From: a virus
Taxonomy: Duplodnaviria; Caudoviricetes
Direction: 5' to 3' (one strand)
IMG/VR virus record: IMGVR_UViG_2928595623_000002
Coordinates: 1-64,000 of that record
DNA length: 64,000 bases
Shown: in pieces, positions 1 through 64,000 of the stretch
Numbering within the stretch: the stretch's first letter is position 1
Layout: the number at the start of each line of letters is the position of its first letter
Notes under the pieces: model-generated
What the model saw: the letters and a program-made list of their open reading frames with translations, nothing else
Database searches by the model: none
Told to the model about the DNA's origin: nothing
Program-made: the position numbers and the translations under genes

Positions 1-1119
1 TCAAGTCTTTTTCTTCGAGATTTCCACCTGTTTGCGGTTAGGGGGAATTTGGTTCGGGGCAGCGGTCCGGGGTTTTATGGCCTCTAATTGTTCCGCAACG
101 ACGCGCGAATTCTTCACCCCAAGCCGGGCCCGATCGGCGCCCCTGGTATATACTTCGGCCTGCTGAACATTCGACCAGCCGTATTGAGCCATCAATTCAT
201 GAGTCGTCGCGCCACCATTGGCAGCAAGCGTGGCAGAAAGCTTGCGCAGGCCGTGAGCGCTCTTTTCTACGCCGGCCTTTCGGCAGCAATCGCCAAACCA
301 ATTCCCGAACGACTCTTTCGATGTGAACGGTTTGCCAAGCGAGCTTTCAAGGAAATGGAGCCCGCTGCGTTTCGTCGCTGCGATCGCTTCCATGACCCGC
401 GGCGGCAACTCAACCGTGATGGCCGCTTTGGTCTTCTCCGTCACCATTGAAAACACATTGCCGGACAGATGCTGGCGACCGGCCCTGAAAACGTCACTGC
501 GACGAATGCCGGAATGAACCAATAGCTCGAACGCAAGCCTCGGCATTGTCCCAACTGGCCAGTGTTCGCAAAATGCCTCTACATCGGAAGCCGTCCAGAC
601 AGGAAATCCTTTCGTCTTGTGCTTCAAGCGATCGACATTAGCTGTCGGATCTTCTCGAACCATCTCGTTGCGCAGTGCCCACTTGAACAGGCCCTTCATC
701 GCCTTAAGGAAGTTGTTAGCCAGTGCCGGCGTTCCCTTTCGGTCCTCAAGCGCGTTCATGATGCTCTTGCGCGTGATATTCCGGTAATCTTCGTTCCCGG
801 CCTTCTCTATCACCTGCTTGAAAAACAACCCGTGCTGTTTTCTTGTCGCTGTCGAGTACGCCGCCCAAGCGGAACTTTCCATGTAGCGCTCAATAAGCCA
901 GCGGACAGATTTCGGCGCCGCTTTCGGCCCCTCGTCCTTTTCAAACCGTTCGCCTTTCATGGCGGCTTGATAGGCCTTATTGAACTCTGCAGTCCCTGGG
1001 ACGCCATTAAGCCTCGTCCGCTCTCCCTTCCCGATACGGAAATAGAAGATCACCTTCCCGTGACGGGTTCGTTCCTTGACGACGTAGAGAGGGAGTTTGC
1101 GCGGCATGCTGCCATTCAT
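1..1119 (-). CDS. int: Tyrosine recombinase / phage integrase
   Basis: Motifs SGIRRSD (R), HGLRK (HxxR), YGW, EVYT (catalytic Y). Confidence 0.95.
   Translation of the reverse strand: MNGSMPRKLPLYVVKERTRHGKVIFYFRIGKGERTRLNGVPGTAEFNKAYQAAMKGERFEKDEGPKAAPKSVRWLIERYMESSAWAAYSTATRKQHGLFFKQVIEKAGNEDYRNITRKSIMNALEDRKGTPALANNFLKAMKGLFKWALRNEMVREDPTANVDRLKHKTKGFPVWTASDVEAFCEHWPVGTMPRLAFELLVHSGIRRSDVFRAGRQHLSGNVFSMVTEKTKAAITVELPPRVMEAIAATKRSGLHFLESSLGKPFTSKESFGNWFGDCCRKAGVEKSAHGLRKLSATLAANGGATTHELMAQYGWSNVQQAEVYTRGADRARLGVKNSRVVAEQLEAIKPRTAAPNQIPPNRKQVEISKKKT
36..72. repeat. Putative integrase arm-type sites (left)
   Basis: GGTTAGGGG, GGTTCGGGGC, GGTCCGGGG; similar motifs at 52307 and 52371 next to attR. 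Confidence 0.55.
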
Positions 1120-1292
1120 AGGCGAACATCCTTGCCCTTTGGTACTTCATACGAGCTGTGGATATCTTGGATAGCGGGCATAAAGCGCCATTTTGTTCCG
1201 TCGCGCTCGATTTCAACGATGACGTTCTCAGACTTGGCCAGATCGACCGCCCGCTTGATATCGCTCTTCTTGATCGCGTTGGGTGCTGTCAT
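1116..1292 (-). CDS. Putative excisionase-like small protein
   Basis: Small ORF overlapping the int start; positional inference. Confidence 0.55.
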   Translation of the reverse strand: MTAPNAIKKSDIKRAVDLAKSENVIVEIERDGTKWRFMPAIQDIHSSYEVPKGKDVRL

Positions 1293-1480
1293 GGCGTCAC
1301 CTTCGGCATTGGTACGCATGTTGCCATATCAACCCATGAACTTCTCACGCTCAAATGCTCCATGCTAGCGCGTGCTGAGACATAAGCGGCCTTGCAGTCG
1401 TCTATTGTCGGATAGCCTTGGATGATCTGGCTTGTCGTTCCTTGAAACGTAGAAAAAATCAGGATAAGCGCGTATTTCAT
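1289..1480 (-). CDS. Hypothetical phage protein
   Basis: ATGA-coupled ORF with AAGGTGA RBS. Confidence 0.6.
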   Translation of the reverse strand: MKYALILIFSTFQGTTSQIIQGYPTIDDCKAAYVSARASMEHLSVRSSWVDMATCVPMPKVTP

Positions 1481-1926
1481 GGCGTCACCTTTGCGCGGAT
1501 TGCGGCTGCGATCTCGGTGTTACTATGTGCCAGTGGCGCGTTTTCAACGATCTGCGCCGCTTCTTTAAATGCTTGCCTCCTGCCGAAATCAATTCCGCAA
1601 TTTGCGTGGTTATCTATTCCCAAAATGATGCGCTTGTAGAACGCCTCGTCTGTTGTGTTCTCATCTCCAAGTCCACATCCCAGGTAAGATGAAATAGCAC
1701 TCAGGATGTCCAAAGAATCATTCCCTGTCTCTCGTTGCCTGTACTGGTCAGCAATCCGCGCAGCTTCCTCGAAAGCCTCTCTCACCGCATAACGCAGCGC
1801 TTCCATAACCATGTCATGCGCGTATTTGTTGACTGCGCTTGTGCAGGTCGACCCGTCTTCGGGATCAACGGCATTATCGAATGCAAGGCGGGCAATGCGA
1901 TCGATCGTTTCGTTGATGTCGGTCAT
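1477..1926 (-). CDS. Hypothetical phage protein
   Basis: ATGA-coupled ORF; repeated EEAARIA/KEAAQIV motif. Confidence 0.7.
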   Translation of the reverse strand: MTDINETIDRIARLAFDNAVDPEDGSTCTSAVNKYAHDMVMEALRYAVREAFEEAARIADQYRQRETGNDSLDILSAISSYLGCGLGDENTTDEAFYKRIILGIDNHANCGIDFGRRQAFKEAAQIVENAPLAHSNTEIAAAIRAKVTP

Positions 1927-2405
1927 GGCGTCACCTTTGCAAGGAATGCAGCAGCGGCACGAAGATCGCCAATTGTAAAATCAGTGCAATATCCTCCGAT
2001 ACAATGGCTATCAGTAAGCATTTTGAATTCTGCTAAGTCTATAATATCACTTTCGCCGAATGGTCTGATCAATTCAACGGCTTCCCGAAGTTTGGTTTCC
2101 GCCGTATTGCGCTCCCTGGCATTTTCGATTGCCTTTTTGCGCATGGCGTCTATTTCAATGCGGGCATCGGCTAGGGCCTTTTCGGCGGCTGTCTTTGCCT
2201 TGGCGTATTTAACAGAAACTCGACGAACAGCGTCCGCCGTGATGCGCAGTTCTTCCCGCTCTTTCTCCGCCTGCTCAAGGCGAGAGCGGAGGGCGGTGAT
2301 TTCGTTTGCCGCTTCGCGAAGTTCAAGACCAAGTGGGATGTCTGACCCATCTGGCCTTTTGCAAGCATCTGCGATCATTGTGAGCCGTTCCACGATGTCA
2401 CTCAT
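1923..2405 (-). CDS. Hypothetical coiled-coil phage protein
   Basis: Start MSDIVERL, EAANEITALR motif, GGAGG RBS. Confidence 0.7.
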   Translation of the reverse strand: MSDIVERLTMIADACKRPDGSDIPLGLELREAANEITALRSRLEQAEKEREELRITADAVRRVSVKYAKAKTAAEKALADARIEIDAMRKKAIENARERNTAETKLREAVELIRPFGESDIIDLAEFKMLTDSHCIGGYCTDFTIGDLRAAAAFLAKVTP

Positions 2406-3132
2406 GGTCGCCTCCATTGAGAGCGGCGCGGCCAAGATCGCTGATGGTGTCATATTCTGACATGCCGCGGTAATTCTCTTCATCGTCGCATTCGCGTTTG
2501 AGATAGCCTTTGCTGCGCAGGCTTATGATTGCGTTGCCAACAAAGGCACCGTCGCCCTTCGTAAACCATGCCGCGTCGCCATCCTGTGAAAAGCGGATGG
2601 TGTCTCCGGCGGCAAGGCGCTTCAGGATTTCCGTCTCGTCGTCAACGATTGGGCGCAATATATGCTTCTTAGGCGTAGCCAGTTCCATAGCTTCCCGCAG
2701 CCGCTTGTTCTCCGCCTTGAGGTCGGTGATGTCGTCGGATGGCTGTGGATCGTTCATAAGCGCGCTTTCAACGCGCGCGGCCTGCTCAGTCGTCGGGAAA
2801 CTCAAAACGATCTGACCCGGAATAAGCCTGTCTTTGGGGATGCCTTCCCTTTCTGCTGACGCTCCCAATTCTCCCGGCATTTTTGCCTCGGTGATAAAAA
2901 CAGCGCCACGGGTTCCGTAAGTGCCTTTGGCAACCACAACCTTTCCTTCTCCAAAGCAGAGAATAGTTGCAATCTTCTGTTCCGGTGCGGCGGCAAGCAT
3001 GGCTTTATAATATCTCCGCATATAGGCATGCGTTCTTGCGCGCATTTCCTTGCTTTCGCCTGTGAGTTTCCAATAGGCGTCTAGCATCTCTTCAGTCGGC
3101 TCCAGTGGAACCATCTTCCATGCGTCAGTCAT
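2398..3132 (-). CDS. Hypothetical phage protein
   Basis: WKMVPLEPTEEML motif common in phage early genes. Confidence 0.7.
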   Translation of the reverse strand: MTDAWKMVPLEPTEEMLDAYWKLTGESKEMRARTHAYMRRYYKAMLAAAPEQKIATILCFGEGKVVVAKGTYGTRGAVFITEAKMPGELGASAEREGIPKDRLIPGQIVLSFPTTEQAARVESALMNDPQPSDDITDLKAENKRLREAMELATPKKHILRPIVDDETEILKRLAAGDTIRFSQDGDAAWFTKGDGAFVGNAIISLRSKGYLKRECDDEENYRGMSEYDTISDLGRAALNGGDHE

Positions 3133-3395
3133 CGCCTTGCATCCATCTGGTAACTTGTTTCTGTTTTACCGAGCCCAAAGCCGGCGGATGTTCCGATCAC
3201 TGCCAGCGCAAGCACCGTCCAAAGTACGCCGATGAATGCCGTGTGCATCTGATGGCGCCATTCCGCGATCGCTGCTTGCTTGATCGAAGTTGCCGTTTCA
3301 GACAGCGCCTTAGACGGACAGCGGCGGCAGGTTTCTCCGCCGTCACCTGCACATCCTCCAGCACCGTAGCGCGTGCAATTCGTAGCGTGTGTCAT
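3129..3395 (-). CDS. Hypothetical Cys-rich membrane protein
   Basis: Coupled ORF with one hydrophobic helix. Confidence 0.5.
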   Translation of the reverse strand: MTHATNCTRYGAGGCAGDGGETCRRCPSKALSETATSIKQAAIAEWRHQMHTAFIGVLWTVLALAVIGTSAGFGLGKTETSYQMDARR

Positions 3396-3574
3396 GCTTC
3401 ACCGCCTTTTCCTGCCATGGCATCAAGCTCTTTAAGAGCCAGTTCAATGCCTCTGTTGACGATCTCTGTATACGATATCCTATAAGGCCCAATTGTAGAC
3501 GCGCGCTCCAATGTGTCCCGCTGCTCGTCTGTTAGCCTAATAGTGAGTGTTTTCTTCTTCTCTTTGGTTCTCAT
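3392..3574 (-). CDS. Ribbon-helix-helix (Arc/CopG-like) DNA-binding protein
   Basis: KTLTIRLTDEQ beta-ribbon followed by two helices. Confidence 0.65.
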   Translation of the reverse strand: MRTKEKKKTLTIRLTDEQRDTLERASTIGPYRISYTEIVNRGIELALKELDAMAGKGGEA

Positions 3575-3852
3575 TCGTCACCTTTGTTAGGTGGAAGTGG
3601 CTTCCATTCGGACGGCTTTATAGACGCGATGCCATCGGCGTTGCTTCCCCAGCAGACGCCGTCATGCCAGCAGTCTGGCGGCTCTTGATCTTCAACGATC
3701 ACCCAGCAACAGCAGTTGTTGCCGTCTTCATCGAAAAACCCGTGTGTCCAAGCGATGACATAATCAGAACCGTATCCAGGTATCTTTGCCTGAATTGGCG
3801 TGCCATCTCTCGGCGCCGTTTCGATCGGCTGCCATGCGCTTGCGTCAGTCAT
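3571..3852 (-). CDS. DUF551-like phage protein
   Basis: WQPIETAPRDG ... WKPLP motifs. Confidence 0.75.
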   Translation of the reverse strand: MTDASAWQPIETAPRDGTPIQAKIPGYGSDYVIAWTHGFFDEDGNNCCCWVIVEDQEPPDCWHDGVCWGSNADGIASIKPSEWKPLPPNKGDE

Positions 3853-3862
3853 TTCCTCGTCC

Positions 3863-3928
3863 TTTTCGTATGTATGGTTGAACTTGTATCGTATATATGA
3901 TATTCAGTCAATATCGTACATACGAAAA
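3863..3928. promoter_or_regulatory. Divergent promoter region with three palindromic TCGTAYRTAYG boxes
   Basis: tcgtatgtatgg 3866, tcgtatatatga 3889, tcgtacatacga 3914. Confidence 0.6.
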
Positions 3929-3973
3929 AGGTGAAACTTGACTCAGGCAAAAGACTCCGCTTTATCTCGGCGC

Positions 3974-4138
3974 ATGGGACGCAAGAAACAATTTCAGAGC
4001 CGCATCACGCTTCCGTTGACTGACGAGATGATCAAGCGGATCGATCAAGTTCGCGGTGAAGACGAAGACCGCGTTACCATGATCAGGTCTGCCATCGACG
4101 CTGAACTAGAGCGCCGTGAAAAGGCCGATAAGAAGTAA
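3974..4138 (+). CDS. Ribbon-helix-helix regulator, opposite to the operon
   Basis: MGRKKQFQSRITLPL...MIRSAIDAEL RHH pattern. Confidence 0.7.
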   Translation: MGRKKQFQSRITLPLTDEMIKRIDQVRGEDEDRVTMIRSAIDAELERREKADKK

Positions 4139-4333
4139 TCAGCGGTTCTCATCCCATCGCACATAGAACGACAGCCCGTCCTCGTTTGCCTTGATGTGGA
4201 ACACCGTTTCACCCTGCATGCACAGCGTCTTTGCAAGTCGCTCCCATGAAATGAAGCCGGTGGTGCCAGTTGGCGCGCTATCGACCACAAGCGCCCGTTG
4301 GCCTTCTTGAATTGCGATGTTCATGCTTTTCAT
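4139..4333 (-). CDS. Hypothetical phage protein
   Basis: ORF with GAGG RBS. Confidence 0.55.
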   Translation of the reverse strand: MKSMNIAIQEGQRALVVDSAPTGTTGFISWERLAKTLCMQGETVFHIKANEDGLSFYVRWDENR

Positions 4334-4378
4334 TCCACCACCTCATAAAGTGACCGTCGCGCCGGCAATGGCAGCTTC

Positions 4379-4690
4379 TCAGGTCGTGGCTTTTTTCGCA
4401 AACCCGGCTGACTTGATCTCGCCTTTCGGACGGATCGCTCCGCTGTTCTTGTCTCTTTGCCGATCGGCCTTGCGGATGCGTCGAACATCGTCTGCCGATT
4501 TGCTCTTATGGCATACTTTGCATATGACTTGGCAGTTATCCAATGAGCTATCTCCGCCAAGAGCTAGTGGCGTGATATGGTCATACTCCGCTTCACATGG
4601 CTTCAATTTCGCTCTGCAGGCTTCACAATATCCTTTGCATTTGGCGAAGGATAACGCTCTTATTTTTCTGCTAAACTCTACTCTTTTCAT
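4379..4690 (-). CDS. HNH endonuclease (zinc-finger type)
   Basis: CEAC...EYDHITPLALGG...NCQVICKVCH. Confidence 0.9.
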   Translation of the reverse strand: MKRVEFSRKIRALSFAKCKGYCEACRAKLKPCEAEYDHITPLALGGDSSLDNCQVICKVCHKSKSADDVRRIRKADRQRDKNSGAIRPKGEIKSAGFAKKATT

Positions 4691-5220
4691 TCTACGTGCT
4701 TCCATGAGGCACGTTTTTTTATGTCATCAATTGTTGACCTGGAAACACCGTAGGTCCGTGCGATTTGCAATGATGTCATGTTTTTTATAAGCTCAGATTT
4801 TATTAACCTTACGTCCTCCTCCTTTAGCTTCGACCATGATATTTGCTCCCCTTGGATGTGAGTTCCATGCATTATTTTGTCACGCCTATTATCTTTTGGC
4901 GTCTTCCATGAAATGTGGTTTGGGTTGCAACATAAACTATTTCCGCAGCTATGAGCAGCTTCGAGCTTATTGTTAATGGGCTCACCATTTGAAAGTATGC
5001 AAACTACCCTATTTGTCGTCGTCCTCTTACCTCTCCAAAATATCTGTCCATATCCATTTTCTCTTTTCGAGAAAGGCCAATTTATGCAGTCGTCATGGCT
5101 CGTGCTTTCTGCTATATGCGCAAGCCATTTGAAGTTTTTTGATGATGCTCTTGGCATGCTAATGTTATGAGTCATTATCGCAGACTTTGTCTTGCGGCTG
5201 AATTCAAGGCGAGGGGCCAT
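4687..5220 (-). CDS. HNH homing endonuclease with C-terminal HTH
   Basis: CINWP..GYG..AAHSCGNSLCCNPNH..N; C-terminal IARTYGVSRSTI; AT-rich. Confidence 0.85.
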   Translation of the reverse strand: MAPRLEFSRKTKSAIMTHNISMPRASSKNFKWLAHIAESTSHDDCINWPFSKRENGYGQIFWRGKRTTTNRVVCILSNGEPINNKLEAAHSCGNSLCCNPNHISWKTPKDNRRDKIMHGTHIQGEQISWSKLKEEDVRLIKSELIKNMTSLQIARTYGVSRSTIDDIKKRASWKHVE

Positions 5221-5521
5221 CACGCTCACCTTCCGGCAACAGTGATTTCAGGAACTCGACTTCGGCAAGAGCGGCTTTGCGGAATGATTCAATGTTACCG
5301 TTTTCTAATTCGTCTTCAGCGTCGTGGTATGGAGTTTTTGCGCAAAGCCTCGTCCCTGTATTTTTTGCTACTGGGCATCCTTTGCAATCGTCTAACCAGA
5401 ACATATTACAAAGTGGGCAATTAATGACGCCCAACTTCGCGTCTTCCATCTTCTCCACTTTCGCATTCCGCTCCCAATTAGCAATTGAAGCCTTCAGAGC
5501 CTCAAGCGTTCTTTCGTCCAT
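5204..5521 (-). CDS. Hypothetical Cys-rich protein
   Basis: CPLC...CKGCP...C motif. Confidence 0.65.
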   Translation of the reverse strand: MDERTLEALKASIANWERNAKVEKMEDAKLGVINCPLCNMFWLDDCKGCPVAKNTGTRLCAKTPYHDAEDELENGNIESFRKAALAEVEFLKSLLPEGERDGPSP

Positions 5522-5522
5522 C

Positions 5523-5768
5523 TCACACCCCCATTCCCATGAATGCCGATATCGGCAGTATGGCTGCCAGCGTTTCGCTCTGTGACGCGGTGCGGTCCTG
5601 CGTCCAGCCGACCTGATCACGGATCTTGTTCAAGCGATCCATCGCGCGGGCAATTTGGATTTCCTGTCGCAGCAAATCGGTCGTCAGGTCGCGTATGCGG
5701 CGCTGTTCGATCGACGCGGATGACTGGCGGCGTGTGTGGGCTTTGACGTGCGTCATGGTGTCACCCAC
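5523..5768 (-). CDS. Hypothetical phage protein
   Basis: THVKAHTRR motif; operon position. Confidence 0.55.
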   Translation of the reverse strand: MGDTMTHVKAHTRRQSSASIEQRRIRDLTTDLLRQEIQIARAMDRLNKIRDQVGWTQDRTASQSETLAAILPISAFMGMGV

Positions 5769-5961
5769 GCTCCTGCATGATAACGCTTATAGCGAATGGC
5801 CAAGCTATAGCCGAAAGCACAGACGCAAAGACCTTCTTTTCTTCGCACGCGCTAGGGTACTGAGGTGTGCTGCACCAGGTTCGATGCCAAACGAGCCCAA
5901 ATGTAAAGATTGCGCCGATAGCGTAGACAGCAGCGGCGAACCATACGACCAACGTTTTCAT
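5761..5961 (-). CDS. Small membrane protein
   Basis: Two hydrophobic segments. Confidence 0.6.
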   Translation of the reverse strand: MKTLVVWFAAAVYAIGAIFTFGLVWHRTWCSTPQYPSACEEKKVFASVLSAIAWPFAISVIMQERG

Positions 5962-6323
5962 GCCTTCACCTTCCTCGCCTCAAGCATGGCGTCTGCTGCC
6001 TCGTAAACAATCTGAGCCGCCTGTACTGCCGCATCAGCAGTCGTCCATTCACCGCGGTCGTCATGCGCAGACATGAGCCCAGTCAGAGCAGCCATTGCGA
6101 ACTGGTCGCGGATGGTGAGCGTGTCGGTGTCTCGCGGGATTTGTGTATTGGTTACATCGACAAGCTCAAGATCGCGGTCACTCCAACGACAATCGTAACA
6201 GCCAATATTGTCACCTTTATCCCATCTTACAGCATAGTAAAAACCGAAATCAATCGCTGTGATAACCCCTAGCCGACCATCTGCCTTGAGCCTAACCCTA
6301 TCACCAACCTTAAACTTGCTCAT
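5958..6323 (-). CDS. Hypothetical phage protein (SH3-like N-terminus)
   Basis: KFKVGDRV and TIRDQFAMAAL...YEAADAMLEAR motifs. Confidence 0.75.
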   Translation of the reverse strand: MSKFKVGDRVRLKADGRLGVITAIDFGFYYAVRWDKGDNIGCYDCRWSDRDLELVDVTNTQIPRDTDTLTIRDQFAMAALTGLMSAHDDRGEWTTADAAVQAAQIVYEAADAMLEARKVKA

Positions 6324-6697
6324 GCTGTCATCTCCTTCTCTTCAAGCGCTTGGAATAGTGCTCGCAGGATTGCTAAAGGTAGCGTTGGCCCAAAACATTC
6401 TATAATTTTTGAATGGAATGACTCAGACAGCCCAGCTGAAAACGCCCCGGCGTCGCGCCCAAATCCCCAGTCGTACCCAGGCAGCATGCGCTCTACAAGA
6501 GCAACGCAAGCGTCTATGCTTGCCGTGTATGCAGGTATCTCTTTTTCGAGCAAAGAGCCTTTTGCGAACGGTGGCCATCTGTCAGTCTTGACCCATGGAT
6601 ATGGGATGTCGAGAGCATCTGCAATTCTCCAATCCAGTTCGCGATCCGGCCCTGTAGCTTCACGCAGCTTGTCGATGATGTATGTGTATCTGCTCAT
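6320..6697 (-). CDS. Hypothetical phage protein (ABA-sandwich-like)
   Basis: GPDRELD...PAYTASIDAC...PLAILRAL motif. Confidence 0.7.
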   Translation of the reverse strand: MSRYTYIIDKLREATGPDRELDWRIADALDIPYPWVKTDRWPPFAKGSLLEKEIPAYTASIDACVALVERMLPGYDWGFGRDAGAFSAGLSESFHSKIIECFGPTLPLAILRALFQALEEKEMTA

Positions 6698-7137
6698 GCT
6701 GCCATCTCCTCACTGAGAAAAGCGAGCGGGTCATATCCGACTGCATCGGACAATGTCGCCATAGCTCGCGTCATGTATGCGTTGAATTCTTCTGGGCTCA
6801 TGCGATCTAGTGCTGCGCTATCAGGTACAAGTGTGATCTCACCTGTCCGCATGTTCACGGCCTGCTCGCAGTAGCCCAGCGTTATCTTTAGGTCGCGGTG
6901 CAGGTTCTCTGCCGTTGACCATTTACCTGTTGTCCTTACGACCAGACCAAGCGCCTTCCAGTATGTCCGCAGCTGCTTGCTTGAACGCTTCGACGTTGGC
7001 GTGATCTCGTAAATCGATCCCTGCGCAAGGCGTGCCATCTTTTCCGCGTCATCCGGCGTCAAAGGCCTTAGACCTCGTGGCGTCATTTGCACCTGGATAA
7101 GCGGCGGCTTCTCTTTCTTGCGCATGGCGGCCATCAA
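6694..7137 (-). CDS. NinB/DUF1367-like recombination accessory protein
   Basis: KRSSKQLRTYW...LH..LK...MSPEEFNAY; adjacent to ssb. Confidence 0.65.
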   Translation of the reverse strand: MMAAMRKKEKPPLIQVQMTPRGLRPLTPDDAEKMARLAQGSIYEITPTSKRSSKQLRTYWKALGLVVRTTGKWSTAENLHRDLKITLGYCEQAVNMRTGEITLVPDSAALDRMSPEEFNAYMTRAMATLSDAVGYDPLAFLSEEMAA

Positions 7138-7559
7138 AACGGAATATCGTCGTCCATATCGTCATACGACGACGCAGGAGCCTGTGAGCGCGTTTTCTGC
7201 TTTCCGCTATCGCGCGCACTGTAATCATCGCGATCGCTTTCACGGTCGCTCTTTGTGCCGCCTTGGAACGTGATATCGTCAACGACAATACCGAGATACG
7301 CGTTCCCATCATGCGACCGCACGGTCGGGCGCCCATGCAGCGTAACCTTCGTCCCTTTCGTGATATGGCGCTCGAGCGCTTCCCCGCGCTTTCCCCATAC
7401 CGCGGCATCAACCCACAAAGGAGGGCGATCGTTGCCTGTGTTTTTGTCCTTGCCGTTATTCACGGCGACAGAGAACCCTAGGACCGGGTCCCCACCTTGT
7501 GTACGCCTCAGTACCGCGTCTTTGCCAACCGTGCCGGCGATGATAAGCAATTGCATCAA
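7134..7559 (-). CDS. ssb: Single-stranded DNA-binding protein
   Basis: OB-fold motifs and DDDIPF C-terminus. Confidence 0.95.
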   Translation of the reverse strand: MMQLLIIAGTVGKDAVLRRTQGGDPVLGFSVAVNNGKDKNTGNDRPPLWVDAAVWGKRGEALERHITKGTKVTLHGRPTVRSHDGNAYLGIVVDDITFQGGTKSDRESDRDDYSARDSGKQKTRSQAPASSYDDMDDDIPF

Positions 7560-8179
7560 GCAACTTCCTTCTGTGTGATTACCTGTTTCCGTGCTGCAAA
7601 TGCAGCCAAGACTTCTGCATGAAGCTTCTTATCTGCACGCTCGATATCGCCGATGCACCGTTCTTCATGCTTGTACAGCGTCTTCAATGATGCGCCATCG
7701 TATTGAAGCTCGATTGAGTTCTTGATGCGGTCTGCTGCCGCCTGCGCGTTGAATGGCGGAATGTGTGGATCGGCCTTCGAGTAATCGACGCTCTCAGTGT
7801 CAGGGTCATCGCCAGTCTCAAGGCCAAGGGCTTTCAACAGCGCGTACTTGACCGCATATGACATCGCCTTACCAGGCCCCTTGTCTTGCGTGTCGATGCC
7901 ATACCCAAACGTCGGAACGTCGAAGAAGTCTGACGGCTCGTCAATATTGACAAACCGAACTGTAAGCGAGCATTCGGCGCGATTACCGTTGTGGGTGTGT
8001 TCGCAGCGCACCGGATAGTAAACGATGCCGTGCTTAAGAAGGACCGGGCGAACCTTTGCAGTGACCGCATCGTGCGACACGATCGTATAGTTCATCCCCT
8101 GCTTCTTTTCCTTCTGGATGTAGTCTACATCACCCATTGCCATAGCAAGGCGCTGGTGAACGTTCTTTGCGCTGGACAT
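7556..8179 (-). CDS. ERF-family single-strand annealing protein
   Basis: DKGPGKAMSYAVKYALLKALGL.TGDDPD motif. Confidence 0.9.
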   Translation of the reverse strand: MSSAKNVHQRLAMAMGDVDYIQKEKKQGMNYTIVSHDAVTAKVRPVLLKHGIVYYPVRCEHTHNGNRAECSLTVRFVNIDEPSDFFDVPTFGYGIDTQDKGPGKAMSYAVKYALLKALGLETGDDPDTESVDYSKADPHIPPFNAQAAADRIKNSIELQYDGASLKTLYKHEERCIGDIERADKKLHAEVLAAFAARKQVITQKEVA

Positions 8180-8862
8180 TATGCAGCCTCCCCAAATGCG
8201 AGTCTCATCTTGCGGTGAACAGCGCGGACGCGTTCGACGTCCTGCCGGCAGTACGCCGCTATTTCATCGTGACGGCCTTCCGCGAACATCTTTCCAACCA
8301 TAGAGCCGTCAATGTCGCCCTTGCCTTCAATGCCAAGCGCACGGCAAAGGTTATCCAGGCTGATCGTGTCACGCGCTCCGGCCCATGCTGTCATGGTATC
8401 GAATACGTTCGCATCCCATGGCTTAGGATCACGCGGAAGCCACGACGGCGCACGGATGCCAAGGACAATGCAGCGCTGCCAGATGAAGCGGATGTCGAAG
8501 CCGACGACGTAGTGCCCTACGATCTTAGTGGCTCTGTATTGGTCTATGTATTGGTCAACGGAACAGAAGAAATTGGTTATGATATCAGCCTCATTTTCAG
8601 GAGAAAATTCAGTCATGCTGAATGAGCCCGTTGAAAGATTATCAACAGCCCAGCCAATGCAGCAGATATGACCGAGCGCACCGTTCAGTGCCGTCTTCGC
8701 AATAGCTTCTTCGACAGCCGCCGGCTTCTGTTCAGCTTCCCAAGCTGCGATCGTGTCAGCTTTCTTCATGGATGCAGGCGGCTTGACGCTGTCTGCGATC
8801 TGCTGGCGAACTGCTTCGGACTGTGCCGGGATGCTCTCAATATCGAGGTATAGCGTCGTCAT
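8179..8862 (-). CDS. DEDD 3'-5' exonuclease (RNase H-like)
   Basis: LYLDIES, GH...FDIRFI, YCRQDV. Confidence 0.85.
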   Translation of the reverse strand: MTTLYLDIESIPAQSEAVRQQIADSVKPPASMKKADTIAAWEAEQKPAAVEEAIAKTALNGALGHICCIGWAVDNLSTGSFSMTEFSPENEADIITNFFCSVDQYIDQYRATKIVGHYVVGFDIRFIWQRCIVLGIRAPSWLPRDPKPWDANVFDTMTAWAGARDTISLDNLCRALGIEGKGDIDGSMVGKMFAEGRHDEIAAYCRQDVERVRAVHRKMRLAFGEAA

Positions 8863-9062
8863 GCCGCGATCTCCTGTTCGCAATCCTTCACGCACAACGA
8901 GGCGCGCATTTCGTAATCTTCTGCCCGCTCAATGTGCCGGCGGCTTTCTGCCATGAGATATGTGGCGCGCTTGGTATCTGATGTACGCGCTTCATCCGCG
9001 CATTCTGCAGCAAGCTTGCGTGCCGACTTAGCGCCGTTGATGAACTGGTCGTACATGATCAC
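8859..9062 (-). CDS. Hypothetical phage protein
   Basis: Coupled ORF in early-left operon. Confidence 0.55.
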   Translation of the reverse strand: MIMYDQFINGAKSARKLAAECADEARTSDTKRATYLMAESRRHIERAEDYEMRASLCVKDCEQEIAA

Positions 9063-9433
9063 TCCGCAGCTTCGCGCATAGCGTTGTAAACGCGATCGCC
9101 GTAGCCGTAGCCCATGCGGCGGTCGTCGCGATCATTGGCCAATGCCTCCCACCATTCCTCGACGGCACGTTTGCCGATGTCGGTGGTTGTGTCTGTGATG
9201 ACGTCAGCGATCCAATGAAACAGCATCTTCTCGCGGCTGGTGACCACATAGCAGCGGTTGCTTTCAGGCAGCAGGATATGACCGCCCTTGAGTTCGATAG
9301 ACGAGACTTCAAACAGCCCGTCCTTTTCACTCAGGATCGCCGTTCCTTCAAACATAGCTCCTTCGCACGGGAAACCGCCGATGGTCAGCTGCAGTTCTTC
9401 GAATGCAAACTCGAGATCGTCCATTGTCCTCAC
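9059..9433 (-). CDS. Hypothetical acidic phage protein
   Basis: Coupled ORF with RBS. Confidence 0.65.
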   Translation of the reverse strand: MRTMDDLEFAFEELQLTIGGFPCEGAMFEGTAILSEKDGLFEVSSIELKGGHILLPESNRCYVVTSREKMLFHWIADVITDTTTDIGKRAVEEWWEALANDRDDRRMGYGYGDRVYNAMREAAE

Positions 9434-9535
9434 TCCGTTGATCGTTAGCCGCCGGATTGCTCGTGGCCCGGCCCGGTGGCTGTTGTTCCGGGCGGTGGGT
9501 TACATCTTGCACCTCCGATCTAGTCGCTTTCGAAT

Positions 9536-9781
9536 TTAGCCGTAGCCGGAGCCGTCGCCGTAGCCGGAGCCGGAGCCGTAGCCGTAGCCGTAGCCGTAGC
9601 CGTAGCCGTAGCCGTAGCCGTAGCCGTAGCCGTAGCCGTAGCCGTCGCCGTAGCCGTAGCCGTAGCCGGAGCCGTCGCCGTAGCCGTAGCCGTAGCCGGA
9701 GCCGTAGCCGGAGCCGGAGCCGTCGCCGTCGCCGTCGCCGTCGCCGATTTCGTAGTCTTCAAAAGCAAGAGCCTTATTCAC
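9536..9781 (-). CDS. Gly-Tyr/Asp/Ser repeat low-complexity protein
   Basis: 12-aa leader plus 69 aa of strict G-X alternation; GTGA overlap with upstream gene. Confidence 0.7.
   Translation of the reverse strand: MNKALAFEDYEIGDGDGDGDGSGSGYGSGYGYGYGDGSGYGYGYGDGYGYGYGYGYGYGYGYGYGYGYGSGSGYGDGSGYG
9539..9745. repeat. Hexamer tandem repeat (GCCGTA/GCCGGA/GCCGTC), ~34 units
   Basis: Directly visible; 11 perfect GCCGTA at 9575-9640. Confidence 0.98.
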
Positions 9782-10164
9782 GACTGCACAGCGTCCTTTA
9801 TCGCATCAATGCTTGCGATTGCCGCATCAGAAGCAGGAATAATCTCAAGCGCATCAAGAACTGTCTGCGTCGGAACAGTCGGAGAGAACTTGTTTGTCGA
9901 TCCGCTCACGCCATTGGTGGCGACTGCCGAAAGGCTGATCCCTTCCTTTGCCTTCCACGACCAAAGACGGCGGCAATTCTTGATTTCCACCATGCGACCG
10001 TCTTGCGCTGCGACTTCGCCAAAGAACACACCGGAAGCGTACGTGCGGATAATGCAGCGCTTGCCGATATGCGGCGTAAATGTGCCTGACGCCTGCTGTG
10101 TCGCCGCGCCAAACATTGCAGCCAGTTCTTTTGCCTGACCAATTGTGAGTTCGTTGATGTCCAC
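9778..10164 (-). CDS. DUF6948-like small beta-rich protein; first gene of pL operon
   Basis: IGKRCIIRTYASGVFFG...RRLWSW...SLSAVA.NG; GGAGG RBS before GTG. Confidence 0.7.
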   Translation of the reverse strand: MDINELTIGQAKELAAMFGAATQQASGTFTPHIGKRCIIRTYASGVFFGEVAAQDGRMVEIKNCRRLWSWKAKEGISLSAVATNGVSGSTNKFSPTVPTQTVLDALEIIPASDAAIASIDAIKDAVQS

Positions 10165-10241
10165 TGTCGCCTCCGTTGGGTTGATAACCAGCCGCCCGTT
10201 TCGTCGTCCTTGGAGCATCATTCGTGCGGCTTGCGAGGAGT

Positions 10242-10313
10242 ACTGTAGCAGCAACATAAAACGTGTCAACATAAATCGTGTTGAAAACGACCGGAGCAAC
10301 ACAAAAAATGTTG
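10242..10313 (-). promoter_or_regulatory. pL promoter and OL operators
   Basis: TTGACA-16-TACAGT on minus strand; CAACA-N7-TGTTG at 10267 and 10297, imperfect copy at 10252. Confidence 0.8.
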
Positions 10314-10334
10314 CGCAATTGATCTAATAGGGGC

Positions 10335-10369
10335 AAAAGAAAAACGCCGGAGGGATGATCCTGCCGGCG
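10335..10369 (-). terminator. Intrinsic terminator for leftward (cI-direction) transcription
   Basis: CGCCGG...CCGGCG stem followed by U-tract on minus strand. Confidence 0.65.
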
Positions 10370-10567
10370 CTCAAAGCAAAACACGAAGCAGCACAAGCCG
10401 CGGAGTGTCAAAAAATGATGCATTATGCCTAACACATCAAAAAAATAGATGGAATAGGATAATGTTGTTTTGAGGCGTGAAAAGTTGATTTTTTTGGGTC
10501 TGCTCGGAGGTTCCCGCCAAAAATATTCAACCAGAAACGCAAAGGCAGCGGTTTTTAGAAGTTTCGC

Positions 10568-10913
10568 CCGCGTCGCCTATCATCAGGTATATGAAATGGA
10601 CGCGGTGCCGATGCCAGGCTCATCGGACGAAGTTACACGGGGTTGATGGCCCGCCGGAAACACAGTTTTGCAAACTGCCGGACAACCGATAGCACCTTTC
10701 GAGGATGGAGGCGAAAGCCGCCAAATGTTTCTACAGAGTTCCGATTGTACCGCCTGACCAGCGGGAGGATGTAGACCTCAAGCCCTGTAGCGGCAGGGAA
10801 AACAAACCGAGCTATCGGGGTATATGGACTTCATGGATGCTTGGTGCGTAGCTAGCGCACATGGCTGGTGCTCCTCCTCAGGACCATCATTAGACTAGGT
10901 TATGCCTATGATA
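10568..10913 (+). ncRNA. Candidate large structured ncRNA of unknown family
   Basis: No ORF of 60 aa or more; many nested stems, GAAA and UUCG loops, long-range pairing. Confidence 0.5.
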
Positions 10914-10941
10914 CTGGTGGCAGGTTGTTTGAAGTGAATGA

Positions 10942-11742
10942 TCACATCTTTGTGAAACGACCGACTACGCGGCCAACTATTCTGAATTCATCGAATGCTC
11001 TGATTACGGGCGGCTCGTCTGGTGACGCCTCAGAAACAATGCGGTAGGCCGGCGGGTGAGACGATGTTACTTTCTTGAGCGTCTTAGCCTGCAGCACGCC
11101 GTCCCCGTCATCGATCACATAGACAGCGTCACCCATCCAAGCGTTTTGCGAGACGTCCACTAGAATACGATCGTTCGAGCGTAGCACGGGCTCCATAGAA
11201 TGTCCGATCACTGGAAGGACGATAATCTGTGACGGCGCCGCGTCAAGCGCATTGCGGATATAGCCGGGCGGAATAAGCCATTCGTTGACGACTGGATGCC
11301 CGGTGGCGATGCCATTAGAAACGACGCGCGCCGATCGGTCGTCAATCTGCCCTTGTCCAAGCCCAGGGCGCGCTGAGAACTCAGGAGAAGACCCGCTAAT
11401 CGTTCGATTGAACGTGATAAGCCCATCGACAAGAGCGCCGCCGTTGCCATCCCATTCGTCGCCATTCTCGTTTTCTGGCTGATCTGGGTCAAATGAGCTG
11501 ACGATGCGATATGGCGCCGGCTTTGACGGACGTTCTACATTCTCTCCGGTAAGCAGGTATGCCGCGCTCGTATTGAATTTGCGGGCGTACTTCTCTGCCA
11601 TATCAGGCGAAAATTCATTTTGTCCGTTTTCATGCGCACGATAACTCGAAGCTGAAACGCCGAGCGCAGCCGCTGCCTTTGAAGCGGATTCAAAGCCCGC
11701 TTCCTCTCTCATTTTTTTGAGTCTTTCGCCCATGCTTGTCAT
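10942..11742 (-). CDS. cI: CI-like repressor (XRE HTH + S24 peptidase)
   Basis: N-terminal HTH; GHSMEP serine and downstream lysine; divergent from cro. Confidence 0.93.
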   Translation of the reverse strand: MTSMGERLKKMREEAGFESASKAAAALGVSASSYRAHENGQNEFSPDMAEKYARKFNTSAAYLLTGENVERPSKPAPYRIVSSFDPDQPENENGDEWDGNGGALVDGLITFNRTISGSSPEFSARPGLGQGQIDDRSARVVSNGIATGHPVVNEWLIPPGYIRNALDAAPSQIIVLPVIGHSMEPVLRSNDRILVDVSQNAWMGDAVYVIDDGDGVLQAKTLKKVTSSHPPAYRIVSEASPDEPPVIRAFDEFRIVGRVVGRFTKM

Positions 11743-11765
11743 GGCCAGAAGGTTTTCAGAGTTTG

Positions 11766-11805
11766 CAACACAAATCATGTTGACAACGCAACATATATCG
11801 TGTTG
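11766..11805. promoter_or_regulatory. OR operators and pR
   Basis: caacacaaatcatgttg 11766, caacatatatcgtgttg 11789; TTGACA at 11780. Confidence 0.85.
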
Positions 11806-11814
11806 ATTAGTGCC

Positions 11815-12114
11815 ATGAACATGATCACAGAAATCGAAACAGTTGATGACATCGTCTCGGTACTCGGCGGGAACGCCTCGATGGCGAGGGTGATTTGTAA
11901 GGGCCCGTCTGCTGTCTCTGAGATGAAGAGACGCGACAGCATCCCGGTCGAATACTGGCCTGCTATCGTAGCTGAATGCGCGACATTAGGGCGCGACGAC
12001 ATAACGCTAGAGGCGATCGCAACTGTCATGGCGAATGCAGCGATGAGACGTCGAGGTGGGCGCGAAAAGCTACGCCATGACGTGTTCCGTGAGACAGCGC
12101 AGGAGGGCGTGTAA
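11815..12114 (+). CDS. cro: Cro-like repressor
   Basis: LGG...MAR...SAVSEMKRRDSIPVEYW; position. Confidence 0.8.
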   Translation: MNMITEIETVDDIVSVLGGNASMARVICKGPSAVSEMKRRDSIPVEYWPAIVAECATLGRDDITLEAIATVMANAAMRRRGGREKLRHDVFRETAQEGV

Positions 12115-12371
12115 TGACTGACAAGCCGGTCGTTAAGTTCATCATCATTCATGAAAGCGTCTCCAAGTCGTGGATGCGTGACAGCTCTACGTTTGCTCTG
12201 TTTGCAGGACTTATCCTGCTAGGCGTCTTTGTTGGTTCTTCAACGATGGAGTGGGCCGGGTTCATTTTGGCGTTTTTCGTTTTGTTCTCAAGAGTTGCGG
12301 AAATGAACTCAGGCTTGAAACGTATGACACGCGAAGAGGCGATAGAGCATCTGCAGAATGGAGACGTGTGA
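12114..12371 (+). CDS. Small membrane protein
   Basis: Two TM segments. Confidence 0.65.
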   Translation: MTDKPVVKFIIIHESVSKSWMRDSSTFALFAGLILLGVFVGSSTMEWAGFILAFFVLFSRVAEMNSGLKRMTREEAIEHLQNGDV

Positions 12372-12574
12372 TGGAAGAGGCATTTCTCAAATCTGTTGAC
12401 GGCAAAATTACCGGCGTCATGGGCGCTGAAGACACGGAGAAGGTTCGCGCTAATCTTATCCGTTGGCTCATTGACGACAAGGCCGAGATGGTCATTCGCG
12501 TCCCTGTAGAGCTTGCAAAGAGATCGTTTTTCAAAAGCACAGCGTCTGTCCTTTCCGAACTGGAGAACGCGTGA
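12371..12574 (+). CDS. Hypothetical protein
   Basis: Coupled ORF. Confidence 0.55.
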   Translation: MEEAFLKSVDGKITGVMGAEDTEKVRANLIRWLIDDKAEMVIRVPVELAKRSFFKSTASVLSELENA

Positions 12575-12747
12575 TGGGTGACAACATTTTTTATATCTCA
12601 TTTTTCTTGCTGATCGCGTTTGTGGTTGGCGGTGCTTTCTATTTCTCAGACGCAGAAATGAAGCGATCAGCTGAAATGGAGTTAGAGTGCATCAAAGCAG
12701 GAAACCAGGTTATTTCTGGCAACTGCGTACACGGGGCGTCGAAATGA
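12574..12747 (+). CDS. Small membrane protein (57 aa, not in ORF track)
   Basis: MGDNIFYISFFLLIAFVV...; coupled at both ends. Confidence 0.55.
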   Translation: MGDNIFYISFFLLIAFVVGGAFYFSDAEMKRSAEMELECIKAGNQVISGNCVHGASK

Positions 12748-12874
12748 CTGACGCTCACGGAATTGCACGCGAAATCATTTCCAATTCGGCAGGGGACTCC
12801 GACCTGACGCCAGCCGTTGCCGCGCGCGGTTCCGAAGAAAGCGCGGCATTAAATTCGACCATGGAGGCTGCGGA

Positions 12875-13060
12875 ATGAACACGCCAGCCACCATTGAACA
12901 AGAGTTCGATCTTGCGACCAGCCGCATTGAAGTTTTCGCGGTTGAGATCCTGAACGAGATCGACATTCCAGAAGAACAGTTTGATCGCGCTGTGATGTTC
13001 GATGTTGAGCGTCAAGCCGTGCGCGGTTCTGGACACCGAGTATGGGGAGAGGGTGCATGA
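12875..13060 (+). CDS. Hypothetical protein
   Basis: Coupled ORF with GGAGG RBS. Confidence 0.55.
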   Translation: MNTPATIEQEFDLATSRIEVFAVEILNEIDIPEEQFDRAVMFDVERQAVRGSGHRVWGEGA

Positions 13061-13395
13061 AGATGATTACAACAGTTCTTGAATGGTCAACCGACATTGA
13101 CGCCGCCCCGCGTGGTGAGATTGTCGAAAAGGTTGTCGATGTTCAGCGAAACGGAAAGCGAGAGCGCAGGGTTTACGAAGAGTACGTACCTACGAAAATT
13201 CTTGCGCTTACGAAGTGCGGAAAGATCGTCGTGACGCATTACATTCCGCCTCGCTTTACGCAATCCGGATCGAAGCTTGATGGCGATCGATGGAGCGTTT
13301 TTGCGGCCAACGAGGCGCCTGTGATGTGGGCAGCAATGCCAAGTGCTGAAATTCTTCAATCATTCCTTGGTGGAAGCTATGACACAGCGGCCTGA
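13057..13395 (+). CDS. Hypothetical phage protein
   Basis: WSTDIDAAPRG motif. Confidence 0.65.
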   Translation: MKMITTVLEWSTDIDAAPRGEIVEKVVDVQRNGKRERRVYEEYVPTKILALTKCGKIVVTHYIPPRFTQSGSKLDGDRWSVFAANEAPVMWAAMPSAEILQSFLGGSYDTAA

Positions 13396-13618
13396 CGAAC
13401 TCATAGAGGATTACAAGTCCAGCTATCGCGCTCACTTCGGCGGTGAAGCTCCGAAGGTATGGAAAGGCTCGCACGGCGGCTTCACGATCGTACACCATGA
13501 CGGCGGACGAGAGAACCTTAGCGCTAGACAGATGCGCCTCTTCACCGCCATCAACTACGAGATGGCAGAAGCAGTTAAGCAGGAGAACGAACATCGCGTT
13601 TCTATGGTGATGGTATGA
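13379..13618 (+). CDS. Hypothetical protein
   Basis: Overlapping operon ORF. Confidence 0.5.
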   Translation: MTQRPDELIEDYKSSYRAHFGGEAPKVWKGSHGGFTIVHHDGGRENLSARQMRLFTAINYEMAEAVKQENEHRVSMVMV

Positions 13619-14088
13619 CGTCATATCGTTCCGTCCCTCGCTCAAAGTTGGAAGCTGATCTTTCACAGCTGCGAGCTGAAATCGCAGATGCACAGGCGCT
13701 AGCTAATTCTATACGCATCGAAATGCAGGCGCGCCTTGCCGAGCCACTGGCTGTCATCGGAAGGCTTGAAAAGAAAGCAGATGAGATCGACGCGGAGATC
13801 AAGCGGCGCGAACAAAATGACGCGATTGTGCCGACGGTGAGCGATCACGCTTTGTTGAGATACATTGAGCGCGTGCATGAAGTTGACATTGAGCAGATAC
13901 GCGGAATTTTGCTTGAGAAGGCAGAGGCAGCGATAAAGGCCGGCGCGTCTGCTGTGAGGCTTGATGATTGCACATTGGTTATTCGCGGGTCTTCCGTTGT
14001 GACTGTAAAGGTAGAGCAAAAGCGCGAGAAACCTAAGAAGATGACGCGCGCTAAACGTCAACAGTTTGAGGACTACGAACATGCATAG
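13615..14088 (+). CDS. Coiled-coil protein with VSDHALLRYIER domain
   Basis: Recurrent phage motif. Confidence 0.7.
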   Translation: MTSYRSVPRSKLEADLSQLRAEIADAQALANSIRIEMQARLAEPLAVIGRLEKKADEIDAEIKRREQNDAIVPTVSDHALLRYIERVHEVDIEQIRGILLEKAEAAIKAGASAVRLDDCTLVIRGSSVVTVKVEQKREKPKKMTRAKRQQFEDYEHA

Positions 14089-14516
14089 TATCCTCTACGC
14101 AATCGTTGGATTTGTGTTTGTGCTGTTTGTCTTCGCCGTGGCGCTCGTCCGCTTCTCTCGTAATGAACATGATGAAGAAGACATGAACGGCGCGCTTGAA
14201 GGCGACCAGGTGAATTTCAAAGACAACCATTCGATCGGTCACTCCTCCCTGTAAGGCTGATCGATAGCGAGCGCCGCGTCATCCTCCTCCCCGCGGCGCT
14301 CGCACCTAATTCGCGGAAAGCGACTGGATAGCCGAAGAACTACGGCGTTTGTCGCTTCCGATATTGGAATAAACGTCTCGCCGATGCGGCGGACGGTCGT
14401 GGGAATTTGATTTGGCTCCGCAACCGGCCTCTGATTTTTCCCACGACCACTCTTATTCGACTTCCTGCGCATGACTGCCTCCTTGAACAAGAGCAATCAA
14501 GCAAAGGAAAATTGTC

Positions 14517-14894
14517 ATGGACGACAAAACACATGGTTTTCACGACGAAATTTTTGGCAGGAAAGACAAGGTAATGCGTGCTGCTTTAATGGACGACGTC
14601 AAAGGAATGGCTGGGTTTCTCCTAGCCAAGGAACATCGTGGGCCTGGCGATACGATAGAGGCAGCCAGTTACCGCGTTCAGACGAAATACGGCGTGCCGG
14701 CATCGTTCTTGATGAGGCTACGTCATCGCGAAGTAAAAGACATCATGATGTCAAACTTCATCGCGCTGGCGACGGCATATCAAGCGGCACTCAATAAGAT
14801 AGATCGGGCCTACGAGCATGAGAAGGCTTTGGCAGACAATACGAAAATTCTCCGCTTGGCTCGTGCTTTGGCTGGCGAGGAAGGCGAGGGGTAG
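14517..14894 (+). CDS. Putative DNA-binding regulator (CII-like position)
   Basis: HRGPGDTIEAA..R.Q.KYG helical motif. Confidence 0.55.
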   Translation: MDDKTHGFHDEIFGRKDKVMRAALMDDVKGMAGFLLAKEHRGPGDTIEAASYRVQTKYGVPASFLMRLRHREVKDIMMSNFIALATAYQAALNKIDRAYEHEKALADNTKILRLARALAGEEGEG

Positions 14895-14897
14895 GTG

Positions 14898-14981
14898 ATG
14901 ATATACGGAAGTGTCTGCTCCGGGATAGAGGCGGCAACGATGGGTTGGCACCAACTGCATGGTGAGGAGAACGATCGATGA
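14898..14981 (+). pseudogene. N-terminal stub of a C5 cytosine DNA methyltransferase
   Basis: MIYGSVCSGIEAATMGWH resembles motif I of phage Dcm-like enzymes; stops after 27 aa. Confidence 0.7.
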
Positions 14982-15145
14982 ACGTGGTTTTGTGGGGCCT
15001 ATTTTTGGCCTGTTATGTTATTCTCATTGCATCGATGGCATATGCGCACGAGAGACGCGACAGATCGATTTTTCTGTCTGGATTGACATGTGGTGTGGTG
15101 TTTATAGCGATAGCCAATCAGGTGGCGAAGGCGGTGCTGGGATGA
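14978..15145 (+). CDS. Small two-TM membrane protein (55 aa)
   Basis: GAGGAG RBS; ATGA coupling at both ends. Confidence 0.55.
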   Translation: MNVVLWGLFLACYVILIASMAYAHERRDRSIFLSGLTCGVVFIAIANQVAKAVLG

Positions 15146-15230
15146 CAGACCCAGCCGAAATGCTGTCATGGATAGATAGGCGCATAGCGAGCGCAAAGAA
15201 ATGGCTTGAAGTGGATTGAATAGGTGAGTA

Positions 15231-15833
15231 ATGGCTAGACGACATGTATTCATCAAATGCTCTGTGGATGACTGCGAGAGAAATGGCCATCGTTCTGGCG
15301 GCGGATCACGCGGTTGCTGCGCAATACACTACTACCGTCTTCTAAAGCATGGCGACCCACTCGGTGGAAGGACGTTCGCCGGAGATCCTATGAGATGGAT
15401 GGAAGATCACAAGCGCTATGCTGGTGATGAGTGCTTAAAGTGGCCATTTGGCAAGGCCAATAAGGGATATGGCCTCATTCTTGTCGATGGGAGGAACATG
15501 CAGGCTAGCAGGTTCATGTGCATTTTAGCGCATGGAGTTCCAGAGTCTCCTGATCTCCAAGCTGCACATACTTGCCATAACGGTCACCAAGGATGCGTCA
15601 ACCCTCGGCATTTGAAGTGGGAAACTTTTGCCGAGAACAATAAGGTGAGGCCAAGAGCGCGTTTCGGCAGCAACTCGCCATCAGCAAAACTGTCTGAGGA
15701 GCGGGTTGCTTATATGCGACGAGTGTATAAAGCCGGCAATTCAACTCAAGAAGAACTCGCGGAACTTTTCGGGGTAAACATTTCCACCGTCAACAGTGTC
15801 ATCCATCGGAAGACGTGGAGGCATGTAATATGA
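15231..15833 (+). CDS. HNH homing endonuclease with N-terminal Zn finger and C-terminal HTH
   Basis: CSVDDC..C..HY; CLKWP..GYG; AAHTCHNGH.GCVNPRHL. Confidence 0.88.
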   Translation: MARRHVFIKCSVDDCERNGHRSGGGSRGCCAIHYYRLLKHGDPLGGRTFAGDPMRWMEDHKRYAGDECLKWPFGKANKGYGLILVDGRNMQASRFMCILAHGVPESPDLQAAHTCHNGHQGCVNPRHLKWETFAENNKVRPRARFGSNSPSAKLSEERVAYMRRVYKAGNSTQEELAELFGVNISTVNSVIHRKTWRHVI

Positions 15834-15936
15834 TGGACAGTTACCTTTTCCGATCCTGCTTTGACGACATCGCCATGCTGACGGAAATACGCGCCGCCTA
15901 TGCCAAGGCGCTAGCAAGAAGGGAGGCTGGGCAATA

Positions 15937-16791
15937 ATGGCAAAGCTCACGAAAGCGCAAGCGAAAGCCCATCAGCAGGCCTGTGACCTCCTAAATAAGG
16001 ACGTTCTGTCAGATGACGAAAAGTTTTTTGTAATTGAAAACTGGCAGGAGTCGGCGATGCACATCAACAGCACATCGGGGGCTTTTTTTACTCCATATGG
16101 TCTAGCTCGTGATTTTGCGATTGAGACATTCTCCGGGCGGATGATCGACCTATGCGCCGGTATTGGAACCCTATCGTTTGCAGCTTCTATGATGCACCGC
16201 TGGTCTTCGGCACGGCTAGACATCACCTGCATTGAAATCAACCCAGCCTATGTGGCTGTCGGACGGAAGATTTTGCCAGAGGCGACATGGATAGAGGCTA
16301 GCGTGTTCGATGTTATCGATATGGACCTAGGCCGTTTCGACATCGCCATTAGCAATCCTCCTTTTGGGAGGATAACGCGACCTGATGGTAAAAGAAGCCC
16401 GAGATATACTGGAGCAGAGTTCGAATTCCATGTGATAGATATTGCCGCGCACCTGGCTGGCTACGGCGTGTTCATTTTGCCTCAAATGTCGTCTGGGTTC
16501 CGCTACAGTGGATCGCAGCACTACCAGCGCGATACGAGCGGAAAGGCATTTGATTTTCAACAGAAGACGGGCGTCTATTTCGGCCCATCGTGCGGCATCG
16601 ACACGGCAACATATCTTGGCGACTGGCGCGGTGTGTCCCCGCTCTGCGAGGTCGTCTGCTGTGAGTTTGCGGAGTTGGCCGCGGTTCCTTGCCACGACGC
16701 TCATGTGCAGTTGCCTACCACTGTTTACCAGGCGACATCGAAACCTACGGGAACCACCAGCCAGTTGAGCTTATTCGGAGAAGTCGTATGA
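15937..16791 (+). CDS. Amino (N6A/N4C) DNA methyltransferase
   Basis: GAFFTP, IDLCAGIG (motif I), SNPPF (motif IV). Confidence 0.85.
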   Translation: MAKLTKAQAKAHQQACDLLNKDVLSDDEKFFVIENWQESAMHINSTSGAFFTPYGLARDFAIETFSGRMIDLCAGIGTLSFAASMMHRWSSARLDITCIEINPAYVAVGRKILPEATWIEASVFDVIDMDLGRFDIAISNPPFGRITRPDGKRSPRYTGAEFEFHVIDIAAHLAGYGVFILPQMSSGFRYSGSQHYQRDTSGKAFDFQQKTGVYFGPSCGIDTATYLGDWRGVSPLCEVVCCEFAELAAVPCHDAHVQLPTTVYQATSKPTGTTSQLSLFGEVV

Positions 16792-17351
16792 CAGTAGTAG
16801 CAAGCCGCTTCGAGCGCAGACACCGCGATCTGTACGAAACAGAAAAGTGGGCTACTGAGGCACTTATTCGCCGGTTCCCAGTCCACGGCCTCACGGTATG
16901 GGAGCCGGCGGCTGGCAACCACATGATTGCCGATGTTCTTCGCGAGGCTGGAGCAACAGTTCGCACGTCCGATATTGCGGTCTACGATCGCCAGCATGAC
17001 GCCATCTATGATTTCCTTGTCGATCGCCCGCATAGCGAGCCGTTGGTGCAGGCGATCATCACGAACCCTCCTTATGGCAAGGGCAACCGAGACGCCGTCA
17101 TATTCGCGCGCAATGCGCTGGAGCGATGCGACGGCCTCGTTGCGCTTCTGCTGACGGCCAAATTCGATTTTGGAAAGACGCGCCGGTTCCTGTTCGCTGA
17201 CAATGATCGGTTCTGGGCAAAGATCGCTCTTGTCGATCGTATCCAGTGGTTCCCTGGCGACACGTCAGGGACTGAAGATCATGCTTGGTACATATGGGGA
17301 CCAAAGGGCGCTCGTTACACCAAAACGATGTTTTGGGAGGGGAAAAAATGA
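16788..17351 (+). CDS. Small amino DNA methyltransferase
   Basis: DLYET, WEPAAG, ITNPPY, HAWYIW. Confidence 0.82.
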   Translation: MTVVASRFERRHRDLYETEKWATEALIRRFPVHGLTVWEPAAGNHMIADVLREAGATVRTSDIAVYDRQHDAIYDFLVDRPHSEPLVQAIITNPPYGKGNRDAVIFARNALERCDGLVALLLTAKFDFGKTRRFLFADNDRFWAKIALVDRIQWFPGDTSGTEDHAWYIWGPKGARYTKTMFWEGKK

Positions 17352-17701
17352 TACGACTTTCCCTGCCATATCCACCATCTGCATGGGATCTCTACACGGG
17401 ATGGGGGAAAGGCCGCCGGCTATCGAACGAATACAAGAAATGGCGCGATGACGTTGGCTACTTCGTCAAGGTGCCCAAAGAGCCGATATCGGTTCCATTC
17501 TCCATATCTATCGCGCTTCGTCGCGGAAGCGGGCGGCATGACCTAGACAACAGAGCAAAGGGCATTCTCGACGCACTGCAGCATTATGGCGTGATCAAAA
17601 ACGATAACCTATGCGAGCGGATTTCAATGCACTGGGACGCTGATTTACCGGCTGAGTGCGTTGTGCTGCTGCAAGAAGCAGAAGAGGCAGTAGCATCATG
17701 A
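17348..17701 (+). CDS. rusA: RusA Holliday junction resolvase
   Basis: LPYPPS; DLDNRAKGILDAL...ND. Confidence 0.88.
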   Translation: MIRLSLPYPPSAWDLYTGWGKGRRLSNEYKKWRDDVGYFVKVPKEPISVPFSISIALRRGSGRHDLDNRAKGILDALQHYGVIKNDNLCERISMHWDADLPAECVVLLQEAEEAVAS

Positions 17702-18258
17702 CACCGATCGCGACAGCGCTTAAACACATGCTCGCTTCCGGCCTTGCGCATGAGAGTGTCGTAAAAGCCGTCGAAGATATGGAGCGCGAGATGTACGGCT
17801 CAAAGCGCGCGAAGACAGAGACGAAACATGAAGCAAGCGCTGCTGTTGATAGCGCTCTTGATGTTTACAAGCTTTATGCCGAAAAAGCCGGATTCTCCAT
17901 ACCTCGCAAGCTTACAGCCGAACGCGTCAAAAAGATCAATGCGCGCTTGGCAGAAAGCGGCGAAGATGCATGGGCAGAAGCTTGCAAGAAGATGGCAGCA
18001 AGCTCGTTTTGCCGCGGTGTGAACAATAGCGGGTGGAAAGCGGATCTCGACTTTCTCTTGCAGCCGTCCAGTTTCAATCGCATCCTTGAAGGACGATACG
18101 ACGACCGAAAGGCCGTAGCGAGAGAGACTGAATTTGCCCGCCATCAACGCGAATGCACCCAAGCCTTAGAGCGCAAAGTCTATGGAGGCCGCAATGAACA
18201 CTTTGCCAGCGACAACCCAGCTTTCGACCTTAGCCCTGGAGATTGGCGAGCTCACTGA
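17698..18258 (+). CDS. Putative replication initiation protein
   Basis: C-terminal F.RG.N.SGWKADLDFLL...ILEGRY motif. Confidence 0.6.
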   Translation: MTPIATALKHMLASGLAHESVVKAVEDMEREMYGSKRAKTETKHEASAAVDSALDVYKLYAEKAGFSIPRKLTAERVKKINARLAESGEDAWAEACKKMAASSFCRGVNNSGWKADLDFLLQPSSFNRILEGRYDDRKAVARETEFARHQRECTQALERKVYGGRNEHFASDNPAFDLSPGDWRAH

Positions 18259-18829
18259 AAAGCTGCAGCCACCTACGAGCGAAATGATTGCCGCCAACCT
18301 GCTTTCTATGCGCCGTGTTGGCATGGCATACTCGCAAGGCATAGACCCGGAGATGATCGAAACTGTCTATTCATACGCTCTTAGAGACGTCTCGGCGATC
18401 GGGCTGCAGGAAGCCACAAAGAAGATCCTCAAGGGCGAATATGACATCGAATACGGTTTCATACCTAAGCCGCCTGAATTGGCAGCCATGGCCCGTTCAG
18501 AGGCTAAGAAACACAGAGTCAAGCGAGCTGATCTGATAGAGAAGCAGCGCACGCTCCAAGATCTCAGCGCATACCGCAGCAGAAAGCCGGATCATGGAAC
18601 GAAAGAGCGCATACGAGAGGTGCTTGGCCGGTTCCGTGCAGAGACAGCAGCGTCACGCGTTGAGAACGCGCTACCGCAAGAGACGATGAGCGAAGAGCGC
18701 GCGGCATACTTTTCGCAGATCATGCAGCTTAACGACGCAAAAGACGGTCCAGACGCAACACAAATGGCCTTTCGTCGCAGGATCAAGTCAGAGATTGAAC
18801 AGGCAAGTTTAGGTGAGGTGCAGGAATGA
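18194..18829 (+). CDS. Replication-associated protein (helicase-loader-like position)
   Basis: FIPKPPELA motif; follows initiator. Confidence 0.5.
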   Translation: MNTLPATTQLSTLALEIGELTEKLQPPTSEMIAANLLSMRRVGMAYSQGIDPEMIETVYSYALRDVSAIGLQEATKKILKGEYDIEYGFIPKPPELAAMARSEAKKHRVKRADLIEKQRTLQDLSAYRSRKPDHGTKERIREVLGRFRAETAASRVENALPQETMSEERAAYFSQIMQLNDAKDGPDATQMAFRRRIKSEIEQASLGEVQE

Positions 18830-19080
18830 AGCTATTTCTTATCCTTTATGCAGGCTCAAAAATTGTCGGCACATGGGGCCCGCTGCCATATGGCATGGAA
18901 GAATGCCGCAACCGAGCTGACGATCGCCGGCAAGACATCAATGAATTGATTCAGACAGGGGTCAATTCAAAGGGAGAGAAGATACCAAAAGAAGCGATCG
19001 CCATGATGAAAACATTTCGTCTAGGCTGTGAGTACCATGCTCACAGACCAAGTTTGGATCATAGTGAGGTTCAGGAATGA
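18826..19080 (+). CDS. Hypothetical protein
   Basis: ATGA coupling; flanked by direct repeats. Confidence 0.6.
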   Translation: MKLFLILYAGSKIVGTWGPLPYGMEECRNRADDRRQDINELIQTGVNSKGEKIPKEAIAMMKTFRLGCEYHAHRPSLDHSEVQE

Positions 19081-19583
19081 CAGCGCATATCATCCCGGTT
19101 CGTTCAGAGTTCTCCGGCATTGCTGATATACGAAGCCATGCAAGAGCTGTGCGTGAAAGGCTGTTTACTGCTCCGAGAAAAGCGACGAAAGTTTCTCTTG
19201 TTGATGACAAAGAGACAAAGATACCGCCGCCTATGTGGCAGACGCAGCCGATGCTATTCAATGAACATGAAGTAGCATACCGGGTCCAGTTGGCGCTGGC
19301 TGAACTGAAGAAAAACACAGAGGTTCCAGACACGCATAAAAGCATCATGCAGATAGTTGCAGAGGTGCTTAAATCGTACCCTGGGATCACAGTTTCTGAG
19401 GTTAGAGGACCGTGTAGAGATGCGACTTTGGTGCGTGCGCGACATGAGGCGATTTACGAGGTTAGACGGCAAACTAGCTTTTCGCTCCCACAGATTGGGC
19501 GCTGGTTTGGCGGGCGTGATCATAGCTCTATTCTCAGCGCTGTCCGCAAGATTAGAAAACAGAGGCAGGAAGCATGCGAGTAG
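19077..19583 (+). CDS. DnaA C-terminal (domain IV) HTH protein
   Basis: SLPQIGRWFGGRDHSSILSAVRKI. Confidence 0.85.
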   Translation: MTAHIIPVRSEFSGIADIRSHARAVRERLFTAPRKATKVSLVDDKETKIPPPMWQTQPMLFNEHEVAYRVQLALAELKKNTEVPDTHKSIMQIVAEVLKSYPGITVSEVRGPCRDATLVRARHEAIYEVRRQTSFSLPQIGRWFGGRDHSSILSAVRKIRKQRQEACE

Positions 19584-19861
19584 AACGCAAAGCAGAATAC
19601 GCGAATTCAACATTGCCGCCGCTTGAGGAGCTTGTAGAGCTATTCGCGGAAGGCATGACGACGAAGCAGATAGCCGAGAAATATGGTGTTAGAAATGATA
19701 CTGTAAGAAGCAAATTTCAGAGGTATGGCGTGTCACTTCGTGATATCATTGTTCGCACAACAAGGATGCCAGAGCCGAAAGACGGCGTGATGAATTTCGT
19801 GACATCCACCGGCTATGTCTGTTCTCTGCCGAAGGTGTCTATTCTGGAGAATGGCGCATGA
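19574..19861 (+). CDS. HTH protein
   Basis: GMTTKQIAEKYGV...TV. Confidence 0.7.
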   Translation: MRVERKAEYANSTLPPLEELVELFAEGMTTKQIAEKYGVRNDTVRSKFQRYGVSLRDIIVRTTRMPEPKDGVMNFVTSTGYVCSLPKVSILENGA

Positions 19862-20148
19862 CTGATATCATCGAGAGAAAGTTCGTGTGGAAGAGAAACA
19901 CGGCACAATATTCGACAGGAGAAATTCTGTACATTGGAAAGATCGCCGTCGGCGGGTGGTTTAACCCAACAGTTTCGAAAGGCGACCCGACTTTGTACAG
20001 AGCTAGAATTGATCTTCCTAGCCTTACGATGAGTAGGGCAACGATCGATTTTGATAACCATGAAAAAGCTCGTGCGCGCGTCGAGGCTGCGGTAAAAACT
20101 TGGTTCAAGTGGCTAGAGCAAGAGAGCGTTGAGGCCGCCGCGTCATGA
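19858..20148 (+). CDS. Hypothetical protein
   Basis: Coupled ORF. Confidence 0.6.
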   Translation: MTDIIERKFVWKRNTAQYSTGEILYIGKIAVGGWFNPTVSKGDPTLYRARIDLPSLTMSRATIDFDNHEKARARVEAAVKTWFKWLEQESVEAAAS

Positions 20149-20360
20149 CAGAATACAGCTACGGCCCATGGATCAAGCACGACGGCAAAGGAATGCCGGT
20201 TGATGGCGATACGCTAGTAGAAGTGAAATATGAGAACGGAAATGTAGACAAACCATGCGAGGCTGAAATTCACGATTTGCTTGATAGCTGGGGGCCGGAA
20301 CCAATGGTCGTCGTTCTCTCTATCTCAGAATACCGCATCGTAAACGAGGCTAAGCTATGA
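20145..20360 (+). CDS. Hypothetical phage protein
   Basis: WIKHDGKGMPV motif. Confidence 0.65.
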   Translation: MTEYSYGPWIKHDGKGMPVDGDTLVEVKYENGNVDKPCEAEIHDLLDSWGPEPMVVVLSISEYRIVNEAKL

Positions 20361-20602
20361 TTGAACGTTGCTTTACACCATCAGGTCAACTTAAGTTTGA
20401 TCCGTACCGAACGGATAGAGGCGATGAAAATTATAAGTTGCTTTTTGATGATCATGGAGAGCTAAAAGACCGTACGGAACTGGCAAGATTGATCATAAAG
20501 AATAGCTGGTCATGGGAAAGCGATGCTGTAGCGCTTTTTCATTCATCAGTCTTTGCTTCAAACACCAAGGGAAATTATCCAACGGTGTATTATTGGAGGT
20601 AA
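20357..20602 (+). CDS. Hypothetical protein
   Basis: Coupled ORF, AT-rich. Confidence 0.55.
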   Translation: MIERCFTPSGQLKFDPYRTDRGDENYKLLFDDHGELKDRTELARLIIKNSWSWESDAVALFHSSVFASNTKGNYPTVYYWR

Positions 20603-20606
20603 GTCC

Positions 20607-21041
20607 ATGACAGACAACGTCATCGATCTAAGGCCAGAAGCAAAAGAGCGCCTGATCTATCTTTGCGTTGAATGCGGTTGCTCAACGTTCTACATGTACT
20701 CAGACGGCACGACAGAATGCGCAGCGTGCAATGGGCTAGATGCCGGCGGTGAATGGGTGACGAAGCTCGAAAGCCAGCCAAAAAGCCCTGAGAAGACAGA
20801 CGCAGGTAGTTTTAGTGTTACATGCGTTGGTTCTCCTGAGCTTGCAAGGGAGCGAGTCGTAAAGAACATCAATACGCGCAAAGGCGAGCTTGCTTTGCTC
20901 GGAGGATGGTTCGAGGACGGATCTGTATCTCTATGGGACGGCGCGGAGGACGACGATCAAAACGATTGGCTGATAAACAAGCTTAGAGAAGCTGCCGACC
21001 ATCTGGATATGCGGAAAGTCAACCCAGACGACGACAAGTGA
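20607..21041 (+). CDS. Zn-ribbon hypothetical protein
   Basis: CVECGC...ECAAC; GGAGG RBS. Confidence 0.65.
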   Translation: MTDNVIDLRPEAKERLIYLCVECGCSTFYMYSDGTTECAACNGLDAGGEWVTKLESQPKSPEKTDAGSFSVTCVGSPELARERVVKNINTRKGELALLGGWFEDGSVSLWDGAEDDDQNDWLINKLREAADHLDMRKVNPDDDK

Positions 21042-21055
21042 AAGGACGATTGAGC

Positions 21056-21262
21056 ATGAACGGATATAAGCCTTCTATGTATCTTGCGAAAATTGGCATA
21101 ACAGTCGCTGCATGTTCTGCTATTTTTGGCGTTATCGTGTTATCTGCGTCTATCTTGAAATATAACTCAGGAGACGCATTGGTGCAGGCATTAGTTGTTG
21201 GCGGAGCTGCTGCCGTGTTCCTAGTCAATGTCATCGCGTGCGCTTTTATCTGGCGCGCATAA
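21056..21262 (+). CDS. Small membrane protein
   Basis: Two TM segments; flanked by 17-bp direct repeat. Confidence 0.55.
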   Translation: MNGYKPSMYLAKIGITVAACSAIFGVIVLSASILKYNSGDALVQALVVGGAAAVFLVNVIACAFIWRA

Positions 21263-21278
21263 TGAAGGACGATTGAGC

Positions 21279-21893
21279 ATGGCAAACAACTGGTATGCAA
21301 TCCGCACACGTCCAGGCTCACAACGGCCTGTCAAGGCTGGTTATTCCGGTGACAGGTTTGTCGAGGACGAGACGATCATTGAACGCAACCTCCGCCATGC
21401 AGGTTTCGACGGGTTTATGCCGGCAACATACCGCGAGATCCGCCACCACCGTACAGACGAGTATATCACCAAGCGCTATCCGCTCATGGTTGGCTATATG
21501 TTCGTCCGCAATCCTGCCAGCTTCTACAAGCTAAAGGACGTCGTTGGCGTCTCTGACATCCTTGGCGTAGCTGGCTCGCCGATGGCGATCTCTGAGGCGA
21601 CTATTTCCGCTATTCGTGACGCAGAGGAACGCGAGATTGAAATTCTAGAACGTCGCCGTGCTGCAAGGCTGCAGAAAGAGCGCAAGCTATGCCGCAAGCT
21701 AACTCGCAAAGAGGCGCGTGAACTGTTCCCGGCGAACAAGCGCATCATTGTCTCAAGCGAAGGTTATCTTTCAGGCATGGCCGGGGTTATCGTGGATGCT
21801 ACAGGCCGCAATACGATCAAAGCTGTGATTAACACGTTGAATGGACTTGTTCCGGTTGAGCTTGGTATTGAAGATTTCCGTGAAGCAGTGTAA
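21279..21893 (+). CDS. NusG/RfaH-family late antiterminator
   Basis: NWYAIRT...PLMVGYMFV NGN domain plus KOW-like C-terminus; lambda Q position. Confidence 0.88.
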   Translation: MANNWYAIRTRPGSQRPVKAGYSGDRFVEDETIIERNLRHAGFDGFMPATYREIRHHRTDEYITKRYPLMVGYMFVRNPASFYKLKDVVGVSDILGVAGSPMAISEATISAIRDAEEREIEILERRRAARLQKERKLCRKLTRKEARELFPANKRIIVSSEGYLSGMAGVIVDATGRNTIKAVINTLNGLVPVELGIEDFREAV

Positions 21894-21995
21894 AGAGGTT
21901 TGCATTAGGCATGATTTTGGGTGTTCAGAGCGGTATCGCCGGCCCTCCGCCATATCTAAATGGCGCTGGGTTTATATTGCCTGAATTCCCGCATG

Positions 21996-22734
21996 TTTGC
22001 CGAATGCAGCATTGACTACATGAGATTGATGTCAGCGCAAGCCTTGTCGGCAAAGCAGTTTGGAATGGCGTGATTGACTGCCCATCGTTTGGCAGGATTA
22101 CGAAATGGTGATGGGTGCCTCCTTTGGCATAATCTTGCAAGTCCAGAGCCGATCCATTCCAAAGCATATCGCCATAGATGGCGCTGGCGGCCCGTATTGT
22201 GGTGAAAGCCGCGACGGATAACAAAAGACAACCTGTATAGGTTATCGCCGCTAATAGTTTGGAATGGTGTCTCAAAGGGCACGATGAGTTGGTAATAGCG
22301 CTGATTCCGCGCCGTATGGTTCGAATCCAACGCCGTTCCAAAGCATATCATACGATGGTGTTTAGTGGGTGGTGAAGCGCCTTATAGCGAGGGATGTAGT
22401 ACGGTCCCAGAAGCCCAGTACGATGGCAATGTCACTAGAACATCGTACTTGAGCACGGCAAGAAAAATCGCCATTGGCAGGCTAACCGTGCAGCCAAAAC
22501 ATATAAGACGATGGTGTTTTGAAGCCGCTCCGGAATGCAGGCTTCATGCTGCACCCCAACACCTCCTGCTAGCCAGGTTAAGCGGTCCGGCGGTCGTCTG
22601 TGTAATTCGCCAGAATGGGCAACGATATCAGCAAGCGGCGTGGATTAGTACACGCGGTTGGACCGAAACGACCTGAGAGTTCGGAGCCAGTTGGCCAGAC
22701 TACCTTTAGCCGGTGACAACCCGGCCTTGCTGAT
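21996..22734 (+). ncRNA. Array of stem-closed structured RNA modules
   Basis: About 8 consecutive modules with complementary ends; shared terminal repeats. Confidence 0.55.
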
Positions 22735-22740
22735 CATTCC

Positions 22741-22817
22741 GCCTGCATAGCTCAGCTGGATAGAGTCCATTCCTTCTAAGAATGTTGTCGCAGGTTCGAG
22801 CCCTGCTGCGGGCTCCA
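22741..22817 (+). tRNA. tRNA-Arg(UCU)
   Basis: GCCTGCA/TGCGGGC acceptor, CATTC-CTTCTAA-GAATG anticodon arm, GGTTCGAG T-loop, encoded CCA. Confidence 0.9.
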
Positions 22818-23547
22818 AGCCAAACGGAGAATACGACGTGACGTCGAACAGGTTCAAGCCGACTGGCAAGAAAGTCTTCGACCGCATCATGGCTGGCCTG
22901 CAAGAGGTCAAAGCCGCATCTCCTATGTGGGCCGATCTTGCGTATGAGAATATTTTCAACGTCTCCGAGCGTCATTGCAAGATTGGCCGCGTTACCATGA
23001 AGAGACGAAACCCGCTTCCTGAGATCAAGGAAGGTAAAAGAAACGTCGTCATTCAAAAGCGCAGAGTGTGGACGCGAAAAGATTCTGTCGATGCTGTCGA
23101 GAACATGGTGAACGGCGGAGTGCCTGGGCTTAGATAGCCAAAGCAGACGGCCTGCTAATAGCCGTAGTTGCATAAAAGTGTCTGGAAAGCCTCGTGAAGG
23201 ACAAGCCCGCAAGGGAGCGACTAGGGTAACAATTCATAGGGCGGGCCCCTCCTGTGCTCCTCCAAGCAGAGCGCCAAGCATCGATCGGTGAAAGCCGCAA
23301 TACCGCCGCCTAGCCTGTCCCTTTACAGGCCATGAACCGGGAAATCATGCATGCTGGATAATGTAAGGGCCATTGATATGGAAGTAGCATCAATACCGAT
23401 GCCGAATGTCGAACTAACCATTGAGGTCGTTACACCGAGAGCGTTTGGCCTGCGGCTCTCTCTCATGCGGGCGGCGCTATGGGTTGCTGGTTTCGTGGCG
23501 CCATCGAATATTGCGGTCAACACCGACATCAAGGTTATCTGAGATAG

Positions 23548-24048
23548 ATGCCTGTTCTCACCAATTCGCGGCATGAAGCGTTTGCGCAAGCCATAGCGAA
23601 AGGGGCAAGCGCAGTTGACGCTTATGTGCAGGCTGGATATGCACCAAGCCGTTCTGCTGCATCAAGGCTGTCAACAAATGTGAACATAGAGCGCCGTGTG
23701 GCGGAATTGATCAATAGAGGGGCCGACAGGGCAGAGGTTACAGTAGCCAGGGTTCTGCAAGAACTCTCTCGCATCGGCTTCTCCGATCTTCGACGCGCAT
23801 TCGACAAAAGCGGACGCCTATTGCGACCCGAGGAATGGGACGACGACACAGCTGCCGCTATCGCTTCTGTCGAAGTAGTGACGCGCAACATTGGCGATGG
23901 AGAAGTCGAACACGTCCACAAGATCAAGGTATGGGACAAGAACAGCGCTCTTGAGAAGATCGCCAAGCATCTTGGCATGTTTATCGAGCGCGTTGAACAC
24001 TCGGGCGGGATGTCTCTCAATGTGACGTCAGAGGACGCAGAACTGTGA
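23548..24048 (+). CDS. terS: Terminase small subunit
   Basis: N-terminal HTH (AYVQAGY); DK.SALE.IAKHLGMF. Confidence 0.92.
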   Translation: MPVLTNSRHEAFAQAIAKGASAVDAYVQAGYAPSRSAASRLSTNVNIERRVAELINRGADRAEVTVARVLQELSRIGFSDLRRAFDKSGRLLRPEEWDDDTAAAIASVEVVTRNIGDGEVEHVHKIKVWDKNSALEKIAKHLGMFIERVEHSGGMSLNVTSEDAEL

Positions 24049-24051
24049 CGA

Positions 24052-25404
24052 ATGACACCTGTAAAGCTTACGGAGAAGCAGAGAGAGGCTAACAGGCTTC
24101 TTGCTGGCCCCGCGCGGAACATCATGCTACGCGGCGGCTCCCGGTCTGGGAAAACGTTCGTTCTCGTTAGGGCTCTTGTCCAGCGAGCGATCAACGCGCC
24201 TAGATCGCGTCATGTTATATTTCGTTTCCGGTTCAACCATGCAAAAACATCGGTATGGTCGGACACGCTGCCAAAGGTCTTGCTGCTGTGCTTCCCTTCT
24301 CTGAAGGTGCGGTTCGACAAGACGGACTTTTACGTAGAGCTTCCAAACGGATCTCAGATCTGGATTGCAGGGCTTGATGACAAGGAGCGGGTCGAGAAGA
24401 TCCTTGGGCAGGAATACGCCACGCTCTATTTCAACGAAAGCAGCCAGATCCCATGGGCATCCGTCGAAATGGCGATGTCGCGCCTTGCTCAAAAGGTTGA
24501 ACTGGCGACTGAGATAGCGAAGGCAACGGGTCGTACACACCTGGCTCTCAAAGCCTACTTCGATTGCAACCCGCCATCTAAGCTCCATTGGAGCTATCAG
24601 ATGTTTCGGGCCAAGGTAAAGCCGGGGACAAAAGAGGCGCTGGCCAAGCCGGAAGACTATGTAGAGATGCAGGTCAACCCGGTTGATAATTCGGCCAACC
24701 TGCCTTCCGAATACTTTGACGTGCTTGCCTCGATGTCAGCTGCAAAGCGCTTGAGGTTCGAGGCAGGAGAATGGGCAAGCGAAGTCAGTGGTGCGCTATG
24801 GGCTCTTGAGGATCGTTTGGCGCCTGACGGCAAGGTTATGCCTGGGATAGATAGCCTTCGCGTTTCCAGCGCTCCTGACCTGCGCCGGATCGTTGTTGCC
24901 GTAGACCCGTCAGGAACGCGTGGTGATGGCGGTGGCGATGACATCGGTATTGTGGTAGCTGGGCTTGGTATTGATGGCCATGGCTATGTTCTGCACGATG
25001 GAACGTGCCAGTTATCCCCGGAAGGATGGGGCCGGCGGGCTGTTGACCTTTACCACAGGTTCGGAGCGGACAGGGTCATAGGTGAGCGAAACTATGGCGG
25101 CGATATGGTGAGGTTTACGATCGCCACAGCTGACAGGAAAGTTCCTTTCAAAGAGGTTGTCGCAAGCCGAGGCAAGGTCGTCAGAGCGGAACCTGTAAGC
25201 GCGCTCTATGAACAAGGGAAAGTTCACCATGTCGGGTCTTTCCCTGATCTTGAAGATCAGATGAGCAATTTCACTCCTTCTGGCTATGTCGGTGAAGGAT
25301 CTCCGGACAGGGCTGACGCCCTTGTTTGGGCATTGACGGAACTCATGGTGAAGGAACAGCCGGCGGCGGCTGTCTTTGGTACGTATTCAGGAACGACGAG
25401 ATGA
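24052..25404 (+). CDS. terL: Terminase large subunit
   Basis: GGSRSGKT Walker A; AVDPS nuclease domain; SPDRADALVWAL. Confidence 0.95.
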   Translation: MTPVKLTEKQREANRLLAGPARNIMLRGGSRSGKTFVLVRALVQRAINAPRSRHVIFRFRFNHAKTSVWSDTLPKVLLLCFPSLKVRFDKTDFYVELPNGSQIWIAGLDDKERVEKILGQEYATLYFNESSQIPWASVEMAMSRLAQKVELATEIAKATGRTHLALKAYFDCNPPSKLHWSYQMFRAKVKPGTKEALAKPEDYVEMQVNPVDNSANLPSEYFDVLASMSAAKRLRFEAGEWASEVSGALWALEDRLAPDGKVMPGIDSLRVSSAPDLRRIVVAVDPSGTRGDGGGDDIGIVVAGLGIDGHGYVLHDGTCQLSPEGWGRRAVDLYHRFGADRVIGERNYGGDMVRFTIATADRKVPFKEVVASRGKVVRAEPVSALYEQGKVHHVGSFPDLEDQMSNFTPSGYVGEGSPDRADALVWALTELMVKEQPAAAVFGTYSGTTR

Positions 25405-26927
25405 CAGACGACAAAAAGACGCCTGAAAGCGAGTCTTCCGATTATAAGAAGATGCAGAGCTATTGGGAGATGGTGGAAACCATCCTTGGCGGCACCGCGG
25501 CTATGCGTGAAGCTGGCGAGAAGTATCTGCCGAAGTTTCCGCATGAGGCTCGATCAGACTACGACATCAGACGGCGCACTGCGAAGTTTACGAACATCTT
25601 CGCCGATATCGTGGACACGCTCGCTTCCAAGCCGTTCGAGAAGGAAGTATCTGTTCAGAATTCCGGGCCGGTTGAGCCGTTTCTGGAGGACATTGACGGG
25701 CAGGGCAACCATATCCACGTCTGGTCAGCCAATGCGTTTCATGCCGGCGTTGCTGACGCTTTCACATGGCTCTTTGTCGATTACACCCGCGACGTGCCGC
25801 CGGGCGCCACAGTCGCACAAGAGCGGGCAATTGGAGCGCGTCCGTACTGGATTCATCTACCAGCTAGCCGCGTGAAGGCCGTGTATTCCGAGACTATCGG
25901 CGGCAAGGAAACGATTGTTCACGCCCGCATTGAAGAGAATTCACGCGAGCGTGATGGATGGGGCGAACGCGAGATAGAACGTGTCCGCGTGATTGATCGC
26001 GAAGTAGCGCGCAAGGACGATGGCACAGCGATTTCAGCCGGGCCGCCTGTCTGGTCGCTTTACGAAGAGAGAAAGAACAAAGCGACAAACGAGGAAGAAT
26101 GGGTTCTGATCGGCCAAGGCCAGTACACGATCAAATACATTCCGCTGTTCGCGTTTGTCACTGGCAAGCGTGAGGGAAACTCCTGGGTTGTTCGTCCTCC
26201 TCTCCAGTCGGCGGCATATCTGCAGATTGAGCATTACCAGCAGGAAAGCGAACTCAAGCACGCTCGGCAGATGAGCGCATTCCCGATGCTTGCCGGCAAT
26301 GGCGTAACGCCTCCTGTCGGCGACGACGGCAAGCCTGTTGCGGCCCCGATTGGGCCTATGAGCGTTCTATACGCGCCTCCTGACGGTGACGGCAACAGCG
26401 GCGAATGGACGTTCATTGAGCCGTCGGCAACGTCGCTTGAGTTTCTGTCTCGCGAGGTTGACAAGACGGAAGCGCAGTTGCGTGAGCTTGGACGCCAGCC
26501 GCTCACGTCTCAGTCAGGCAATATCACGACGATTACAGCCGCATTTGCTGGCGACAAGGCGCACACTGTCGTTGAGGCTTGGGTGCTTAACTTCAAGGAC
26601 TTCCTCGAGAACGGTCTTAAGGCAACAGCCGATTGGATCAAGAGCAAGATTGAGCCTGTCGTTGACATCAACACAGACTTTGCGCTTGCTCTCAAGGAAG
26701 ACACAGGAATGACGAACGTTGACGCGGCTCGCGAGCGTGGCGACATCAGCCATGAAACGTGGTTCGATGAGGCTAAGCGTCGCGGCATCATCGGCCCGAA
26801 CATCACGTTCGAAGATGAGCGCGAACGTATCCTGGCAGAAATGCCCGGCGATCCTACGGACGGCGAAATGATTGACGCTGTCACGCCTGACACTGCTCAG
26901 CAGCAGCAGGACGCACAATTGCAATAA
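25401..26927 (+). CDS. Portal protein (DUF4055-like)
   Basis: Follows terL; GGT.AMREAGEKYLP motif; size. Confidence 0.88.
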   Translation: MTDDKKTPESESSDYKKMQSYWEMVETILGGTAAMREAGEKYLPKFPHEARSDYDIRRRTAKFTNIFADIVDTLASKPFEKEVSVQNSGPVEPFLEDIDGQGNHIHVWSANAFHAGVADAFTWLFVDYTRDVPPGATVAQERAIGARPYWIHLPASRVKAVYSETIGGKETIVHARIEENSRERDGWGEREIERVRVIDREVARKDDGTAISAGPPVWSLYEERKNKATNEEEWVLIGQGQYTIKYIPLFAFVTGKREGNSWVVRPPLQSAAYLQIEHYQQESELKHARQMSAFPMLAGNGVTPPVGDDGKPVAAPIGPMSVLYAPPDGDGNSGEWTFIEPSATSLEFLSREVDKTEAQLRELGRQPLTSQSGNITTITAAFAGDKAHTVVEAWVLNFKDFLENGLKATADWIKSKIEPVVDINTDFALALKEDTGMTNVDAARERGDISHETWFDEAKRRGIIGPNITFEDERERILAEMPGDPTDGEMIDAVTPDTAQQQQDAQLQ

Positions 26928-26992
26928 CTGCACGATCGCGCAACGCGGTCCTTGTTTTCGCGGCAACGCGGAGACGGCCAACCATGCCTGAT

Positions 26993-27046
26993 TCCGGATG
27001 GATAAGGCGAAACGCGGTGGAAACCGCAAACAGTGGGTGGAAGCCC
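26993..27046 (+). promoter_or_regulatory. GGA(A/U)-tetraloop hairpin cluster in scaffold leader
   Basis: tccGGATgga, gcggtGGAAaccgc, gggtGGAAgccc. Confidence 0.5.
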
Positions 27047-27060
27047 AAAGGAAGACACAG

Positions 27061-27834
27061 ATGAAGCTCAAGACAATTGAACAGGACGGCAAGGTTTACG
27101 CCCTCGTAGAGGACGGAAAGCCGGTCTATACCCACGACGACGGGAAAGACATTCCTTTCGACGCGGCGCAAGCCATGGGCAAGATCAGCGAATTGCAGCG
27201 CGAAGCAAAGACGCATCGCGAAGCAAAGGAAGCAGCAGAAGCCAAGGCCAAGGCATTCGATGGGCTTGACCCAGCCGGCGCCCGTGATGCTCTCGACAAG
27301 CTGTCCAAGATCGACGCCAAGAAGCTGGTCGAGGCTGGTGATATGGACGCGGCAATCCAGACCGCCCTCAAGCCAGTGCAGGAACAACTTGCAGCGGCAC
27401 TGAAGGACAAGGAAGCGCTCACCGGAAGCCTCAATCAGGCTGTGATCGGAAACGCATTTGGCCAGTCGAAATTCGCGGCGGAAAAGCTTACCCCGGCTGG
27501 CGTTGATCTTGTCCGCCTCCAGTTCGGCAACCAGATCAAGGTCGAGGACGGCAAGCCGATCGGCTATGACCAGAACGGGCAGAAGATTTATTCCAGATCG
27601 CGCCCCGGCGAACTGGCAAGCTTTGACGAGGTTATCGAAACCTTCGTCGAGTCATACGCCTTCAAGGATCACATTCTAAAGGGCGTGAACGCAAATGGCG
27701 GCGGCGGTCGTCAGTCTTCTGGCGGGAACAGTTCTGGCGAGAAGACAATGACACGCGCCGAATTTGACGCAATGGACCAGGCAACGCGGTCCGCAAAATT
27801 CAAAGAGGGTTATAAGGTAGTGGATGCTGCCTAA
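27061..27834 (+). CDS. Capsid scaffolding protein (DUF6651-like)
   Basis: DGKPVY.HDDGK; IYSR.RPGELA.FDE; precedes capsid gene. Confidence 0.85.
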   Translation: MKLKTIEQDGKVYALVEDGKPVYTHDDGKDIPFDAAQAMGKISELQREAKTHREAKEAAEAKAKAFDGLDPAGARDALDKLSKIDAKKLVEAGDMDAAIQTALKPVQEQLAAALKDKEALTGSLNQAVIGNAFGQSKFAAEKLTPAGVDLVRLQFGNQIKVEDGKPIGYDQNGQKIYSRSRPGELASFDEVIETFVESYAFKDHILKGVNANGGGGRQSSGGNSSGEKTMTRAEFDAMDQATRSAKFKEGYKVVDAA

Positions 27835-27934
27835 GCCTAACTCCTTCTACCGTCCATTCGGAAGATTGGCGGTGCCTCGGGCTGGATAGCCCAATCCTCC
27901 CAAAACATCGCCATTCATTCGAAAGGAAATCCAA

Positions 27935-29080
27935 ATGGCAAACGTACTCAGCAATCTTGCTGCTGACATCTACAAGGCAGCGGACATCGTCGGTCGTGAG
28001 GCTGTAGGCTTCATCCCGGCTGTTACCATCAATTCCGGCTCTGAGCAGGCTGCACAGGGCGACACCGTTCGTTCGTTCGCCACCCGCGCCGTGACCGTCA
28101 ACACTTCGGCGACGCCGTCCATGACCATCCCGGAAGGCGATGATCAGACGATCGACACGAAGACCATGACGATCTCGCAGATCGCATCCGTTCGCATCCC
28201 GTGGACCGGTGAAGACATCAAGCATGTCAACAACGGCTCCGGGTTCGAGACGATCTACGGCGACCAGATCAAGCAGGCGTTTCGCGGCATCGTGAACACC
28301 ATTGAAAATCATGTCGCTACTGTCGCGTATCAGAACGCATCGCGTGCATTCGGCACGGCTGGCACGACGCCGTTCGGTTCCAACTTCGATGAAGTCGCCG
28401 AAATGCGTCAGATCCTCGTTGACAACGGCATCCCGATGGATGGCCGCGTGTCTCTCGTGGTGAATACTTCCGCCGGCACCAACCTTCGCCAGCTCGCGCA
28501 GTTGCAGAAGGTCAACGAAGCAGGCGGCGCCGAAATGCTCCGCAATGGCACGCTGCTTGACCTGCAGGGCTTCATGCTCAAGGAAAGCGCGCAGGTCATC
28601 GCTCACACCAAGGGCACCGGCACCAGCTACCAGTCGAACAACGCTTCCGGTTATGCTGTCGGTGACAAGACGGTCGCACTCGACACCGGCTCTGGCACTG
28701 TTCTTGCTGGCGATGTTGTCACCTTCACTGGCGACACCAACAAGTACGTGGTCAACACGGCCCTTTCTGGTGGCTCGCTTGCGATCGGCGCTCCTGGTCT
28801 TCGTGCGGCCCTCGCAGACAACATTGCAATGACGATTGGCAACAACTATCGCGCCAACATCGCACTGCATCAGTCGGCCGTCGAGCTTGCCATGCGCCCG
28901 CTTGCAAAGCCGCAGGGCGGCGACGCCGCGGTCGATGAAATGATCGTGCAAGATCCGTTCTCGGGCCTCGTGTTCCGCATCTCTGCCTATAAGGGCTATA
29001 ACAAGGCGATGTTTGACGTCACCTGCCTTTATCAGGCGAAGGCATGGAACCCGCACGCCATTGCAACGCTGCTTGGCTAA
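27935..29080 (+). CDS. Major capsid protein (P22 coat-like)
   Basis: Strong RBS, biased codon use, position. Confidence 0.92.
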   Translation: MANVLSNLAADIYKAADIVGREAVGFIPAVTINSGSEQAAQGDTVRSFATRAVTVNTSATPSMTIPEGDDQTIDTKTMTISQIASVRIPWTGEDIKHVNNGSGFETIYGDQIKQAFRGIVNTIENHVATVAYQNASRAFGTAGTTPFGSNFDEVAEMRQILVDNGIPMDGRVSLVVNTSAGTNLRQLAQLQKVNEAGGAEMLRNGTLLDLQGFMLKESAQVIAHTKGTGTSYQSNNASGYAVGDKTVALDTGSGTVLAGDVVTFTGDTNKYVVNTALSGGSLAIGAPGLRAALADNIAMTIGNNYRANIALHQSAVELAMRPLAKPQGGDAAVDEMIVQDPFSGLVFRISAYKGYNKAMFDVTCLYQAKAWNPHAIATLLG

Positions 29081-29128
29081 CCAACTACAGGGGCGGGGAA
29101 ACTCGCCCCTTAACCACACGGGTGAACC

Positions 29129-29371
29129 ATGACTATTCGAATGATCAGGCATGACGACGGCAAGACCGGCGATATTCACCCTGACGAAGTAGAGAACATG
29201 AAGAAATTCGGCTGGGTTGTCGATGATGCTGCAGAGCAAGACGACATCAGCCTATCAGACACCGAACTTCGAGACGCCATCGAAAAGGCAACCGGTGTTC
29301 GACCGCATCACAAGACAGGCCGCGATAAGCTCCTGAAGGCATACAGCGAATTGAATGCACAGGAGGCGTGA
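29129..29371 (+). CDS. Head-associated small protein
   Basis: IHPDEVEN..GW plus HeH-like C-terminus. Confidence 0.65.
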   Translation: MTIRMIRHDDGKTGDIHPDEVENMKKFGWVVDDAAEQDDISLSDTELRDAIEKATGVRPHHKTGRDKLLKAYSELNAQEA

Positions 29372-29634
29372 TGGCTGGCGGCAACGTCTACACGCTTTTT
29401 GGTGAAAACCCTCCAGAGCTTGGTGAGCCGAACCAGCCATTGATAAAGGCGATCACAAACCTTCTCGAAATGGCGAAGACAGGACGGCTTCAAAGCTTTG
29501 TTGGAACTGGCTTTACCCACGAGGGCAACCGTCTATCATTGTGGTGTGACACGCACCCCGACATTTATCAAATGCTTGGCTCTATCGCCTGGCTTGAGCA
29601 CGAGTATGTTGAACGGCAAACCAAGGCGGATTGA
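29368..29634 (+). CDS. Hypothetical protein
   Basis: Coupled ORF with GGAGG RBS. Confidence 0.65.
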   Translation: MMAGGNVYTLFGENPPELGEPNQPLIKAITNLLEMAKTGRLQSFVGTGFTHEGNRLSLWCDTHPDIYQMLGSIAWLEHEYVERQTKAD

Positions 29635-29636
29635 CC

Positions 29637-30164
29637 ATGGCCCTTACAGTCGAAACAGGAACCGGCCTGTCTGACGCGGACGCGCTTATCACGCTCGCAT
29701 TTTCCGACGCGTATCATAGCGCGATCGGCAACAGCACTTGGACCGGCACGGACGCGCTCAAGGAAGCCGCAATCCGCCGCGCTACGGCGTTCATCAGCAA
29801 TTCTTTCACATGGCAGGGCCTCCGCACCCGAGGACGTTCGCAGGCGCTCCAGTGGCCGCGTTCTGGCGTTATCGACGCGGAAGGTTACGGCATCAACTCC
29901 GACGAGATCCCGATCGAAATTCAGAACGCCGTCGCAGAGATCGCATTGCGTGAGCTTGTGGATCCTGGTGCTATGAACCCTGACTTCAAGGCTTCCGAAC
30001 TGGTCAAGCGCGAAAAGGTCGGCCCGCTTGAAACAGAATACGCGCTTAGCAACACGTCCGCAGATGCGCAAAGGCCTGTGCTGTTGGCGGTGCGCGATAT
30101 GGTATCGCAGTTTCTGTTGTCTGGCACGTCTAGCCCGATCATTGGCCGGAGCGTTCGGGTCTGA
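29637..30164 (+). CDS. Head-tail adaptor
   Basis: ALTVETGTG..A; QALQWPR; EKVGPLETEY. Confidence 0.8.
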   Translation: MALTVETGTGLSDADALITLAFSDAYHSAIGNSTWTGTDALKEAAIRRATAFISNSFTWQGLRTRGRSQALQWPRSGVIDAEGYGINSDEIPIEIQNAVAEIALRELVDPGAMNPDFKASELVKREKVGPLETEYALSNTSADAQRPVLLAVRDMVSQFLLSGTSSPIIGRSVRV

Positions 30165-30529
30165 TGGCTTTTGATTACGCCAAATCACGCGCAACGGCTG
30201 AAAGGCTTATAGGGCGCTTTGGGCAAGCAGGCGCTATCAAGCGAACGACGGATTCTGGCCCGGCGTACGGACCGGCCTATGACCCTACAGTGACGACAAC
30301 GAACTATGCATGCACGCTTGTCGTCATTGATATCGCACTCGACAAGATCGACGGAACGCTGATCGAAGCCACCGATAAAATGGCCTATGTCTCCACCTCT
30401 GGGCTTGCCATAGACATCACGACGGCTGATTTCATCGAGGTCGGTGGAGTTGAGCATGCAATCAAGATAGTCCGTCCGCTTAACCCGGCTGGAACAGTCG
30501 TGTTATGGGAAGTGGTGTTCACCGTATGA
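30164..30529 (+). CDS. Head closure protein
   Basis: FDY...ATA.RLI.RFG; position. Confidence 0.75.
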   Translation: MAFDYAKSRATAERLIGRFGQAGAIKRTTDSGPAYGPAYDPTVTTTNYACTLVVIDIALDKIDGTLIEATDKMAYVSTSGLAIDITTADFIEVGGVEHAIKIVRPLNPAGTVVLWEVVFTV

Positions 30530-30651
30530 ACGACAACAGGCCGCCACGCTCGACAGTTCGCCTCATGGTTCGCGGCTCGATGATCGCTTTCGTGGTTGGC
30601 GCGTTCGCCCGCTATGGCTGGGAATCGACTGGCTGGATGATCGGGTGAAGT

Positions 30652-31701
30652 ATGGACTTTGACGAATTGCTTGAACGCTATGAGCCACGGCTTGCGGCGG
30701 CGTTTCGCGAGTGCATCGAAGCGATCAAGTCCGCTATTGTGCTCAAGGCTGTCGTCGAGAGGCTGCAGCGTGGTGATATCTACGGAGCAATCAAGGCAAT
30801 CCAGATCGAGTCGGAAGTTTTCTCTGCGCTTGAGATCGCCCTGCAAGAGGCATTCAATGCCGGCGGGGTTAGCATGGTTGAAAGCCTGCCAAAGCTGGTC
30901 GCACCCGATGGAACGCGCGTCCTGTTTCAGTTCGGCGTCCGGAACCTTGAGGCTGAGGCGCTTCTTCGGTCGCAATCGTCAGGGCTTGTAACAAGGATCA
31001 CAGACGATCAACGAGAGGCGCTGCGCATCGCATTCGAAAGCGGTCTATCGCGTGGGCAGAACCCTACCGCAACGGCGCTTGAGGTCGTCGGTCGCATCAG
31101 CCGTGTGACCGGGCGGCGGGAAGGGGGCTTGATTGGGCTTACATCGCGCCAGGTTGAGTTCATCAGCCGCGCACGCGAAAGTCTGCTGGCTGGCGACGTC
31201 GATGGAATGCGCCGCTATCTCGAATTGAAGACACGAGACCGGCGGTTTGATCGAACCGTTGCCAAAGCGATCCGCGATGGGAAACCGGTGCCACCGGATA
31301 TGGTGGCGAAGCTCATTGCGAGGCTATCCGACAGAAACCTTCTCTTGCGCGGACAGACAATTGCGTTGGAGGAGACCCGCACCGCACTCTTCACCGTCCG
31401 CGACAATGCAATCCGTCAGCAGATCCAGGCCGGAAAGATCGCTGCGCAGGACGTGACAAAGCACTGGCAGCATTCTGGATCGGAGCATCCGCGTTTGCAG
31501 CACATTGAGATGGCTGCCCGCTACAAAGCAGAAGGCGTGCCGCTTGATCAACCATTCATCGCCGCCGATGGAACCCCTCTCATGTATCCGCATGACCCAA
31601 AGGCTCCGGCGAGGCATACGATAGGTTGCAGGTGCCGCATGAGCTATGACATCGATTATGTCGCCGCTGGGCTTCGCAAGTATCGTGCTAGGACAGCCTA
31701 A
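30652..31701 (+). CDS. Head morphogenesis protein (Mu gpF/SPP1 gp7-like)
   Basis: K.W...R..H; LMYPHD...IGCRC. Confidence 0.82.
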   Translation: MDFDELLERYEPRLAAAFRECIEAIKSAIVLKAVVERLQRGDIYGAIKAIQIESEVFSALEIALQEAFNAGGVSMVESLPKLVAPDGTRVLFQFGVRNLEAEALLRSQSSGLVTRITDDQREALRIAFESGLSRGQNPTATALEVVGRISRVTGRREGGLIGLTSRQVEFISRARESLLAGDVDGMRRYLELKTRDRRFDRTVAKAIRDGKPVPPDMVAKLIARLSDRNLLLRGQTIALEETRTALFTVRDNAIRQQIQAGKIAAQDVTKHWQHSGSEHPRLQHIEMAARYKAEGVPLDQPFIAADGTPLMYPHDPKAPARHTIGCRCRMSYDIDYVAAGLRKYRARTA

Positions 31702-32147
31702 TGGCATCGCTTTCTTTCGCCGCTGCAGTCGCTGGATGGGCTGAGAAGGTGCCGGAGGCGATCGAGGCTGTTCGAAATGAGAGTGCAAAGGAAGTCGTTC
31801 GCGATATGCAGACGCTCCGGTCGGAAGGCGGGCGCATGCGGTTCGACACCGGTTTTCTCTGGTCGTCTCTCATGGCAAGCACATCGTCTATGCCGAGCAT
31901 CAATGCCAGCGCACGCCCTGCCGATGGCGGTAGCTATTCCTTCGACTTCGGACAGGTGGAAGCAGTCATTGCCGGGTCATCTCTCGATGACACGCTCTAT
32001 TTCGGTTACACGGCATCCTATGCCGCATATCGCGAATATGGGGCCAACGGGCAGCCAGCCGATGGGTTTGTACGCCTAGCGGCCATGAATTGGCCGGATA
32101 TCGTCAATCGGAATGCGAAGAAGGTGAAACAGGCTTTTGGTCTATGA
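31701..32147 (+). CDS. HK97 gp10-like tail completion protein
   Basis: DTGFL.SS; YA.YREYG; GFVRLA. Confidence 0.8.
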   Translation: MASLSFAAAVAGWAEKVPEAIEAVRNESAKEVVRDMQTLRSEGGRMRFDTGFLWSSLMASTSSMPSINASARPADGGSYSFDFGQVEAVIAGSSLDDTLYFGYTASYAAYREYGANGQPADGFVRLAAMNWPDIVNRNAKKVKQAFGL

Positions 32148-32337
32148 TGGCTTTATTGCCGTCGCTTCCTTCTTCCGCCGCCATAAGAAGGCCGATAGCA
32201 AGAAGCAATAGCGCCTTGTCTGCAGCGCGAATGGCTGTTTCTGCCCGTTTTGTGATGCCGCTCTTTTGGGACAACAACTCACGGGCTTGAAGAAGGGCGT
32301 CATGGGCCTCGTTGTCGGTGAGAAGTTTTTTGGACAT
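32104..32337 (-). CDS. Small counter-oriented hypothetical protein
   Basis: Fills the gap between two tail genes. Confidence 0.5.
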   Translation of the reverse strand: MSKKLLTDNEAHDALLQARELLSQKSGITKRAETAIRAADKALLLLAIGLLMAAEEGSDGNKAIIDQKPVSPSSHSD

Positions 32338-32350
32338 GAGGCATTGATAT

Positions 32351-32776
32351 ATGGCGACCGGTGCTGACGCAATCATCCTTTCTGCCTTGCTTGAACATCT
32401 CGGCACGTTGACGTTCACGCCTGCTTTGCAGATCGCAATGCCTGGTATCGACTTCCCAGCTGCCGGCCAAGCCAAACCGGGCAACTACCTACAGGCGTCA
32501 TTCCTGCCGAACGACACGACCAACACCGAACTTGGGGCAGGGCAGGAGCAGCACCGCGGGATCATGCAGGTGTCCGTTTACTGGAAGAATGGTGTCGGAC
32601 TCATCAAGCCGCTGGAAGCCGCCGACCGTATCATCGACCACTTCGCCAAAGAGACGAAGCTCTACAAGGATGGGCTCAAGATTGTGATCGATCGCAAGCC
32701 CTATGCAGCCCCACCGCTGCAGGAAACTGACCGTGTGCATGTGCCTGTCACGGTTCGATATCACGCTTTCTCTTGA
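32351..32776 (+). CDS. Tail terminator protein
   Basis: GIMQVSV; VPVTVRY; position. Confidence 0.8.
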   Translation: MATGADAIILSALLEHLGTLTFTPALQIAMPGIDFPAAGQAKPGNYLQASFLPNDTTNTELGAGQEQHRGIMQVSVYWKNGVGLIKPLEAADRIIDHFAKETKLYKDGLKIVIDRKPYAAPPLQETDRVHVPVTVRYHAFS

Positions 32777-32794
32777 CATAGAAAGGAGCCTACC

Positions 32795-33283
32795 ATGGCT
32801 GGCATCAAGACGACCCTCGCGGGCGCGAAAGTATCCATCAGCACCACTGCCGTGACGCTGCCGCTCAATGCCGCTGGCTTCGCGGCTCTGACCTATTCGG
32901 AAATTGGTTCCGTCGGGAACCTCGGCGATTACGGCGCCGCGCCGAATATGATCTCCTATAACACGCTTGCAACGCAGGTCACGTCGAAGGCCAAGGGCGT
33001 CGAGGATGCCGGCGAACTGTCCATCGAGGTCGCCCGCATTTTTGACGATGTTGGCCAGATCGCGATCCGGGCAGCCGGCGCCACCAAGCATATCTATGCG
33101 ATCAAGATCGAATATGACGATGCGCCGACGGAAGACTGGTCGAATACGATCATGTATGCAGCCGGCCCCGTTTCCGGCCCGCAGATGCTTGGCGGCTCCA
33201 CCGACGATTTCATCCGTGAATCCTACACGGTGGCATTCACTGATCAGCGGCCGATTTACGTCGCCCCTGTCGAAACTCCGTGA
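32795..33283 (+). CDS. Major tail tube protein
   Basis: KAKG..DAG; D.GQ.A.RAA; AAGGAG RBS. Confidence 0.85.
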   Translation: MAGIKTTLAGAKVSISTTAVTLPLNAAGFAALTYSEIGSVGNLGDYGAAPNMISYNTLATQVTSKAKGVEDAGELSIEVARIFDDVGQIAIRAAGATKHIYAIKIEYDDAPTEDWSNTIMYAAGPVSGPQMLGGSTDDFIRESYTVAFTDQRPIYVAPVETP

Positions 33284-33292
33284 GGCTGACGC

Positions 33293-33679
33293 ATGGATCT
33301 CCTTTCAATCACCCCGAACACAACGTTCCTCGCTCTCAAGCACCCGGCGACCGGTGAAGATATCGGCGTCACGGTCGAGTTGCGCAGCCTTGAAAGCGAT
33401 GAGGTCAAGGCCGTCGAGCGCATGATCAAGAACAAGGCGCTCAAGGGCGGACGCAACACAGTCACCGCCGAAAAGATCGATGACAACGCGGCGGCTATTC
33501 TTTCCGCAGCGATCGTGTCGTGGAGCTTCTCCGGCGATGCCAACCTTGGCGGCGACAAGAACCCGGCCTGCAATGATGCGAACAAGCGCAAACTGCTGTC
33601 CGTGCCGCCGATCGCCAAGCAGATTGATCAGGCGCTCGGAGACGAAACCGCTTTTTTCGCATCCTCGGCGAACGGCTAA
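33293..33679 (+). CDS. Tail assembly chaperone (G-like)
   Basis: L.HP.TG motif; slippery site near end. Confidence 0.82.
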   Translation: MDLLSITPNTTFLALKHPATGEDIGVTVELRSLESDEVKAVERMIKNKALKGGRNTVTAEKIDDNAAAILSAAIVSWSFSGDANLGGDKNPACNDANKRKLLSVPPIAKQIDQALGDETAFFASSANG

Positions 33680-34065
33680 GCGAAGCCGTCGCCGTTGCGG
33701 TCGAATGGAACACGCCAGGCTATGAACTTGATCGCGGTCGGGCGGGGAAAGACACGGTCTCGAAGCGCGAAATGTACGAGCGCTTCGGGCGCGACGATCT
33801 GATCCAGACGCCGGATATACCTGAAGAAGGCGAAAGCCTTTGGTCTGCATTCTGGGCGCTAAACAGACGCCGTCAGCATGGAATGAATGGACCGCAGCCT
33901 TTGACCTATTCCGAGATCGGATTTTGGTCACGCCTCACAGGAGAAATCCTCCTGCGAGACGAAATTACAATCATCATAGAAATGGATGACGCCTATATCG
34001 TCGCTCTTGAAAAGGAGCGAGACGCACAGCGCGTTGCCAACAAGCGTCCGGGCGATCGGGATTAG
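33652..34065 (+). CDS. Tail assembly chaperone GT extension via -1 frameshift
   Basis: T TTT TTC at 33652-33658; -1 frame open into ORF 33772-34065. Confidence 0.8.
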   Translation, partial: FFRILGERLSEAVAVAVEWNTPGYELDRGRAGKDTVSKREMYERFGRDDLIQTPDIPEEGESLWSAFWALNRRRQHGMNGPQPLTYSEIGFWSRLTGEILLRDEITIIIEMDDAYIVALEKERDAQRVANKRPGDRD

Positions 34066-34095
34066 TGAAAACCATGGCTGCTTCTTGCTGGGTGA

Positions 34096-34500
34096 TCAAC
34101 TTTTTAGCCCTGAGGTAATAGCGGCCATCTTCGCCTCCAATTCCTTACGTAGGTCTTCCCGATGAGTGACATCAACTTGGCCAGGGCTAAGAGGATTGCC
34201 GAACGTCGCGATGATGCGTGGGGATATCTTGGTAGGGTTGTCGCCGGTAATCGCAAACTGGTAGAATATCTTCAAGTTGTTGGAGAAGACCATTTCTCCG
34301 GGCGTTTGATATCGCTCCACCAGCAACGTGAAATCGCTATCGGTATTGATCCTGTATTTTGCGTCAGAAAATCCGGCGACAAGCGCCTCTCTCGTTTCAA
34401 GCCGACTGGCCGGGACGGTATACTCCAACGGCTCATAGTTAAGCGTCGTGCACCCACAAAGCAGCGTCAAAAGCGCGGCTACAAAAAGTCCGATTTTCAT
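34096..34500 (-). CDS. Lipoprotein moron
   Basis: Signal peptide with lipobox LCGC. Confidence 0.75.
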   Translation of the reverse strand: MKIGLFVAALLTLLCGCTTLNYEPLEYTVPASRLETREALVAGFSDAKYRINTDSDFTLLVERYQTPGEMVFSNNLKIFYQFAITGDNPTKISPRIIATFGNPLSPGQVDVTHREDLRKELEAKMAAITSGLKS

Positions 34501-34619
34501 GATTGCCCCCCAATACGATCAGAGCAATCAAGCAAAACTCGGAGAGGTTGTCCAGTTAGTCTTTCAAGTAGCCGTGGCCAATCAGCCAGTCGCGGAGGAT
34601 GCGGCGGATCGCTTCGGAA

Positions 34620-35165
34620 TTACGGTGAGGCATTTCGTCTCCGTGTATCAGCGGTTTGCTTCATGCTGCCTTTTACATAGGCTATCCATTTGTCATCGGG
34701 TTCGAACGGTACCTTCCCTCGATCAATGTCACGCTGACGAAGTTCATCCACCCAAGGCTTTAAATCATCAGAAAGTAAATCGTACACGGAGGTTTCAGTC
34801 GCAAGACCTAGGCGGTCTTGAATGCGTCTTATCATTGCGCTCGTCGTATATTCATCGCCAGCCGAAATGCAGGAGCTTATGGCGAGAGACGGGAATGGCT
34901 TGGCTTCGCTGCCGGTCGCTTTGGATACTGCTGCAAGTGCCTGATCGAAGGTAATGTTAAACCATTCGCCCATGATACGAAAACTGTGAAGACTGGAAAG
35001 CGCGCGGCGTTCGGCAATTGTCGCATCATCGCAGGGGAATATAGCCTCTCCAACCAACGGATACCCTGAGTGGCCTTGGTGCTGGCGCAATCGTCTTATG
35101 GGGTCGTTTGCCCTTCCAACCTTCCGCCATCCGAGAGGGTGGGCGATTATGTAGAGATAACTCAC
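34620..35165 (-). CDS. GIY-YIG superfamily (T5orf172/MUG113-like) protein
   Basis: YLYII...KVGRA..P..RL; E; GEWF. Confidence 0.8.
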   Translation of the reverse strand: MSYLYIIAHPLGWRKVGRANDPIRRLRQHQGHSGYPLVGEAIFPCDDATIAERRALSSLHSFRIMGEWFNITFDQALAAVSKATGSEAKPFPSLAISSCISAGDEYTTSAMIRRIQDRLGLATETSVYDLLSDDLKPWVDELRQRDIDRGKVPFEPDDKWIAYVKGSMKQTADTRRRNASP

Positions 35166-35314
35166 TTTGGCAGGTATCCTTTTTCTTTGAGGTTTGCTGT
35201 CAGGAGTCTTTCGACGTAGGAGGCCAGGGACCGATCATCATCGGCTGCCGCTTTCTCAGCGGCGGCTTTCACTTGATCTGGCACCCGAACTGAAATTGCA
35301 GAAGTTTTTGCCAT
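35162..35314 (-). CDS. Arc-like ribbon-helix-helix repressor (50 aa, not in ORF track)
   Basis: MAKTSAISVRVPDQVKAAAEKAAADDDRSLASYVERLL. Confidence 0.8.
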   Translation of the reverse strand: MAKTSAISVRVPDQVKAAAEKAAADDDRSLASYVERLLTANLKEKGYLPK

Positions 35315-35455
35315 GTGTTCACTTGTGTGCAGTTGACATTCAAATAGAATGAGTTCATATTAAACACAGTTGCACACAAATGCAACGGGCCGATACAAGA
35401 GTTCGCACCTCTCGACCGGCCCTAACCGAAACGAGGATCTTAGGAGGATCATCGA

Positions 35456-35620
35456 ATGGCTAACTCTGCCATACCCCTTTCTGCGCTTTTCCGAAACCCC
35501 GTTGTAGCGGATGCCTTCCGCCGTGCGGAGCGCGATGCCGGATCTGCCTATGCTGTTACGGAGCCGAAGAAGCCGGTTCTTGCCGGCGGCGCTGCTCGCG
35601 TTCTGGAGGAAGTGGCATGA
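35456..35620 (+). CDS. Small protein (54 aa)
   Basis: AGGAGG RBS; ATGA coupling to the next gene. Confidence 0.6.
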   Translation: MANSAIPLSALFRNPVVADAFRRAERDAGSAYAVTEPKKPVLAGGAARVLEEVA

Positions 35621-35994
35621 ACCGGCGCGCTGTTTTGAAGGGTGGCCTTGTTCTTGCTGCTACGGCCCACACGGTGGCGCTCGCCCCTGAAAGGGCAAGC
35701 AGCGCTACGCTGGCGAGACTGACCATGGCTGATGGTCACGCATCTCCGTTCGCAGAGAAGGGAGACGTGATCGTTTTCGATGAAGCGAACACTACGCCCG
35801 AGAGCGGAGCGACGTTCGTCACGAAGGCTGAAACGTCAGGGATGCCGTATGTTGGGCGGATCTGGCGGGATGAAGACGGCCACTGGTGGCTTGAGAGATT
35901 TGCGCGAGGCGACCTCTACGGCCCCGTGCCGGACGAGATGATGAACCGGGCCATTCAAGGCCGAGTTACAGGCGTCTGGAAACACATCACATGA
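35617..35994 (+). CDS. Hypothetical protein with twin-arginine-like N-terminus and degenerate S24-like domain
   Basis: MNRRAVLKGG; SPF..KGDVIVFD. Confidence 0.55.
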   Translation: MNRRAVLKGGLVLAATAHTVALAPERASSATLARLTMADGHASPFAEKGDVIVFDEANTTPESGATFVTKAETSGMPYVGRIWRDEDGHWWLERFARGDLYGPVPDEMMNRAIQGRVTGVWKHIT

Positions 35995-36265
35995 AATCTG
36001 GCGTTTCGGCGCCTGATAATTGCATCCAGAAATCAAGCACAAAAGAAGAACAAAAATGATATTGGTGCGCAGGTTGTGGAGGGCTTGGCAATTCTATTGC
36101 GATGCGTTGCCGCTTTCTGACACATCATAGAAGATTCGCGATGGCGAATACCCCGGCCCTAAACGGGGTGAGGGAGAGCGGCGTCTTTGCTTGGACACCA
36201 TTGCCGCCGCTCCCCCTCGTGTCCACCGGCGATTTTAGGGATCGCCAGCGAAAAGGACCCATATC

Positions 36266-37132
36266 ATGGGCAGCATCCAAAATCCTACTACATCTCATAC
36301 AACGATCGTCGCAGAACGCAACCCGATCGTCTTCATGAAGGGAGGCGAAGTCGTTGCCAACAGCCGCGACGTGGCCGAATACTTCGAGAAAGCACACAAG
36401 CATGTACTCGACGCCATAGACGACCTGATCCAGCGCGAGCCTTCCATTGAGCCGAATTTTCGGCCCATTGAAGTTGAAGTGAAAGTTGGTTTCGGCGTTC
36501 GGCTTGATCGCGGCTTCGATATGACTCGTGATGGCTTCACACTGCTCGCAATGGGCTTCACTGGCAAGAAGGCGCTGTCGTTCAAGCTCAAGTACATCGA
36601 AGCCTTCAACGTGATGGAGGCTGAGCTTCGCGGGAATATCCAGTCGGCTCGTGTCAAGGTCAACGTTCCGACAAATGAGCGCCTTGCTGTAGCCAGGGAA
36701 GGTCGCCTTCAGTTCAGGATGTTCCGGTCCGTTGCCCGAGATATCGGTCTAAAGGGCAATCAGGCAGTTCTCTCTGCGAACCGGGCGACGAAAATGACAA
36801 CCGGTTTTGATGTCATGGGTGCTCTGGGGCTCATGCGCATTGACGCCGAGGTGAACCAACCGGATCTTCGGCCATCTGATATCGCCGAGCGTCTCGGTAT
36901 ACGTAGTGCTCAGGAGGCCAACAAGCTTCTCGTCCGCTTCGAGTATCAGAACGCGCTCCGCGATCACAAGGGGCACGTCTACTACGAACTGACGCCGAAA
37001 GGTGAGCGCGCGGGCGGCGTCTTCAAGGACACCGACAAGAAGACCGGGCACGGAGTCCCGATCAAGCAACTCATGTGGGCTTCTCGGATCGTCGATCTTC
37101 TCAGATCCGATATGGAACAGGAGAATGCATGA
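36266..37132 (+). CDS. Rha-family regulator / antirepressor
   Basis: NSRDVAEYFEK.HKHVL; MTRDGFTLLAMGFTGKKA..FKLKYIEAFN. Confidence 0.92.
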   Translation: MGSIQNPTTSHTTIVAERNPIVFMKGGEVVANSRDVAEYFEKAHKHVLDAIDDLIQREPSIEPNFRPIEVEVKVGFGVRLDRGFDMTRDGFTLLAMGFTGKKALSFKLKYIEAFNVMEAELRGNIQSARVKVNVPTNERLAVAREGRLQFRMFRSVARDIGLKGNQAVLSANRATKMTTGFDVMGALGLMRIDAEVNQPDLRPSDIAERLGIRSAQEANKLLVRFEYQNALRDHKGHVYYELTPKGERAGGVFKDTDKKTGHGVPIKQLMWASRIVDLLRSDMEQENA

Positions 37133-37368
37133 TGAAGAACGTTTCGCACATTGAGATTGAAGGTGGAACCGTTATTGCGGACGGCAACTGCTCGCTTCCG
37201 ACGTTCATTGGCCAGTATCGCTATTACGTCAGCGTCATCGAGGGTGATGGCGGTCGCATTTGCATGTGGGACGGAGACGACTATGCGGATGCTCTAATGG
37301 AAGCGGATGAGCTCAAGACTTCCTTCAGTGCACGAAGAGTCGTGGATATGACGGTGATGGCGGCATAA
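37129..37368 (+). CDS. Hypothetical protein
   Basis: Coupled to rha. Confidence 0.6.
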   Translation: MMKNVSHIEIEGGTVIADGNCSLPTFIGQYRYYVSVIEGDGGRICMWDGDDYADALMEADELKTSFSARRVVDMTVMAA

Positions 37369-37434
37369 ATCGCCATCTGGTGACATTTTGACATGAATTT
37401 TCGGCGGTTCTTCGGAGCCGCCTTTTTACATGGA

Positions 37435-38046
37435 TCACCACTTGCATTCTTCGCGCAATGGTTTGATGGCGTCGTCAATTCCAGTGATATCGAATTCAGC
37501 GGTAACTGGGCTGCTGCCAAAAGGCGTAAACTTCACGATGAATTTCTTCCCGCCCAAGGCCTGCTTGATGAACGGTATTGCGCTGGATCCAGACCAAAGC
37601 CCAAGCGCTCTGCTGTCCGTCGATTGATCCATCTCCACAGATCGTGCCGGATGTTGGTCAATACGATAATCAACTGTCCCATAGCCTGGGATATTTGACA
37701 CCATCTGGCACTCTGAGCTGACCATAACGGAAGTTCGATTGTCAGCACACCGAAGGTTCAAGAATACCTTGCTCTGGCGTCCAAACGAGCATGTGACGAT
37801 ATCTTCGGACTCAACTGACATGAACACGAGCTTTTTGTCAGTGAGCTTCGATACCTCATTTTGCACCACCCACTTGGTGGACTGTGCTGGCGTCACAACT
37901 TCAACGGTTGGGGTTCGTCCACTCTGTTTGTCGTAGCAGGACAGGCGATCAAGATCATGTTCAACCTTCGCACAATCTGACGGTTGAGCGACTGCCGACC
38001 CCGCGCAGACAGAACCAATGAATACAAAAATAGCAGCAAAACGCAT
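37435..38046 (-). CDS. Exported protein resembling the VasI/TagO family
   Basis: Signal peptide; C-x8-RLSCYD motif. Confidence 0.65.
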   Translation of the reverse strand: MRFAAIFVFIGSVCAGSAVAQPSDCAKVEHDLDRLSCYDKQSGRTPTVEVVTPAQSTKWVVQNEVSKLTDKKLVFMSVESEDIVTCSFGRQSKVFLNLRCADNRTSVMVSSECQMVSNIPGYGTVDYRIDQHPARSVEMDQSTDSRALGLWSGSSAIPFIKQALGGKKFIVKFTPFGSSPVTAEFDITGIDDAIKPLREECKW

Positions 38047-38101
38047 TCTATCCTCCGTTGCAAAAACGCGAGGACGATAGCCAACCAATTTGCAAAGGTA
38101 A

Positions 38102-40156
38102 ATGGCGATGGACGTTGCAACACTTGGCCTTGCCGTTGATAGTAGGCAGGTTGAAAATGGTTCAAAGGCTCTCAATGACCTGACAAATTCAGCCATGAAG
38201 GCAGAAGCAGCGGCAAATGGTGTTTCATCTGGAACAAAGAATGCCTCTACGGCTGCGGCTGCGATGACGGCTAACGCAAGCAACGCTGCGCGCGCCCTTG
38301 ATATGGAATCTAGGTCGGCCCAAAACGCTACGCGCTCGATCATCGCTCATGGTTCCGCTGCGAAAACTGCTGCTTTGAACGTCGGGAACCTGGCGGCCCA
38401 GTTCCAAGATATTGGGGTGACATTGGCTATGGGGATGTCACCACTCCAGATCGCGCTTCAGCAAGGAACCCAGATGGCCGCAGTCATGGGGCCGATGGGG
38501 GCTGCCGGAGCCGTGCGTGCCCTTGGCGCTGCATTCATCTCCATTTTCTCGCCTATGTCACTTTTGACAATTGGCCTTGTGACAGCCGGAGCCGCCGCCG
38601 CACAATACTTTTTTGGCATCGAGACGAGTGGGAGCGGCGCAAACGATGTCATCGAAAAGCAGTCACAGCTTATCGGAAAGGTGGCAAATGACTGGGACCA
38701 AGCCACACCGCGCTTGAAGGCGTACGCTGATGAACTGGAGCGGGTAAGAAAGGCAAATGACCTCAGAAGCGCAGGCGAAGTCGCTGCAAAGGCAGAAACG
38801 ACAAAGGTCGAAGATGTCCTAGGCCTGATAAATCAGCAATATACCTCTGCAATACGGAATCTGCGGACTTATGGCGATGAAGGCAGCGCCGTTGCCAACT
38901 CGCTCGCGTCTGCGTTCGGTGATCTCCAGGTAAAGATCTCTGACGGAACAGCCACAACCAAGGATCTCGTTGACGCGCAAAACGCGATGGCATCTGCCGT
39001 CAACACATTTGGCATTCCGTCCGTAATAGAATTGCGGGCTGTATTTGATGAACTTGTTCCCAGCATCAATGCCGCGATTGCCGCAGCTGGAGGATTCCGG
39101 GCAGAGGTTTCGGCAGCACTGTCCCAACAGATGTTTGCGAAAAACCTTGGCAACTCCACTTTGCCGTCTCTTGATCCACTCGGCTTTATCAATGCTGACA
39201 GAGATCAGACTGCACGTGCAAATGCAACAAAATCTCAGACGCAGATCGCTGCAGAAGCCGCGGCTCGTCTTGCTGCACGTGCAAGCCGCTCTGGCGGTGG
39301 CGTATCTGAAATAGAGCGTCAAAAAGAGGCTGTAACAGATCTTATCTCACAGCTTGAATATGAGCAGTCTATTGTTGGTAAAAGCGCCCAAGAGCAGGCG
39401 AAAATGAATGCAATCCGTCGGGCTGGCGGTGCCGCAACGGAAGAGCAGAAAAAGAAAATTGAAGACATAATCGACGCAACATATCGAGAAAAAGAGGCAA
39501 TAGAAAATGCCAAGGAGGCCCTTGAAGACGCGAAGAGCGCGACAAAAGGGTTCCTGTCTGACCTGCGATCCGGCCTGATGGATGGCAAAAGCTTCTGGGA
39601 GTCTTTCGGTAACGCGGCGATGAACGTTCTCGACAAGATCATCAGCAAGGTCGAAGACGAGCTTGTAGACGCTCTTTTTGCAGCCAGCGGCACATCGAGT
39701 TCAAGCTCCGGTGGATTTCTCGGCATGCTCTTTGGCGGCATCGGGAAACTCTTCGGTTTCGCGTCTGGTGGTTATACCGGCGCCCGGTCGGCCTCGGCTG
39801 TTGCTGGCGTTGTCCATGGCGGCGAGTATGTCTTTTCCAAGCGTGCCACCGATCGCATTGGCGTCGGCAATCTTGAGGCGATGCACCGGTCTGCCAAGGG
39901 CTATGCATCAGGCGGATATGTCGCGCCTATGCCGGCAAACCAGAATGGCAGCGGATCGCGCAACGATGTCCTGCATGTCAACGTCGGACTGAAGAGGGAC
40001 GCCGCTCTCAACATCATGCCAGACGTTGAGGTCGTGGCAGAAAGAAAGGTCGCAAGCGCAGCTCCGCAAATCGTCAAGGCAGCAAGTTCTCGTGTGGTTC
40101 CGACTATGTCGCAGTACCAGATGCAGAAGCAGGGACGGGATTATAGGCTGGCATGA
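38102..40156 (+). CDS. Tape measure protein
   Basis: AAQFQDIGV...QQGTQ; FASGGYTG; VHGGEYV. Confidence 0.93.
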   Translation: MAMDVATLGLAVDSRQVENGSKALNDLTNSAMKAEAAANGVSSGTKNASTAAAAMTANASNAARALDMESRSAQNATRSIIAHGSAAKTAALNVGNLAAQFQDIGVTLAMGMSPLQIALQQGTQMAAVMGPMGAAGAVRALGAAFISIFSPMSLLTIGLVTAGAAAAQYFFGIETSGSGANDVIEKQSQLIGKVANDWDQATPRLKAYADELERVRKANDLRSAGEVAAKAETTKVEDVLGLINQQYTSAIRNLRTYGDEGSAVANSLASAFGDLQVKISDGTATTKDLVDAQNAMASAVNTFGIPSVIELRAVFDELVPSINAAIAAAGGFRAEVSAALSQQMFAKNLGNSTLPSLDPLGFINADRDQTARANATKSQTQIAAEAAARLAARASRSGGGVSEIERQKEAVTDLISQLEYEQSIVGKSAQEQAKMNAIRRAGGAATEEQKKKIEDIIDATYREKEAIENAKEALEDAKSATKGFLSDLRSGLMDGKSFWESFGNAAMNVLDKIISKVEDELVDALFAASGTSSSSSGGFLGMLFGGIGKLFGFASGGYTGARSASAVAGVVHGGEYVFSKRATDRIGVGNLEAMHRSAKGYASGGYVAPMPANQNGSGSRNDVLHVNVGLKRDAALNIMPDVEVVAERKVASAAPQIVKAASSRVVPTMSQYQMQKQGRDYRLA

Positions 40157-40860
40157 GCACCTTCATTCATTGGCCGCTCGGCCTGCTGACACCGGAAAGC
40201 ATCGCTCCTGTGATCGTTCCGTTCACTCGGTCAGGCGGACGCTCTTTGGGCGGCGTCGAGCCGGTGACGCGGACGGATCTCGGCTATTGGGAAATCGCCT
40301 ATGGCAATGTCCCGGTAATCGGGACCGCGAAAGAGCGGACATGGAACGCCATAGCTGCCATTCTTTCAGGCCGCTCAGGGCTTATTGTCGTGCCATTGGC
40401 AGGCAATGCTGCGCAGCCATATGCTTCCGACGAATATGAGCTCCCAAGCACCCTGACGCATTCGGACGGCTCCACGTTTTCGGACGGGACCGGCTATCGG
40501 CAGGGTGCGATTTCAATCCGAAGCGCTGGCGCTGCTGCCGAGATCGGCGCGACGACAATGCGCCTTCGTGTCGATCGTGGCAGCCTCGATCTTGCCGGGG
40601 CGCGGTTTTCTTACAAGCACGCGCTTTACCAGATCGGGCAGGTGCTTTCGGTCTCAGGCAAGGTCGTGCAGGTGACGATCACGCCGTCGATTGCCGCGAC
40701 AATCCCGCTGGATTCATCGCTGGAATTCGACAACCCAACCTGCCTTTGCCACCTTGCCGACGATCGCGGCATGGACGGCGGCTACAATGCGGATGGGTTT
40801 GAGCAGCGGTCTGTCACGTTCCGGGAAGCGACCGACTATTGGTCGTCGCTGGTGGCGTGA
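40153..40860 (+). CDS. Distal tail protein
   Basis: Follows TMP; TLTHSDGSTFSDGTGY. Confidence 0.7.
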   Translation: MSTFIHWPLGLLTPESIAPVIVPFTRSGGRSLGGVEPVTRTDLGYWEIAYGNVPVIGTAKERTWNAIAAILSGRSGLIVVPLAGNAAQPYASDEYELPSTLTHSDGSTFSDGTGYRQGAISIRSAGAAAEIGATTMRLRVDRGSLDLAGARFSYKHALYQIGQVLSVSGKVVQVTITPSIAATIPLDSSLEFDNPTCLCHLADDRGMDGGYNADGFEQRSVTFREATDYWSSLVA

Positions 40861-41429
40861 TGATCAGGTCTTTGCGTATTCTTTGCGAGATCCAGTTTCC
40901 GGGCCAGACGGTGCGGCTCTGGGATGGATCTGGCCGGCCATTCATGGATGCTGACGGCAATATCTGGCGGGCTGCACGTCTCAATGAAGAGGCGATCGAC
41001 CAGATTGAAAGCGCGATCAATGCTGAATCGTTCACGGTTGCTTTCACGATCTCCGGTATCGACAGCGCGATTTTCAGCACCGTATGGGCTGATTATCAGG
41101 CCGGGACGATCGTCGGTTCGCGGGTGCGGTTTCTGATTCAGCCGCTCGATGATTTTGAACAGCCGGTTGGCGATCCTGACATCTGCTTTACCGGCGGGAT
41201 CGACAATTTTTCGTTCGATGAAACAGCAGCCGACGACGGCAAGCAGTTCACAATTTCGGTCGAAGTGACGAACCGGTTTGCGCTGATTGCGCGGCCCTCC
41301 GGCTCTGTTCTTTCGGATGCGGACCAGAAGGCGCGTTCGGCTGTCATCAATCCCGGCGCCAATCCGGATCGGTCCTGCGAGCGGATCCCCGGCCTTGTCG
41401 ATAAATCGATCCGTTGGCCTGTTTGGTGA
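40860..41429 (+). CDS. Minor tail / hub protein
   Basis: RLWDG; SDADQ...D..C motif; position. Confidence 0.7.
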   Translation: MIRSLRILCEIQFPGQTVRLWDGSGRPFMDADGNIWRAARLNEEAIDQIESAINAESFTVAFTISGIDSAIFSTVWADYQAGTIVGSRVRFLIQPLDDFEQPVGDPDICFTGGIDNFSFDETAADDGKQFTISVEVTNRFALIARPSGSVLSDADQKARSAVINPGANPDRSCERIPGLVDKSIRWPVW

Positions 41430-41824
41430 TGAACGAGACGCTTGCCGCGTTTCTCGCGGCACAGGATGGCAAAGGCTGGCAGCCTGGGAAAAACGATTGC
41501 TGCCTTTATCTCGCCGCCTGGGCAATCTGGCTCGGTCATCGTGATCCGGCGCAGCATCTGCGCGGCACATACGACGATGAGGCCGGTTATCTGCGGATCA
41601 TCGAGGAAGCCGGCGGGATAGCGGCGCTTGTTGGTGATTGCGTCCAGCGGATCGGAGGGCGCGCGATTGCGAGGCCAAAGGTCGGGGCAATCGGCATTGT
41701 CGGATCAAGGCTGAAATCATCCATGCAGTTCGGGGCGATCGCAACGCCTGACGGCTGGTCGGTTCTGACTCATGCCGGGCAACGCATAGTTTGCGCTCCG
41801 GCGCTGAACATCTGGGAAATCTGA
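41429..41824 (+). CDS. NlpC/P60-like tail tip assembly protein
   Basis: W.PG.NDCC motif. Confidence 0.75.
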   Translation: MNETLAAFLAAQDGKGWQPGKNDCCLYLAAWAIWLGHRDPAQHLRGTYDDEAGYLRIIEEAGGIAALVGDCVQRIGGRAIARPKVGAIGIVGSRLKSSMQFGAIATPDGWSVLTHAGQRIVCAPALNIWEI

Positions 41825-41825
41825 T

Positions 41826-44264
41826 ATGGCGCAAATGCTGATCGGCAGTCTGTCGATGCTGCTCTTTCAAGGCGGGGTTTCGCTCGGGCTTATCACGCCG
41901 CTTGCGACCGGTCTTGTCTATGGCGGGTTGGCAGCGCTTGCCTATGGCGCCCAGATGTTGCTCAACCGGACATCGGTTCCGCAGCCGGAGGATGGCAACT
42001 ACAATCTCCGGCAGCCGGTTCCTAGCCTCGCCTTCGTGCTTGGTCGGGTGAAAAAGGCTTCTGACTATATGTTCCTTGAGCAGACCGGTGGCGATGCCTA
42101 TCATGTGCTTTGCATAGCAGGGCACCGGATTGACGGTTTCGTTCAGCATTACCTGCACGACGAAGCCGTGACGCTGAATGAAGGGGGCGGCGTGATCAGC
42201 CCCGACCATTTCGTTCAGGACGGGTTCGAATATGTCAACATCAAATACCGGCTCGGGCTCAATTCCAGCACGGCCTATGCTGACCTGATCACAAAATTTC
42301 CGACCGTCTGGAGCCTCGATCATCGCGGCGACGGGCTTGCGACCGTGCGCATGGTCGTAAACCATGTTTCGGCGGAAAGCTTCCAGAGCGTCTATCCGGC
42401 GGGAATGCCGCAACATTCGGCGGTTGTGGATGGCATGCGGCTCTATGACCCGCGCAACGAGGCTTCGAGCTTTTCGACCAATATCGCGCTTTTCCGGTTC
42501 TGGCATCTGACAAGCCCGGTTGGCGGCAAGTTGGGACGCGATGACCTCTATCTTCCGGAATGGCAGAATGCTGCCGATGTCAGCGACCGGATCATTTTGA
42601 ACCGCGATGGTGTCGAGGAGAACCTCTATCACGGTGGCATGTGGTTCCGGGCGGAGAACAATCCTGTCGATGTTGGCCGCATCATGGACCAGGCGGCGGA
42701 GCTGGTTGTTTACGAACGGCCTGACGGTCTGGTTGGTGTGCATGCCGGCGAATATGTGCCGCCGACAATCCGCCTCACGGAAAAGGATATTGTCCAGATC
42801 CAGTTCGACGCAAACAAGCGTGTAGCCTCAACCGTGCTTGCCGTGCGCGGCCAATGGACCAACCCGCAGAACCGTTATTCGACAGCGGATGCGGCGATCT
42901 GGGGTGATCCTTACATCGGGGAAGACACCGAGCGCACGAAGACGATCCAGAACCAGTGTGTGCAATCGCACAACCATATGCAGCGGCTGCAGAAAATGGC
43001 GATGGAGCGGGCGAATGCGCCGCGTGTTTCCGTGCTTGCCCATTATGAGGCCGCGCGGGCAGTTCGCAGCAAGCGTTTCGTAAAGATCCATATGCCGCCT
43101 TACCTCGACGAGGCGATCGTTGAAATCGTCTCGTCGCCGAAACTTTCGCTACGCAACCTGACGATCGAATTCACCGGCATCGTCTGGTCAAGCGTGCCTT
43201 ATGCATTCGACGCCGCAACGGAAGAGGGAGAGCCGCCGCCGGTAGTCGAGCCCGTGCCTGACGATGAGGTTCCGCAGCCGGAAGATTTCGCGGTCGAGAT
43301 CAAGACCGAGAGCGTTGGCGGCGGTGTATCCGTCGTCTATGGCCTCGCGACATGGACGGTTGTTGATGACGAATTCATTTATGAGCTTGGATGGCGCGCG
43401 ACGAGCGGCACCGACACCGAGTGGAAGAGCGCCTTTTCGCAGGCCGGCGACATCAACCTTCGGTCGGCTTACCTCAAGGATGCGTTCGCCTATGAATTCC
43501 GGCTGCGGACCTGGGCTTTCGGGACTGCTTCGCCTTGGGTCTATCTGCCAGACCCGATCGTCGTCTATGCCGACACGGTCGCGCCGCCGGCTCTGCGATC
43601 CTTCGCGCTTGCATCGCCCGTTGCCGCGCCTGGCTATGCGACCTTTGAAATCAAGACGCCGAAAACAACGCATCTCTACAAGGTCAAGCTTTTCCGCGTT
43701 GCAGCCGGTGCGGCATTCGACCCGGACACCGATTCTGTTCTTGATGAGGTCTATGTCCAGCCAAGCTTGACTTATGGCTATACGGACGGTGACGACAGCG
43801 TGACCGACGTTATCAGCAACGGGGTCTTTGCATCCGACACGGTGTGGACGAAGGGAACCGGCTGGTCGATCGGAAGCGGAAAGGCGACGCATGCGGTCGG
43901 AACCACATCGCAGCTGACGCAAGGCGCGGCCCTGACGATCGGTTCGAACTATCGCTACGGCTTTGTTGTTTCCGATTATGTCGCCGGATCCATCAATTTC
44001 CGCTTCCAGGGCGGAACGACCGTTGCCGGTGCTGCTGCCAGCAGCAACGGTTTCAAGTTCGGAACCATGACCACAGTCACGGGAAACAACGTCGCGGCCA
44101 TGAACGCGACGGCCTCTTTCGACGGTTCGGTCGATAATGTGGTTGCCTTCATTCCGACCGCCGATTCCGCGCCGGCTGGCGCTTACGACTATTACGCCGT
44201 GCCGGTGAATGCCTCCGGCCTGCCGGGCCCGACATCCGGGCCTGTTTCGGTCAACATTGCCTAA
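41826..44264 (+). CDS. Tail tip / central fibre protein with CBM-like C-terminus
   Basis: Size and position; NG.F.SDTVWTKGTGWSI. Confidence 0.8.
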   Translation: MAQMLIGSLSMLLFQGGVSLGLITPLATGLVYGGLAALAYGAQMLLNRTSVPQPEDGNYNLRQPVPSLAFVLGRVKKASDYMFLEQTGGDAYHVLCIAGHRIDGFVQHYLHDEAVTLNEGGGVISPDHFVQDGFEYVNIKYRLGLNSSTAYADLITKFPTVWSLDHRGDGLATVRMVVNHVSAESFQSVYPAGMPQHSAVVDGMRLYDPRNEASSFSTNIALFRFWHLTSPVGGKLGRDDLYLPEWQNAADVSDRIILNRDGVEENLYHGGMWFRAENNPVDVGRIMDQAAELVVYERPDGLVGVHAGEYVPPTIRLTEKDIVQIQFDANKRVASTVLAVRGQWTNPQNRYSTADAAIWGDPYIGEDTERTKTIQNQCVQSHNHMQRLQKMAMERANAPRVSVLAHYEAARAVRSKRFVKIHMPPYLDEAIVEIVSSPKLSLRNLTIEFTGIVWSSVPYAFDAATEEGEPPPVVEPVPDDEVPQPEDFAVEIKTESVGGGVSVVYGLATWTVVDDEFIYELGWRATSGTDTEWKSAFSQAGDINLRSAYLKDAFAYEFRLRTWAFGTASPWVYLPDPIVVYADTVAPPALRSFALASPVAAPGYATFEIKTPKTTHLYKVKLFRVAAGAAFDPDTDSVLDEVYVQPSLTYGYTDGDDSVTDVISNGVFASDTVWTKGTGWSIGSGKATHAVGTTSQLTQGAALTIGSNYRYGFVVSDYVAGSINFRFQGGTTVAGAAASSNGFKFGTMTTVTGNNVAAMNATASFDGSVDNVVAFIPTADSAPAGAYDYYAVPVNASGLPGPTSGPVSVNIA

Positions 44265-44303
44265 GCGCCACGGCGCGCAACATCCGAAAATCTGGAGATA
44301 CCC

Positions 44304-47300
44304 ATGGGAAGCGTGACAGACGCCTTCAACGAAATCTATCGCGACTTTGTGACCGACGGCGTCGGATCTTCTGGTGAGCATGAGCCACGAAAGGCCGATA
44401 TCCGCACGATCGGATCAACGATCGAAAGCTATGTCGCGGCCAATGGCGGCGGCGGGTCCGGTTCCAGTCTTCAATATAAAGACGCCGTGCGCGTTTTCGT
44501 GACGACGAATGTCAACGTCTCGACCGGGCTCGAGAATGGCGATACGCTTGACGGGGTGACGCTGGCGACCGGCGACCGTGTGGCGCTGGGCGGGCAGACC
44601 AATGCGGCGCAGAACAGCGTTTGGGTGGTGGTGGCATCGGGTGCGGCTTCGCGAGCATCCGACATGACTGCTTCCGGCCACGACCTCGCGACGGTCTATG
44701 TGCTCGAGGGAACGAATGCCGGCAAGCGCGTGACCTATGTTCCGCGCACGGATGGAACGATCGTTATCGGAACCACCGAATTCGACGCTGTCGTGACGGC
44801 GAAGGAAGACTCGACCGTCACCATTCAGCAGGTGATCGGCGCCAATTCGACGCCGGCCACCGGCACCGATACGAGCAACGATGTCGTGCGCGTGTGGGGC
44901 GCGGCGGTGACCTATGACGGGTTCATCAACCGCTTCCGTATTTTCGCCAATGCGGATGGTGAGGTGCGGCTGCGCCGGTTTACCAAATCGGGCGATACTT
45001 TCACGCAGGTTGGCGGTGATATCTCGCTTTCCGTCGTGGCCGGTCTCAACACATTCACCCGCTCTTCCGGCGCGTTGCCGCTGATCGAGGTCAATGCCGG
45101 TGAGTACCTTGGCGTTTACAACCGCAATGGTTCGGCGCTTGCCTACAAGACGGAAACCGGAATCGGCTGGTATAGCGGCGACGGAAACGTTACGACATTC
45201 ACCGACTCCACGCTTTCGACGGCGCAGACTCTGCAATGCGATTTCCGGATCGAGCAGAAGCCGGACAACATTTTTGATGAAAAGCTGGACGATCTCGACA
45301 GTCTGATTGGCCGTGGCCAGCAGACGATTGGCCTCGGTCGCGGCCTGACGCCGGATACGGCTTCTGGGTGGGTGGCGAAAAATACGTTCATCTTCCGCAA
45401 CCCTGTGATCAAATCTGGCCGCGTGCAGCAGATGCGCATTGGCTGCTCCAGCGCCGGCACATTCTATTTCAAGCGGTTCACCAAATCCGGCGACACCTTC
45501 ACCCAGGTCGGAAGCGATATCCCGATCCAGATCGGCAACGGGGATATCATTCTCAATGACGCCGATCTGCCGTACATCGAGGTCAATGCCGGTGAATATC
45601 TCGGGTTCTACCGTGGCAATGCCGGCATCGTTTTCAATTCCGACGCGGCTTATGCCTCCGATCCGTGGTATGCGGCTTCGCCGGCCGGGAACGTTTCGAC
45701 GCTCACCGATGCCGACACGACGAGTTCGTTTATCCAGATGCGCATCCACGTCCAGATGGGCGGGATAAGCGGGGTCAACAAGCGTCTCGACCTGATCGAA
45801 GACTCGCTCTCCTCGGAAGTGCGGGTCGAGGAATATTACAATGAGACGGTGATTTCCGCTTCGCTTGTCGAAGACGGGCTTGTCGCCGCCGTCAATGTGA
45901 CGACCAATCGCGACGGCACCGAGGCGACCTATTCCAACAGCGTGACATTCACTGCCGCAAGCGTCGGAACGATCCGTTACGATCTGCTTTATCTCGACGG
46001 GCAGGCCGGGACTTTCGGCATCATTGCCGGCACCGAGCGCGCCAATGACCCAACCTACTTTGCCGCGGCAAACACCAACTCGAAATACATCCCGATCTTC
46101 CGCGTTCGAGTGACCGATACCGCGCTTGTTGCTTTGCCGCTGTGGCGGCTTGCCGATGGGGTTGATCGCTCGGTGCAAAATCAGGTGATGCTTGACCGGG
46201 CACGCAACCGTGGCCTGTTGCGGCGCTTTCGGGACAAGGTGGCGCGCGGCGAGGCGGTGCGCATTGTCGGCTTTGGCGATTCGATCACGGCAATTCAGAA
46301 TGCAGACCCGTCCGCTTCGACGCCGAACGGGGTGAACCGCGATGTTGCGACCAAGACCGATGGGTATCTGACGCCGAAATATGGTTCCGATGTTCTGTCG
46401 GCGCAGACGCTTTACACGTCAAGCACGCTCGGTCGCGGCAATGATGGCGGCGGCTCGATCCATACTCGGATCGGATTCAACTGGTCGCTGGTGGCCGACC
46501 TCGAGGCGCGTGGCTACGTGCTGGGATCGACGCTGTTTTACGACAATTTCGGGCGCGGTGGCAAAAGCTCTGCCGATGCCGTGTCCGGCGGCGTGGCGAC
46601 GTCCTGGACGACGGATGCGGCTGCACTGGCCGGCGATCTCGTCGTTGTGGCGCTCGGCATGAACGAACGCGGCGACAGTGCCACCGAGGCGCGCATGGCC
46701 GTGGTGATCGACACGTTCCTTGCCGCAGGCTCCGATGTCGTGGTTATGGGGGTTCCTCGCCCGCGCTCCGGCACGCTTGCCGACTGGCAATACACAAACC
46801 GCGTGCTGGCCCGGGTGGCCGCCTACAAGGGCGTTGCCTTCATCAACCCCGCATCGATCGCTGATGACCGGTTCATTCAGGCGCTCGGCTTCACCAGCGC
46901 AGATATCTGCGAGTCCAACGGCTCGAACCATCCCGGCATTCGCGAACTGGCCCGCTATGGCGAGCAGTTGGTTGCGCATGTGCTGGGCGAAATCGACACA
47001 TATGTGCCGCAGAAGCGAACGATGCGGACGGACCTCAACCTGTTTGTTGACCCGGCCGACCGGACGAAGCAGCTTGAGTTCATCATTTCAGGCTTTTCGA
47101 CGGCGACGAAACGCCAATACACGTTCCCGAATGCAAGCGGGATCTTGGGAGACCTGACCTCAACGCAGACGTTTTTTAACAAGACCCTCCCAGACAATTC
47201 GACCTATTTCCGCGATAACTCCGATCTCACGAAGTTTGGACAATTCGAGCTTTCCGGCATTTCAACATCCACAACCAGAATTCTCACATGGCCGAATGCC

Positions 47301-48125
47301 AACGGCACGATCATGACGCGGGAAAATGCTGAAACAATTTCGGCTCTTAAAACGCATTCGCTGAACACGGCGACGACGTCGTCTGACTATTTGTTGTTTA
47401 GACCGACAGATTATGCAGTCGGAAAGCCTGGACTTGCCGTAAATAAATCTTCGACGGCAACCGTCTGGAATATATCACTGTGGGATGGCGCAAGTACGGC
47501 TGGGACGATTAATTTCGGCTCCAGCGCTTTTTCAGCGGCGGGGGCCTATAACACCACGACGGCCAGCGCAGCCAATGTCAACGTCGCGTCGGATGGCACC
47601 TTGGCTCGCTCAACTTCATCGGAAAAGTACAAGATCGATATCGAGCCGATGGCAGACGAATGGGCAGACAAGGCGCTTGAACTGACGCCGATATGGTATC
47701 GATCGACCTGCGAAGGCGACAATAAGGATTGGTCCTGGTGGGGGCTTTCCGCCGAAGCGGTGGCTGAGGTCGACGCGCGGCTGGTGCACTGGAAAACGCA
47801 TGATGTCGTGCCGGTGCTGGTTGAAAAAGAAGTTCCCCGCGAAGAGCGTTATGTGGAGCAGGAACCCTGCACCATTCGTCTGCCGTCCATAAACGAAGAT
47901 GGCGAGGAGATCGAAGTCGAGGTGGAATCGACGCGCAACGTGCTGAAGACCCGCACCATCACCGAGACGGTGGAAGTGGTGGAAATGCAGACAATCGCGC
48001 TCGAACAGCCGGAACCTGAAGGCGTGGCTTATGAGCGGCTTGTCTGCCACCTGCTGTCGATCGTCAAGCGTCAAAACGAGCAGATCGCCAACCTAACCAC
48101 GCGCCTCGACGCCATCGGCGCGTAA
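44304..48125 (+). CDS. Tailspike/fibre with SGNH hydrolase and C-terminal S74-like chaperone
   Basis: GFGDSIT, NFGRGG, LGMNE, NHP; SSEKYK.DI...GL.AE.V. Confidence 0.85.
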   Translation: MGSVTDAFNEIYRDFVTDGVGSSGEHEPRKADIRTIGSTIESYVAANGGGGSGSSLQYKDAVRVFVTTNVNVSTGLENGDTLDGVTLATGDRVALGGQTNAAQNSVWVVVASGAASRASDMTASGHDLATVYVLEGTNAGKRVTYVPRTDGTIVIGTTEFDAVVTAKEDSTVTIQQVIGANSTPATGTDTSNDVVRVWGAAVTYDGFINRFRIFANADGEVRLRRFTKSGDTFTQVGGDISLSVVAGLNTFTRSSGALPLIEVNAGEYLGVYNRNGSALAYKTETGIGWYSGDGNVTTFTDSTLSTAQTLQCDFRIEQKPDNIFDEKLDDLDSLIGRGQQTIGLGRGLTPDTASGWVAKNTFIFRNPVIKSGRVQQMRIGCSSAGTFYFKRFTKSGDTFTQVGSDIPIQIGNGDIILNDADLPYIEVNAGEYLGFYRGNAGIVFNSDAAYASDPWYAASPAGNVSTLTDADTTSSFIQMRIHVQMGGISGVNKRLDLIEDSLSSEVRVEEYYNETVISASLVEDGLVAAVNVTTNRDGTEATYSNSVTFTAASVGTIRYDLLYLDGQAGTFGIIAGTERANDPTYFAAANTNSKYIPIFRVRVTDTALVALPLWRLADGVDRSVQNQVMLDRARNRGLLRRFRDKVARGEAVRIVGFGDSITAIQNADPSASTPNGVNRDVATKTDGYLTPKYGSDVLSAQTLYTSSTLGRGNDGGGSIHTRIGFNWSLVADLEARGYVLGSTLFYDNFGRGGKSSADAVSGGVATSWTTDAAALAGDLVVVALGMNERGDSATEARMAVVIDTFLAAGSDVVVMGVPRPRSGTLADWQYTNRVLARVAAYKGVAFINPASIADDRFIQALGFTSADICESNGSNHPGIRELARYGEQLVAHVLGEIDTYVPQKRTMRTDLNLFVDPADRTKQLEFIISGFSTATKRQYTFPNASGILGDLTSTQTFFNKTLPDNSTYFRDNSDLTKFGQFELSGISTSTTRILTWPNANGTIMTRENAETISALKTHSLNTATTSSDYLLFRPTDYAVGKPGLAVNKSSTATVWNISLWDGASTAGTINFGSSAFSAAGAYNTTTASAANVNVASDGTLARSTSSEKYKIDIEPMADEWADKALELTPIWYRSTCEGDNKDWSWWGLSAEAVAEVDARLVHWKTHDVVPVLVEKEVPREERYVEQEPCTIRLPSINEDGEEIEVEVESTRNVLKTRTITETVEVVEMQTIALEQPEPEGVAYERLVCHLLSIVKRQNEQIANLTTRLDAIGA

Positions 48126-48148
48126 GCGGACAACCAAGGAACAAGCCA

Positions 48149-48973
48149 ATGAACTTTTCCGGCACCGGGGAAACGCTCTCCGGAGACGATTTCGCACGCG
48201 CTGCAGCTTCGATCGGCTGCGATGAAAACGCAATCCGTGCTGTTACCGCTGTAGAGGCGCGTGGAAACGGTTTCGACAGCCAGAAGCGCCCAATCATCCT
48301 CACAGAGCCACACGTCTTCCACCGCGTTCTGAAGGCGAAAGACAGGGCCAAGCTTGATGAAGCTGTTTCGCTCGGTCTGGCCTATCCGGTATGGGGCACA
48401 AAGCCTTATCCTGGCACTCAGGACGCGCGCTACGCTCTGCTCGAGCGCATGATGACGGTGGACGAAGAAGCCGCTCTCATGGCCTGCTCATGGGGAATAG
48501 GGCAGGTGCTTGGCGAGAACTACAAGCTATGCGGTTTCCCGTCTGCTCGTGCGCTTGTGGAGAAGTGCATCGAAAGCGAAGGCGGTCAACTGGACGTGAT
48601 GGTAGCCTTCATCAAAGGCCGTGGTCTCGCGCGTCACCTTGCAGCGCATGATTGGCCGGCGTTTGCCTATGGCTACAACGGCTCCGGATACCGAAAGAAC
48701 GACTACGACGGCAAGCTAGCCCGCGCCTATGCGAAATACAAGGCAGGCACGTCTATTGCTGCCGACCCGCTCAAGGACGGGCTCCTGTCGATCGGCGACA
48801 AAGGCGATGCGGTGAAGGCGCTCCAGATCGCGCTTGGCATCGGGGCGGATGGTGATTTCGGAAAACTGACAGATCAGGCCGTCAAGGCTTTCCAGAAAGA
48901 ACATGGACTGCTTGTCGACGGCAAGGTCGGCAAGATCACCGGGCGAATGCTCGGTCTCACCTATTGGAACTGA
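48149..48973 (+). CDS. Endolysin (DUF3380-type muramidase + peptidoglycan-binding domain)
   Basis: AVEARG; SWGIGQVLG.N; FAYGYNG; DGDFG..T..AVKAFQ. Confidence 0.92.
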   Translation: MNFSGTGETLSGDDFARAAASIGCDENAIRAVTAVEARGNGFDSQKRPIILTEPHVFHRVLKAKDRAKLDEAVSLGLAYPVWGTKPYPGTQDARYALLERMMTVDEEAALMACSWGIGQVLGENYKLCGFPSARALVEKCIESEGGQLDVMVAFIKGRGLARHLAAHDWPAFAYGYNGSGYRKNDYDGKLARAYAKYKAGTSIAADPLKDGLLSIGDKGDAVKALQIALGIGADGDFGKLTDQAVKAFQKEHGLLVDGKVGKITGRMLGLTYWN

Positions 48974-48988
48974 GAAAGGATAGATCCA

Positions 48989-49165
48989 ATGTCTGAAATT
49001 GAACAGGTAGCACGAATTATCCTGTACACTGTTGGCGGCTCAATTATGGGCGCCGGCTTCATGGACAGTGCGCAGGGCCAGACGCTTCTCGGCGCATGTG
49101 TGGCGCTTGTTTCTGTCGGCTGGTGGTACATTCGCCAGCGTCAGGACAAGGCATCGAAAAAGTAA
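48989..49165 (+). CDS. Putative holin (58 aa, not in ORF track)
   Basis: Two TM segments, basic C-terminus, AAGGA RBS. Confidence 0.65.
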   Translation: MSEIEQVARIILYTVGGSIMGAGFMDSAQGQTLLGACVALVSVGWWYIRQRQDKASKK

Positions 49166-49180
49166 CGGAAAGGCTACGAC

Positions 49181-49513
49181 ATGACGAACGAAGAAATCAT
49201 TGCTGCCGGCGTCAACGCTCACATGCTTCTCGACGCCGCGCTTACGAAGGCATACAATCAGGCTCAACGCCTTATTGACCTGACCGAGAAGGGTGCCGCT
49301 GCCGGCTTGGCAAAGCCGCTCAAGAGCAAAAGACTTATCCATATGTCTCGTGAACTTGCGGGTGCCATCGCAACAGCCGGTCGCCTTAGTGCTAATCTTC
49401 ACATCGAACAGACAGCAATCGCAAAGGCAAACGGCATCGACACAGGATCGCTTACAATCGTTGCCGGCGTTGAGCTTCCGTCTGTGTCTGTAATGGGTGG
49501 CGGGGACCGGTAA
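49181..49513 (+). CDS. Hypothetical helical protein
   Basis: ORF in lysis cassette ending GGGDR. Confidence 0.65.
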   Translation: MTNEEIIAAGVNAHMLLDAALTKAYNQAQRLIDLTEKGAAAGLAKPLKSKRLIHMSRELAGAIATAGRLSANLHIEQTAIAKANGIDTGSLTIVAGVELPSVSVMGGGDR

Positions 49514-49514
49514 A

Positions 49515-50000
49515 ATGAGCGTGTGGCAGTTCTATCTAGCTATCGGCGCGCTTGTAGCGCTTGCGCTTTCTTATCGCATCCCACGGGCGTTTCTGTGGGT
49601 TTGTGCTATGGCGCTATCGTTCATTGCGTCCGTCGCGTGGCAACGATCAGAACTGCCATATTACCCTGCTGCCGTGCTTGCATTCGATGCAATGGTCTGC
49701 CTCCTTATCGACGCCTTCGCAAAAGAGCGCTGGGAGGCAATGCTTTTCAACGTGTACCGAATTTCTGTCGGTATTTCCATCTTACGGTTGTTTAGCATTA
49801 TCGACAATACAACTCTTTATGTGGTAACGCTAGAGTTGTGCAACTGGGCTGCTTTGGCTGTCGTCATCGGCACGTCTCTCTTGCGACGGGGGCCGGTGTA
49901 TGGAAATTCTCTATGGGATCGCTGGAATAGCTATATTCGCCGGGCTTACACTTATCTACGCGCGCCTCGTTCGGCGGACCACTGGTTCAAGGTCCGCTAA
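49515..50000 (+). CDS. Multi-pass membrane protein
   Basis: About 5 hydrophobic segments. Confidence 0.7.
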   Translation: MSVWQFYLAIGALVALALSYRIPRAFLWVCAMALSFIASVAWQRSELPYYPAAVLAFDAMVCLLIDAFAKERWEAMLFNVYRISVGISILRLFSIIDNTTLYVVTLELCNWAALAVVIGTSLLRRGPVYGNSLWDRWNSYIRRAYTYLRAPRSADHWFKVR

Positions 50001-50002
50001 AG

Positions 50003-50287
50003 ATGCTTCCAGAAACAGTCGTCGCTAAAATGTTCGGAGCTTTTTCAGGCTCCGTGATCGCTCTGATATTCATCCCGCCGAAAACACTTATCGGCTTCTT
50101 TCGCCGCGGTGCCGTCTCTCTGATCGTCGGGCCGATCGCATCGCCTGTCGTTCTAAACTGGCTTGAATGGCCGGCGAACTTTGATAACTTCGTTGCTTCG
50201 GCGGCGATCGCTTCTTTTGCGTCGTGGTGGCTGCTTGGCGCTGTTTTAGCGGCACTCAAGAAGGCTATCGAGACGAAAGCTGAATAG
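50003..50287 (+). CDS. Holin-like membrane protein (DUF6107-like)
   Basis: AK..GA..GS.I.L....PK; F.SWW.LG. Confidence 0.65.
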   Translation: MLPETVVAKMFGAFSGSVIALIFIPPKTLIGFFRRGAVSLIVGPIASPVVLNWLEWPANFDNFVASAAIASFASWWLLGAVLAALKKAIETKAE

Positions 50288-50297
50288 AGCGAGGACG

Positions 50298-50327
50298 ACC
50301 GGTGGCGCGAATGCCGCCGGTTTTTTT
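50298..50327 (+). terminator. Late operon intrinsic terminator
   Basis: accggtggc-gcgaat-gccgccggt followed by T-tract. Confidence 0.85.
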
Positions 50328-50577
50328 ATGTCTCTATCGGCTGTTGCGGCGGCGAAATGGTGATGCTGACCTTGCGGCCACCGCATGCGCTGCATTTGAG
50401 CTTAGACGTGAGCCCATCAGCCAGTGCCGGGTGATCGCGGCCAAGCCGTCCTGCCAATGCTGGCAGGTCCAACTCCTTCGACCGTCCGCAGCCCTGTGCC
50501 TGGCAATGGGCGTAGATGCCATAGCCGCGATCAATGAGGCTGCCCAGTGTATCCATGGTGATCGGGTATTTCACCAT
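50326..50577 (-). CDS. Zn-finger small protein
   Basis: C....C ... CSACG. Confidence 0.7.
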   Translation of the reverse strand: MVKYPITMDTLGSLIDRGYGIYAHCQAQGCGRSKELDLPALAGRLGRDHPALADGLTSKLKCSACGGRKVSITISPPQQPIET

Positions 50578-50734
50578 AGGCCAATTGCCTCACCGATGCG
50601 TAGCGCAATAGCAGTTATAGACACCAAGACCATCAATGCTGTCGTAACCCGTGTCATAGCATAGCCGATCGTTTAGCAATTGACATCTCGCCTTCCTATG
50701 TGCTTCGTTCTCGCCACACAGGCGAGGGGATTCC

Positions 50735-51112
50735 ATGGTTGACAAAGTCGAGATCACAGATCCGTTTAAAGTAGATCCTACACTAAGAGACAAGCCCGCG
50801 AAACAGCTAGAGCATGAAATCACTCTTCGGCAGATGGCTCTTGAAGAGCGCAGGCGTGAAGAGAGAAAGAAAGAGCTTGAAGCACTCGTTAACAAGCTCA
50901 ATGCCGCTCAATACACGTTTCTAGATGCTATGCGCGTACTTGATGACAACGGCCTTTTGCCAGATGCTGTAAAAGCCGCGTATACGACCGCAGGCGGCGT
51001 TTTCGCTCCACATTTGAAGCACCGTGCCGTTGACGCCGATCGCTTGCTCACGAGGCAGGAAAAGGCAGATAAGCCTAAGCGCCCGAGAGTGCCTAGGAAG
51101 CCTAAAGGCTAG
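50735..51112 (+). CDS. Coiled-coil hypothetical protein (moron)
   Basis: Upstream TTGACA at 50680; basic tail. Confidence 0.6.
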   Translation: MVDKVEITDPFKVDPTLRDKPAKQLEHEITLRQMALEERRREERKKELEALVNKLNAAQYTFLDAMRVLDDNGLLPDAVKAAYTTAGGVFAPHLKHRAVDADRLLTRQEKADKPKRPRVPRKPKG

Positions 51113-51500
51113 CTTCAATCACTTCTACGCCAGCAACCCTAGCGCGGCTTACCATGTCGGCAGTGCCGCGCCCACCTGGGAAAGCAACGACTAAATCAGG
51201 CTTGTACTCATCAAGCATTTTCTGATTGCGCATCGGTCCGGCTGCCTTGCCGTATTTGCTCCAGTCCGCTATCTCAGTGAGGCATGAGACCATTTTTCTC
51301 TCTGCCCATGCTCTAGCGAGCGTGTCGGCTCCAGATGCGCCGCCATTGATTATACGCGTGATCTTTCTGTCTACATGTATGCAATCAAGCGTCTCATTGG
51401 CTAGGCGCATTTCAGCGCGCACTCTCTTACGCTTATCGTCGGTTGCAGCAGGCGGGTAAACGCCGAAATGCCTCCCGCCGCATACTAGCACTTTCGTCAT
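51102..51500 (-). CDS. YspA/SLOG-family (DUF2493-like) protein
   Basis: VLVCGGR; GGASGAD; AAGPMRNQKM; AFPGGRGTADM. Confidence 0.88.
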   Translation of the reverse strand: MTKVLVCGGRHFGVYPPAATDDKRKRVRAEMRLANETLDCIHVDRKITRIINGGASGADTLARAWAERKMVSCLTEIADWSKYGKAAGPMRNQKMLDEYKPDLVVAFPGGRGTADMVSRARVAGVEVIEASL

Positions 51501-51544
51501 TCCTCAGCCTCCTTGGCTCGTGCAATTATTCGCTTAGCAGCACC

Positions 51545-52024
51545 TCAAGCGCCGCCTTGATCTTCACAGCCTTCAAAGCACTCATTCACGCGGCGTTCGA
51601 AATCTGTTTGGGCGATCGCCTCTAGTGCGGGAAGGTCGAACTGAGCATTTTCTTCCGCATAGAAAATAGCGTCTGACCCAATGTACACAGACCCATGCCG
51701 CCAAATGATGTATGTTCCAATCGGCGTGGTAGCCTTGGCGGCGTAAAAAGATTCAGGATCGTTGTCGTATTTCCATTCCAGTTGCTTTATTCTCATTTCG
51801 TCATTCATCAGCAATCTTTTCTCCATAAGCTTGCTGATCATGACGTTGCGTTTCGCCGCCCTAAGCAGAAGCTCCTTGGCTTCCGCCAGATAGCCTCCAT
51901 ACGTCCCATCCATGTCGCCGTTGATTTTACCGTCATGGAACTGGCGAAGCCTGCCATCAATAGATGCCCATGCTTCCGCAACTGCTTCTATGATTGATGC
52001 GTTCGGTTTATTGTCTGTCGTCAT
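51545..52024 (-). CDS. Hypothetical protein (possibly two fused ORFs)
   Basis: Internal RBS before the MRIKQLEW-like segment. Confidence 0.55.
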   Translation of the reverse strand: MTTDNKPNASIIEAVAEAWASIDGRLRQFHDGKINGDMDGTYGGYLAEAKELLLRAAKRNVMISKLMEKRLLMNDEMRIKQLEWKYDNDPESFYAAKATTPIGTYIIWRHGSVYIGSDAIFYAEENAQFDLPALEAIAQTDFERRVNECFEGCEDQGGA

Positions 52025-52266
52025 TCTAGGCCTCCTTGGCTTGTACAATTGTTTTGCTCATTTTCATAAACCTCTACCATCAGCTCTAGCGCCATAAGCG
52101 CACGTTCTCTCATAGAGTGTTGACTTGCCGGATAGCTCCCACTGGTCGTCCACGTCACGCTGCAGCCCGTTGGCTTGTGGTGCGCGCAATAAACCATGTC
52201 CCATCCACCTACGCCCATCCCGACACGCAAGTCATGACCAGTAATTTCTATATCTTCTCTTTGCAT
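52021..52266 (-). CDS. Small protein resembling a release-factor-like domain
   Basis: H.PTG..V....SQH..RE.AL..L. Confidence 0.5.
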   Translation of the reverse strand: MQREDIEITGHDLRVGMGVGGWDMVYCAHHKPTGCSVTWTTSGSYPASQHSMRERALMALELMVEVYENEQNNCTSQGGLE

Positions 52267-52414
52267 GATTTTTGCTCATTCCTAAGCCTACTTGGCTCTC
52301 CGAAAAAGTTAGGGGCTCAAACGCAATTCTATTTGGGATACAATGGCCATTTTTCGGCTTTTCCAGCAAAGGTGCGGGGCGCTAAGTTATTGGCCAGTAA
52401 AATGAATTTTACAG

Positions 52415-52429
52415 CCTCCGGGCCCACCA
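52415..52429 (+). other. attR core: duplicated tRNA 3' end CCTCCGGGCCCACCA
   Basis: CCA-ended acceptor strand without the rest of a tRNA; resembles alphaproteobacterial tRNA-Ile2/Met(CAT) ends; arm-like sites at 52307 and 52371. Confidence 0.75.
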
Positions 52430-52493
52430 TCACTTTGCTATTGCTTTGATTTCCTTAAAAAAATATATAATTCAGGGAGTTGCAGCCAGCTTC

Positions 52494-52516
52494 GGTTCCA
52501 ACATTGGTTCCAACAT
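52494..52516. repeat. GGTTCCAACAT x2, arm-type sites of a second integrative element
   Basis: Direct repeat between attR and the integrase fragment. Confidence 0.6.
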
Positions 52517-52538
52517 CTCCTATCTTCAGCGAAGATCG

Positions 52539-52670
52539 ATGTCGAAAGTCCCAGGACTGATCAGAAAGAAAAGTGCGTTCTTTTACGTTCGGCGGATCCC
52601 CGAAAACATCAGGCAGATATTCGGAAATAAGACCCAACTGACGCTTCCGCTGGGCACCTCGGATCCTCGT
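52539..52670 (+). pseudogene. Interrupted integrase N-terminus (DUF6538-like)
   Basis: FFYVRRIP...LGTSDPR, then an abrupt break. Confidence 0.75.
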
Positions 52671-52742
52671 TGTAGCTTGCCGCGATTTTCCGGAATTTTG
52701 ACACGAGGATCCGGACTTTTTGATTTTCCGGAGGGGTGTCAA
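52671..52742. repeat. Putative Mu-like terminus with transposase-binding repeats
   Basis: TGTAGC start; ttgccgcga, ttgacacga, inverted gggtgtcaa, each near TCCGGA; further ttgacgcg near 53465. Confidence 0.55.
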
Positions 52743-53428
52743 TATTCCGTTGGCATTGCGATCTTTTGTATCGCACTGAAAATCTCATTATAGACCGAAT
52801 TGCGATAGTAAAAAATGCCGCCGATTTTACTCGGCCTTCCGGAAGCTGTAAGCAATCCACGGGAAGAGAGCTCGTGAAGCCACTCGTAGCACTTAATCAA
52901 TGACACATCCTTTCCGGCATCCGCGAAGCTTGCTAACAGATCGTGAGCATCGATACATATCCAATAGCCATCGCACACATCCGACGCTTGATATATTTCG
53001 AATGCCCGCTCGCAGCGAGACAGCGCGACAAGATGTTCTCTCGGCAGCATTTCCAACTTTGAAGCCGCTCGACCGATCTTACCTACGTCAGCCGAAGCAA
53101 TGTCTCCCTCCAGATCACCCGCAATCAGTTTGGCTAGGACGCTGAGATTGTGGTCGTATTCACCTATCCGAATTTGTTCGAAGAAACGGTAAGCGGCCGG
53201 AACATAATAGCTCCATTTTTCATTCGACAATGCAGTCAAGCCGGTTCGAGAAATCTCTCCTATCAGCAATGCCTGACCCGCCTCCAATCGCTTTTGGATT
53301 GCAATGTCAGAAAGTGCTTTGATGACGCTAAGACCGGGAACAAACTCGGTCATGATCGCTGAGGTCACTTCGTAGATTTCGAATGCATGTTTGGTAGGCT
53401 GAGGAAGTTCAGTCAAACTATGCTCCAA
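52739..53428 (-). CDS. Hypothetical AT-rich helical protein with C-terminal wHTH-like segment
   Basis: 229-aa ORF; LHELSSRGLL. Confidence 0.65.
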   Translation of the reverse strand: MEHSLTELPQPTKHAFEIYEVTSAIMTEFVPGLSVIKALSDIAIQKRLEAGQALLIGEISRTGLTALSNEKWSYYVPAAYRFFEQIRIGEYDHNLSVLAKLIAGDLEGDIASADVGKIGRAASKLEMLPREHLVALSRCERAFEIYQASDVCDGYWICIDAHDLLASFADAGKDVSLIKCYEWLHELSSRGLLTASGRPSKIGGIFYYRNSVYNEIFSAIQKIAMPTEY

Positions 53429-53583
53429 ATGTAGGCTGTAGCCGAACGTGAAAATTTGCAGCTTTGACGCGCGAATCTGCAGTATTCGATTTCTGCAGCA
53501 GCCCTATCAAAGCCACTGTAAAGCCACATCGAAGAGCCATTGAAGGTTGATTTTGGAATAAACGTCACATGCTACGGCGGCGA

Positions 53584-53925
53584 TCAAACCATCAAATCGA
53601 AATCGACGAGGCGCACTTTTTCAACGCCATCCATTTCCACTGCGTTGCCGGAGCCTTCAGCCTGGGCAGTCACATGCTTGCCATCGCGATGTACCGTCCA
53701 GCCTAAATCGCGATCAAGAAACGCGACATCGTAGCCAGCCCCACCGTTCAGATAGACCGTATCTTTGGACGAAACAAGGAAGACATCTCTGCCAGCACTA
53801 CCATAGAGCAGGTCAACGCCGGAAAACGTAAAGAACACATCATTTCCATCGCCGCCGAACGAGAAATCATCTTTTCGGGTCGTGAAGACGAATTCGTCTG
53901 CTTTTGAGATCAGTTTGCCCAGCAT
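53584..53925 (-). CDS. Small RTX-type Ca-binding repeat protein
   Basis: GGDGNDVF, LYGSAGRDVF, LNGGAGYD. Confidence 0.7.
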   Translation of the reverse strand: MLGKLISKADEFVFTTRKDDFSFGGDGNDVFFTFSGVDLLYGSAGRDVFLVSSKDTVYLNGGAGYDVAFLDRDLGWTVHRDGKHVTAQAEGSGNAVEMDGVEKVRLVDFDLMV

Positions 53926-54030
53926 TGCCCCTCCCGCCACACCAAATGTGTGGATCTCGTTGGTCCGACATTTATGGGTTGTACCAGAGGAAAAGTAAAT
54001 GAAGGTTAACCATGCCGGACCTAAAGTCGC

Positions 54031-54279
54031 TCAATCGATCTTTGGTTCAAAACCGGGCGCCGAAGTCTGAAAGGCTGGGCTCGGGCCATAGTGCTGCCGG
54101 TCAGCCTTGTAGGTCAGTTCGAACTGGTTTTCCAACGCTGCCAAAATGGCTTTGGCAATTTCATCCTTGGCGGCCTGTTGGTCTGCCATGATCTTGCTCG
54201 CATAAGCCCGCTTTGTCGCCGGGGGTATCAACTGCAAGGCGGTCGAGATGTATAGGGTGGGATCGTCTGCCTTGCGCAT
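54031..54279 (-). CDS. Hypothetical protein
   Basis: GAGG RBS. Confidence 0.55.
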   Translation of the reverse strand: MRKADDPTLYISTALQLIPPATKRAYASKIMADQQAAKDEIAKAILAALENQFELTYKADRQHYGPSPAFQTSAPGFEPKID

Positions 54280-54331
54280 GGGTCGCCTCGAATCGAATTC
54301 GAGCCTCAGTTTAGGTCACTTTGAACGCCGT

Positions 54332-54547
54332 TTAAAACGGCGTCATGCGGTGGATCGCGCGGATGGCGGAAAGGAGGCTTGAAAGGCGCTCAAGGCGATC
54401 ATCAATCGAGCACAATGCGCCAATGGCGCTATTGCGTCGGCCTTCTTCCATATCCTGGGCGGCGAGGTCGATCCAGTTGGTGACGTCCTCTGCGTCCTGT
54501 TGCATAGCCTTGATGATCTGGGTGAAAGCTGCGGCGTTATTGGTCAT
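54332..54547 (-). CDS. Hypothetical protein
   Basis: AAGGAG RBS. Confidence 0.65.
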   Translation of the reverse strand: MTNNAAAFTQIIKAMQQDAEDVTNWIDLAAQDMEEGRRNSAIGALCSIDDRLERLSSLLSAIRAIHRMTPF

Positions 54548-54685
54548 CGGTCATCTCCTTGTTGATGGAGATACCATCGCTCCGGGCTGCGGTTTCAGCC
54601 AGCAAAGGCCTTCCGGTGTTGCCGCCAAAGTGAAAGGCTTTTGCTAGCTTCGGTCTGATATTGAAGACGTGAGCAAGAGTATTGC

Positions 54686-55501
54686 TCACCCCGAAATGAT
54701 CAGCTCACGCGCATCGGTGCTCTTGTTGTTATTGACCGTGTAGCGCAGGCGCACCTCCTGGATGTCGAAGGCCGAAAAGATCGTCCGGATCTCGGGAACA
54801 TCGTTGATGGAGAGAATGAACCGCCCCTTGATCCGCCCGAGGCGCTCGGCGATCGCAGCGAACTGATCGCGGTCGAAGATCTGCTTTCCGTAATCGTCCT
54901 CGCAGCCCCAATAGGGCGGGTCGAGGTAGAACAAGGTCTGCTCGCGGTCATATCGGTCGATGAACGGCGCCCAGTCCAGGCACTCGATCGTCACGCCGGA
55001 CAGGCGCTCGTGCACCTCTTCCAGCAAGGAGCCAAGGCGGGTGAGATTGAACCGGCTGCCGCGCTCCAGGGAGACGCCGAAGTTTTGGCCGACAGCCTTA
55101 CCGCCGAATGCCAGACGCTGGAGATAGAGAAACCGTGCAGCCCGCTCCAGATCGGTTAACGTCTCCGGGTTTGCAGCCTTGAGCCGTTCGAACTCGCGCC
55201 GGCTTGCGATCTGAAACCTCAGCGTATCCATGAACTGAGGATAATGGCGCTGAAGGATGCGAAACAGGTTTGCGACATCACCAGAGCGATCGTTGATGAC
55301 TTCGGTGCGAGGCGCTGCCCGGCGGCGAAAGAATATGCCACCCATCCCCACGAATGGCTCGCAATAGATCGCGTGCGGCACCTGTTCGATCATGGCGGTG
55401 ATGCGACCGGCCAGCGCGCGCTTGCCACCCAGCCAGGGTGCCGGCGGGCTCACGGGATCGATTTCACGATGAGAAAGAGCAGGGGAAAGTTCAGAAGCCA
55501 T
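54686..55501 (-). CDS. D12-class DNA adenine methyltransferase
   Basis: PWLGGK, EPFVGMG, EVIND, YLDPPY. Confidence 0.93.
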   Translation of the reverse strand: MASELSPALSHREIDPVSPPAPWLGGKRALAGRITAMIEQVPHAIYCEPFVGMGGIFFRRRAAPRTEVINDRSGDVANLFRILQRHYPQFMDTLRFQIASRREFERLKAANPETLTDLERAARFLYLQRLAFGGKAVGQNFGVSLERGSRFNLTRLGSLLEEVHERLSGVTIECLDWAPFIDRYDREQTLFYLDPPYWGCEDDYGKQIFDRDQFAAIAERLGRIKGRFILSINDVPEIRTIFSAFDIQEVRLRYTVNNNKSTDARELIISG

Positions 55502-55639
55502 GATTTGTTAACCTCGGTCTGTCAGAGCCTCCGAGCCGCTTTGCGGCCGGGTGCGACGGAATAAGGCTTGTCCTCTGTCGGGCGGGGCCGGACGCCAATC
55601 TAGGCCCGCCACGAGCGAATTAACGCTCGTCACTCGTCA

Positions 55640-56122
55640 TCAAGGCCACGCGAACGGGCACGCGGCTTCCACCTCCTCCAGAAATGCTTCGATTGCCGGC
55701 TGGATCCTTAGGCCTTCGAGTACGCGATCGAGCTCGGCCGCCGAATAGGTCCAGACGGCAGAGCGCCAGGCAAAGAGCGCCTCGGCCTCGGCCGCAAATT
55801 GCATGTTGCCATCGCCGCGATAGGAGATGGCGGAGGCGATCGAATCATAGCCGCGCGATCGGGCTTTTTCGTCCAGCATCGACTGGATCACTGCACCATA
55901 GGCGGCGCGCGCCTCGGCGGCGGTAATGGGCTGGATATAGGCGACCAGGACTGGCGGGTTGGACGAGACATCGACGCGCATGCAATCGGGGTCGACCTCC
56001 TGCTCAGTCTGAAAAATGGCACGGCCGGTATCTTCCACATGGGCCTCCGCCCAGGTCAGGCTCGGGCCGGATAGGCAGCGGACTATCTCGCCGGTCGCGC
56101 TGTCATAGACGAGAAAATTCAT
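55640..56122 (-). CDS. Tail fibre assembly-like protein
   Basis: LD..AR.RGYD..SA.SY...WR.AVW. Confidence 0.75.
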   Translation of the reverse strand: MNFLVYDSATGEIVRCLSGPSLTWAEAHVEDTGRAIFQTEQEVDPDCMRVDVSSNPPVLVAYIQPITAAEARAAYGAVIQSMLDEKARSRGYDSIASAISYRGDGNMQFAAEAEALFAWRSAVWTYSAAELDRVLEGLRIQPAIEAFLEEVEAACPFAWP

Positions 56123-56125
56123 GGC

Positions 56126-57010
56126 TCACCTCCGGTGCGTGGTGCCGCTTAGATAACTGCGATTGATCGATTGGCCGGCTGCCGTAGCGGTGACATAAAG
56201 CCGAAATGTCGTGGAGGCGCCCGATAGCGAGGCCTTGGCGATGGTCCGCGAGACTTCGAAGAAATCGGCCGCGCTCTTTTGTACTGTCGGCCAGATGAAA
56301 TAGCTGTTGCCTGAGCCGTCGCGCAGTTCGACGGTGAACGTCGCCGTCGCTCCGCTGGTGTTTTTGAAACCCAGATGGATCTCGACTGCATCGCAATCGG
56401 AGCCATGTTCGACCAGCACAGACTCGACGAGGACCTCGGTGGTACCGATCGTCTTGGCGGTATTGGTCGCCGACTGATAGCGCTGGACGAATTCCTGTGA
56501 CAACACCTTGGAGAGTACGATTGCATTCTCGGCGATGAAGCCGGTGACGGCGAGACCTTGGGTGACCGTTACCCCCGCGTCATTGTTCGGTCGCTTTTCC
56601 GACCGCCTACCTGATTTTGAGACCAGAACCACCCAGTATTTATAGGTGAAGCCGAAAAGGCCTGAGCCTCCAGTTTGCCCATAGTTGATGAAGGAACAGC
56701 CATAGGCGGGGTATTCGCCGAACAAGGTCACGGAGGTATTGTAATCTAGGCCCGTGCCGCCATCAGTTATGATCAGTGCGTGATCATAGTCTTCATCGGC
56801 CGGGACATCCCATGCCAGGACATGGCAACCACGGCCAGAAAACCCGAAAAAATTGACTGCAGGTACTACGGTATTGTTGCGCTTAGGCGGTTTGACACCA
56901 ACGCTCGTATAGTCTGACCAGGCTCCGACTATGTTGATGAATGAAAGCGCGCGGCATCGTGCTTTATGGTATTTCAGGGCGCTGGCCTTGAAGTCGGTAG
57001 TCAGGTCCAC
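56126..57010 (-). pseudogene. C-terminal remnant of a tail tip/fibre gene
   Basis: Beta-rich, lower GC, abuts truncated upstream gene. Confidence 0.5.
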
Positions 57011-57369
57011 CGAGATAAAAGATCGCCATCTGGTATATTGTAGGCGCGGGCGGCATTGATCATCGCCGAGTTGAGGCTTGAAACCGGTATCGAGACCTTG
57101 CGGACCTTGAGCGACATTTCCATCGGGATCGACGGGATTTTGATCCGGTCGCCGATGCCATGATAGACCCGGTTGACCACGGCTCCTGTGTCCGGCCGGA
57201 TGACCGGCACCGTCATGGCCGTCTGGCCGGTCCAGATCCCGATCGTCTCTTTGACCGAGGTCAGCTTGTTGATGCCGGTCAGCCAGATGAAATAGCGCGG
57301 GATGATGATGCCGGTCGATCGGGCAGCCTGCAGCGCTGCATAAGTGTTTGTCGATACCGAAAGCACCAT
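57001..57369 (-). pseudogene. Probably truncated minor tail protein
   Basis: G.WTG...V.RVY.G motif; ends abruptly. Confidence 0.55.
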
Positions 57370-58028
57370 CAGAACACCTGCACCATCTTGAGGCTGCCGC
57401 CGGGTGTCAGCTGGCCCTGACCGGTGCCCGCCTCATAGCCGTTGGCGATAAGCCGCCAGAGCGGCGACGGCCGCGCAAACTCGACGATATCGTTGACCGC
57501 AAGGCCCGGGCTTACATGAGGCCGCACGCTCACCCAGCCCAACGTCTCGCCGGCACCATTGGCCTGCGCATCTGAGGTGATGCGATGATAGGCGCGGTGG
57601 ACCGGATCGGTGCCGATATCGGCATGCCAGCGGTCGCCGGCTGTGAGCTGGTAGCCGCCGGGAAGCCCCTTGAACCGGACGCGCTTGTTATCGGCGGCAA
57701 TCTCGGCGATCCTGCAGGTGCCCGTATGCGCCTTGATGATGGTACCGCCCGGATCGGCGATCGGATATTGCAGACGCGGGTCGTACATATAAAACCGACC
57801 GATCACGCCGTCGAGCATCTCGATGCGGGCCTGGGCGGCGGCGGCCTGGGCGTGGGTCAGCTTGGGGTCGATCGTGATTTCGGCCCGCCAGACCGGATCG
57901 GCAAGATCGGCCGCGAGATCGTCGCCGGCACCGGTCTTTCCGGAATCCTCCTGATAATACTGGATCCACATTTTAACCTGGTAGTAGTCCAGCTGGTTGG
58001 CCAGATCCTGCAAGCTCAAGGTCGCCAT
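57369..58028 (-). CDS. Distal tail protein
   Basis: Follows TMP; FY.YDPR..YP.ADP.G. Confidence 0.75.
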   Translation of the reverse strand: MATLSLQDLANQLDYYQVKMWIQYYQEDSGKTGAGDDLAADLADPVWRAEITIDPKLTHAQAAAAQARIEMLDGVIGRFYMYDPRLQYPIADPGGTIIKAHTGTCRIAEIAADNKRVRFKGLPGGYQLTAGDRWHADIGTDPVHRAYHRITSDAQANGAGETLGWVSVRPHVSPGLAVNDIVEFARPSPLWRLIANGYEAGTGQGQLTPGGSLKMVQVF

Positions 58029-58029
58029 A

Positions 58030-61000
58030 TCAGCCGCTCCATCTCGCATTCGGATCGCGGCGCCAGGCCTCAATCATTTCGGGGAACGATGCCACCCAGG
58101 CGCGATCGCGCTCCTCAAGAGCGGCGCGCGTGCCCTCATTGGCCTGGCGCAGGATCTCCTCGTTGGTGGTGCCGTAGATGTGGAGCGTGTGCGACGTCGA
58201 TAGCGCCATGCGCATCTCGCCGCCGGATTGACGCACCGCGCGCGGTACCACGTTACGGACGCCGAGGCGTCCATCGGCGCCGCGCGCCAGCGGCATGATT
58301 GCCTCTTCGCCGGCCTCGCCCATCAGGCCTGTGCGACCGCGTGACATCGGAAAGAATGTCGGCCGATCGACGACACCGCCATTGGCGAAAGCAACGACGG
58401 AGCCCGAAGAGAAGGCAGCACCATCCGCAAAGAGGTTCGAAAAGATGCTGCTGAAGATCGACGAGATCGCCGAACCGATCCCGGAAACAGCGCCGCCGAT
58501 GCCGGAGATCAGCCCGGAGAACAGGCCACCGGTCGAGTTGATTGTCGTTGCCGGCGCGGGTGTCTGAGCCGGCAGCGCCTGGCTCGTCTTGTTGATCGAT
58601 GACAGCAACGATCCGGAGCCGTCCGTAAGAGCCTTGGACGCATCGACCGAGGAGGATGCCATTTTGTCGACATTGGCGGCGGCATTGGTGCTGGTGGTCG
58701 AAAGCTTGGCCAGCTGGCCGTTGAACTTGTCGACATATTGCCGGCCGGTCGTCCCCAGCACGTCAGCCGAGTTGGCACCCTGTGCCTGCGGTCGGCCGGT
58801 AAACCAGACCGAGGCCGCGTCCTGCGGGGTGCCGTATTTCGCCATCGATGCCGAAAACTGCTGGTTAAAGACAGCATCCTGTGCCGCCGGATTTGCCAGA
58901 AACTGGTCGGGCGTCATGCGCTGGCCGAGCGCCTGCTCGGTCCATGGGCCGATATTGTTGCCCATGACCTGATATTTGCCATAGGCGCGGTCGCCATTGG
59001 TCCAGGGACCGAGGGCGCCATAGTTGCCGCCGCTCTCGATCGCTGCGATCGCCTGCTGGTACATTGCCATGTTGCCGGTCGTCGCAGCGGCAATGTTGGT
59101 GTTGGCGGCATTGCCAAAGAGCGAGGTTGTGCCAAGTCCCGGCAGGCCGAGCGGCGAACCATTGATCATCACCGTGCCGGCGGTCACGGTCATGGCGGCC
59201 GTCGAGGTGGTCGAGAGCGGGCTTGCACTCTTGCCGGCGAATAGGTCGCCAAGCGTCGGCAGATTGGTGCCGAGCAGGTTGTTTTTAAGTGGATTGGCAA
59301 AGGCCAGCTGCTGGAATGTCGTCAGCAGCGTCGAGGTCACGGATTTGAGGCTGTCTTTCAGCGATCCGGTCCCGACCACCAGCGAGTCGATCGCGCTGGA
59401 GCCTGCATTCTGCACCGTCGACCAGGCGCCTTGCTGGCGCTCCAGTTCGAGCTTGAGGTTGGCCATCTGGGCCGCATTGGTGCGAAGCTGCTCGGCCTCT
59501 TTCGACATGGTCGCGAGGCCAAGTTCGCGGATCTTGATTTCGGCCTCATAGGCGGCAATGGCGCGCGCCCGCTCGTCGGCCGATTTGCCGACCAGCGAGA
59601 TTTCGAGCTCGAGGCGGCCGATACTGTCGCTTTGGGTCTTGAGATAGTCCTGTTGCTTCTTGATCTCGCGCTCGAGCTCATCGGCCGCCCGCTTGCGCTC
59701 CTGCTCGAGCTTCTTGTTGAGCTCTTCGTTTGGGTCATAGTCGAGGCTGTTCGGGCGGCTTGCCGGCACGGCGGGCACGGTCAGTTGACCGTCCGAGTTG
59801 ATGACGGTCGGGCTTTCGTTTTCGATCCGGAGGCGGGCGTCCCGGTAGACCCGTTCGATTTCGCGGACGCCGGCCTCGGTGCGACCGAGCGTCGAGCCGA
59901 GGAGGTCATTATAGATCTTGTCGAGATTGGCCTTGTCGTTGGCCGTGACCATGTTGCCGATGCCATCGGACATGGCCTTGAGCTGCGCGGCGTGATCACC
60001 ACCGGCGACGCGGTTTTGAATGGTTTCGAGCTCGCGGTACTTGTTGGCCAGATCAACGAGCTTATCGCCCAACAGGATGACCTGGTCGGCCTGGCGCTGG
60101 AAGCCGGATTGCTGGCCAAGTTTTTCCACCTCGGCCTGGAAGGCGGCGAGATCCGGTTTGATCCCCGTTGCGATCTGAGCCCGCAATTTGTTGATCGGGC
60201 CGGAGAAGGCCTCGAACCCGGAACCAACCTGCAGAGCGTCTTCTGCCATCGCCCGCAATTGCTCTGCGAACGCATGGACATCGCCGCTGGCGCCGGCCAT
60301 CTTGAGCGACGTTGTAACCGCCTCATCGATCTTCGCATTGAAACCGTCGAGGTCGGCTGCGCCTGCGGCGGCTGTATCGAGCAGGTACCGGATCGAGTCG
60401 GCAAAGACCTTGTTTGTTTCTGCCGCCCTGGCCAGCGCACCGAGATCGCCGGTCGTGCCGTTCGTTGCGTCTGTGGCCCCTTCGGCAACAGCCGCAAACA
60501 TTGCCGCATATTGCTCGCGCATTGCGGAACTCAGGCTCGTGAGGCTGTTGCGCAGCGAGGCGTCGGAAAAACTGTCGCTCGGCCCGAAATTAGCGCTCCT
60601 GGCCAACTCGCCATAGGTCGCCTTCAGCGCATCGAGCGTTGCCCGATGCTTGTCGAGCGCCGCTTCAAAATTGTCGACGCCTTCCTCGCCGGATGCGAAC
60701 CACTGCGCTGCCGCCGTACCGAGTGCGATCGAGCCGATCGTCAGCAGGCTCATAGGCGAGATCAGCGAGGTTAGCGCCGCGCCGATGCCCTTGATTGGCG
60801 AGTCCATCGACGCGAAGACCGCCGACAACTGGGTACCCTGCTGAAGCGCAATCTGGAGCGGCGACATCCCCATGGCGGCTGAGACGCCGATATCCTGAAA
60901 CTGGGCGGCAATATTGGCCGTCTGAAACCCTTGTGCGCCGCTGACGGCTTGGCCAGGCATGGCGGCAACCGCAGCATTGCGACCACGGATCGCGGCGATC

Positions 61001-61377
61001 GACGCATTGGCTGCAGCCCGTTCGCGCTCCATCGCAGCTGTCATTTCCGAGGCCGAGATCGCTCCGATCTTGTGGGCATCACGGATCGCCGCGACCTCTG
61101 TGCGATAGCGCTGCACGGCAGCGAAGAGCGGATTGTACCTGGCGCGCAGCGCGTCCATCTGAGCGCCGTAGGCGGCGAGATCGTCGGCGCGCAGATTGCT
61201 GTTGGCGCCAATGTTCCGGACACCGGTTTCCGCCTCGATCATCGCCTGGATGGATCGTGCCGTCTTCTGGGCGGTCTGGCCGACCTTGTCGATCGCGCGT
61301 TCGGCCTCGGCGCCGCCAGCCTTGGCGCCGCTGGCATCCGCGCCGATCAGGATCGACAGTTTCATAGCCTGGGTCAT
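58030..61377 (-). CDS. Tape measure protein with lysozyme-like domain
   Basis: AAQFQDIGV..QQGTQ; IESGGNY..AYGKYQ; GEAGEEAIMPL. Confidence 0.93.
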   Translation of the reverse strand: MTQAMKLSILIGADASGAKAGGAEAERAIDKVGQTAQKTARSIQAMIEAETGVRNIGANSNLRADDLAAYGAQMDALRARYNPLFAAVQRYRTEVAAIRDAHKIGAISASEMTAAMERERAAANASIAAIRGRNAAVAAMPGQAVSGAQGFQTANIAAQFQDIGVSAAMGMSPLQIALQQGTQLSAVFASMDSPIKGIGAALTSLISPMSLLTIGSIALGTAAAQWFASGEEGVDNFEAALDKHRATLDALKATYGELARSANFGPSDSFSDASLRNSLTSLSSAMREQYAAMFAAVAEGATDATNGTTGDLGALARAAETNKVFADSIRYLLDTAAAGAADLDGFNAKIDEAVTTSLKMAGASGDVHAFAEQLRAMAEDALQVGSGFEAFSGPINKLRAQIATGIKPDLAAFQAEVEKLGQQSGFQRQADQVILLGDKLVDLANKYRELETIQNRVAGGDHAAQLKAMSDGIGNMVTANDKANLDKIYNDLLGSTLGRTEAGVREIERVYRDARLRIENESPTVINSDGQLTVPAVPASRPNSLDYDPNEELNKKLEQERKRAADELEREIKKQQDYLKTQSDSIGRLELEISLVGKSADERARAIAAYEAEIKIRELGLATMSKEAEQLRTNAAQMANLKLELERQQGAWSTVQNAGSSAIDSLVVGTGSLKDSLKSVTSTLLTTFQQLAFANPLKNNLLGTNLPTLGDLFAGKSASPLSTTSTAAMTVTAGTVMINGSPLGLPGLGTTSLFGNAANTNIAAATTGNMAMYQQAIAAIESGGNYGALGPWTNGDRAYGKYQVMGNNIGPWTEQALGQRMTPDQFLANPAAQDAVFNQQFSASMAKYGTPQDAASVWFTGRPQAQGANSADVLGTTGRQYVDKFNGQLAKLSTTSTNAAANVDKMASSSVDASKALTDGSGSLLSSINKTSQALPAQTPAPATTINSTGGLFSGLISGIGGAVSGIGSAISSIFSSIFSNLFADGAAFSSGSVVAFANGGVVDRPTFFPMSRGRTGLMGEAGEEAIMPLARGADGRLGVRNVVPRAVRQSGGEMRMALSTSHTLHIYGTTNEEILRQANEGTRAALEERDRAWVASFPEMIEAWRRDPNARWSG

Positions 61378-61757
61378 TGTTCGACCTCATTCAAAACGGG
61401 CAGGGCAGCGGCTTCCATGACCCGAACATTTTCCCAGATGTCTTTCGACCAGGACTCGAGGCGGGCGATGACGTCGACAGCGGAATAATCGAGCCCCAGC
61501 CAGAAGAGACCGGCCATTGTGCCGCTGACGCGCCATTGCGTTTCGCAGCCAAGGAAGGCGATGAGCGATGGCCAATTGGCAGGATGGATCGGCATCCGGT
61601 CGGTCTCCTCGTCGCGGGTTTGGGGTTTGCGCGGGATCTGCAGGCCCCAGGCGGCTAAATCTGACCTCATCTGATCGTTGAGCTTGACAGCCTTGGCTCG
61701 ATCGGCGCGGCCGCACTTGGCATGAGCCCAGGCAGCGGCCGCCTCGGTTAGTTTTTT
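61374..61757 (-). CDS. Tail chaperone GT extension (DUF1799-like) via -1 frameshift
   Basis: A AAA AAC at 61757-61751; TQWR...GLDY. Confidence 0.8.
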   Translation of the reverse strand, partial: KKLTEAAAAWAHAKCGRADRAKAVKLNDQMRSDLAAWGLQIPRKPQTRDEETDRMPIHPANWPSLIAFLGCETQWRVSGTMAGLFWLGLDYSAVDVIARLESWSKDIWENVRVMEAAALPVLNEVEQ

Positions 61758-62158
61758 CTCAGGCCCTCGCCGGAGGCCATCGCCTGATAGGCATCGAAAA
61801 TTGCCTTGCGAATGTGCGGGCGCTTTAGCGCCTGGCGCAGGATGGCCTCGGAAAACGGCACTTCTGCCTTGCGTTCATCCTGGATGCCGCGCCAGTCCGA
61901 GATCACGCCAACGAAACTGTCATCATCGAACTGCTCGATTGCCCGCATGCGCTCGTTGGCGGAACTGAGCGAGGTTACGGACGCATCGCCCTCGATGAGC
62001 CGGGCGCGGGCATCATTCTGAGCGCGGGCCTCGTCACGATCGAGCAGCCGGAACAGCACTTCGAACTCATAATCGGCAAAGTGACCCGGGATGGTTTCGT
62101 CCGGCTCGCTCACCTTGACCGGCCACCAGGCCTTGATCTCTTTTTTCAACACAAACAT
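61748..62158 (-). CDS. Tail assembly chaperone
   Basis: WWPVKV; ends RKN at the slippery site. Confidence 0.82.
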   Translation of the reverse strand: MFVLKKEIKAWWPVKVSEPDETIPGHFADYEFEVLFRLLDRDEARAQNDARARLIEGDASVTSLSSANERMRAIEQFDDDSFVGVISDWRGIQDERKAEVPFSEAILRQALKRPHIRKAIFDAYQAMASGEGLRKN

Positions 62159-62215
62159 TTCAGGACCTCAAAAGACGTTTAAAGGGGGAATGAAGCCGGT
62201 TTGAGCCGGCACCCA

Positions 62216-62483
62216 TCACTTGCAGACGATGGTCAGTTCGTTGTTGCCGGCGGCGCCGGGCTGCAGGATCAGCGGCAATGTGTCGGTGAGGATCTTCTGG
62301 GACTGGCCAATCTTGGTGCGACCGATCTGGGTTTTGGGGCAGTTGATCCGGACGATGTTGCCGGCAACGGTGCCATGTTCGAAGAACATCATCCCGGTCG
62401 TGTGGGCCTTGGCGATCGCCAGCCAGTTCACTTCGCCGATCAATGCTGCCTCCAGCACGACTTCACCGGTGACGCGGCGGTCA
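62216..62483 (-). pseudogene. C-terminal fragment of major tail tube gene
   Basis: DRRVTG...HGTVAGNIV...GNNELTI; 5' part missing. Confidence 0.75.
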
Positions 62484-62745
62484 GGCGGTCATCGATCGTG
62501 CGGATCGCGCGGTGGATCGACTCCCGAGAACGACCGCTATGTTCGGCGATCCGCCGCCTGGGCCATGCGAAGAACTGGTTCATCAGGTGGATGACGATCT
62601 GGCGGGCGAGCGCTGCGTCGAAATATTCATGGGGCGGCTCGATGATCTGCCGAACGGTCAGATGCGGAAAGGACTCTCGAACGGCGATGTAGCTGCAGGT
62701 GATATGCAGGCTATAGCGTTCGTCTGAGGAATGGACGTTGATCAT
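62484..62745 (-). pseudogene. HTH early gene truncated at deletion junction
   Basis: AALARQI..HL...RRIA...RSRESI; fused to tail DNA. Confidence 0.6.
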
Positions 62746-63032
62746 TTCAGCACCGCGATTTCCGAAAGCGCCCAGAGCCCGAGAGCAAGATCCACCAGGA
62801 CCACGCCGAAGATGAGCGAGAACAGGCAGCCCTGGTTCTGGCTCGACGGGCTGAAATGGTTGTCGATTTCGCCATGTCGTTTCGACATTGGCGCCGCTGA
62901 GCGAATGCGCGATGTTTGCCGGGTGGCGAGGCCATCGACGACGGACAGCCGGGGCTGAATGATGGCCCTGCCGGTCGGGGAAGCCCGGTACCGGATGCCA
63001 AAGGCTAGAACGGCGCAAAGGTCTCGCCACAT
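62742..63032 (-). CDS. Hypothetical membrane protein
   Basis: C-terminal TM helix; follows ner. Confidence 0.45.
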   Translation of the reverse strand: MWRDLCAVLAFGIRYRASPTGRAIIQPRLSVVDGLATRQTSRIRSAAPMSKRHGEIDNHFSPSSQNQGCLFSLIFGVVLVDLALGLWALSEIAVLK

Positions 63033-63033
63033 A

Positions 63034-63348
63034 TCAAGCAGCCTCCAGCGAAGGCGGGCGGCGGCTGTGCCGATAGTTCGCGGTGGGCTGGGGCGCCAGG
63101 CGACGACCATCGGCATGATACCGCGACCGCCAAAGCAGTTCCGGCCGGGTCTTGAGCGCGGCGGCGATCGCCCGCTCGCCGGCAAGGTGAGGCTCGTGGA
63201 CCGCATTTCCTGCGGTACCGGAAGGGAGGTTATAGGCCTTGTCGATGTCGGAGAGGGTTAGCTTGGCTACAATGAGCTTGGACTTGATGCGGGCAACCTC
63301 TTCGAGGCGGCGCCGTTCGGCCTTGTCGTCGTGTGCAACGGAGGGCAT
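63034..63348 (-). CDS. ner: Ner/SfsB-like DNA-binding protein
   Basis: GERAIAAAL...P..LW.SRY. Confidence 0.85.
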   Translation of the reverse strand: MPSVAHDDKAERRRLEEVARIKSKLIVAKLTLSDIDKAYNLPSGTAGNAVHEPHLAGERAIAAALKTRPELLWRSRYHADGRRLAPQPTANYRHSRRPPSLEAA

Positions 63349-63475
63349 AAGTAATCCTTAATCCAGATTGGGAGGCCCTGGCCGGCCTCCTTTTTTGGGC
63401 TGTTGAAATCTGCGAACACAGAAAGGACTACTCCAAAAATGGGTATTTAACAACCCTGTTTTTGGGTTATTTTGA

Positions 63476-63991
63476 ATGGGCGACGATAAGAACAATCTGA
63501 AATTGATCGGAGATCGGCTGACCTTGGTAAGGAAGACGCGCGGCTTTCCGTCTCGCGAGGCCTTCGCTGAGGCATTCGGAATCCCAAAGAGAACGCTTGA
63601 AAAATACGAGCAAGGCGTATCGGAATTGCCCACAAGGCTGCAGCAGTGGCTTGCAACTGTTCATGGCGTCAATCTGACGTGGTTGATGACTGGAGCGGGA
63701 GACATGTTCGATGATCCGTCCAAAGCCCCGCCGCCGGCTGCCAATTTCGATATCGTTCTACTCCAAAAGCTGCACGACGCAGTTCAGGCCGTCTATGTCG
63801 AGTGCAAGCGAACGCCGCCGCCGCGCGCGATCACGGCTGATGCGGGCGAGCTCTATAACGAGTTGCTCGGGATGGTCGGGGATATTCGGGACAAGGCCGT
63901 CGTAACAGCAGTCATTCCGATCTTGCGGGACCGTTTCAAGGAACGGATCTCCAAAGCCGAGCCAGGGTCGACCAAAGCCGTGGGCTCATGA
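63476..63991 (+). CDS. XRE HTH repressor of the Mu-like prophage
   Basis: IGDRL..VR; FAEAFGI..RTL.KYEQG; NLTWLMTG. Confidence 0.85.
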   Translation: MGDDKNNLKLIGDRLTLVRKTRGFPSREAFAEAFGIPKRTLEKYEQGVSELPTRLQQWLATVHGVNLTWLMTGAGDMFDDPSKAPPPAANFDIVLLQKLHDAVQAVYVECKRTPPPRAITADAGELYNELLGMVGDIRDKAVVTAVIPILRDRFKERISKAEPGSTKAVGS

Positions 63992-64000
63992 TCGTACTGC

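What the first reader, a model, noticed from the sequence alone, without database searches (positions are those of the whole stretch)
10568..10913. Large structured non-coding element in the rexAB (exclusion) slot between cI and OL
Seen: about 500 bp with no ORF of 60 aa or more, packed with stems: ccgcgtc/gacgcgg, ccgatg/catcgg, cagttt/aaactg within ccgg/ccgg, ccgatagc/gctatcgg enclosing cctTTCGagg, ggcGAAAgcc, tctaca/tgtaga and ccctg/caggg, then gtgcg/cgcac. The loop of the first hairpin (tatcatcaggtata, 10578-10591) is complementary to 10901-10913, a potential long-range pseudoknot. G-U pairs and tetraloops favour the + strand, convergent on cI. Known: lambda carries lysogen-expressed exclusion genes here. 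Inference: an undescribed ncRNA or ribozyme involved in immunity or the lysis-lysogeny decision.
Basis: partly seen in the sequence, partly recalled or inferred. Interest (0 to 1): 0.76.

Follow-up and report, generated by a model that had tools for sequence, protein, structure and literature searches.

The report
New large structured phage RNA
The gap between the repressor gene and the left operator of this prophage holds a roughly 435-base, many-helix RNA gene of a family found in no RNA catalogue but shared by dozens of temperate phages; what it does is still unknown.

Summary
The element is larger than reported, about 10474-10907 on the + strand. It is one member of a family found once per contig in 33 viral and 75 metagenome contigs that carry an invariant hairpin motif. 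54 of the 109 instances align over at least half the element.

On 16 full-length homologs an 80-pair, 16-helix model has 95.4% of cells paired against 83.5% in shuffles. 42 pairs changed on both sides, against 19.3±2.4 shuffled and 10-19 in slid controls.

Rfam 15 gives no match on either strand. No ORF is conserved.

Single-sequence folding energy is no better than shuffles. The proposed long-range pseudoknot is not conserved.

The + strand is favoured but not proven. Four perfect operator copies define OL and OR, and a + strand promoter-like site overlaps the OL operators. The RNA is therefore probably made when repression is lifted, running convergent on cI.

A GC-rich sister cluster sits upstream of terminase genes, which argues against an immunity-only role. 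Function is unresolved. No expression data were available.

The parts
10474..10540 (+). 5' extended hairpin. Three stacked stems: 10474-78/10536-40, 10483-87/10527-31 and 10491-97/10517-23. Inner 3-bp stem: 10505-07/10514-16.
   Evidence: Helices 1-4. On 33 sequences, 12 of the 17 pairs of the three stacked stems changed on both sides. A-U / G.U / G-C series seen on the + sense.
10497..10523 (+). Invariant motif UUGGGUCUGCUCGGAGGUUCCCGCCAA. It contains a Shine-Dalgarno-like GGAGGU. The flanking stem covaries.
   Evidence: Identical in 6 of 6 sequences first found through cI synteny. Later loci were selected by this motif, so their invariance is by construction. Flanking stem pairs 1-5 are Watson-Crick in 38-47 of 49.
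10544..10557 (+). Conserved linker GGCAGCGGUUUUUA. It can pair either with 10568-10574 (alternative helix Px) or, through 10550-10555, with 10880-10885 (long-range closing helix).
   Evidence: helix 5, 100% paired, changes on one side only. (Px: 94.4% paired, 2 pairs changed on both sides).
10568..10605 (+). Hairpin ccgcg/cgcgg (10568-72/10601-05) enclosing a small hairpin (10576-78/10585-87).
   Evidence: Helices 6 and 7; 99.2% paired in 33 sequences.
10608..10626 (+). Hairpin ccgatg/catcgg with the conserved loop CCAGGCU.
   Evidence: Helix 8. 34 distinct sequences.
10629..10832 (+). Central multi-helix domain, closed by 10629-34/10827-32. It contains hairpins 10638-41/10650-53, 10654-57/10678-81 (with 10664-68/10672-76), helix 10686-93/10811-18, a variable insert with UUCG and GAAA loops, 10750-53/10761-64 and 10783-87/10794-98.
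   Evidence: Helices 9-15. Helix 9 has 6 of 6 pairs changed on both sides.
10844..10907 (+). 3' part: hairpin 10844-48/10854-60, the 3' strand of the closing helix (10880-85), and a conserved tail to about 10907.
   Evidence: Helix 16 and helix 5. Tail conservation in alignment A5.
10334..10371 (-). Intrinsic terminator of the cI operon: an interrupted 11-bp stem followed by UUUUUCUUUU. It is not part of the + strand fold.
   Evidence: Alifold pairs with covariation. In 46 non-redundant sequences GC23/CG22, CG24/AU22 and GC34/CG11. The simple terminator scan did not list it.
10267..10313 (.). OL: two perfect operator copies CAACA-N7-TGTTG at 10267-10283 and 10297-10313.
   Evidence: Only 4 matches at up to 1 mismatch in 64 kb, all perfect. 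The other two lie between cI and the cro-like gene at 11766-11782 and 11789-11805.
10281..10309 (+). Promoter-like site TTGAAA-17-AAAAAT pointing at the RNA. Its two hexamers overlap the two OL operators.
   Evidence: 9 of 12 matches. The overlap follows from the coordinates. Activity is inferred, not shown.
10242..10269 (-). PL-like promoter TTGACA-16-TACAGT for the early left operon (DUF6948 protein, exonuclease, ERF, SSB).
10942..11778 (-). cI-type repressor gene (HTH plus S24 peptidase), convergent with the RNA.

Best explanation
The region holds a free-standing gene for a large structured non-coding RNA of about 435 nt and at least 16 helices. It most likely lies on the + strand at about 10474-10907. 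It belongs to a previously uncatalogued family carried once per genome by temperate phages, probably of Alphaproteobacteria.

Shown:
- The fold is conserved through compensatory changes.
- No protein is encoded.
- No Rfam family matches.
- The position is fixed between the repressor operon and OL.

Inferred:
- In this phage the RNA is transcribed from a promoter whose hexamers overlap the two OL operators.
- It would therefore be silent in the lysogen and made on infection or induction, running convergent on cI.
- It acts as a folded RNA in its own right, in trans or as an RNP, and not as a plain antisense.
- The invariant GGAGGU-bearing hairpin would be the docking module, for the ribosome's anti-Shine-Dalgarno end or for a conserved protein.
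- A possible conformational switch exists between helix Px and helices Pb plus the closing helix.
For: Structure. On 16 full-length homologs the model has 80 pairs, and 95.4% of cells are paired against 83.5±0.5% in shuffles. 42 pairs changed on both sides against 19.3±2.4, with 0 of 500 shuffles reaching any measure. Slid controls give 10-19 pairs. The 5' domain on 33 sequences has 16 of 29 pairs changed on both sides, against 5.8±1.7.

Family. 27 and then 33 viral contigs and 75 metagenome contigs carry the motif, one copy each. 54 of 109 instances give nhmmer E<1e-20 to the 10-sequence profile, 46 of them non-redundant.

Not catalogued. No Rfam match at gathering score in the window, none at E up to 10 in 10200-11050 beyond weak hits on the terminator and in cI, and none in 12 other loci.

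Not coding. The open length downstream of the motif varies from 0 to 149 codons and the frame is not kept.

Strand.
- Alifold on the same alignment gives -132.0 (+) against -110.8 (-) kcal/mol.
- The tool predicts 108 pairs with 35 compensatory (+) against 92 with 27 (-).
- The + strand MFE is lower in 39 of 43 homologs, by 10.0 kcal/mol on average.
- In three covarying helices predicted only on +, there are 116 wobble cells of the + type against 8 of the - type.
- In hairpin 10608-10626 the count is 11 against 4.
- Sister-cluster copies are co-directional with their neighbouring genes in 3 of 3 contigs.

Regulation. Four perfect operators define OL and OR, and the + promoter-like site at 10281-10309 overlaps the OL pair.

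Synteny. A cI-type repressor lies on the opposite strand in 22 of 34 family loci with at least 2.5 kb of flank. Another S24 or HTH protein is present in 5 of 7 of the remaining loci tested.
Against: There are no expression data. No 5' or 3' end is defined and no + strand terminator is seen.

The strand call is not clean:
- In pairs predicted on both strands, wobble cells are 35 (+) against 20 (-). In the covarying subset they are 16 against 14.
- Pairs predicted only on the - strand hold 268 G.U cells, though mostly at invariant positions.
- A strict tetraloop count gives only 9 (+) against 5 (-) of 73.
- The - strand is certainly transcribed in lysogens, if the only terminator after cI is the one at 10334-10371.

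Single-sequence energy is not better than shuffles. The promoter is a 9-of-12 consensus match in one phage, and no common promoter position was found across homologs. No target complementary to the invariant loop was found in the window. The motif's invariance in most loci is an effect of how they were found.
Confidence: 0.45

Rival explanations
1. It is a cis-acting leader RNA on the + strand. The folded RNA would modify the transcribing polymerase or the downstream message, for example by processive antitermination or an RNA switch, at the head of a long co-directional lytic transcription unit.
For: In the sister cluster the RNA lies directly upstream of, and co-directional with, small ORFs and the large terminase in 3 of 3 contigs with flank. 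In the window every lytic gene to the right is on the + strand. Two mutually exclusive pairings, Px against Pb plus the closing helix, both fit the alignments, as expected for a switch.
Against: In the window, and in most family loci, the next genes downstream are convergent: cI or inserted accessory genes. PR at OR already serves the rightward operon. Known antitermination RNAs are several-fold smaller (recalled, not tested). Six of the nine sister-cluster loci whose flanks were listed do not sit next to a recognisable terminase.
Confidence: 0.2
2. The functional molecule is the - strand. The element would be a long structured 3' untranslated region of the cI operon transcript, ending in the terminator at 10334-10371, made in the lysogen and perhaps processed to a stable RNA.
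For: The only recognisable terminator after cI lies beyond the element on the - strand, and it covaries. The - strand model also shows covariation, with 92 pairs and 27 compensatory. Several pairs carry - type wobbles: 9 in the penultimate pair of the hairpin at 10608-10626, and 16 against 6 in the outer pair of the small hairpin at 10576-10587.
Against: Energy and wobble evidence lean the other way:
- Alifold is worse by 21 kcal/mol on the same alignment.
- The MFE is weaker in 39 of 43 homologs.
- Three covarying helices would carry 116 A.C mismatches.

Composition and context also point to the + strand:
- Unpaired positions would be C-rich at 28.8%.
- In the sister cluster the - strand is antisense to the surrounding operon.
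Confidence: 0.15
3. It is a plain antisense or convergent-transcription device. A + strand transcript from OL would run into the cI operon and lower repressor expression during lytic growth, and the fold itself would be incidental.
For: The orientation is convergent on cI, the promoter-like site overlaps operators, and the cI transcript must be complementary to the element over its whole length.
Against: Simple antisense action does not need 42 covarying pairs, conserved loops or an invariant hairpin. The conserved part stops 35 nt before the cI stop codon. Accessory genes of varying length, some on either strand, separate it from cI in other phages. The sister cluster has no convergent target.
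Confidence: 0.1
4. It is not an RNA gene at all, but a decayed protein gene or a DNA-level site such as a packaging, recombination or binding site.
For: There is no transcript evidence. The 27-nt motif is invariant, as DNA sites can be.
Against: The variation pattern follows RNA pairing rules with G.U intermediates. No frame is conserved. There is one copy per contig, in two different genomic contexts.
Confidence: 0.03

Closest known systems
GOLLD and ROOL, the large 'ornate' RNAs of phages and prophages
   Same: All are several hundred nucleotides long, with many helices supported by covariation. All are encoded by phages and prophages, have no known protein partner and have unknown function. 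GOLLD is reported to rise during lysis and to pull down ribosomes (passages read in 10.1101/2024.12.08.627333). Here a cI-repressible promoter and an exposed GGAGGU loop suggest similar timing and perhaps ribosome contact. Both points are inference.
   Different: There is no sequence or structure match to their Rfam models. This RNA is not near a tRNA island: the only tRNA in the window is at 22741-22817. Its position is fixed next to the immunity region. Its hosts appear to be of the alphaproteobacterial type rather than Firmicutes, rumen or lake lineages. Oligomeric cage formation is untested.
Lambda rexAB and other lysogen-expressed genes between cI and OL
   Same: The genomic slot is the same. 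In other family members the space between the repressor gene and the RNA holds variable accessory genes: a protein kinase in L088 and HNH endonucleases in three loci.
   Different: The conserved element is an RNA and not a protein gene. It probably lies on the strand opposite to cI, so it is likely not a lysogen-expressed product.
Small phage antisense RNAs such as lambda oop and P22 sar (recalled, not tested)
   Same: It is convergent or antisense relative to a regulatory gene of the immunity region.
   Different: It is about 435 nt with 16 helices, where those RNAs are a short hairpin RNA. Its conserved part does not overlap the cI coding sequence.
HK022 put-type antitermination RNAs (recalled, not tested)
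   Same: It is a folded RNA placed just downstream of an operator-controlled early promoter. Sister-cluster copies sit at the head of the packaging operon.
   Different: It is several times larger. In the window it faces cI and does not lead into an operon. Polymerase binding is untested.

Membership tests
Any Rfam 15 family (includes GOLLD, ROOL, HEARO, RNase P, tmRNA, group I and II introns) | Scores at or above the family's gathering threshold with its covariance model | tested here: not met
   Whole window at gathering score: only a tRNA. 10200-11050 at E up to 10: four weak hits, none inside 10474-10907. 12 other family loci: no match. ARAGORN finds no tmRNA.
Large ornate phage RNAs (GOLLD/ROOL kind) | More than 400 nt with many helices supported by covariation | tested here: met
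   80 pairs in 16 helices, 42 of them with changes on both sides.
Large ornate phage RNAs (GOLLD/ROOL kind) | Encoded in phages or prophages | tested here: met
   The window is a provirus record. 33 viral contigs carry the motif.
Large ornate phage RNAs (GOLLD/ROOL kind) | Often next to tRNA islands | tested here: not met
   There is a single tRNA-Arg at 22741-22817, 11.8 kb away.
Large ornate phage RNAs (GOLLD/ROOL kind) | Homo-oligomeric RNA-only assembly | not testable with these tools
   This needs cryo-EM or native gels.
rexAB-type exclusion cassette | Lies between cI and OL | tested here: met
   cI at 10942-11778. OL operators at 10267-10313.
rexAB-type exclusion cassette | Protein-coding genes co-transcribed with cI | tested here: not met
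   No ORF of 60 aa or more. No conserved frame.
cis-antisense RNA (oop/sar type) | Transcribed opposite to, and overlapping, a target message | tested here: inconclusive
   The element is opposite the 3' untranslated part of the inferred cI transcript, but it ends 35 nt before the cI stop codon. There are no transcript data (one search lists no RNA holder).
Riboswitch or leader RNA | Followed by a co-directional regulated ORF | tested here: not met
   In the window the next gene is the convergent cI. The feature is met only in 3 sister-cluster contigs.
Riboswitch or leader RNA | Mutually exclusive alternative helices | tested here: inconclusive
   Px is 94.4% paired with 2 pairs changed on both sides. 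Pb is 99.2% paired with none changed on both sides. Both fit.
Intrinsic terminator (for 10334-10371, - strand) | GC-rich stem followed by a U run, at the end of a transcription unit | tested here: met
   Stem with covariation and a conserved UUUUCUUUU. It was missed by the simple scan because of a bulge.

The most novel reading that the evidence does not exclude
This is a new class of large phage RNA that works as a machine in its own right. It would be made at the start of lytic growth from an operator-controlled promoter. It would dock on the ribosome (anti-Shine-Dalgarno end) or on RNA polymerase through its invariant GGAGGU hairpin, and it would toggle between two folds (Px against Pb plus the closing helix). 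In that way it would redirect host translation or transcription towards phage development. The family would join GOLLD, ROOL and the few other large bacterial RNAs of unknown function as an independent invention.
Probability: 0.2. Interest if true: 0.9.

Novelty: new variant of a known kind. Interest (0 to 1): 0.75.

Why it matters
Large, intricately folded bacterial and phage RNAs without a known function are few. Each one found so far has led to new biology or new RNA architecture.

This family is well suited to further study:
- It has deep covariation support and dozens of diverse members.
- It sits at a defined place in a classical genetic switch, which makes experiments easy to design. 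One can delete it, break and restore helices, or read out lysogeny, induction and burst size.
- Its invariant loop gives a concrete handle for pull-downs.

It also shows that the accessory-gene slot beside phage repressors can hold RNA genes, which protein-centred annotation misses.

Tried and rejected
- Rfam gave no match.
- My first reading, a - strand RNA ending in the terminator, was revised after the strand tests.
- A small protein read across the motif was rejected: the frame and length are not conserved.
- A search for a target complementary to the invariant loop in the 64-kb window found nothing beyond the loop's own antisense.
- A search for a shared promoter found only a subgroup-specific 8-of-12 match and scattered hits.
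- HNH endonuclease association holds in only 3 distinct loci.
- The tetraloop strand test is weak, 9 against 5 of 73.
- blastn of the element against GenBank phages and PLSDB plasmids gave no match.
- The two isolated phages with the nearest repressors (Brucella phage BiPBO1, Sinorhizobium phage phi2LM21) have no comparable gap after the repressor gene.
- Sequencing runs: no RNA holder listed.
- Host range could not be established. The metagenome loci are not held as genomes.
- Four literature searches found no description of such an element. I saw listings and abstracts only, and read passages of one preprint. Supplementary files were not consulted.
- No covariance model was built. Alignments came from MAFFT and HMMER.
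- Resemblances to other cellular RNAs that came to mind were not pursued beyond the negative Rfam scan.

Full report
WHAT IS THERE

The window is an IMG/VR provirus record with a lambda-like layout.
- An integrase lies at 1-1119 (-).
- An early left operon encodes SSB, ERF, an exonuclease and a DUF6948 protein on the - strand.
- A cI-type repressor (HTH plus S24 peptidase) lies at 10942-11778 (-).
- A cro-like gene lies at about 11800-12114 (+).

The palindrome CAACA-N7-TGTTG has four matches at up to one mismatch in the 64 kb, and all four are perfect. Two lie at 11766-11805, between cI and cro, and define OR. Two lie at 10267-10313 and define OL.

A PL-like promoter (TTGACA-16-TACAGT, 10 of 12) points left from OL.

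Between OL and the cI stop codon there are 639 bp without a credible gene. No ORF of 60 aa or more lies inside 10436-10941.

All the named stems are in the sequence. Folding energy alone does not set the region apart.
- On the + strand z is 0.17 for 10540-10930 and -0.55 for 10474-10907.
- On the - strand z is 0.10 and 0.20.

The comparative evidence decides otherwise.

HOMOLOGS

Loci encoding relatives of the repressor were searched with the gap sequence. Five of 80 held a related stretch downstream of the repressor gene. In those five, different genes lie between the repressor and the conserved stretch.

All six sequences, counting the window, share an identical 27-nt motif.
- Scanning viral contigs for the motif gave 27 contigs. 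A looser form gave 33, with one copy each.
- The metagenome collection gave 75 more.
- With the window this makes 109 instances and 91 distinct cores.

A profile built from 10 full-length sequences matched 54 instances at E<1e-20, of which 46 are non-redundant. The rest match only around the motif. Some of those, especially the ones lacking the first bases of the motif, may be chance matches to an 18-base pattern.

The invariance of the motif in loci found by pattern is by construction. Only the first six sequences are an unbiased sample.

THE FOLD

On 16 full-length homologs in + orientation, RNAalifold predicts 80 pairs in 16 helices. Counting on that alignment gave the following.

| Measure | Observed | Shuffles | Slid controls |
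|---|---|---|---|
| Cells forming standard pairs | 95.4% | 83.5±0.5% | 35-43% |
| Pairs changed on both sides | 42 | 19.3±2.4 | 10-19 |
| Covariation score | 0.383 | 0.170 | at most 0.082 |

No shuffle out of 500 reached any observed measure.

The sequences are related and the structure was derived from them. The shuffle figures are therefore not probabilities, but the margins are large.

Most of their pairs changed on both sides.

The 5' domain on 33 sequences has 16 of 29 pairs changed on both sides, against 5.8±1.7.

The element runs from an extended hairpin that carries the invariant motif (10474-10540) to a conserved tail ending near 10907.

The proposed pseudoknot is strong in the window (z -3.1). 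It is absent in the other 15 homologs, and the mean z over all 16 is -0.14.

NOT CODING, NOT CATALOGUED

In the frame that reads through the motif, the open stretch downstream ranges from 0 to 149 codons. The frame differs between homologs.

Rfam 15 gives nothing.
- At gathering score there is no match in the window or in 12 other loci.
- At E up to 10 in 10200-11050 there is nothing beyond weak hits on the terminator and one inside cI.
- ARAGORN finds only a tRNA-Arg 11.8 kb away.

Four literature searches found no description of such an element. I saw listings and abstracts only, and no supplementary files.

WHICH STRAND

I first read the element as a - strand RNA, for two reasons. A conserved, covarying intrinsic terminator (hairpin about 10345-10371, U run 10334-10344) follows it on that strand. 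The - strand model also covaries, with 92 pairs and 27 compensatory.

Further tests favour the + strand.
- On the same alignment, alifold gives -132.0 (+) against -110.8 kcal/mol (-).
- The tool predicts 108 pairs with 35 compensatory on +.
- The + strand MFE is lower in 39 of 43 homologs, by 10.0 kcal/mol on average, although G+U content is near 0.5.
- Three helices with real covariation are predicted only on +. They show A-U / G.U / G-C series with 116 wobble cells of the + type against 8 of the - type.
- The hairpin at 10608-10626 has 11 against 4.
- Unpaired positions would be C-rich (28.8%) on the - strand.

Evidence against a clean call:
- In pairs predicted on both strands the wobble counts are 35 against 20. 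In the covarying subset they are 16 against 14.
- Pairs predicted only on the - strand hold 268 G.U cells, mostly at invariant positions.
- A strict tetraloop count is only 9 against 5 of 73.

I put the + strand at roughly three in four. The - strand is in any case transcribed in lysogens if the cI transcript ends at that terminator. That point is an inference.

CONTEXT AND REGULATION

In family loci with at least 2.5 kb of flank, a cI-type repressor gene lies on the strand opposite to the RNA in 22 of 34. One candidate ORF from each of 7 of the other loci was scanned. Three have an S24 peptidase, two an HTH domain, one a protein kinase and one nothing. The RNA is thus a fixed neighbour of the immunity operon, next to a slot of variable accessory genes.

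In the window a + strand promoter-like site (TTGAAA-17-AAAAAT, 9 of 12) has its -35 hexamer at the edge of one OL operator and its -10 hexamer inside the other. If it is active, the RNA would be repressed by cI and made on infection or induction. I could not find a promoter at a common position across homologs.

No sequencing run on record as RNA holds the region. This says nothing either way about expression.

A SISTER CLUSTER

21 of the remaining sequences, plus one that I added by eye, form a GC-rich cluster. They share the hairpin and the following linker. nhmmer matches extend 75-130 nt around the motif.

13 of them give a model of their own with 63 pairs, 35 of them compensatory. Further similarities in the 3' part were seen only by eye.

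In 3 of 3 contigs with enough flank, the RNA lies upstream of, and co-directional with, one or two small ORFs and the large terminase. The six other cluster loci whose flanks were listed show no terminase beside the RNA; scanned ORFs near it include a resolvase and a DUF1186/SEC-C protein.

This supports the + strand. It argues against a role confined to immunity.

AN ALTERNATIVE PAIRING

The segment CCGCG at 10568-10572 can pair downstream with 10601-10605 (Pb: 99.2% paired, no both-sided change). It can also pair upstream with 10544-10551 (Px: 94.4% paired, 2 pairs changed on both sides). Px excludes both Pb and the long-range closing helix 10550-55/10880-85. This could be a switch, or one of the two may be spurious.

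HOW IT MOST LIKELY WORKS

Shown: a conserved fold, a non-coding sequence, a fixed position and an invariant hairpin.

Inferred: + strand expression from an operator-controlled promoter, and hence an RNA of early lytic growth.

My best guess, at about 45%, is a trans-acting folded RNA or RNP of the kind represented by GOLLD and ROOL. Its invariant hairpin, which exposes GGAGGU, would dock on the ribosome or on a conserved protein. GOLLD is reported to rise during lysis and to pull down ribosomes (passages read in 10.1101/2024.12.08.627333).

Rivals:
- a cis-acting leader or antitermination RNA (about 20%);
- a - strand structured 3' UTR of the cI operon (about 15%);
- a plain antisense device (about 10%);
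- not an RNA at all (about 3%).

LIMITS

- There are no expression data.
- Hosts are inferred only from the nearest repressors in isolated phages: Brucella phage BiPBO1 at 36% identity and Sinorhizobium phage phi2LM21 at 29%. Both lack the element.
- The genome collection could not be scanned.
- No covariance model was built, so alignments of divergent subfamilies are imperfect.

Noticed in passing
window 9536-9781 (-); also L040 about 8183-8653: The early left operon contains an ORF made almost entirely of Gly-Tyr/Gly-Asp/Gly-Ser repeats, built on a tandem hexanucleotide repeat. A related locus has a Pro-Glu-Gln/Ser-Glu-Gln repeat ORF at the same place.
   Followed up: no
window 11766-11805 and 10267-10313: There are four perfect copies of CAACA-N7-TGTTG in 64 kb, two at OR and two at OL. 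A third, imperfect copy may lie at about 10253-10269, seen by eye.
   Followed up: partly
L088:3209-4249 (-): A 346-aa Ser/Thr protein kinase sits in the variable slot between the repressor side and the RNA in one family member. This is the kind of gene often linked to phage exclusion.
   Followed up: no
L082, L090 and L085 (with duplicates L158 and L167), 330-820 nt from the motif: A small HNH endonuclease gene lies directly after the RNA on the same strand in three distinct loci only. In the sister cluster an HNH gene follows the large terminase.
   Followed up: partly
L112:7216-7717, L156:3389-3890, L111:26-527: A GC-rich sister RNA of about 500 nt, with its own covariation, lies upstream of small ORFs and the large terminase.
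   Followed up: partly
window 10425-10470 (+) and homologous positions: Between the terminator and the 5' hairpin, each subgroup has a different hairpin with a shared UA(N)CA..AAC loop element, seen by eye in alignments. It may belong to the RNA or to its promoter region.
   Followed up: no
window 22741-22817 (+): There is a single phage-borne tRNA-Arg (anticodon TCT) about 1.2 kb upstream of the large terminase gene at 24052-25404.
   Followed up: no
window 24052-25404 (+): The large terminase is 73% identical to that of two phages recorded as Synechococcus phages, while the repressor's nearest relatives are in Brucella and Sinorhizobium phages.
   Followed up: no

What the first reader, a model, noticed from the sequence alone, without database searches (positions are those of the whole stretch)
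21996..22817. Array of stem-closed small-RNA cassettes plus a tRNA at the head of the late operon
Seen: back-to-back modules, each closed by its own stem: tttgccga/tcggcaaa (21996-22054), tttggaatgg/ccattccaaa (22059-22163), tggcggc/gccgcta (22185-22253), tttggaatgg/ccgttccaaa (22258-22342), tacgatg/catcgta (22351-22447), gcacgg/ccgtgc (22453-22491), ggtgtt/aacacc (22513-22563), atcagcaag/cttgctgat (22627-22734), then tRNA-Arg. Modules 2 and 4 have identical frames (AGTTTGGAATGG ... TTCCAAAGCATATC) with unrelated interiors; module 1 also ends CAAAGCA; modules 5 and 7 share ACGATGGTGTTT. Module 2 can form a pseudoknot (gcaggatta/taatcttgc crossing gcccatc/gatgggt). Inference: a polycistronic, processed, exchangeable RNA array (constant frame, variable cargo), possibly decoys against host defences or sRNA regulators. 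This is the best candidate for an undescribed system.
Basis: partly seen in the sequence, partly recalled or inferred. Interest (0 to 1): 0.85.

Follow-up and report, generated by a model that had tools for sequence, protein, structure and literature searches.

The report
Swappable small-RNA cassettes before phage late genes
A Rhizobium prophage carries, between its late-gene regulator and its DNA-packaging genes, a string of small hairpin-closed non-coding modules and a tRNA; related phages build similar strings from the same border sequences with unrelated interiors, and what the modules do is unknown.

Summary
The stems alone are weak evidence: tiling beats shuffles only for arms of 7 bp or more (2 of 200).

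The comparative evidence is strong:
- The frame TTTGGAATGG..CCRTTCCAAAGC recurs in Rhizobiaceae-type phage contigs around 13 interiors that are no more alike than shuffled sequence.
- Near-identical relatives gain, lose or replace whole modules at module borders.
- Four module families show compensatory pair changes.
- A GNRA-hairpin "punctuation" element precedes module 8 and modules in relatives, whose closing helices covary.
- Directly upstream lies a ~90-nt motif found behind phage NusG-paralog genes. It has covariation support and no Rfam match.

No coding signal explains the region.

Best reading: a modular non-coding array with tRNA-like members in the late-operon leader. Transcription, processing and function are all untested; no RNA data were available. 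Interiors are not unusually stable.

The scan had noted this stretch before (e1-6204167, e1-6216756).

The parts
21279..21893 (+). Phage NusG-paralog gene (transcription antiterminator). The longest ORF starts at 21228; homologues are 204-206 aa.
   Evidence: Pfam NusG PF02357, 1.3e-9. PHROG 25909 'transcription antiterminator', 1.6e-35. 32 homologues, mostly 203-206 aa.
21897..21988 (+). Conserved leader motif ('module 0'), itself stem-closed. P1 is 21907-21911 with 21978-21982, the invariant box TGTTCAGAGCGGTATCGCCGG is 21922-21942, and the P3 hairpin is 21948-21953 with 21960-21965. The variable array begins right after its 3' end.
   Evidence: Alignment of 26 distinct copies behind NusG-paralog genes. 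92.8% of cells paired against 84.3% shuffled (0 of 500); covariation score 0.256 against 0.112 (0 of 500); slid controls 0.06-0.11; P3 has double changes in 5 of 5 pairs. No Rfam match. Coordinates.
21996..22054 (+). Module 1: an 8-bp closing stem plus an inner hairpin.
   Evidence: Stem verified. Homologues in L090, L092 and L147. 14 pairs, 4 with compensatory double changes. The two substitutions seen in relatives fall on unpaired bases.
22059..22163 (+). Module 2: frame A (TTTGGAATGG..CCATTCCAAA, trailer GCATATC) around a unique 85-nt interior.
   Evidence: In the X1 relative, 22061-22170 is replaced by 121 other letters.
22170..22183 (+). Small hairpin CGCCATAGATGGCG followed by CTGG. It repeats the P3 hairpin of the leader motif (TAAATGGCGCTGG / TAGATGGCGCTGG).
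   Evidence: Direct repeat D4; coordinates.
22185..22253 (+). Module 3: a 7-bp closure (one G.U) and two inner hairpins.
   Evidence: Fold z -3.4, 0 of 200 shuffles as stable. In the X1 relative, 22233 C>A together with 22240 G>T turns a C-G pair into A-U, and 22230 A>G gives G-U.
22258..22342 (+). Module 4: frame A around a tRNA-like interior (T-loop GGTTCGAATCC, no canonical anticodon arm).
   Evidence: Rfam tRNA-Sec 19.1 bits, E 0.83, below its gathering score of 47; not called by ARAGORN. 22267-22333 is 88% identical to Microcystis phage Mwe-JY13, where it lies in a GGGAAGCG..CGCTTCCC frame. T-stem U-A > G-C between the two, read by eye.
22351..22447 (+). Module 5: a 7-bp closure. Its borders are less certain.
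   Evidence: Stem verified. Fold z -1.1, 28 of 200 shuffles as stable. No homologue found.
22453..22491 (+). Module 6: a 6-bp closure, not above chance.
22494..22519 (+). Second copy of the junction CCAAA(G/A)CATAT..ACGATGGTGTTT. Its first half reads as a lone 3' half of frame A plus trailer.
   Evidence: Direct repeat D2, 26 nt, 88%. The X2 relative joins 22170 directly to 22506.
22513..22563 (+). Module 7: a 6-bp closure GGTGTT/AACACC with an inner hairpin. An outer AGACGA/TCGTCT pairing (about 22503-22599) is also possible.
Evidence: The outer pairing was read by eye only.
22605..22628 (+). Punctuation element ATTCGCC-AGAAT-GGGC-AACGATAT: a small hairpin plus an A-rich linker.
   Evidence: Family (A)TTCGCC-GAAA-GGC-AAACGAGAT found in about 12 arrays. 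Cassette joints of the X1 and X3 relatives fall at 22606.
22627..22734 (+). Module 8: a 9-bp closure ATCAGCAAG/CTTGCTGAT and four inner arms, in a layout like a class II tRNA.
   Evidence: Fold z -3.0, 1 of 200. Covered together with the tRNA by contigs of all 4 runs laid; no listed substitution falls inside it, and one row of that table was not shown. It belongs to the post-punctuation class whose closing helices covary.
22741..22817 (+). tRNA-Arg(TCT), with CCA encoded.
22838..23137 (+). 99-aa accessory ORF that interrupts the non-coding stretch.
   Evidence: No Pfam or PHROG match. 22818-23138 is absent from the X1 and X2 relatives, which have 16 other letters there.
23139..23547 (+). A further ~400 nt before terS, starting CAAAGCAGACGG and holding a GCCC-GCAA-GGGC hairpin; I judge it non-coding by reading, although one search lists three short + strand ORFs (37, 63 and 51 aa) inside it. 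It may continue the array; not analysed.
   Evidence: Sequence read. terS at 23548-24048, Pfam Terminase_2.

Best explanation
The ~850 nt between the phage NusG-paralog gene and tRNA-Arg/terS form the untranslated leader of the late operon. The leader is built as a modular array.

Layout. It opens with a conserved, structured leader motif (21897-21988). By analogy with LoaP-type NusG paralogs, this motif probably lets the phage antiterminator load onto RNA polymerase. Behind it lie independently exchangeable cassettes. Each is a short RNA closed by a helix between its own 5' and 3' ends. Some are tRNA-like, and some are preceded by a small hairpin plus an A-rich linker. The array ends in a true tRNA.

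Mechanism I think most likely. The array is transcribed together with the tRNA. The host tRNA-maturation and RNA-decay nucleases cut it: RNase P at the 5' edge of the acceptor-like closing helices, RNase E or 3' trimming in the linkers. In most relatives those helices carry a G-C(C)CA tail. The products would be stable small RNAs.

Shown here: the non-coding nature, the position, the recurrence of the frames, cassette-level exchange, pairing constraints in several modules and in the leader motif, and a strand-specific (RNA-type) signature.

Inferred only: transcription as one unit, processing, and the role of the released RNAs. My guess for that role is tRNA-mimic or host-directed RNAs under fast turnover.
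For: Position and non-coding nature
- NusG-like gene upstream, terS and terL downstream.
- Low codon-position GC periodicity over 22000-22750.
- No Pfam, PHROG or homologue for the ORFs inside.
- Length changes in relatives are not multiples of three.

Frame A
- 9 of 14 IMG/VR hits share (C/G)AG-TTTGGAATGG..CC(A/G)TTCCAAA-GC.
- 9 metagenome and 3 genome hits.
- 13 interiors kept of 14 distinct; they are alike only at null level.

Cassette exchange among relatives 95-99% alike
- Module 2 replaced; modules 3-6 or 2-7 missing; 238- and 152-nt insertions at module borders.

Pairing constraint
- Compensatory double changes in 4 of 14 pairs (m1), 3 of 24, 1 of 21 and 1 of 22 pairs in three other families.
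- C-G > A-U in m3.
- Of 12 substitutions inside modules, 7 are unpaired, 4 keep pairing and 1 breaks an MFE pair.

Punctuation element
- 9 of 11 array copies are followed within 0-2 nt by a closing helix of 7 bp or more, using at least 5 different sequences.
- Background is 473 of 3000 random positions.

Leader motif
- 26 distinct copies with covariation.
- Conserved U.G and G.U pairs (UG in 26 of 26, 23 of 26 and 21 of 26 sequences at three columns) would be A.C mismatches on the other strand. That points to sense-strand RNA.

tRNA likeness
- T-loops in 3 interiors. ARAGORN calls one frame-A module a 97-nt tRNA.
- True tRNA-Met ends ..ACCA-G or ..ACCAA directly before a frame.
- The trailer is G-C(C)CA in 11 of 13 frame-A modules.

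Precedents read as passages
- RNase P cuts phage M3 and C4 RNAs (PMC11143913).
- LoaP binds a leader RNA hairpin (PMC12691694).
- BaGTA has an 864-bp attenuating leader under a processive antiterminator (bioRxiv 10.1101/2024.11.20.624540, abstract and section 7).
Against: - No expression or processing data of any kind.
- Interiors are not more stable than dinucleotide shuffles (mean z -0.34, best 12 of 200).
- The 6-bp closures are at chance level.
- The global fold prefers cross-pairing of the two frame-A copies.
- Both frame-A modules of the window itself lack the CCA tail (trailer GCATATC).
- No + strand terminator-like site in the window. In relatives the tool calls the array-end hairpin in L092 but not in L090.
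- The array is absent from most TerL relatives: blastn found nothing in 80 loci.
- Whole cassettes come and go, so no single module is essential.
- The family is rare: frame A in 2 of 401 genomes sampled from the host's family.
- Compensatory counts rest on 2-4 sequences per family.
Confidence: 0.5

Rival explanations
1. Evolutionary debris. The gap between regulator and packaging genes tolerates insertions and collects decayed tRNA genes, tRNA fragments and recombination scars. On this reading the frames are leftovers of acceptor stems and crossover points, with no function of their own.
For: - Interiors are unrelated and no more stable than shuffles.
- Cassettes are dispensable among near-identical relatives.
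- tRNA-half-like pieces occur in L167.
- The same position holds tRNA-Met, HNH genes or small ORFs in other relatives.
Against: - Frames, trailers and punctuation stay nearly identical between phages whose neighbouring regulator differs: a NusG paralog in L092, other unrelated upstream genes in L086, L090, L091 and L094.
- Compensatory changes.
- Covarying closing helices after the punctuation element.
- GNRA loops and strand-asymmetric flanks.
Confidence: 0.2
2. A purely cis-acting leader. The structured, untranslated RNA only shields the long leader and the tRNA from Rho and nucleases, or attenuates late transcription until the antiterminator acts. The interiors are filler.
For: - The position behind the antiterminator gene and the conserved leader motif.
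- GC-rich hairpins followed by T-containing tails end the arrays of relatives, by reading in 8 arrays; the tool calls one in L092.
- Analogies with the BaGTA and dfn leaders (bioRxiv 10.1101/2024.11.20.624540 section 7; PMC12691694 passages).
- The filler idea fits.
Against: - It does not explain sequence-level conservation of the frames and the CCA-type tails.
- It does not explain tRNA-like interiors kept at 88% identity between distant phages.
- It does not explain why module 8 is kept as well as the tRNA in four runs.
- No + strand terminator-like site in the window.
Confidence: 0.15
3. DNA-level mobile or recombination elements: miniature inverted-repeat elements or attC-like hairpin sites, whose inverted repeats are substrates of a recombinase.
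For: - 10-bp inverted repeats flank variable DNA.
- Presence, absence and replacement occur at exact borders.
- The same interior occurs in different frames.
Against: - One or two copies per genome, and only in phage leaders.
- No target duplication is seen.
- Interiors differ within one 'family', unlike miniature inverted-repeat elements.
- The flanks are asymmetric and always co-oriented with tRNAs and T-loops.
- Conserved G.U pairs work only in sense RNA.
- Ordinary homologous recombination in the conserved flanks suffices for replacement.
Confidence: 0.08
4. One large ornate RNA of the GOLLD/ROOL kind, whose domains the reader took for separate modules.
For: - About 850 nt, in a prophage, next to a tRNA, with a pseudo-tRNA inside. 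These traits are described for GOLLD: bioRxiv 10.1101/2024.12.08.627333 and PMC6582537, passages read.
- Long-range pairing between the two frame-A copies is possible.
Against: - No GOLLD, ROOL or other Rfam match at E up to 10 in the window, or up to 1 in 16 related loci.
- No conserved core: close relatives keep only the leader motif, module 1, module 8 and the tRNA (X3 contig).
Confidence: 0.07

Closest known systems
Phage tRNA gene clusters with co-transcribed small stable RNAs (T4 tRNA region with species 1 and 2 RNAs; phage phi80 M3 RNA, an RNase P substrate)
   Same: Tandem, tightly spaced, stem-closed small RNA genes beside true tRNAs in a phage. Acceptor-like closing helices, partly with NCCA-type tails. 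Function of the non-tRNA members unknown. RNase P cutting of phage M3 and C4 RNAs is stated in PMC11143913 (passage read). The T4 details are recalled, not from a call.
   Different: Here the closing helices and linkers are shared 'frames' around unrelated interiors. Whole units are swapped between near-identical phages. Most members are not cloverleaf-like. The array sits in the late-operon leader behind an antiterminator gene. Processing is untested.
GOLLD and ROOL RNAs
   Same: Large non-coding stretch of prophages near tRNA islands. Variable region that can hold tRNAs or a pseudo-tRNA, with an HNH gene nearby in some relatives. Unknown function. Sources: bioRxiv 10.1101/2024.12.08.627333 and PMC6582537 (passages read).
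   Different: No match to either Rfam model. No conserved core domain. Units are individually gained and lost.
Leader-RNA-dependent processive antitermination (LoaP with the dfn leader hairpin; lambda Q with the PR' leader and 6S RNA; BrrG of Bartonella BaGTA)
   Same: A specialised elongation factor encoded next to a long untranslated leader. A conserved structured element lies at the start of the leader, and in relatives terminator-like hairpins end it. Sources: PMC12691694 passages; bioRxiv 10.1101/2024.11.20.624540 abstract and section 7. The lambda details are recalled.
   Different: The ~90-120-nt leader motif here is a new sequence and structure, not a UNCG hairpin. Binding to the NusG paralog is untested. 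Known leaders do not carry exchangeable framed cassettes or tRNAs.
Repeat-punctuated processed RNA arrays (CRISPR arrays, ToxI) and integron cassette arrays
   Same: Works alike in form: constant border elements, variable inserts, and gain, loss and replacement of whole units.
   Different: Borders are inverted (helix-forming around the insert), not direct repeats. No Cas, ToxN or integrase-type gene was seen next to the array in the ORFs annotated here; these families were not searched for specifically. Inserts are 54-85 nt of varied length. This is a resemblance only, recalled from general knowledge.
Bacterial Y RNAs (YrlA) with Rsr/Ro60
   Same: A long helix formed by the 5' and 3' ends closes a tRNA-like domain; found in some phages (recalled).
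   Different: No YrlA match in Rfam. No TROVE protein in the provirus, and only a sub-threshold match in the host genome (20.6 bits against a cut-off of 23).

Membership tests
tRNA (module 4 and other T-loop-bearing interiors) | Cloverleaf that scores above the Rfam tRNA gathering score, or is called by ARAGORN with a 7-nt anticodon loop | tested here: not met
   Module 4 has no tRNA hit. Its only hit is tRNA-Sec at 19.1 bits against a gathering score of 47, E 0.83, and ARAGORN does not call it. The L087 module is called a 97-nt 'tRNA-Arg(gcg)' by ARAGORN but has no Rfam tRNA hit at E up to 1.
tRNA (module 4 and other T-loop-bearing interiors) | T-arm with the GTTCRANYC loop stacked on a 7-bp acceptor helix | tested here: met
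   GGTTCGAATCC at 22318 next to the 3' strand of the closing helix. Similar loops in L105 and L087. T-stem U-A > G-C between the window and Mwe-JY13 (by eye).
GOLLD / ROOL | Match to the conserved core of the Rfam models | tested here: not met
   cmscan with permissive filters: no hit at E up to 10 in 21800-23000, and none at E up to 1 in 9 plus 7 related loci.
GOLLD / ROOL | Prophage location next to tRNA genes | tested here: met
   The provirus record holds tRNA-Arg at the 3' end of the array. Relatives have tRNA-Met there.
Y RNA (YrlA) with Rsr | Rfam YrlA match and a TROVE-domain partner | tested here: not met
   No YrlA hit. PF05731 has 0 matches in the provirus; the host genome's best match is 20.6 bits, below the cut-off of 23.
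Known self-cleaving ribozymes (hammerhead, twister, pistol, hatchet, HDV-like) | Match to an Rfam ribozyme model | tested here: not met
   None among the hits at E up to 10.
RNase P non-tRNA substrates (hairpin plus 3' NCCA) | Helix formed by the 5' and 3' ends, followed by a single-stranded N-CCA tail | tested here: inconclusive
   The G-C(C)CA tail follows 11 of 13 frame-A modules, but neither of the window's two. These tails are homologous, so they are not independent cases.
RNase P non-tRNA substrates (hairpin plus 3' NCCA) | Cleavage by RNase P at the 5' edge of the helix | not testable with these tools
   Needs an enzyme assay or end mapping.
NusG-paralog (LoaP/RfaH-type) recruitment element | Conserved element at the start of the leader of the operon controlled by the paralog | tested here: met
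   The TGTTC box lies within about 60 nt after the stop codon in about 32 of 40 distinct regions downstream of NusG-like genes. Structure with covariation in 26 copies.
NusG-paralog (LoaP/RfaH-type) recruitment element | Specific binding of the paralog and dependence of read-through on the element | not testable with these tools
   Needs binding and reporter assays.
Miniature inverted-repeat elements / attC-type sites | Many dispersed copies per genome, or a linked transposase or integrase | tested here: not met
   The frame-A pattern occurs in 2 of 401 sampled genomes of the host's family, at 1-2 sites each. All copies found lie in phage leaders.

The most novel reading that the evidence does not exclude
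These phages keep a cassette system for small RNAs. The late-operon leader would act as a loading dock: a dedicated NusG-paralog recruitment RNA opens it, and standard borders (acceptor-like frames with NCCA tails, GNRA-hairpin punctuation) make any inserted 50-110-nt sequence into a correctly excised, stable, tRNA-end-mimicking RNA. Phages would trade these cargoes as integrons trade genes. The fast turnover of cargo would reflect an arms race, for example decoys or guides aimed at host tRNA-directed or RNA-directed defences.
Probability: 0.2. Interest if true: 0.85.

Novelty: new variant of a known kind. Interest (0 to 1): 0.64.

Why it matters
Phage tRNA islands and the ornate RNAs beside them (GOLLD, ROOL) are a long-standing puzzle. 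This locus offers a simpler case that can be taken apart: short units with recognisable borders, natural swap variants, and a host (Rhizobium alvei by record title) that is not a pathogen.

If the units are excised, the frames would be natural expression scaffolds for small RNAs, and would expose a hidden layer of phage-host RNA traffic.

Independently of that, the leader motif behind phage NusG-paralog genes is a covariation-supported RNA candidate absent from Rfam. It could show how a phage-encoded NusG paralog is recruited, which is known so far for only a few cellular paralogs.

If instead the array is debris, it documents how tRNA-like remnants accumulate at one permissive phage site.

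Tried and rejected
- Sequence search of the array (21894-22840) against 80 TerL-relative loci and 48 NusG-relative loci. It found only the Mwe-JY13 piece, the leader motif and a weak module-1 match.
- The two first pattern scans for the module-4 interior found nothing. The single-protein scan with the NusG-like protein found no relative.
- The closest named phages by TerL (Synechococcus phages Yong-M4-211 and Ssp-JY42, 73%) lack the array.
- An ORF-gap survey was useless, because spurious ORFs fill GC-rich DNA.
- The global MFE was uninformative.
- Protein-coding explanation rejected.
- Rsr/Y RNA rejected.
- A terminator motif shared by relatives (GTCACCCGG) is not enriched in the window: 13 matches against 12.2 expected, none in the array.
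- Sequencing runs: no RNA holder was listed, and the one 'RNA-Seq' metagenome run laid was judged probably DNA by the tool. Nothing can therefore be said about expression.
- An ops-like reading of GCGGTATCGC in the leader motif, and of GGCGGTCGTCTG at 22588-22599, rests on a recalled E. coli consensus and was not tested.
- Literature: searches found no description of framed cassettes or of this leader motif.
Full report
**What is in the window.** The + strand carries:
- a NusG-like gene at 21228/21279-21893 (Pfam NusG 1.3e-9; PHROG 'transcription antiterminator' 1.6e-35);
- about 850 nt without a convincing gene;
- tRNA-Arg(TCT) at 22741-22817;
- a 99-aa ORF;
- another ~400 nt before terS in which I see no convincing gene (one search lists three short + strand ORFs there, not examined further);
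- terS and terL.

The record is a provirus of 72,169 nt. Modules 2 and 4 occur letter for letter in the genome that holds L099, whose record title is Rhizobium alvei TNR-22.

**The observation.**
Six are perfect, and m3 and m4 each have one G.U.
- The identical frames of modules 2 and 4 and the repeated junction at 22338 and 22494 are confirmed.
- By themselves the stems are weak evidence. With arms of 6 bp or more, stem-closed tiling covers 650 of 745 nt against 613 +/- 37 in shuffles (32 of 200 as high). With arms of 7 bp or more it covers 570 against 387 +/- 85 (2 of 200).
- Module folds have z from -1.1 to -3.4, but the borders were picked by the stems.
- A global fold does not keep the local closures. 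It also fails on the real tRNA, so it decides nothing.

**No protein explains the region.**
- Codon-position GC periodicity is low over 22000-22750.
- The three longest ORFs inside have no Pfam or PHROG family.
- The 103-aa + strand ORF has no homologue among 5.8 billion proteins.
- Close relatives differ by length changes that would shift every frame.

**The frame is real and recurrent.**
- The pattern TTTGGAATGG-N55-85-TTCCAAAGC gave 14 IMG/VR hits. Nine share the longer frame (C/G)AG-TTTGGAATGG..CC(A/G)TTCCAAA-GC(C)CAT; I judged the other five (L084, L088, L089, L095, L096) to be chance.
- A stricter pattern gave 9 metagenome contigs and 3 species genomes: two Shinella and R. alvei.
- In a sample of 401 genomes of the host's family only 2 have it.
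- Together there are 14 distinct interiors. I dropped one (L107) that reads like a signal peptide.
- The remaining 13 have a median pairwise identity of 0.54 against 0.53 for shuffled pairs. Only three pairs exceed the null maximum.
- So 'constant frame, variable cargo' holds.
- A second frame, (A)TCGGGAAG..CTTCCCGA-CCCCATACGGCATAGCC, follows frame A in many arrays. Its 25-nt trailer occurs in 14 IMG/VR contigs.

**Cassettes are exchanged.** Contigs of four public runs, 95-99% alike to the window, were laid on 21600-23200.
- One 3.3-kb contig (X1) has 238 extra letters just before module 1.
- The same contig has 121 other letters in place of module 2 (22061-22170).
- It has 152 extra letters just before 22606.
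- It has 16 letters in place of the 99-aa ORF region.
- A second run (X3) joins module 1 to 22606 through 102 other letters.
- A third (X2) joins 22170 directly to 22506.
- All joints lie at module borders.
- The interior of module 4 is 88% identical to a stretch of Microcystis phage Mwe-JY13. There it lies inside a GGGAAGCG..CGCTTCCC helix, in a ~790-nt non-coding stretch.
- Another interior occurs in different frames in L091 and L118 (by reading).

**Pairing is under constraint.**
- Module 1 has homologues in L090, L092 and L147: of 14 pairs, 4 show compensatory double changes.
- Three other module families give 3 of 24, 1 of 21 and 1 of 22.
- In the close relatives, 12 listed substitutions fall in modules. 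Seven are unpaired. Four keep pairing, including C-G to A-U in module 3. One breaks a pair of the MFE fold of module 4, but that base lies in a loop in the tRNA-like reading.
- These counts rest on few sequences.
- Against structure: interiors are no more stable than shuffles (mean z -0.34).

**A punctuation element.**
- Before module 8 lies ATTCGCC-AGAAT-GGGC-AACGATAT (22605-22628).
- Its family, (A)TTCGCC-GAAA-GGC-AAACGAGAT, is mostly a GNRA-loop hairpin plus an A-rich linker. It occurs in about 12 arrays.
- Of 24 regex hits I kept the 11 that lie in arrays. I dropped 13; ten of those are another motif (CGCCTACGGCGACGAAAT), about 5.7 kb downstream of the terL start.
- Nine of the 11 are followed within 0-2 nt by a closing helix of 7 bp or more, using at least five different sequences.
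- The background rate is 473 of 3000 random positions. The binomial P for 8 or more of 11 is 4e-5.
- Module 8 belongs to this class.
- Two cassette joints fall exactly at the start of this element.

**A conserved leader motif.**
- Window 21901-21987 is conserved behind NusG-like genes.
- In about 32 of 40 distinct downstream regions a TGTTC box lies within about 60 nt of the stop codon.
- Twenty-six distinct copies align to a stem-closed structure.
- 92.8% of cells are paired against 84.3% in shuffles (0 of 500). The covariation score is 0.256 against 0.112 (0 of 500), and slid controls give 0.06-0.11.
- The P3 hairpin has double changes in 5 of 5 pairs.
- Conserved U.G and G.U pairs make sense only for + strand RNA.
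- Rfam has no match.
- The variable array starts right after this motif.

**tRNA likeness.**
- Three interiors carry T-loops. One frame-A module is called a 97-nt tRNA by ARAGORN but not by Rfam.
- True tRNA-Met genes end ..ACCA-G or ..ACCAA directly before a frame.
- The trailer after frame A is G-C(C)CA in 11 of 13 modules; the two exceptions are those of the window.
- tRNA-Met(CAT) lies downstream of the NusG-like gene in 14 of 48 loci, and upstream of terL in 13 of the 83 loci scanned.

**Reading.** The region is most likely the late-operon leader. It opens with a recruitment RNA for the phage NusG paralog; for comparison, LoaP binds a leader hairpin (PMC12691694, passages). It continues with exchangeable, helix-closed small-RNA units and a tRNA, which tRNA-maturation nucleases may release; RNase P is known to cut phage M3 and C4 RNAs (PMC11143913, passage). 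Long attenuating leaders under processive antiterminators exist in a related bacterial order (BaGTA, bioRxiv 10.1101/2024.11.20.624540, abstract and section 7). Transcription, processing and function are inferences. The rivals are debris, a purely cis-acting leader, DNA-level elements, and one large GOLLD-like RNA; each is weighed in its own section.

**Limits.**
- No RNA data.
- Supplementary tables were closed.
- The comparative sets are small.
- Several structural statements were made by reading the sequence and are marked as such.

Noticed in passing
window 22838-23137: The 99-aa ORF between the tRNA and terS is missing from two close relatives, which have 16 other letters there. It shares an RHC(K/R)IGR(V/I)T stretch with a 92-aa ORF at the same place in L033. 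No family was found.
   Followed up: partly
window 23139-23547: Another ~400 nt before terS in which I see no convincing gene (one search lists three short + strand ORFs of 37, 63 and 51 aa there, not examined). It begins CAAAGCAGACGG, like the module trailers, and holds a GCCC-GCAA-GGGC hairpin also seen before frame A in L085. It may be a second part of the array.
   Followed up: no
window 22588-22599 and 21930-21939: GGCGGTCGTCTG, and GCGGTATCGC inside the leader motif, resemble the recalled E. coli RfaH ops element. This is a post hoc resemblance and was not tested.
   Followed up: no
L001 (Microcystis phage Mwe-JY13) 2343-3136; L002 and L003 (Synechococcus phages): Phages recorded with cyanobacterial hosts share Rhizobiaceae-prophage features. 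Mwe-JY13 has a ~790-nt non-coding stretch with the same punctuation elements and frame-B-like end. Two 'Synechococcus' phages have TerL 73% identical to this prophage. The recorded hosts may deserve a second look.
   Followed up: no
L167 about 2950-3560 (reverse strand): This array holds several pieces that read like tRNA halves (D-arm-like and T-arm-like segments) separated by punctuation elements, rather than whole tRNAs.
   Followed up: no
L004-L045, about 5.7 kb downstream of the terL start: The motif CGCCTACGGCGACGAAAT recurs in at least 10 TerL-relative loci, just upstream of a ribosome-binding site and start codon. It is unrelated to the arrays and remains unexplained.
   Followed up: no
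L114 (Sinorhizobium phage phiLM21) 4928-5060: The record annotates tRNA-Met on the minus strand. The sequence reads as a + strand tRNA-Met(CAT) followed by ACCAG and a terminator-like hairpin.
   Followed up: partly
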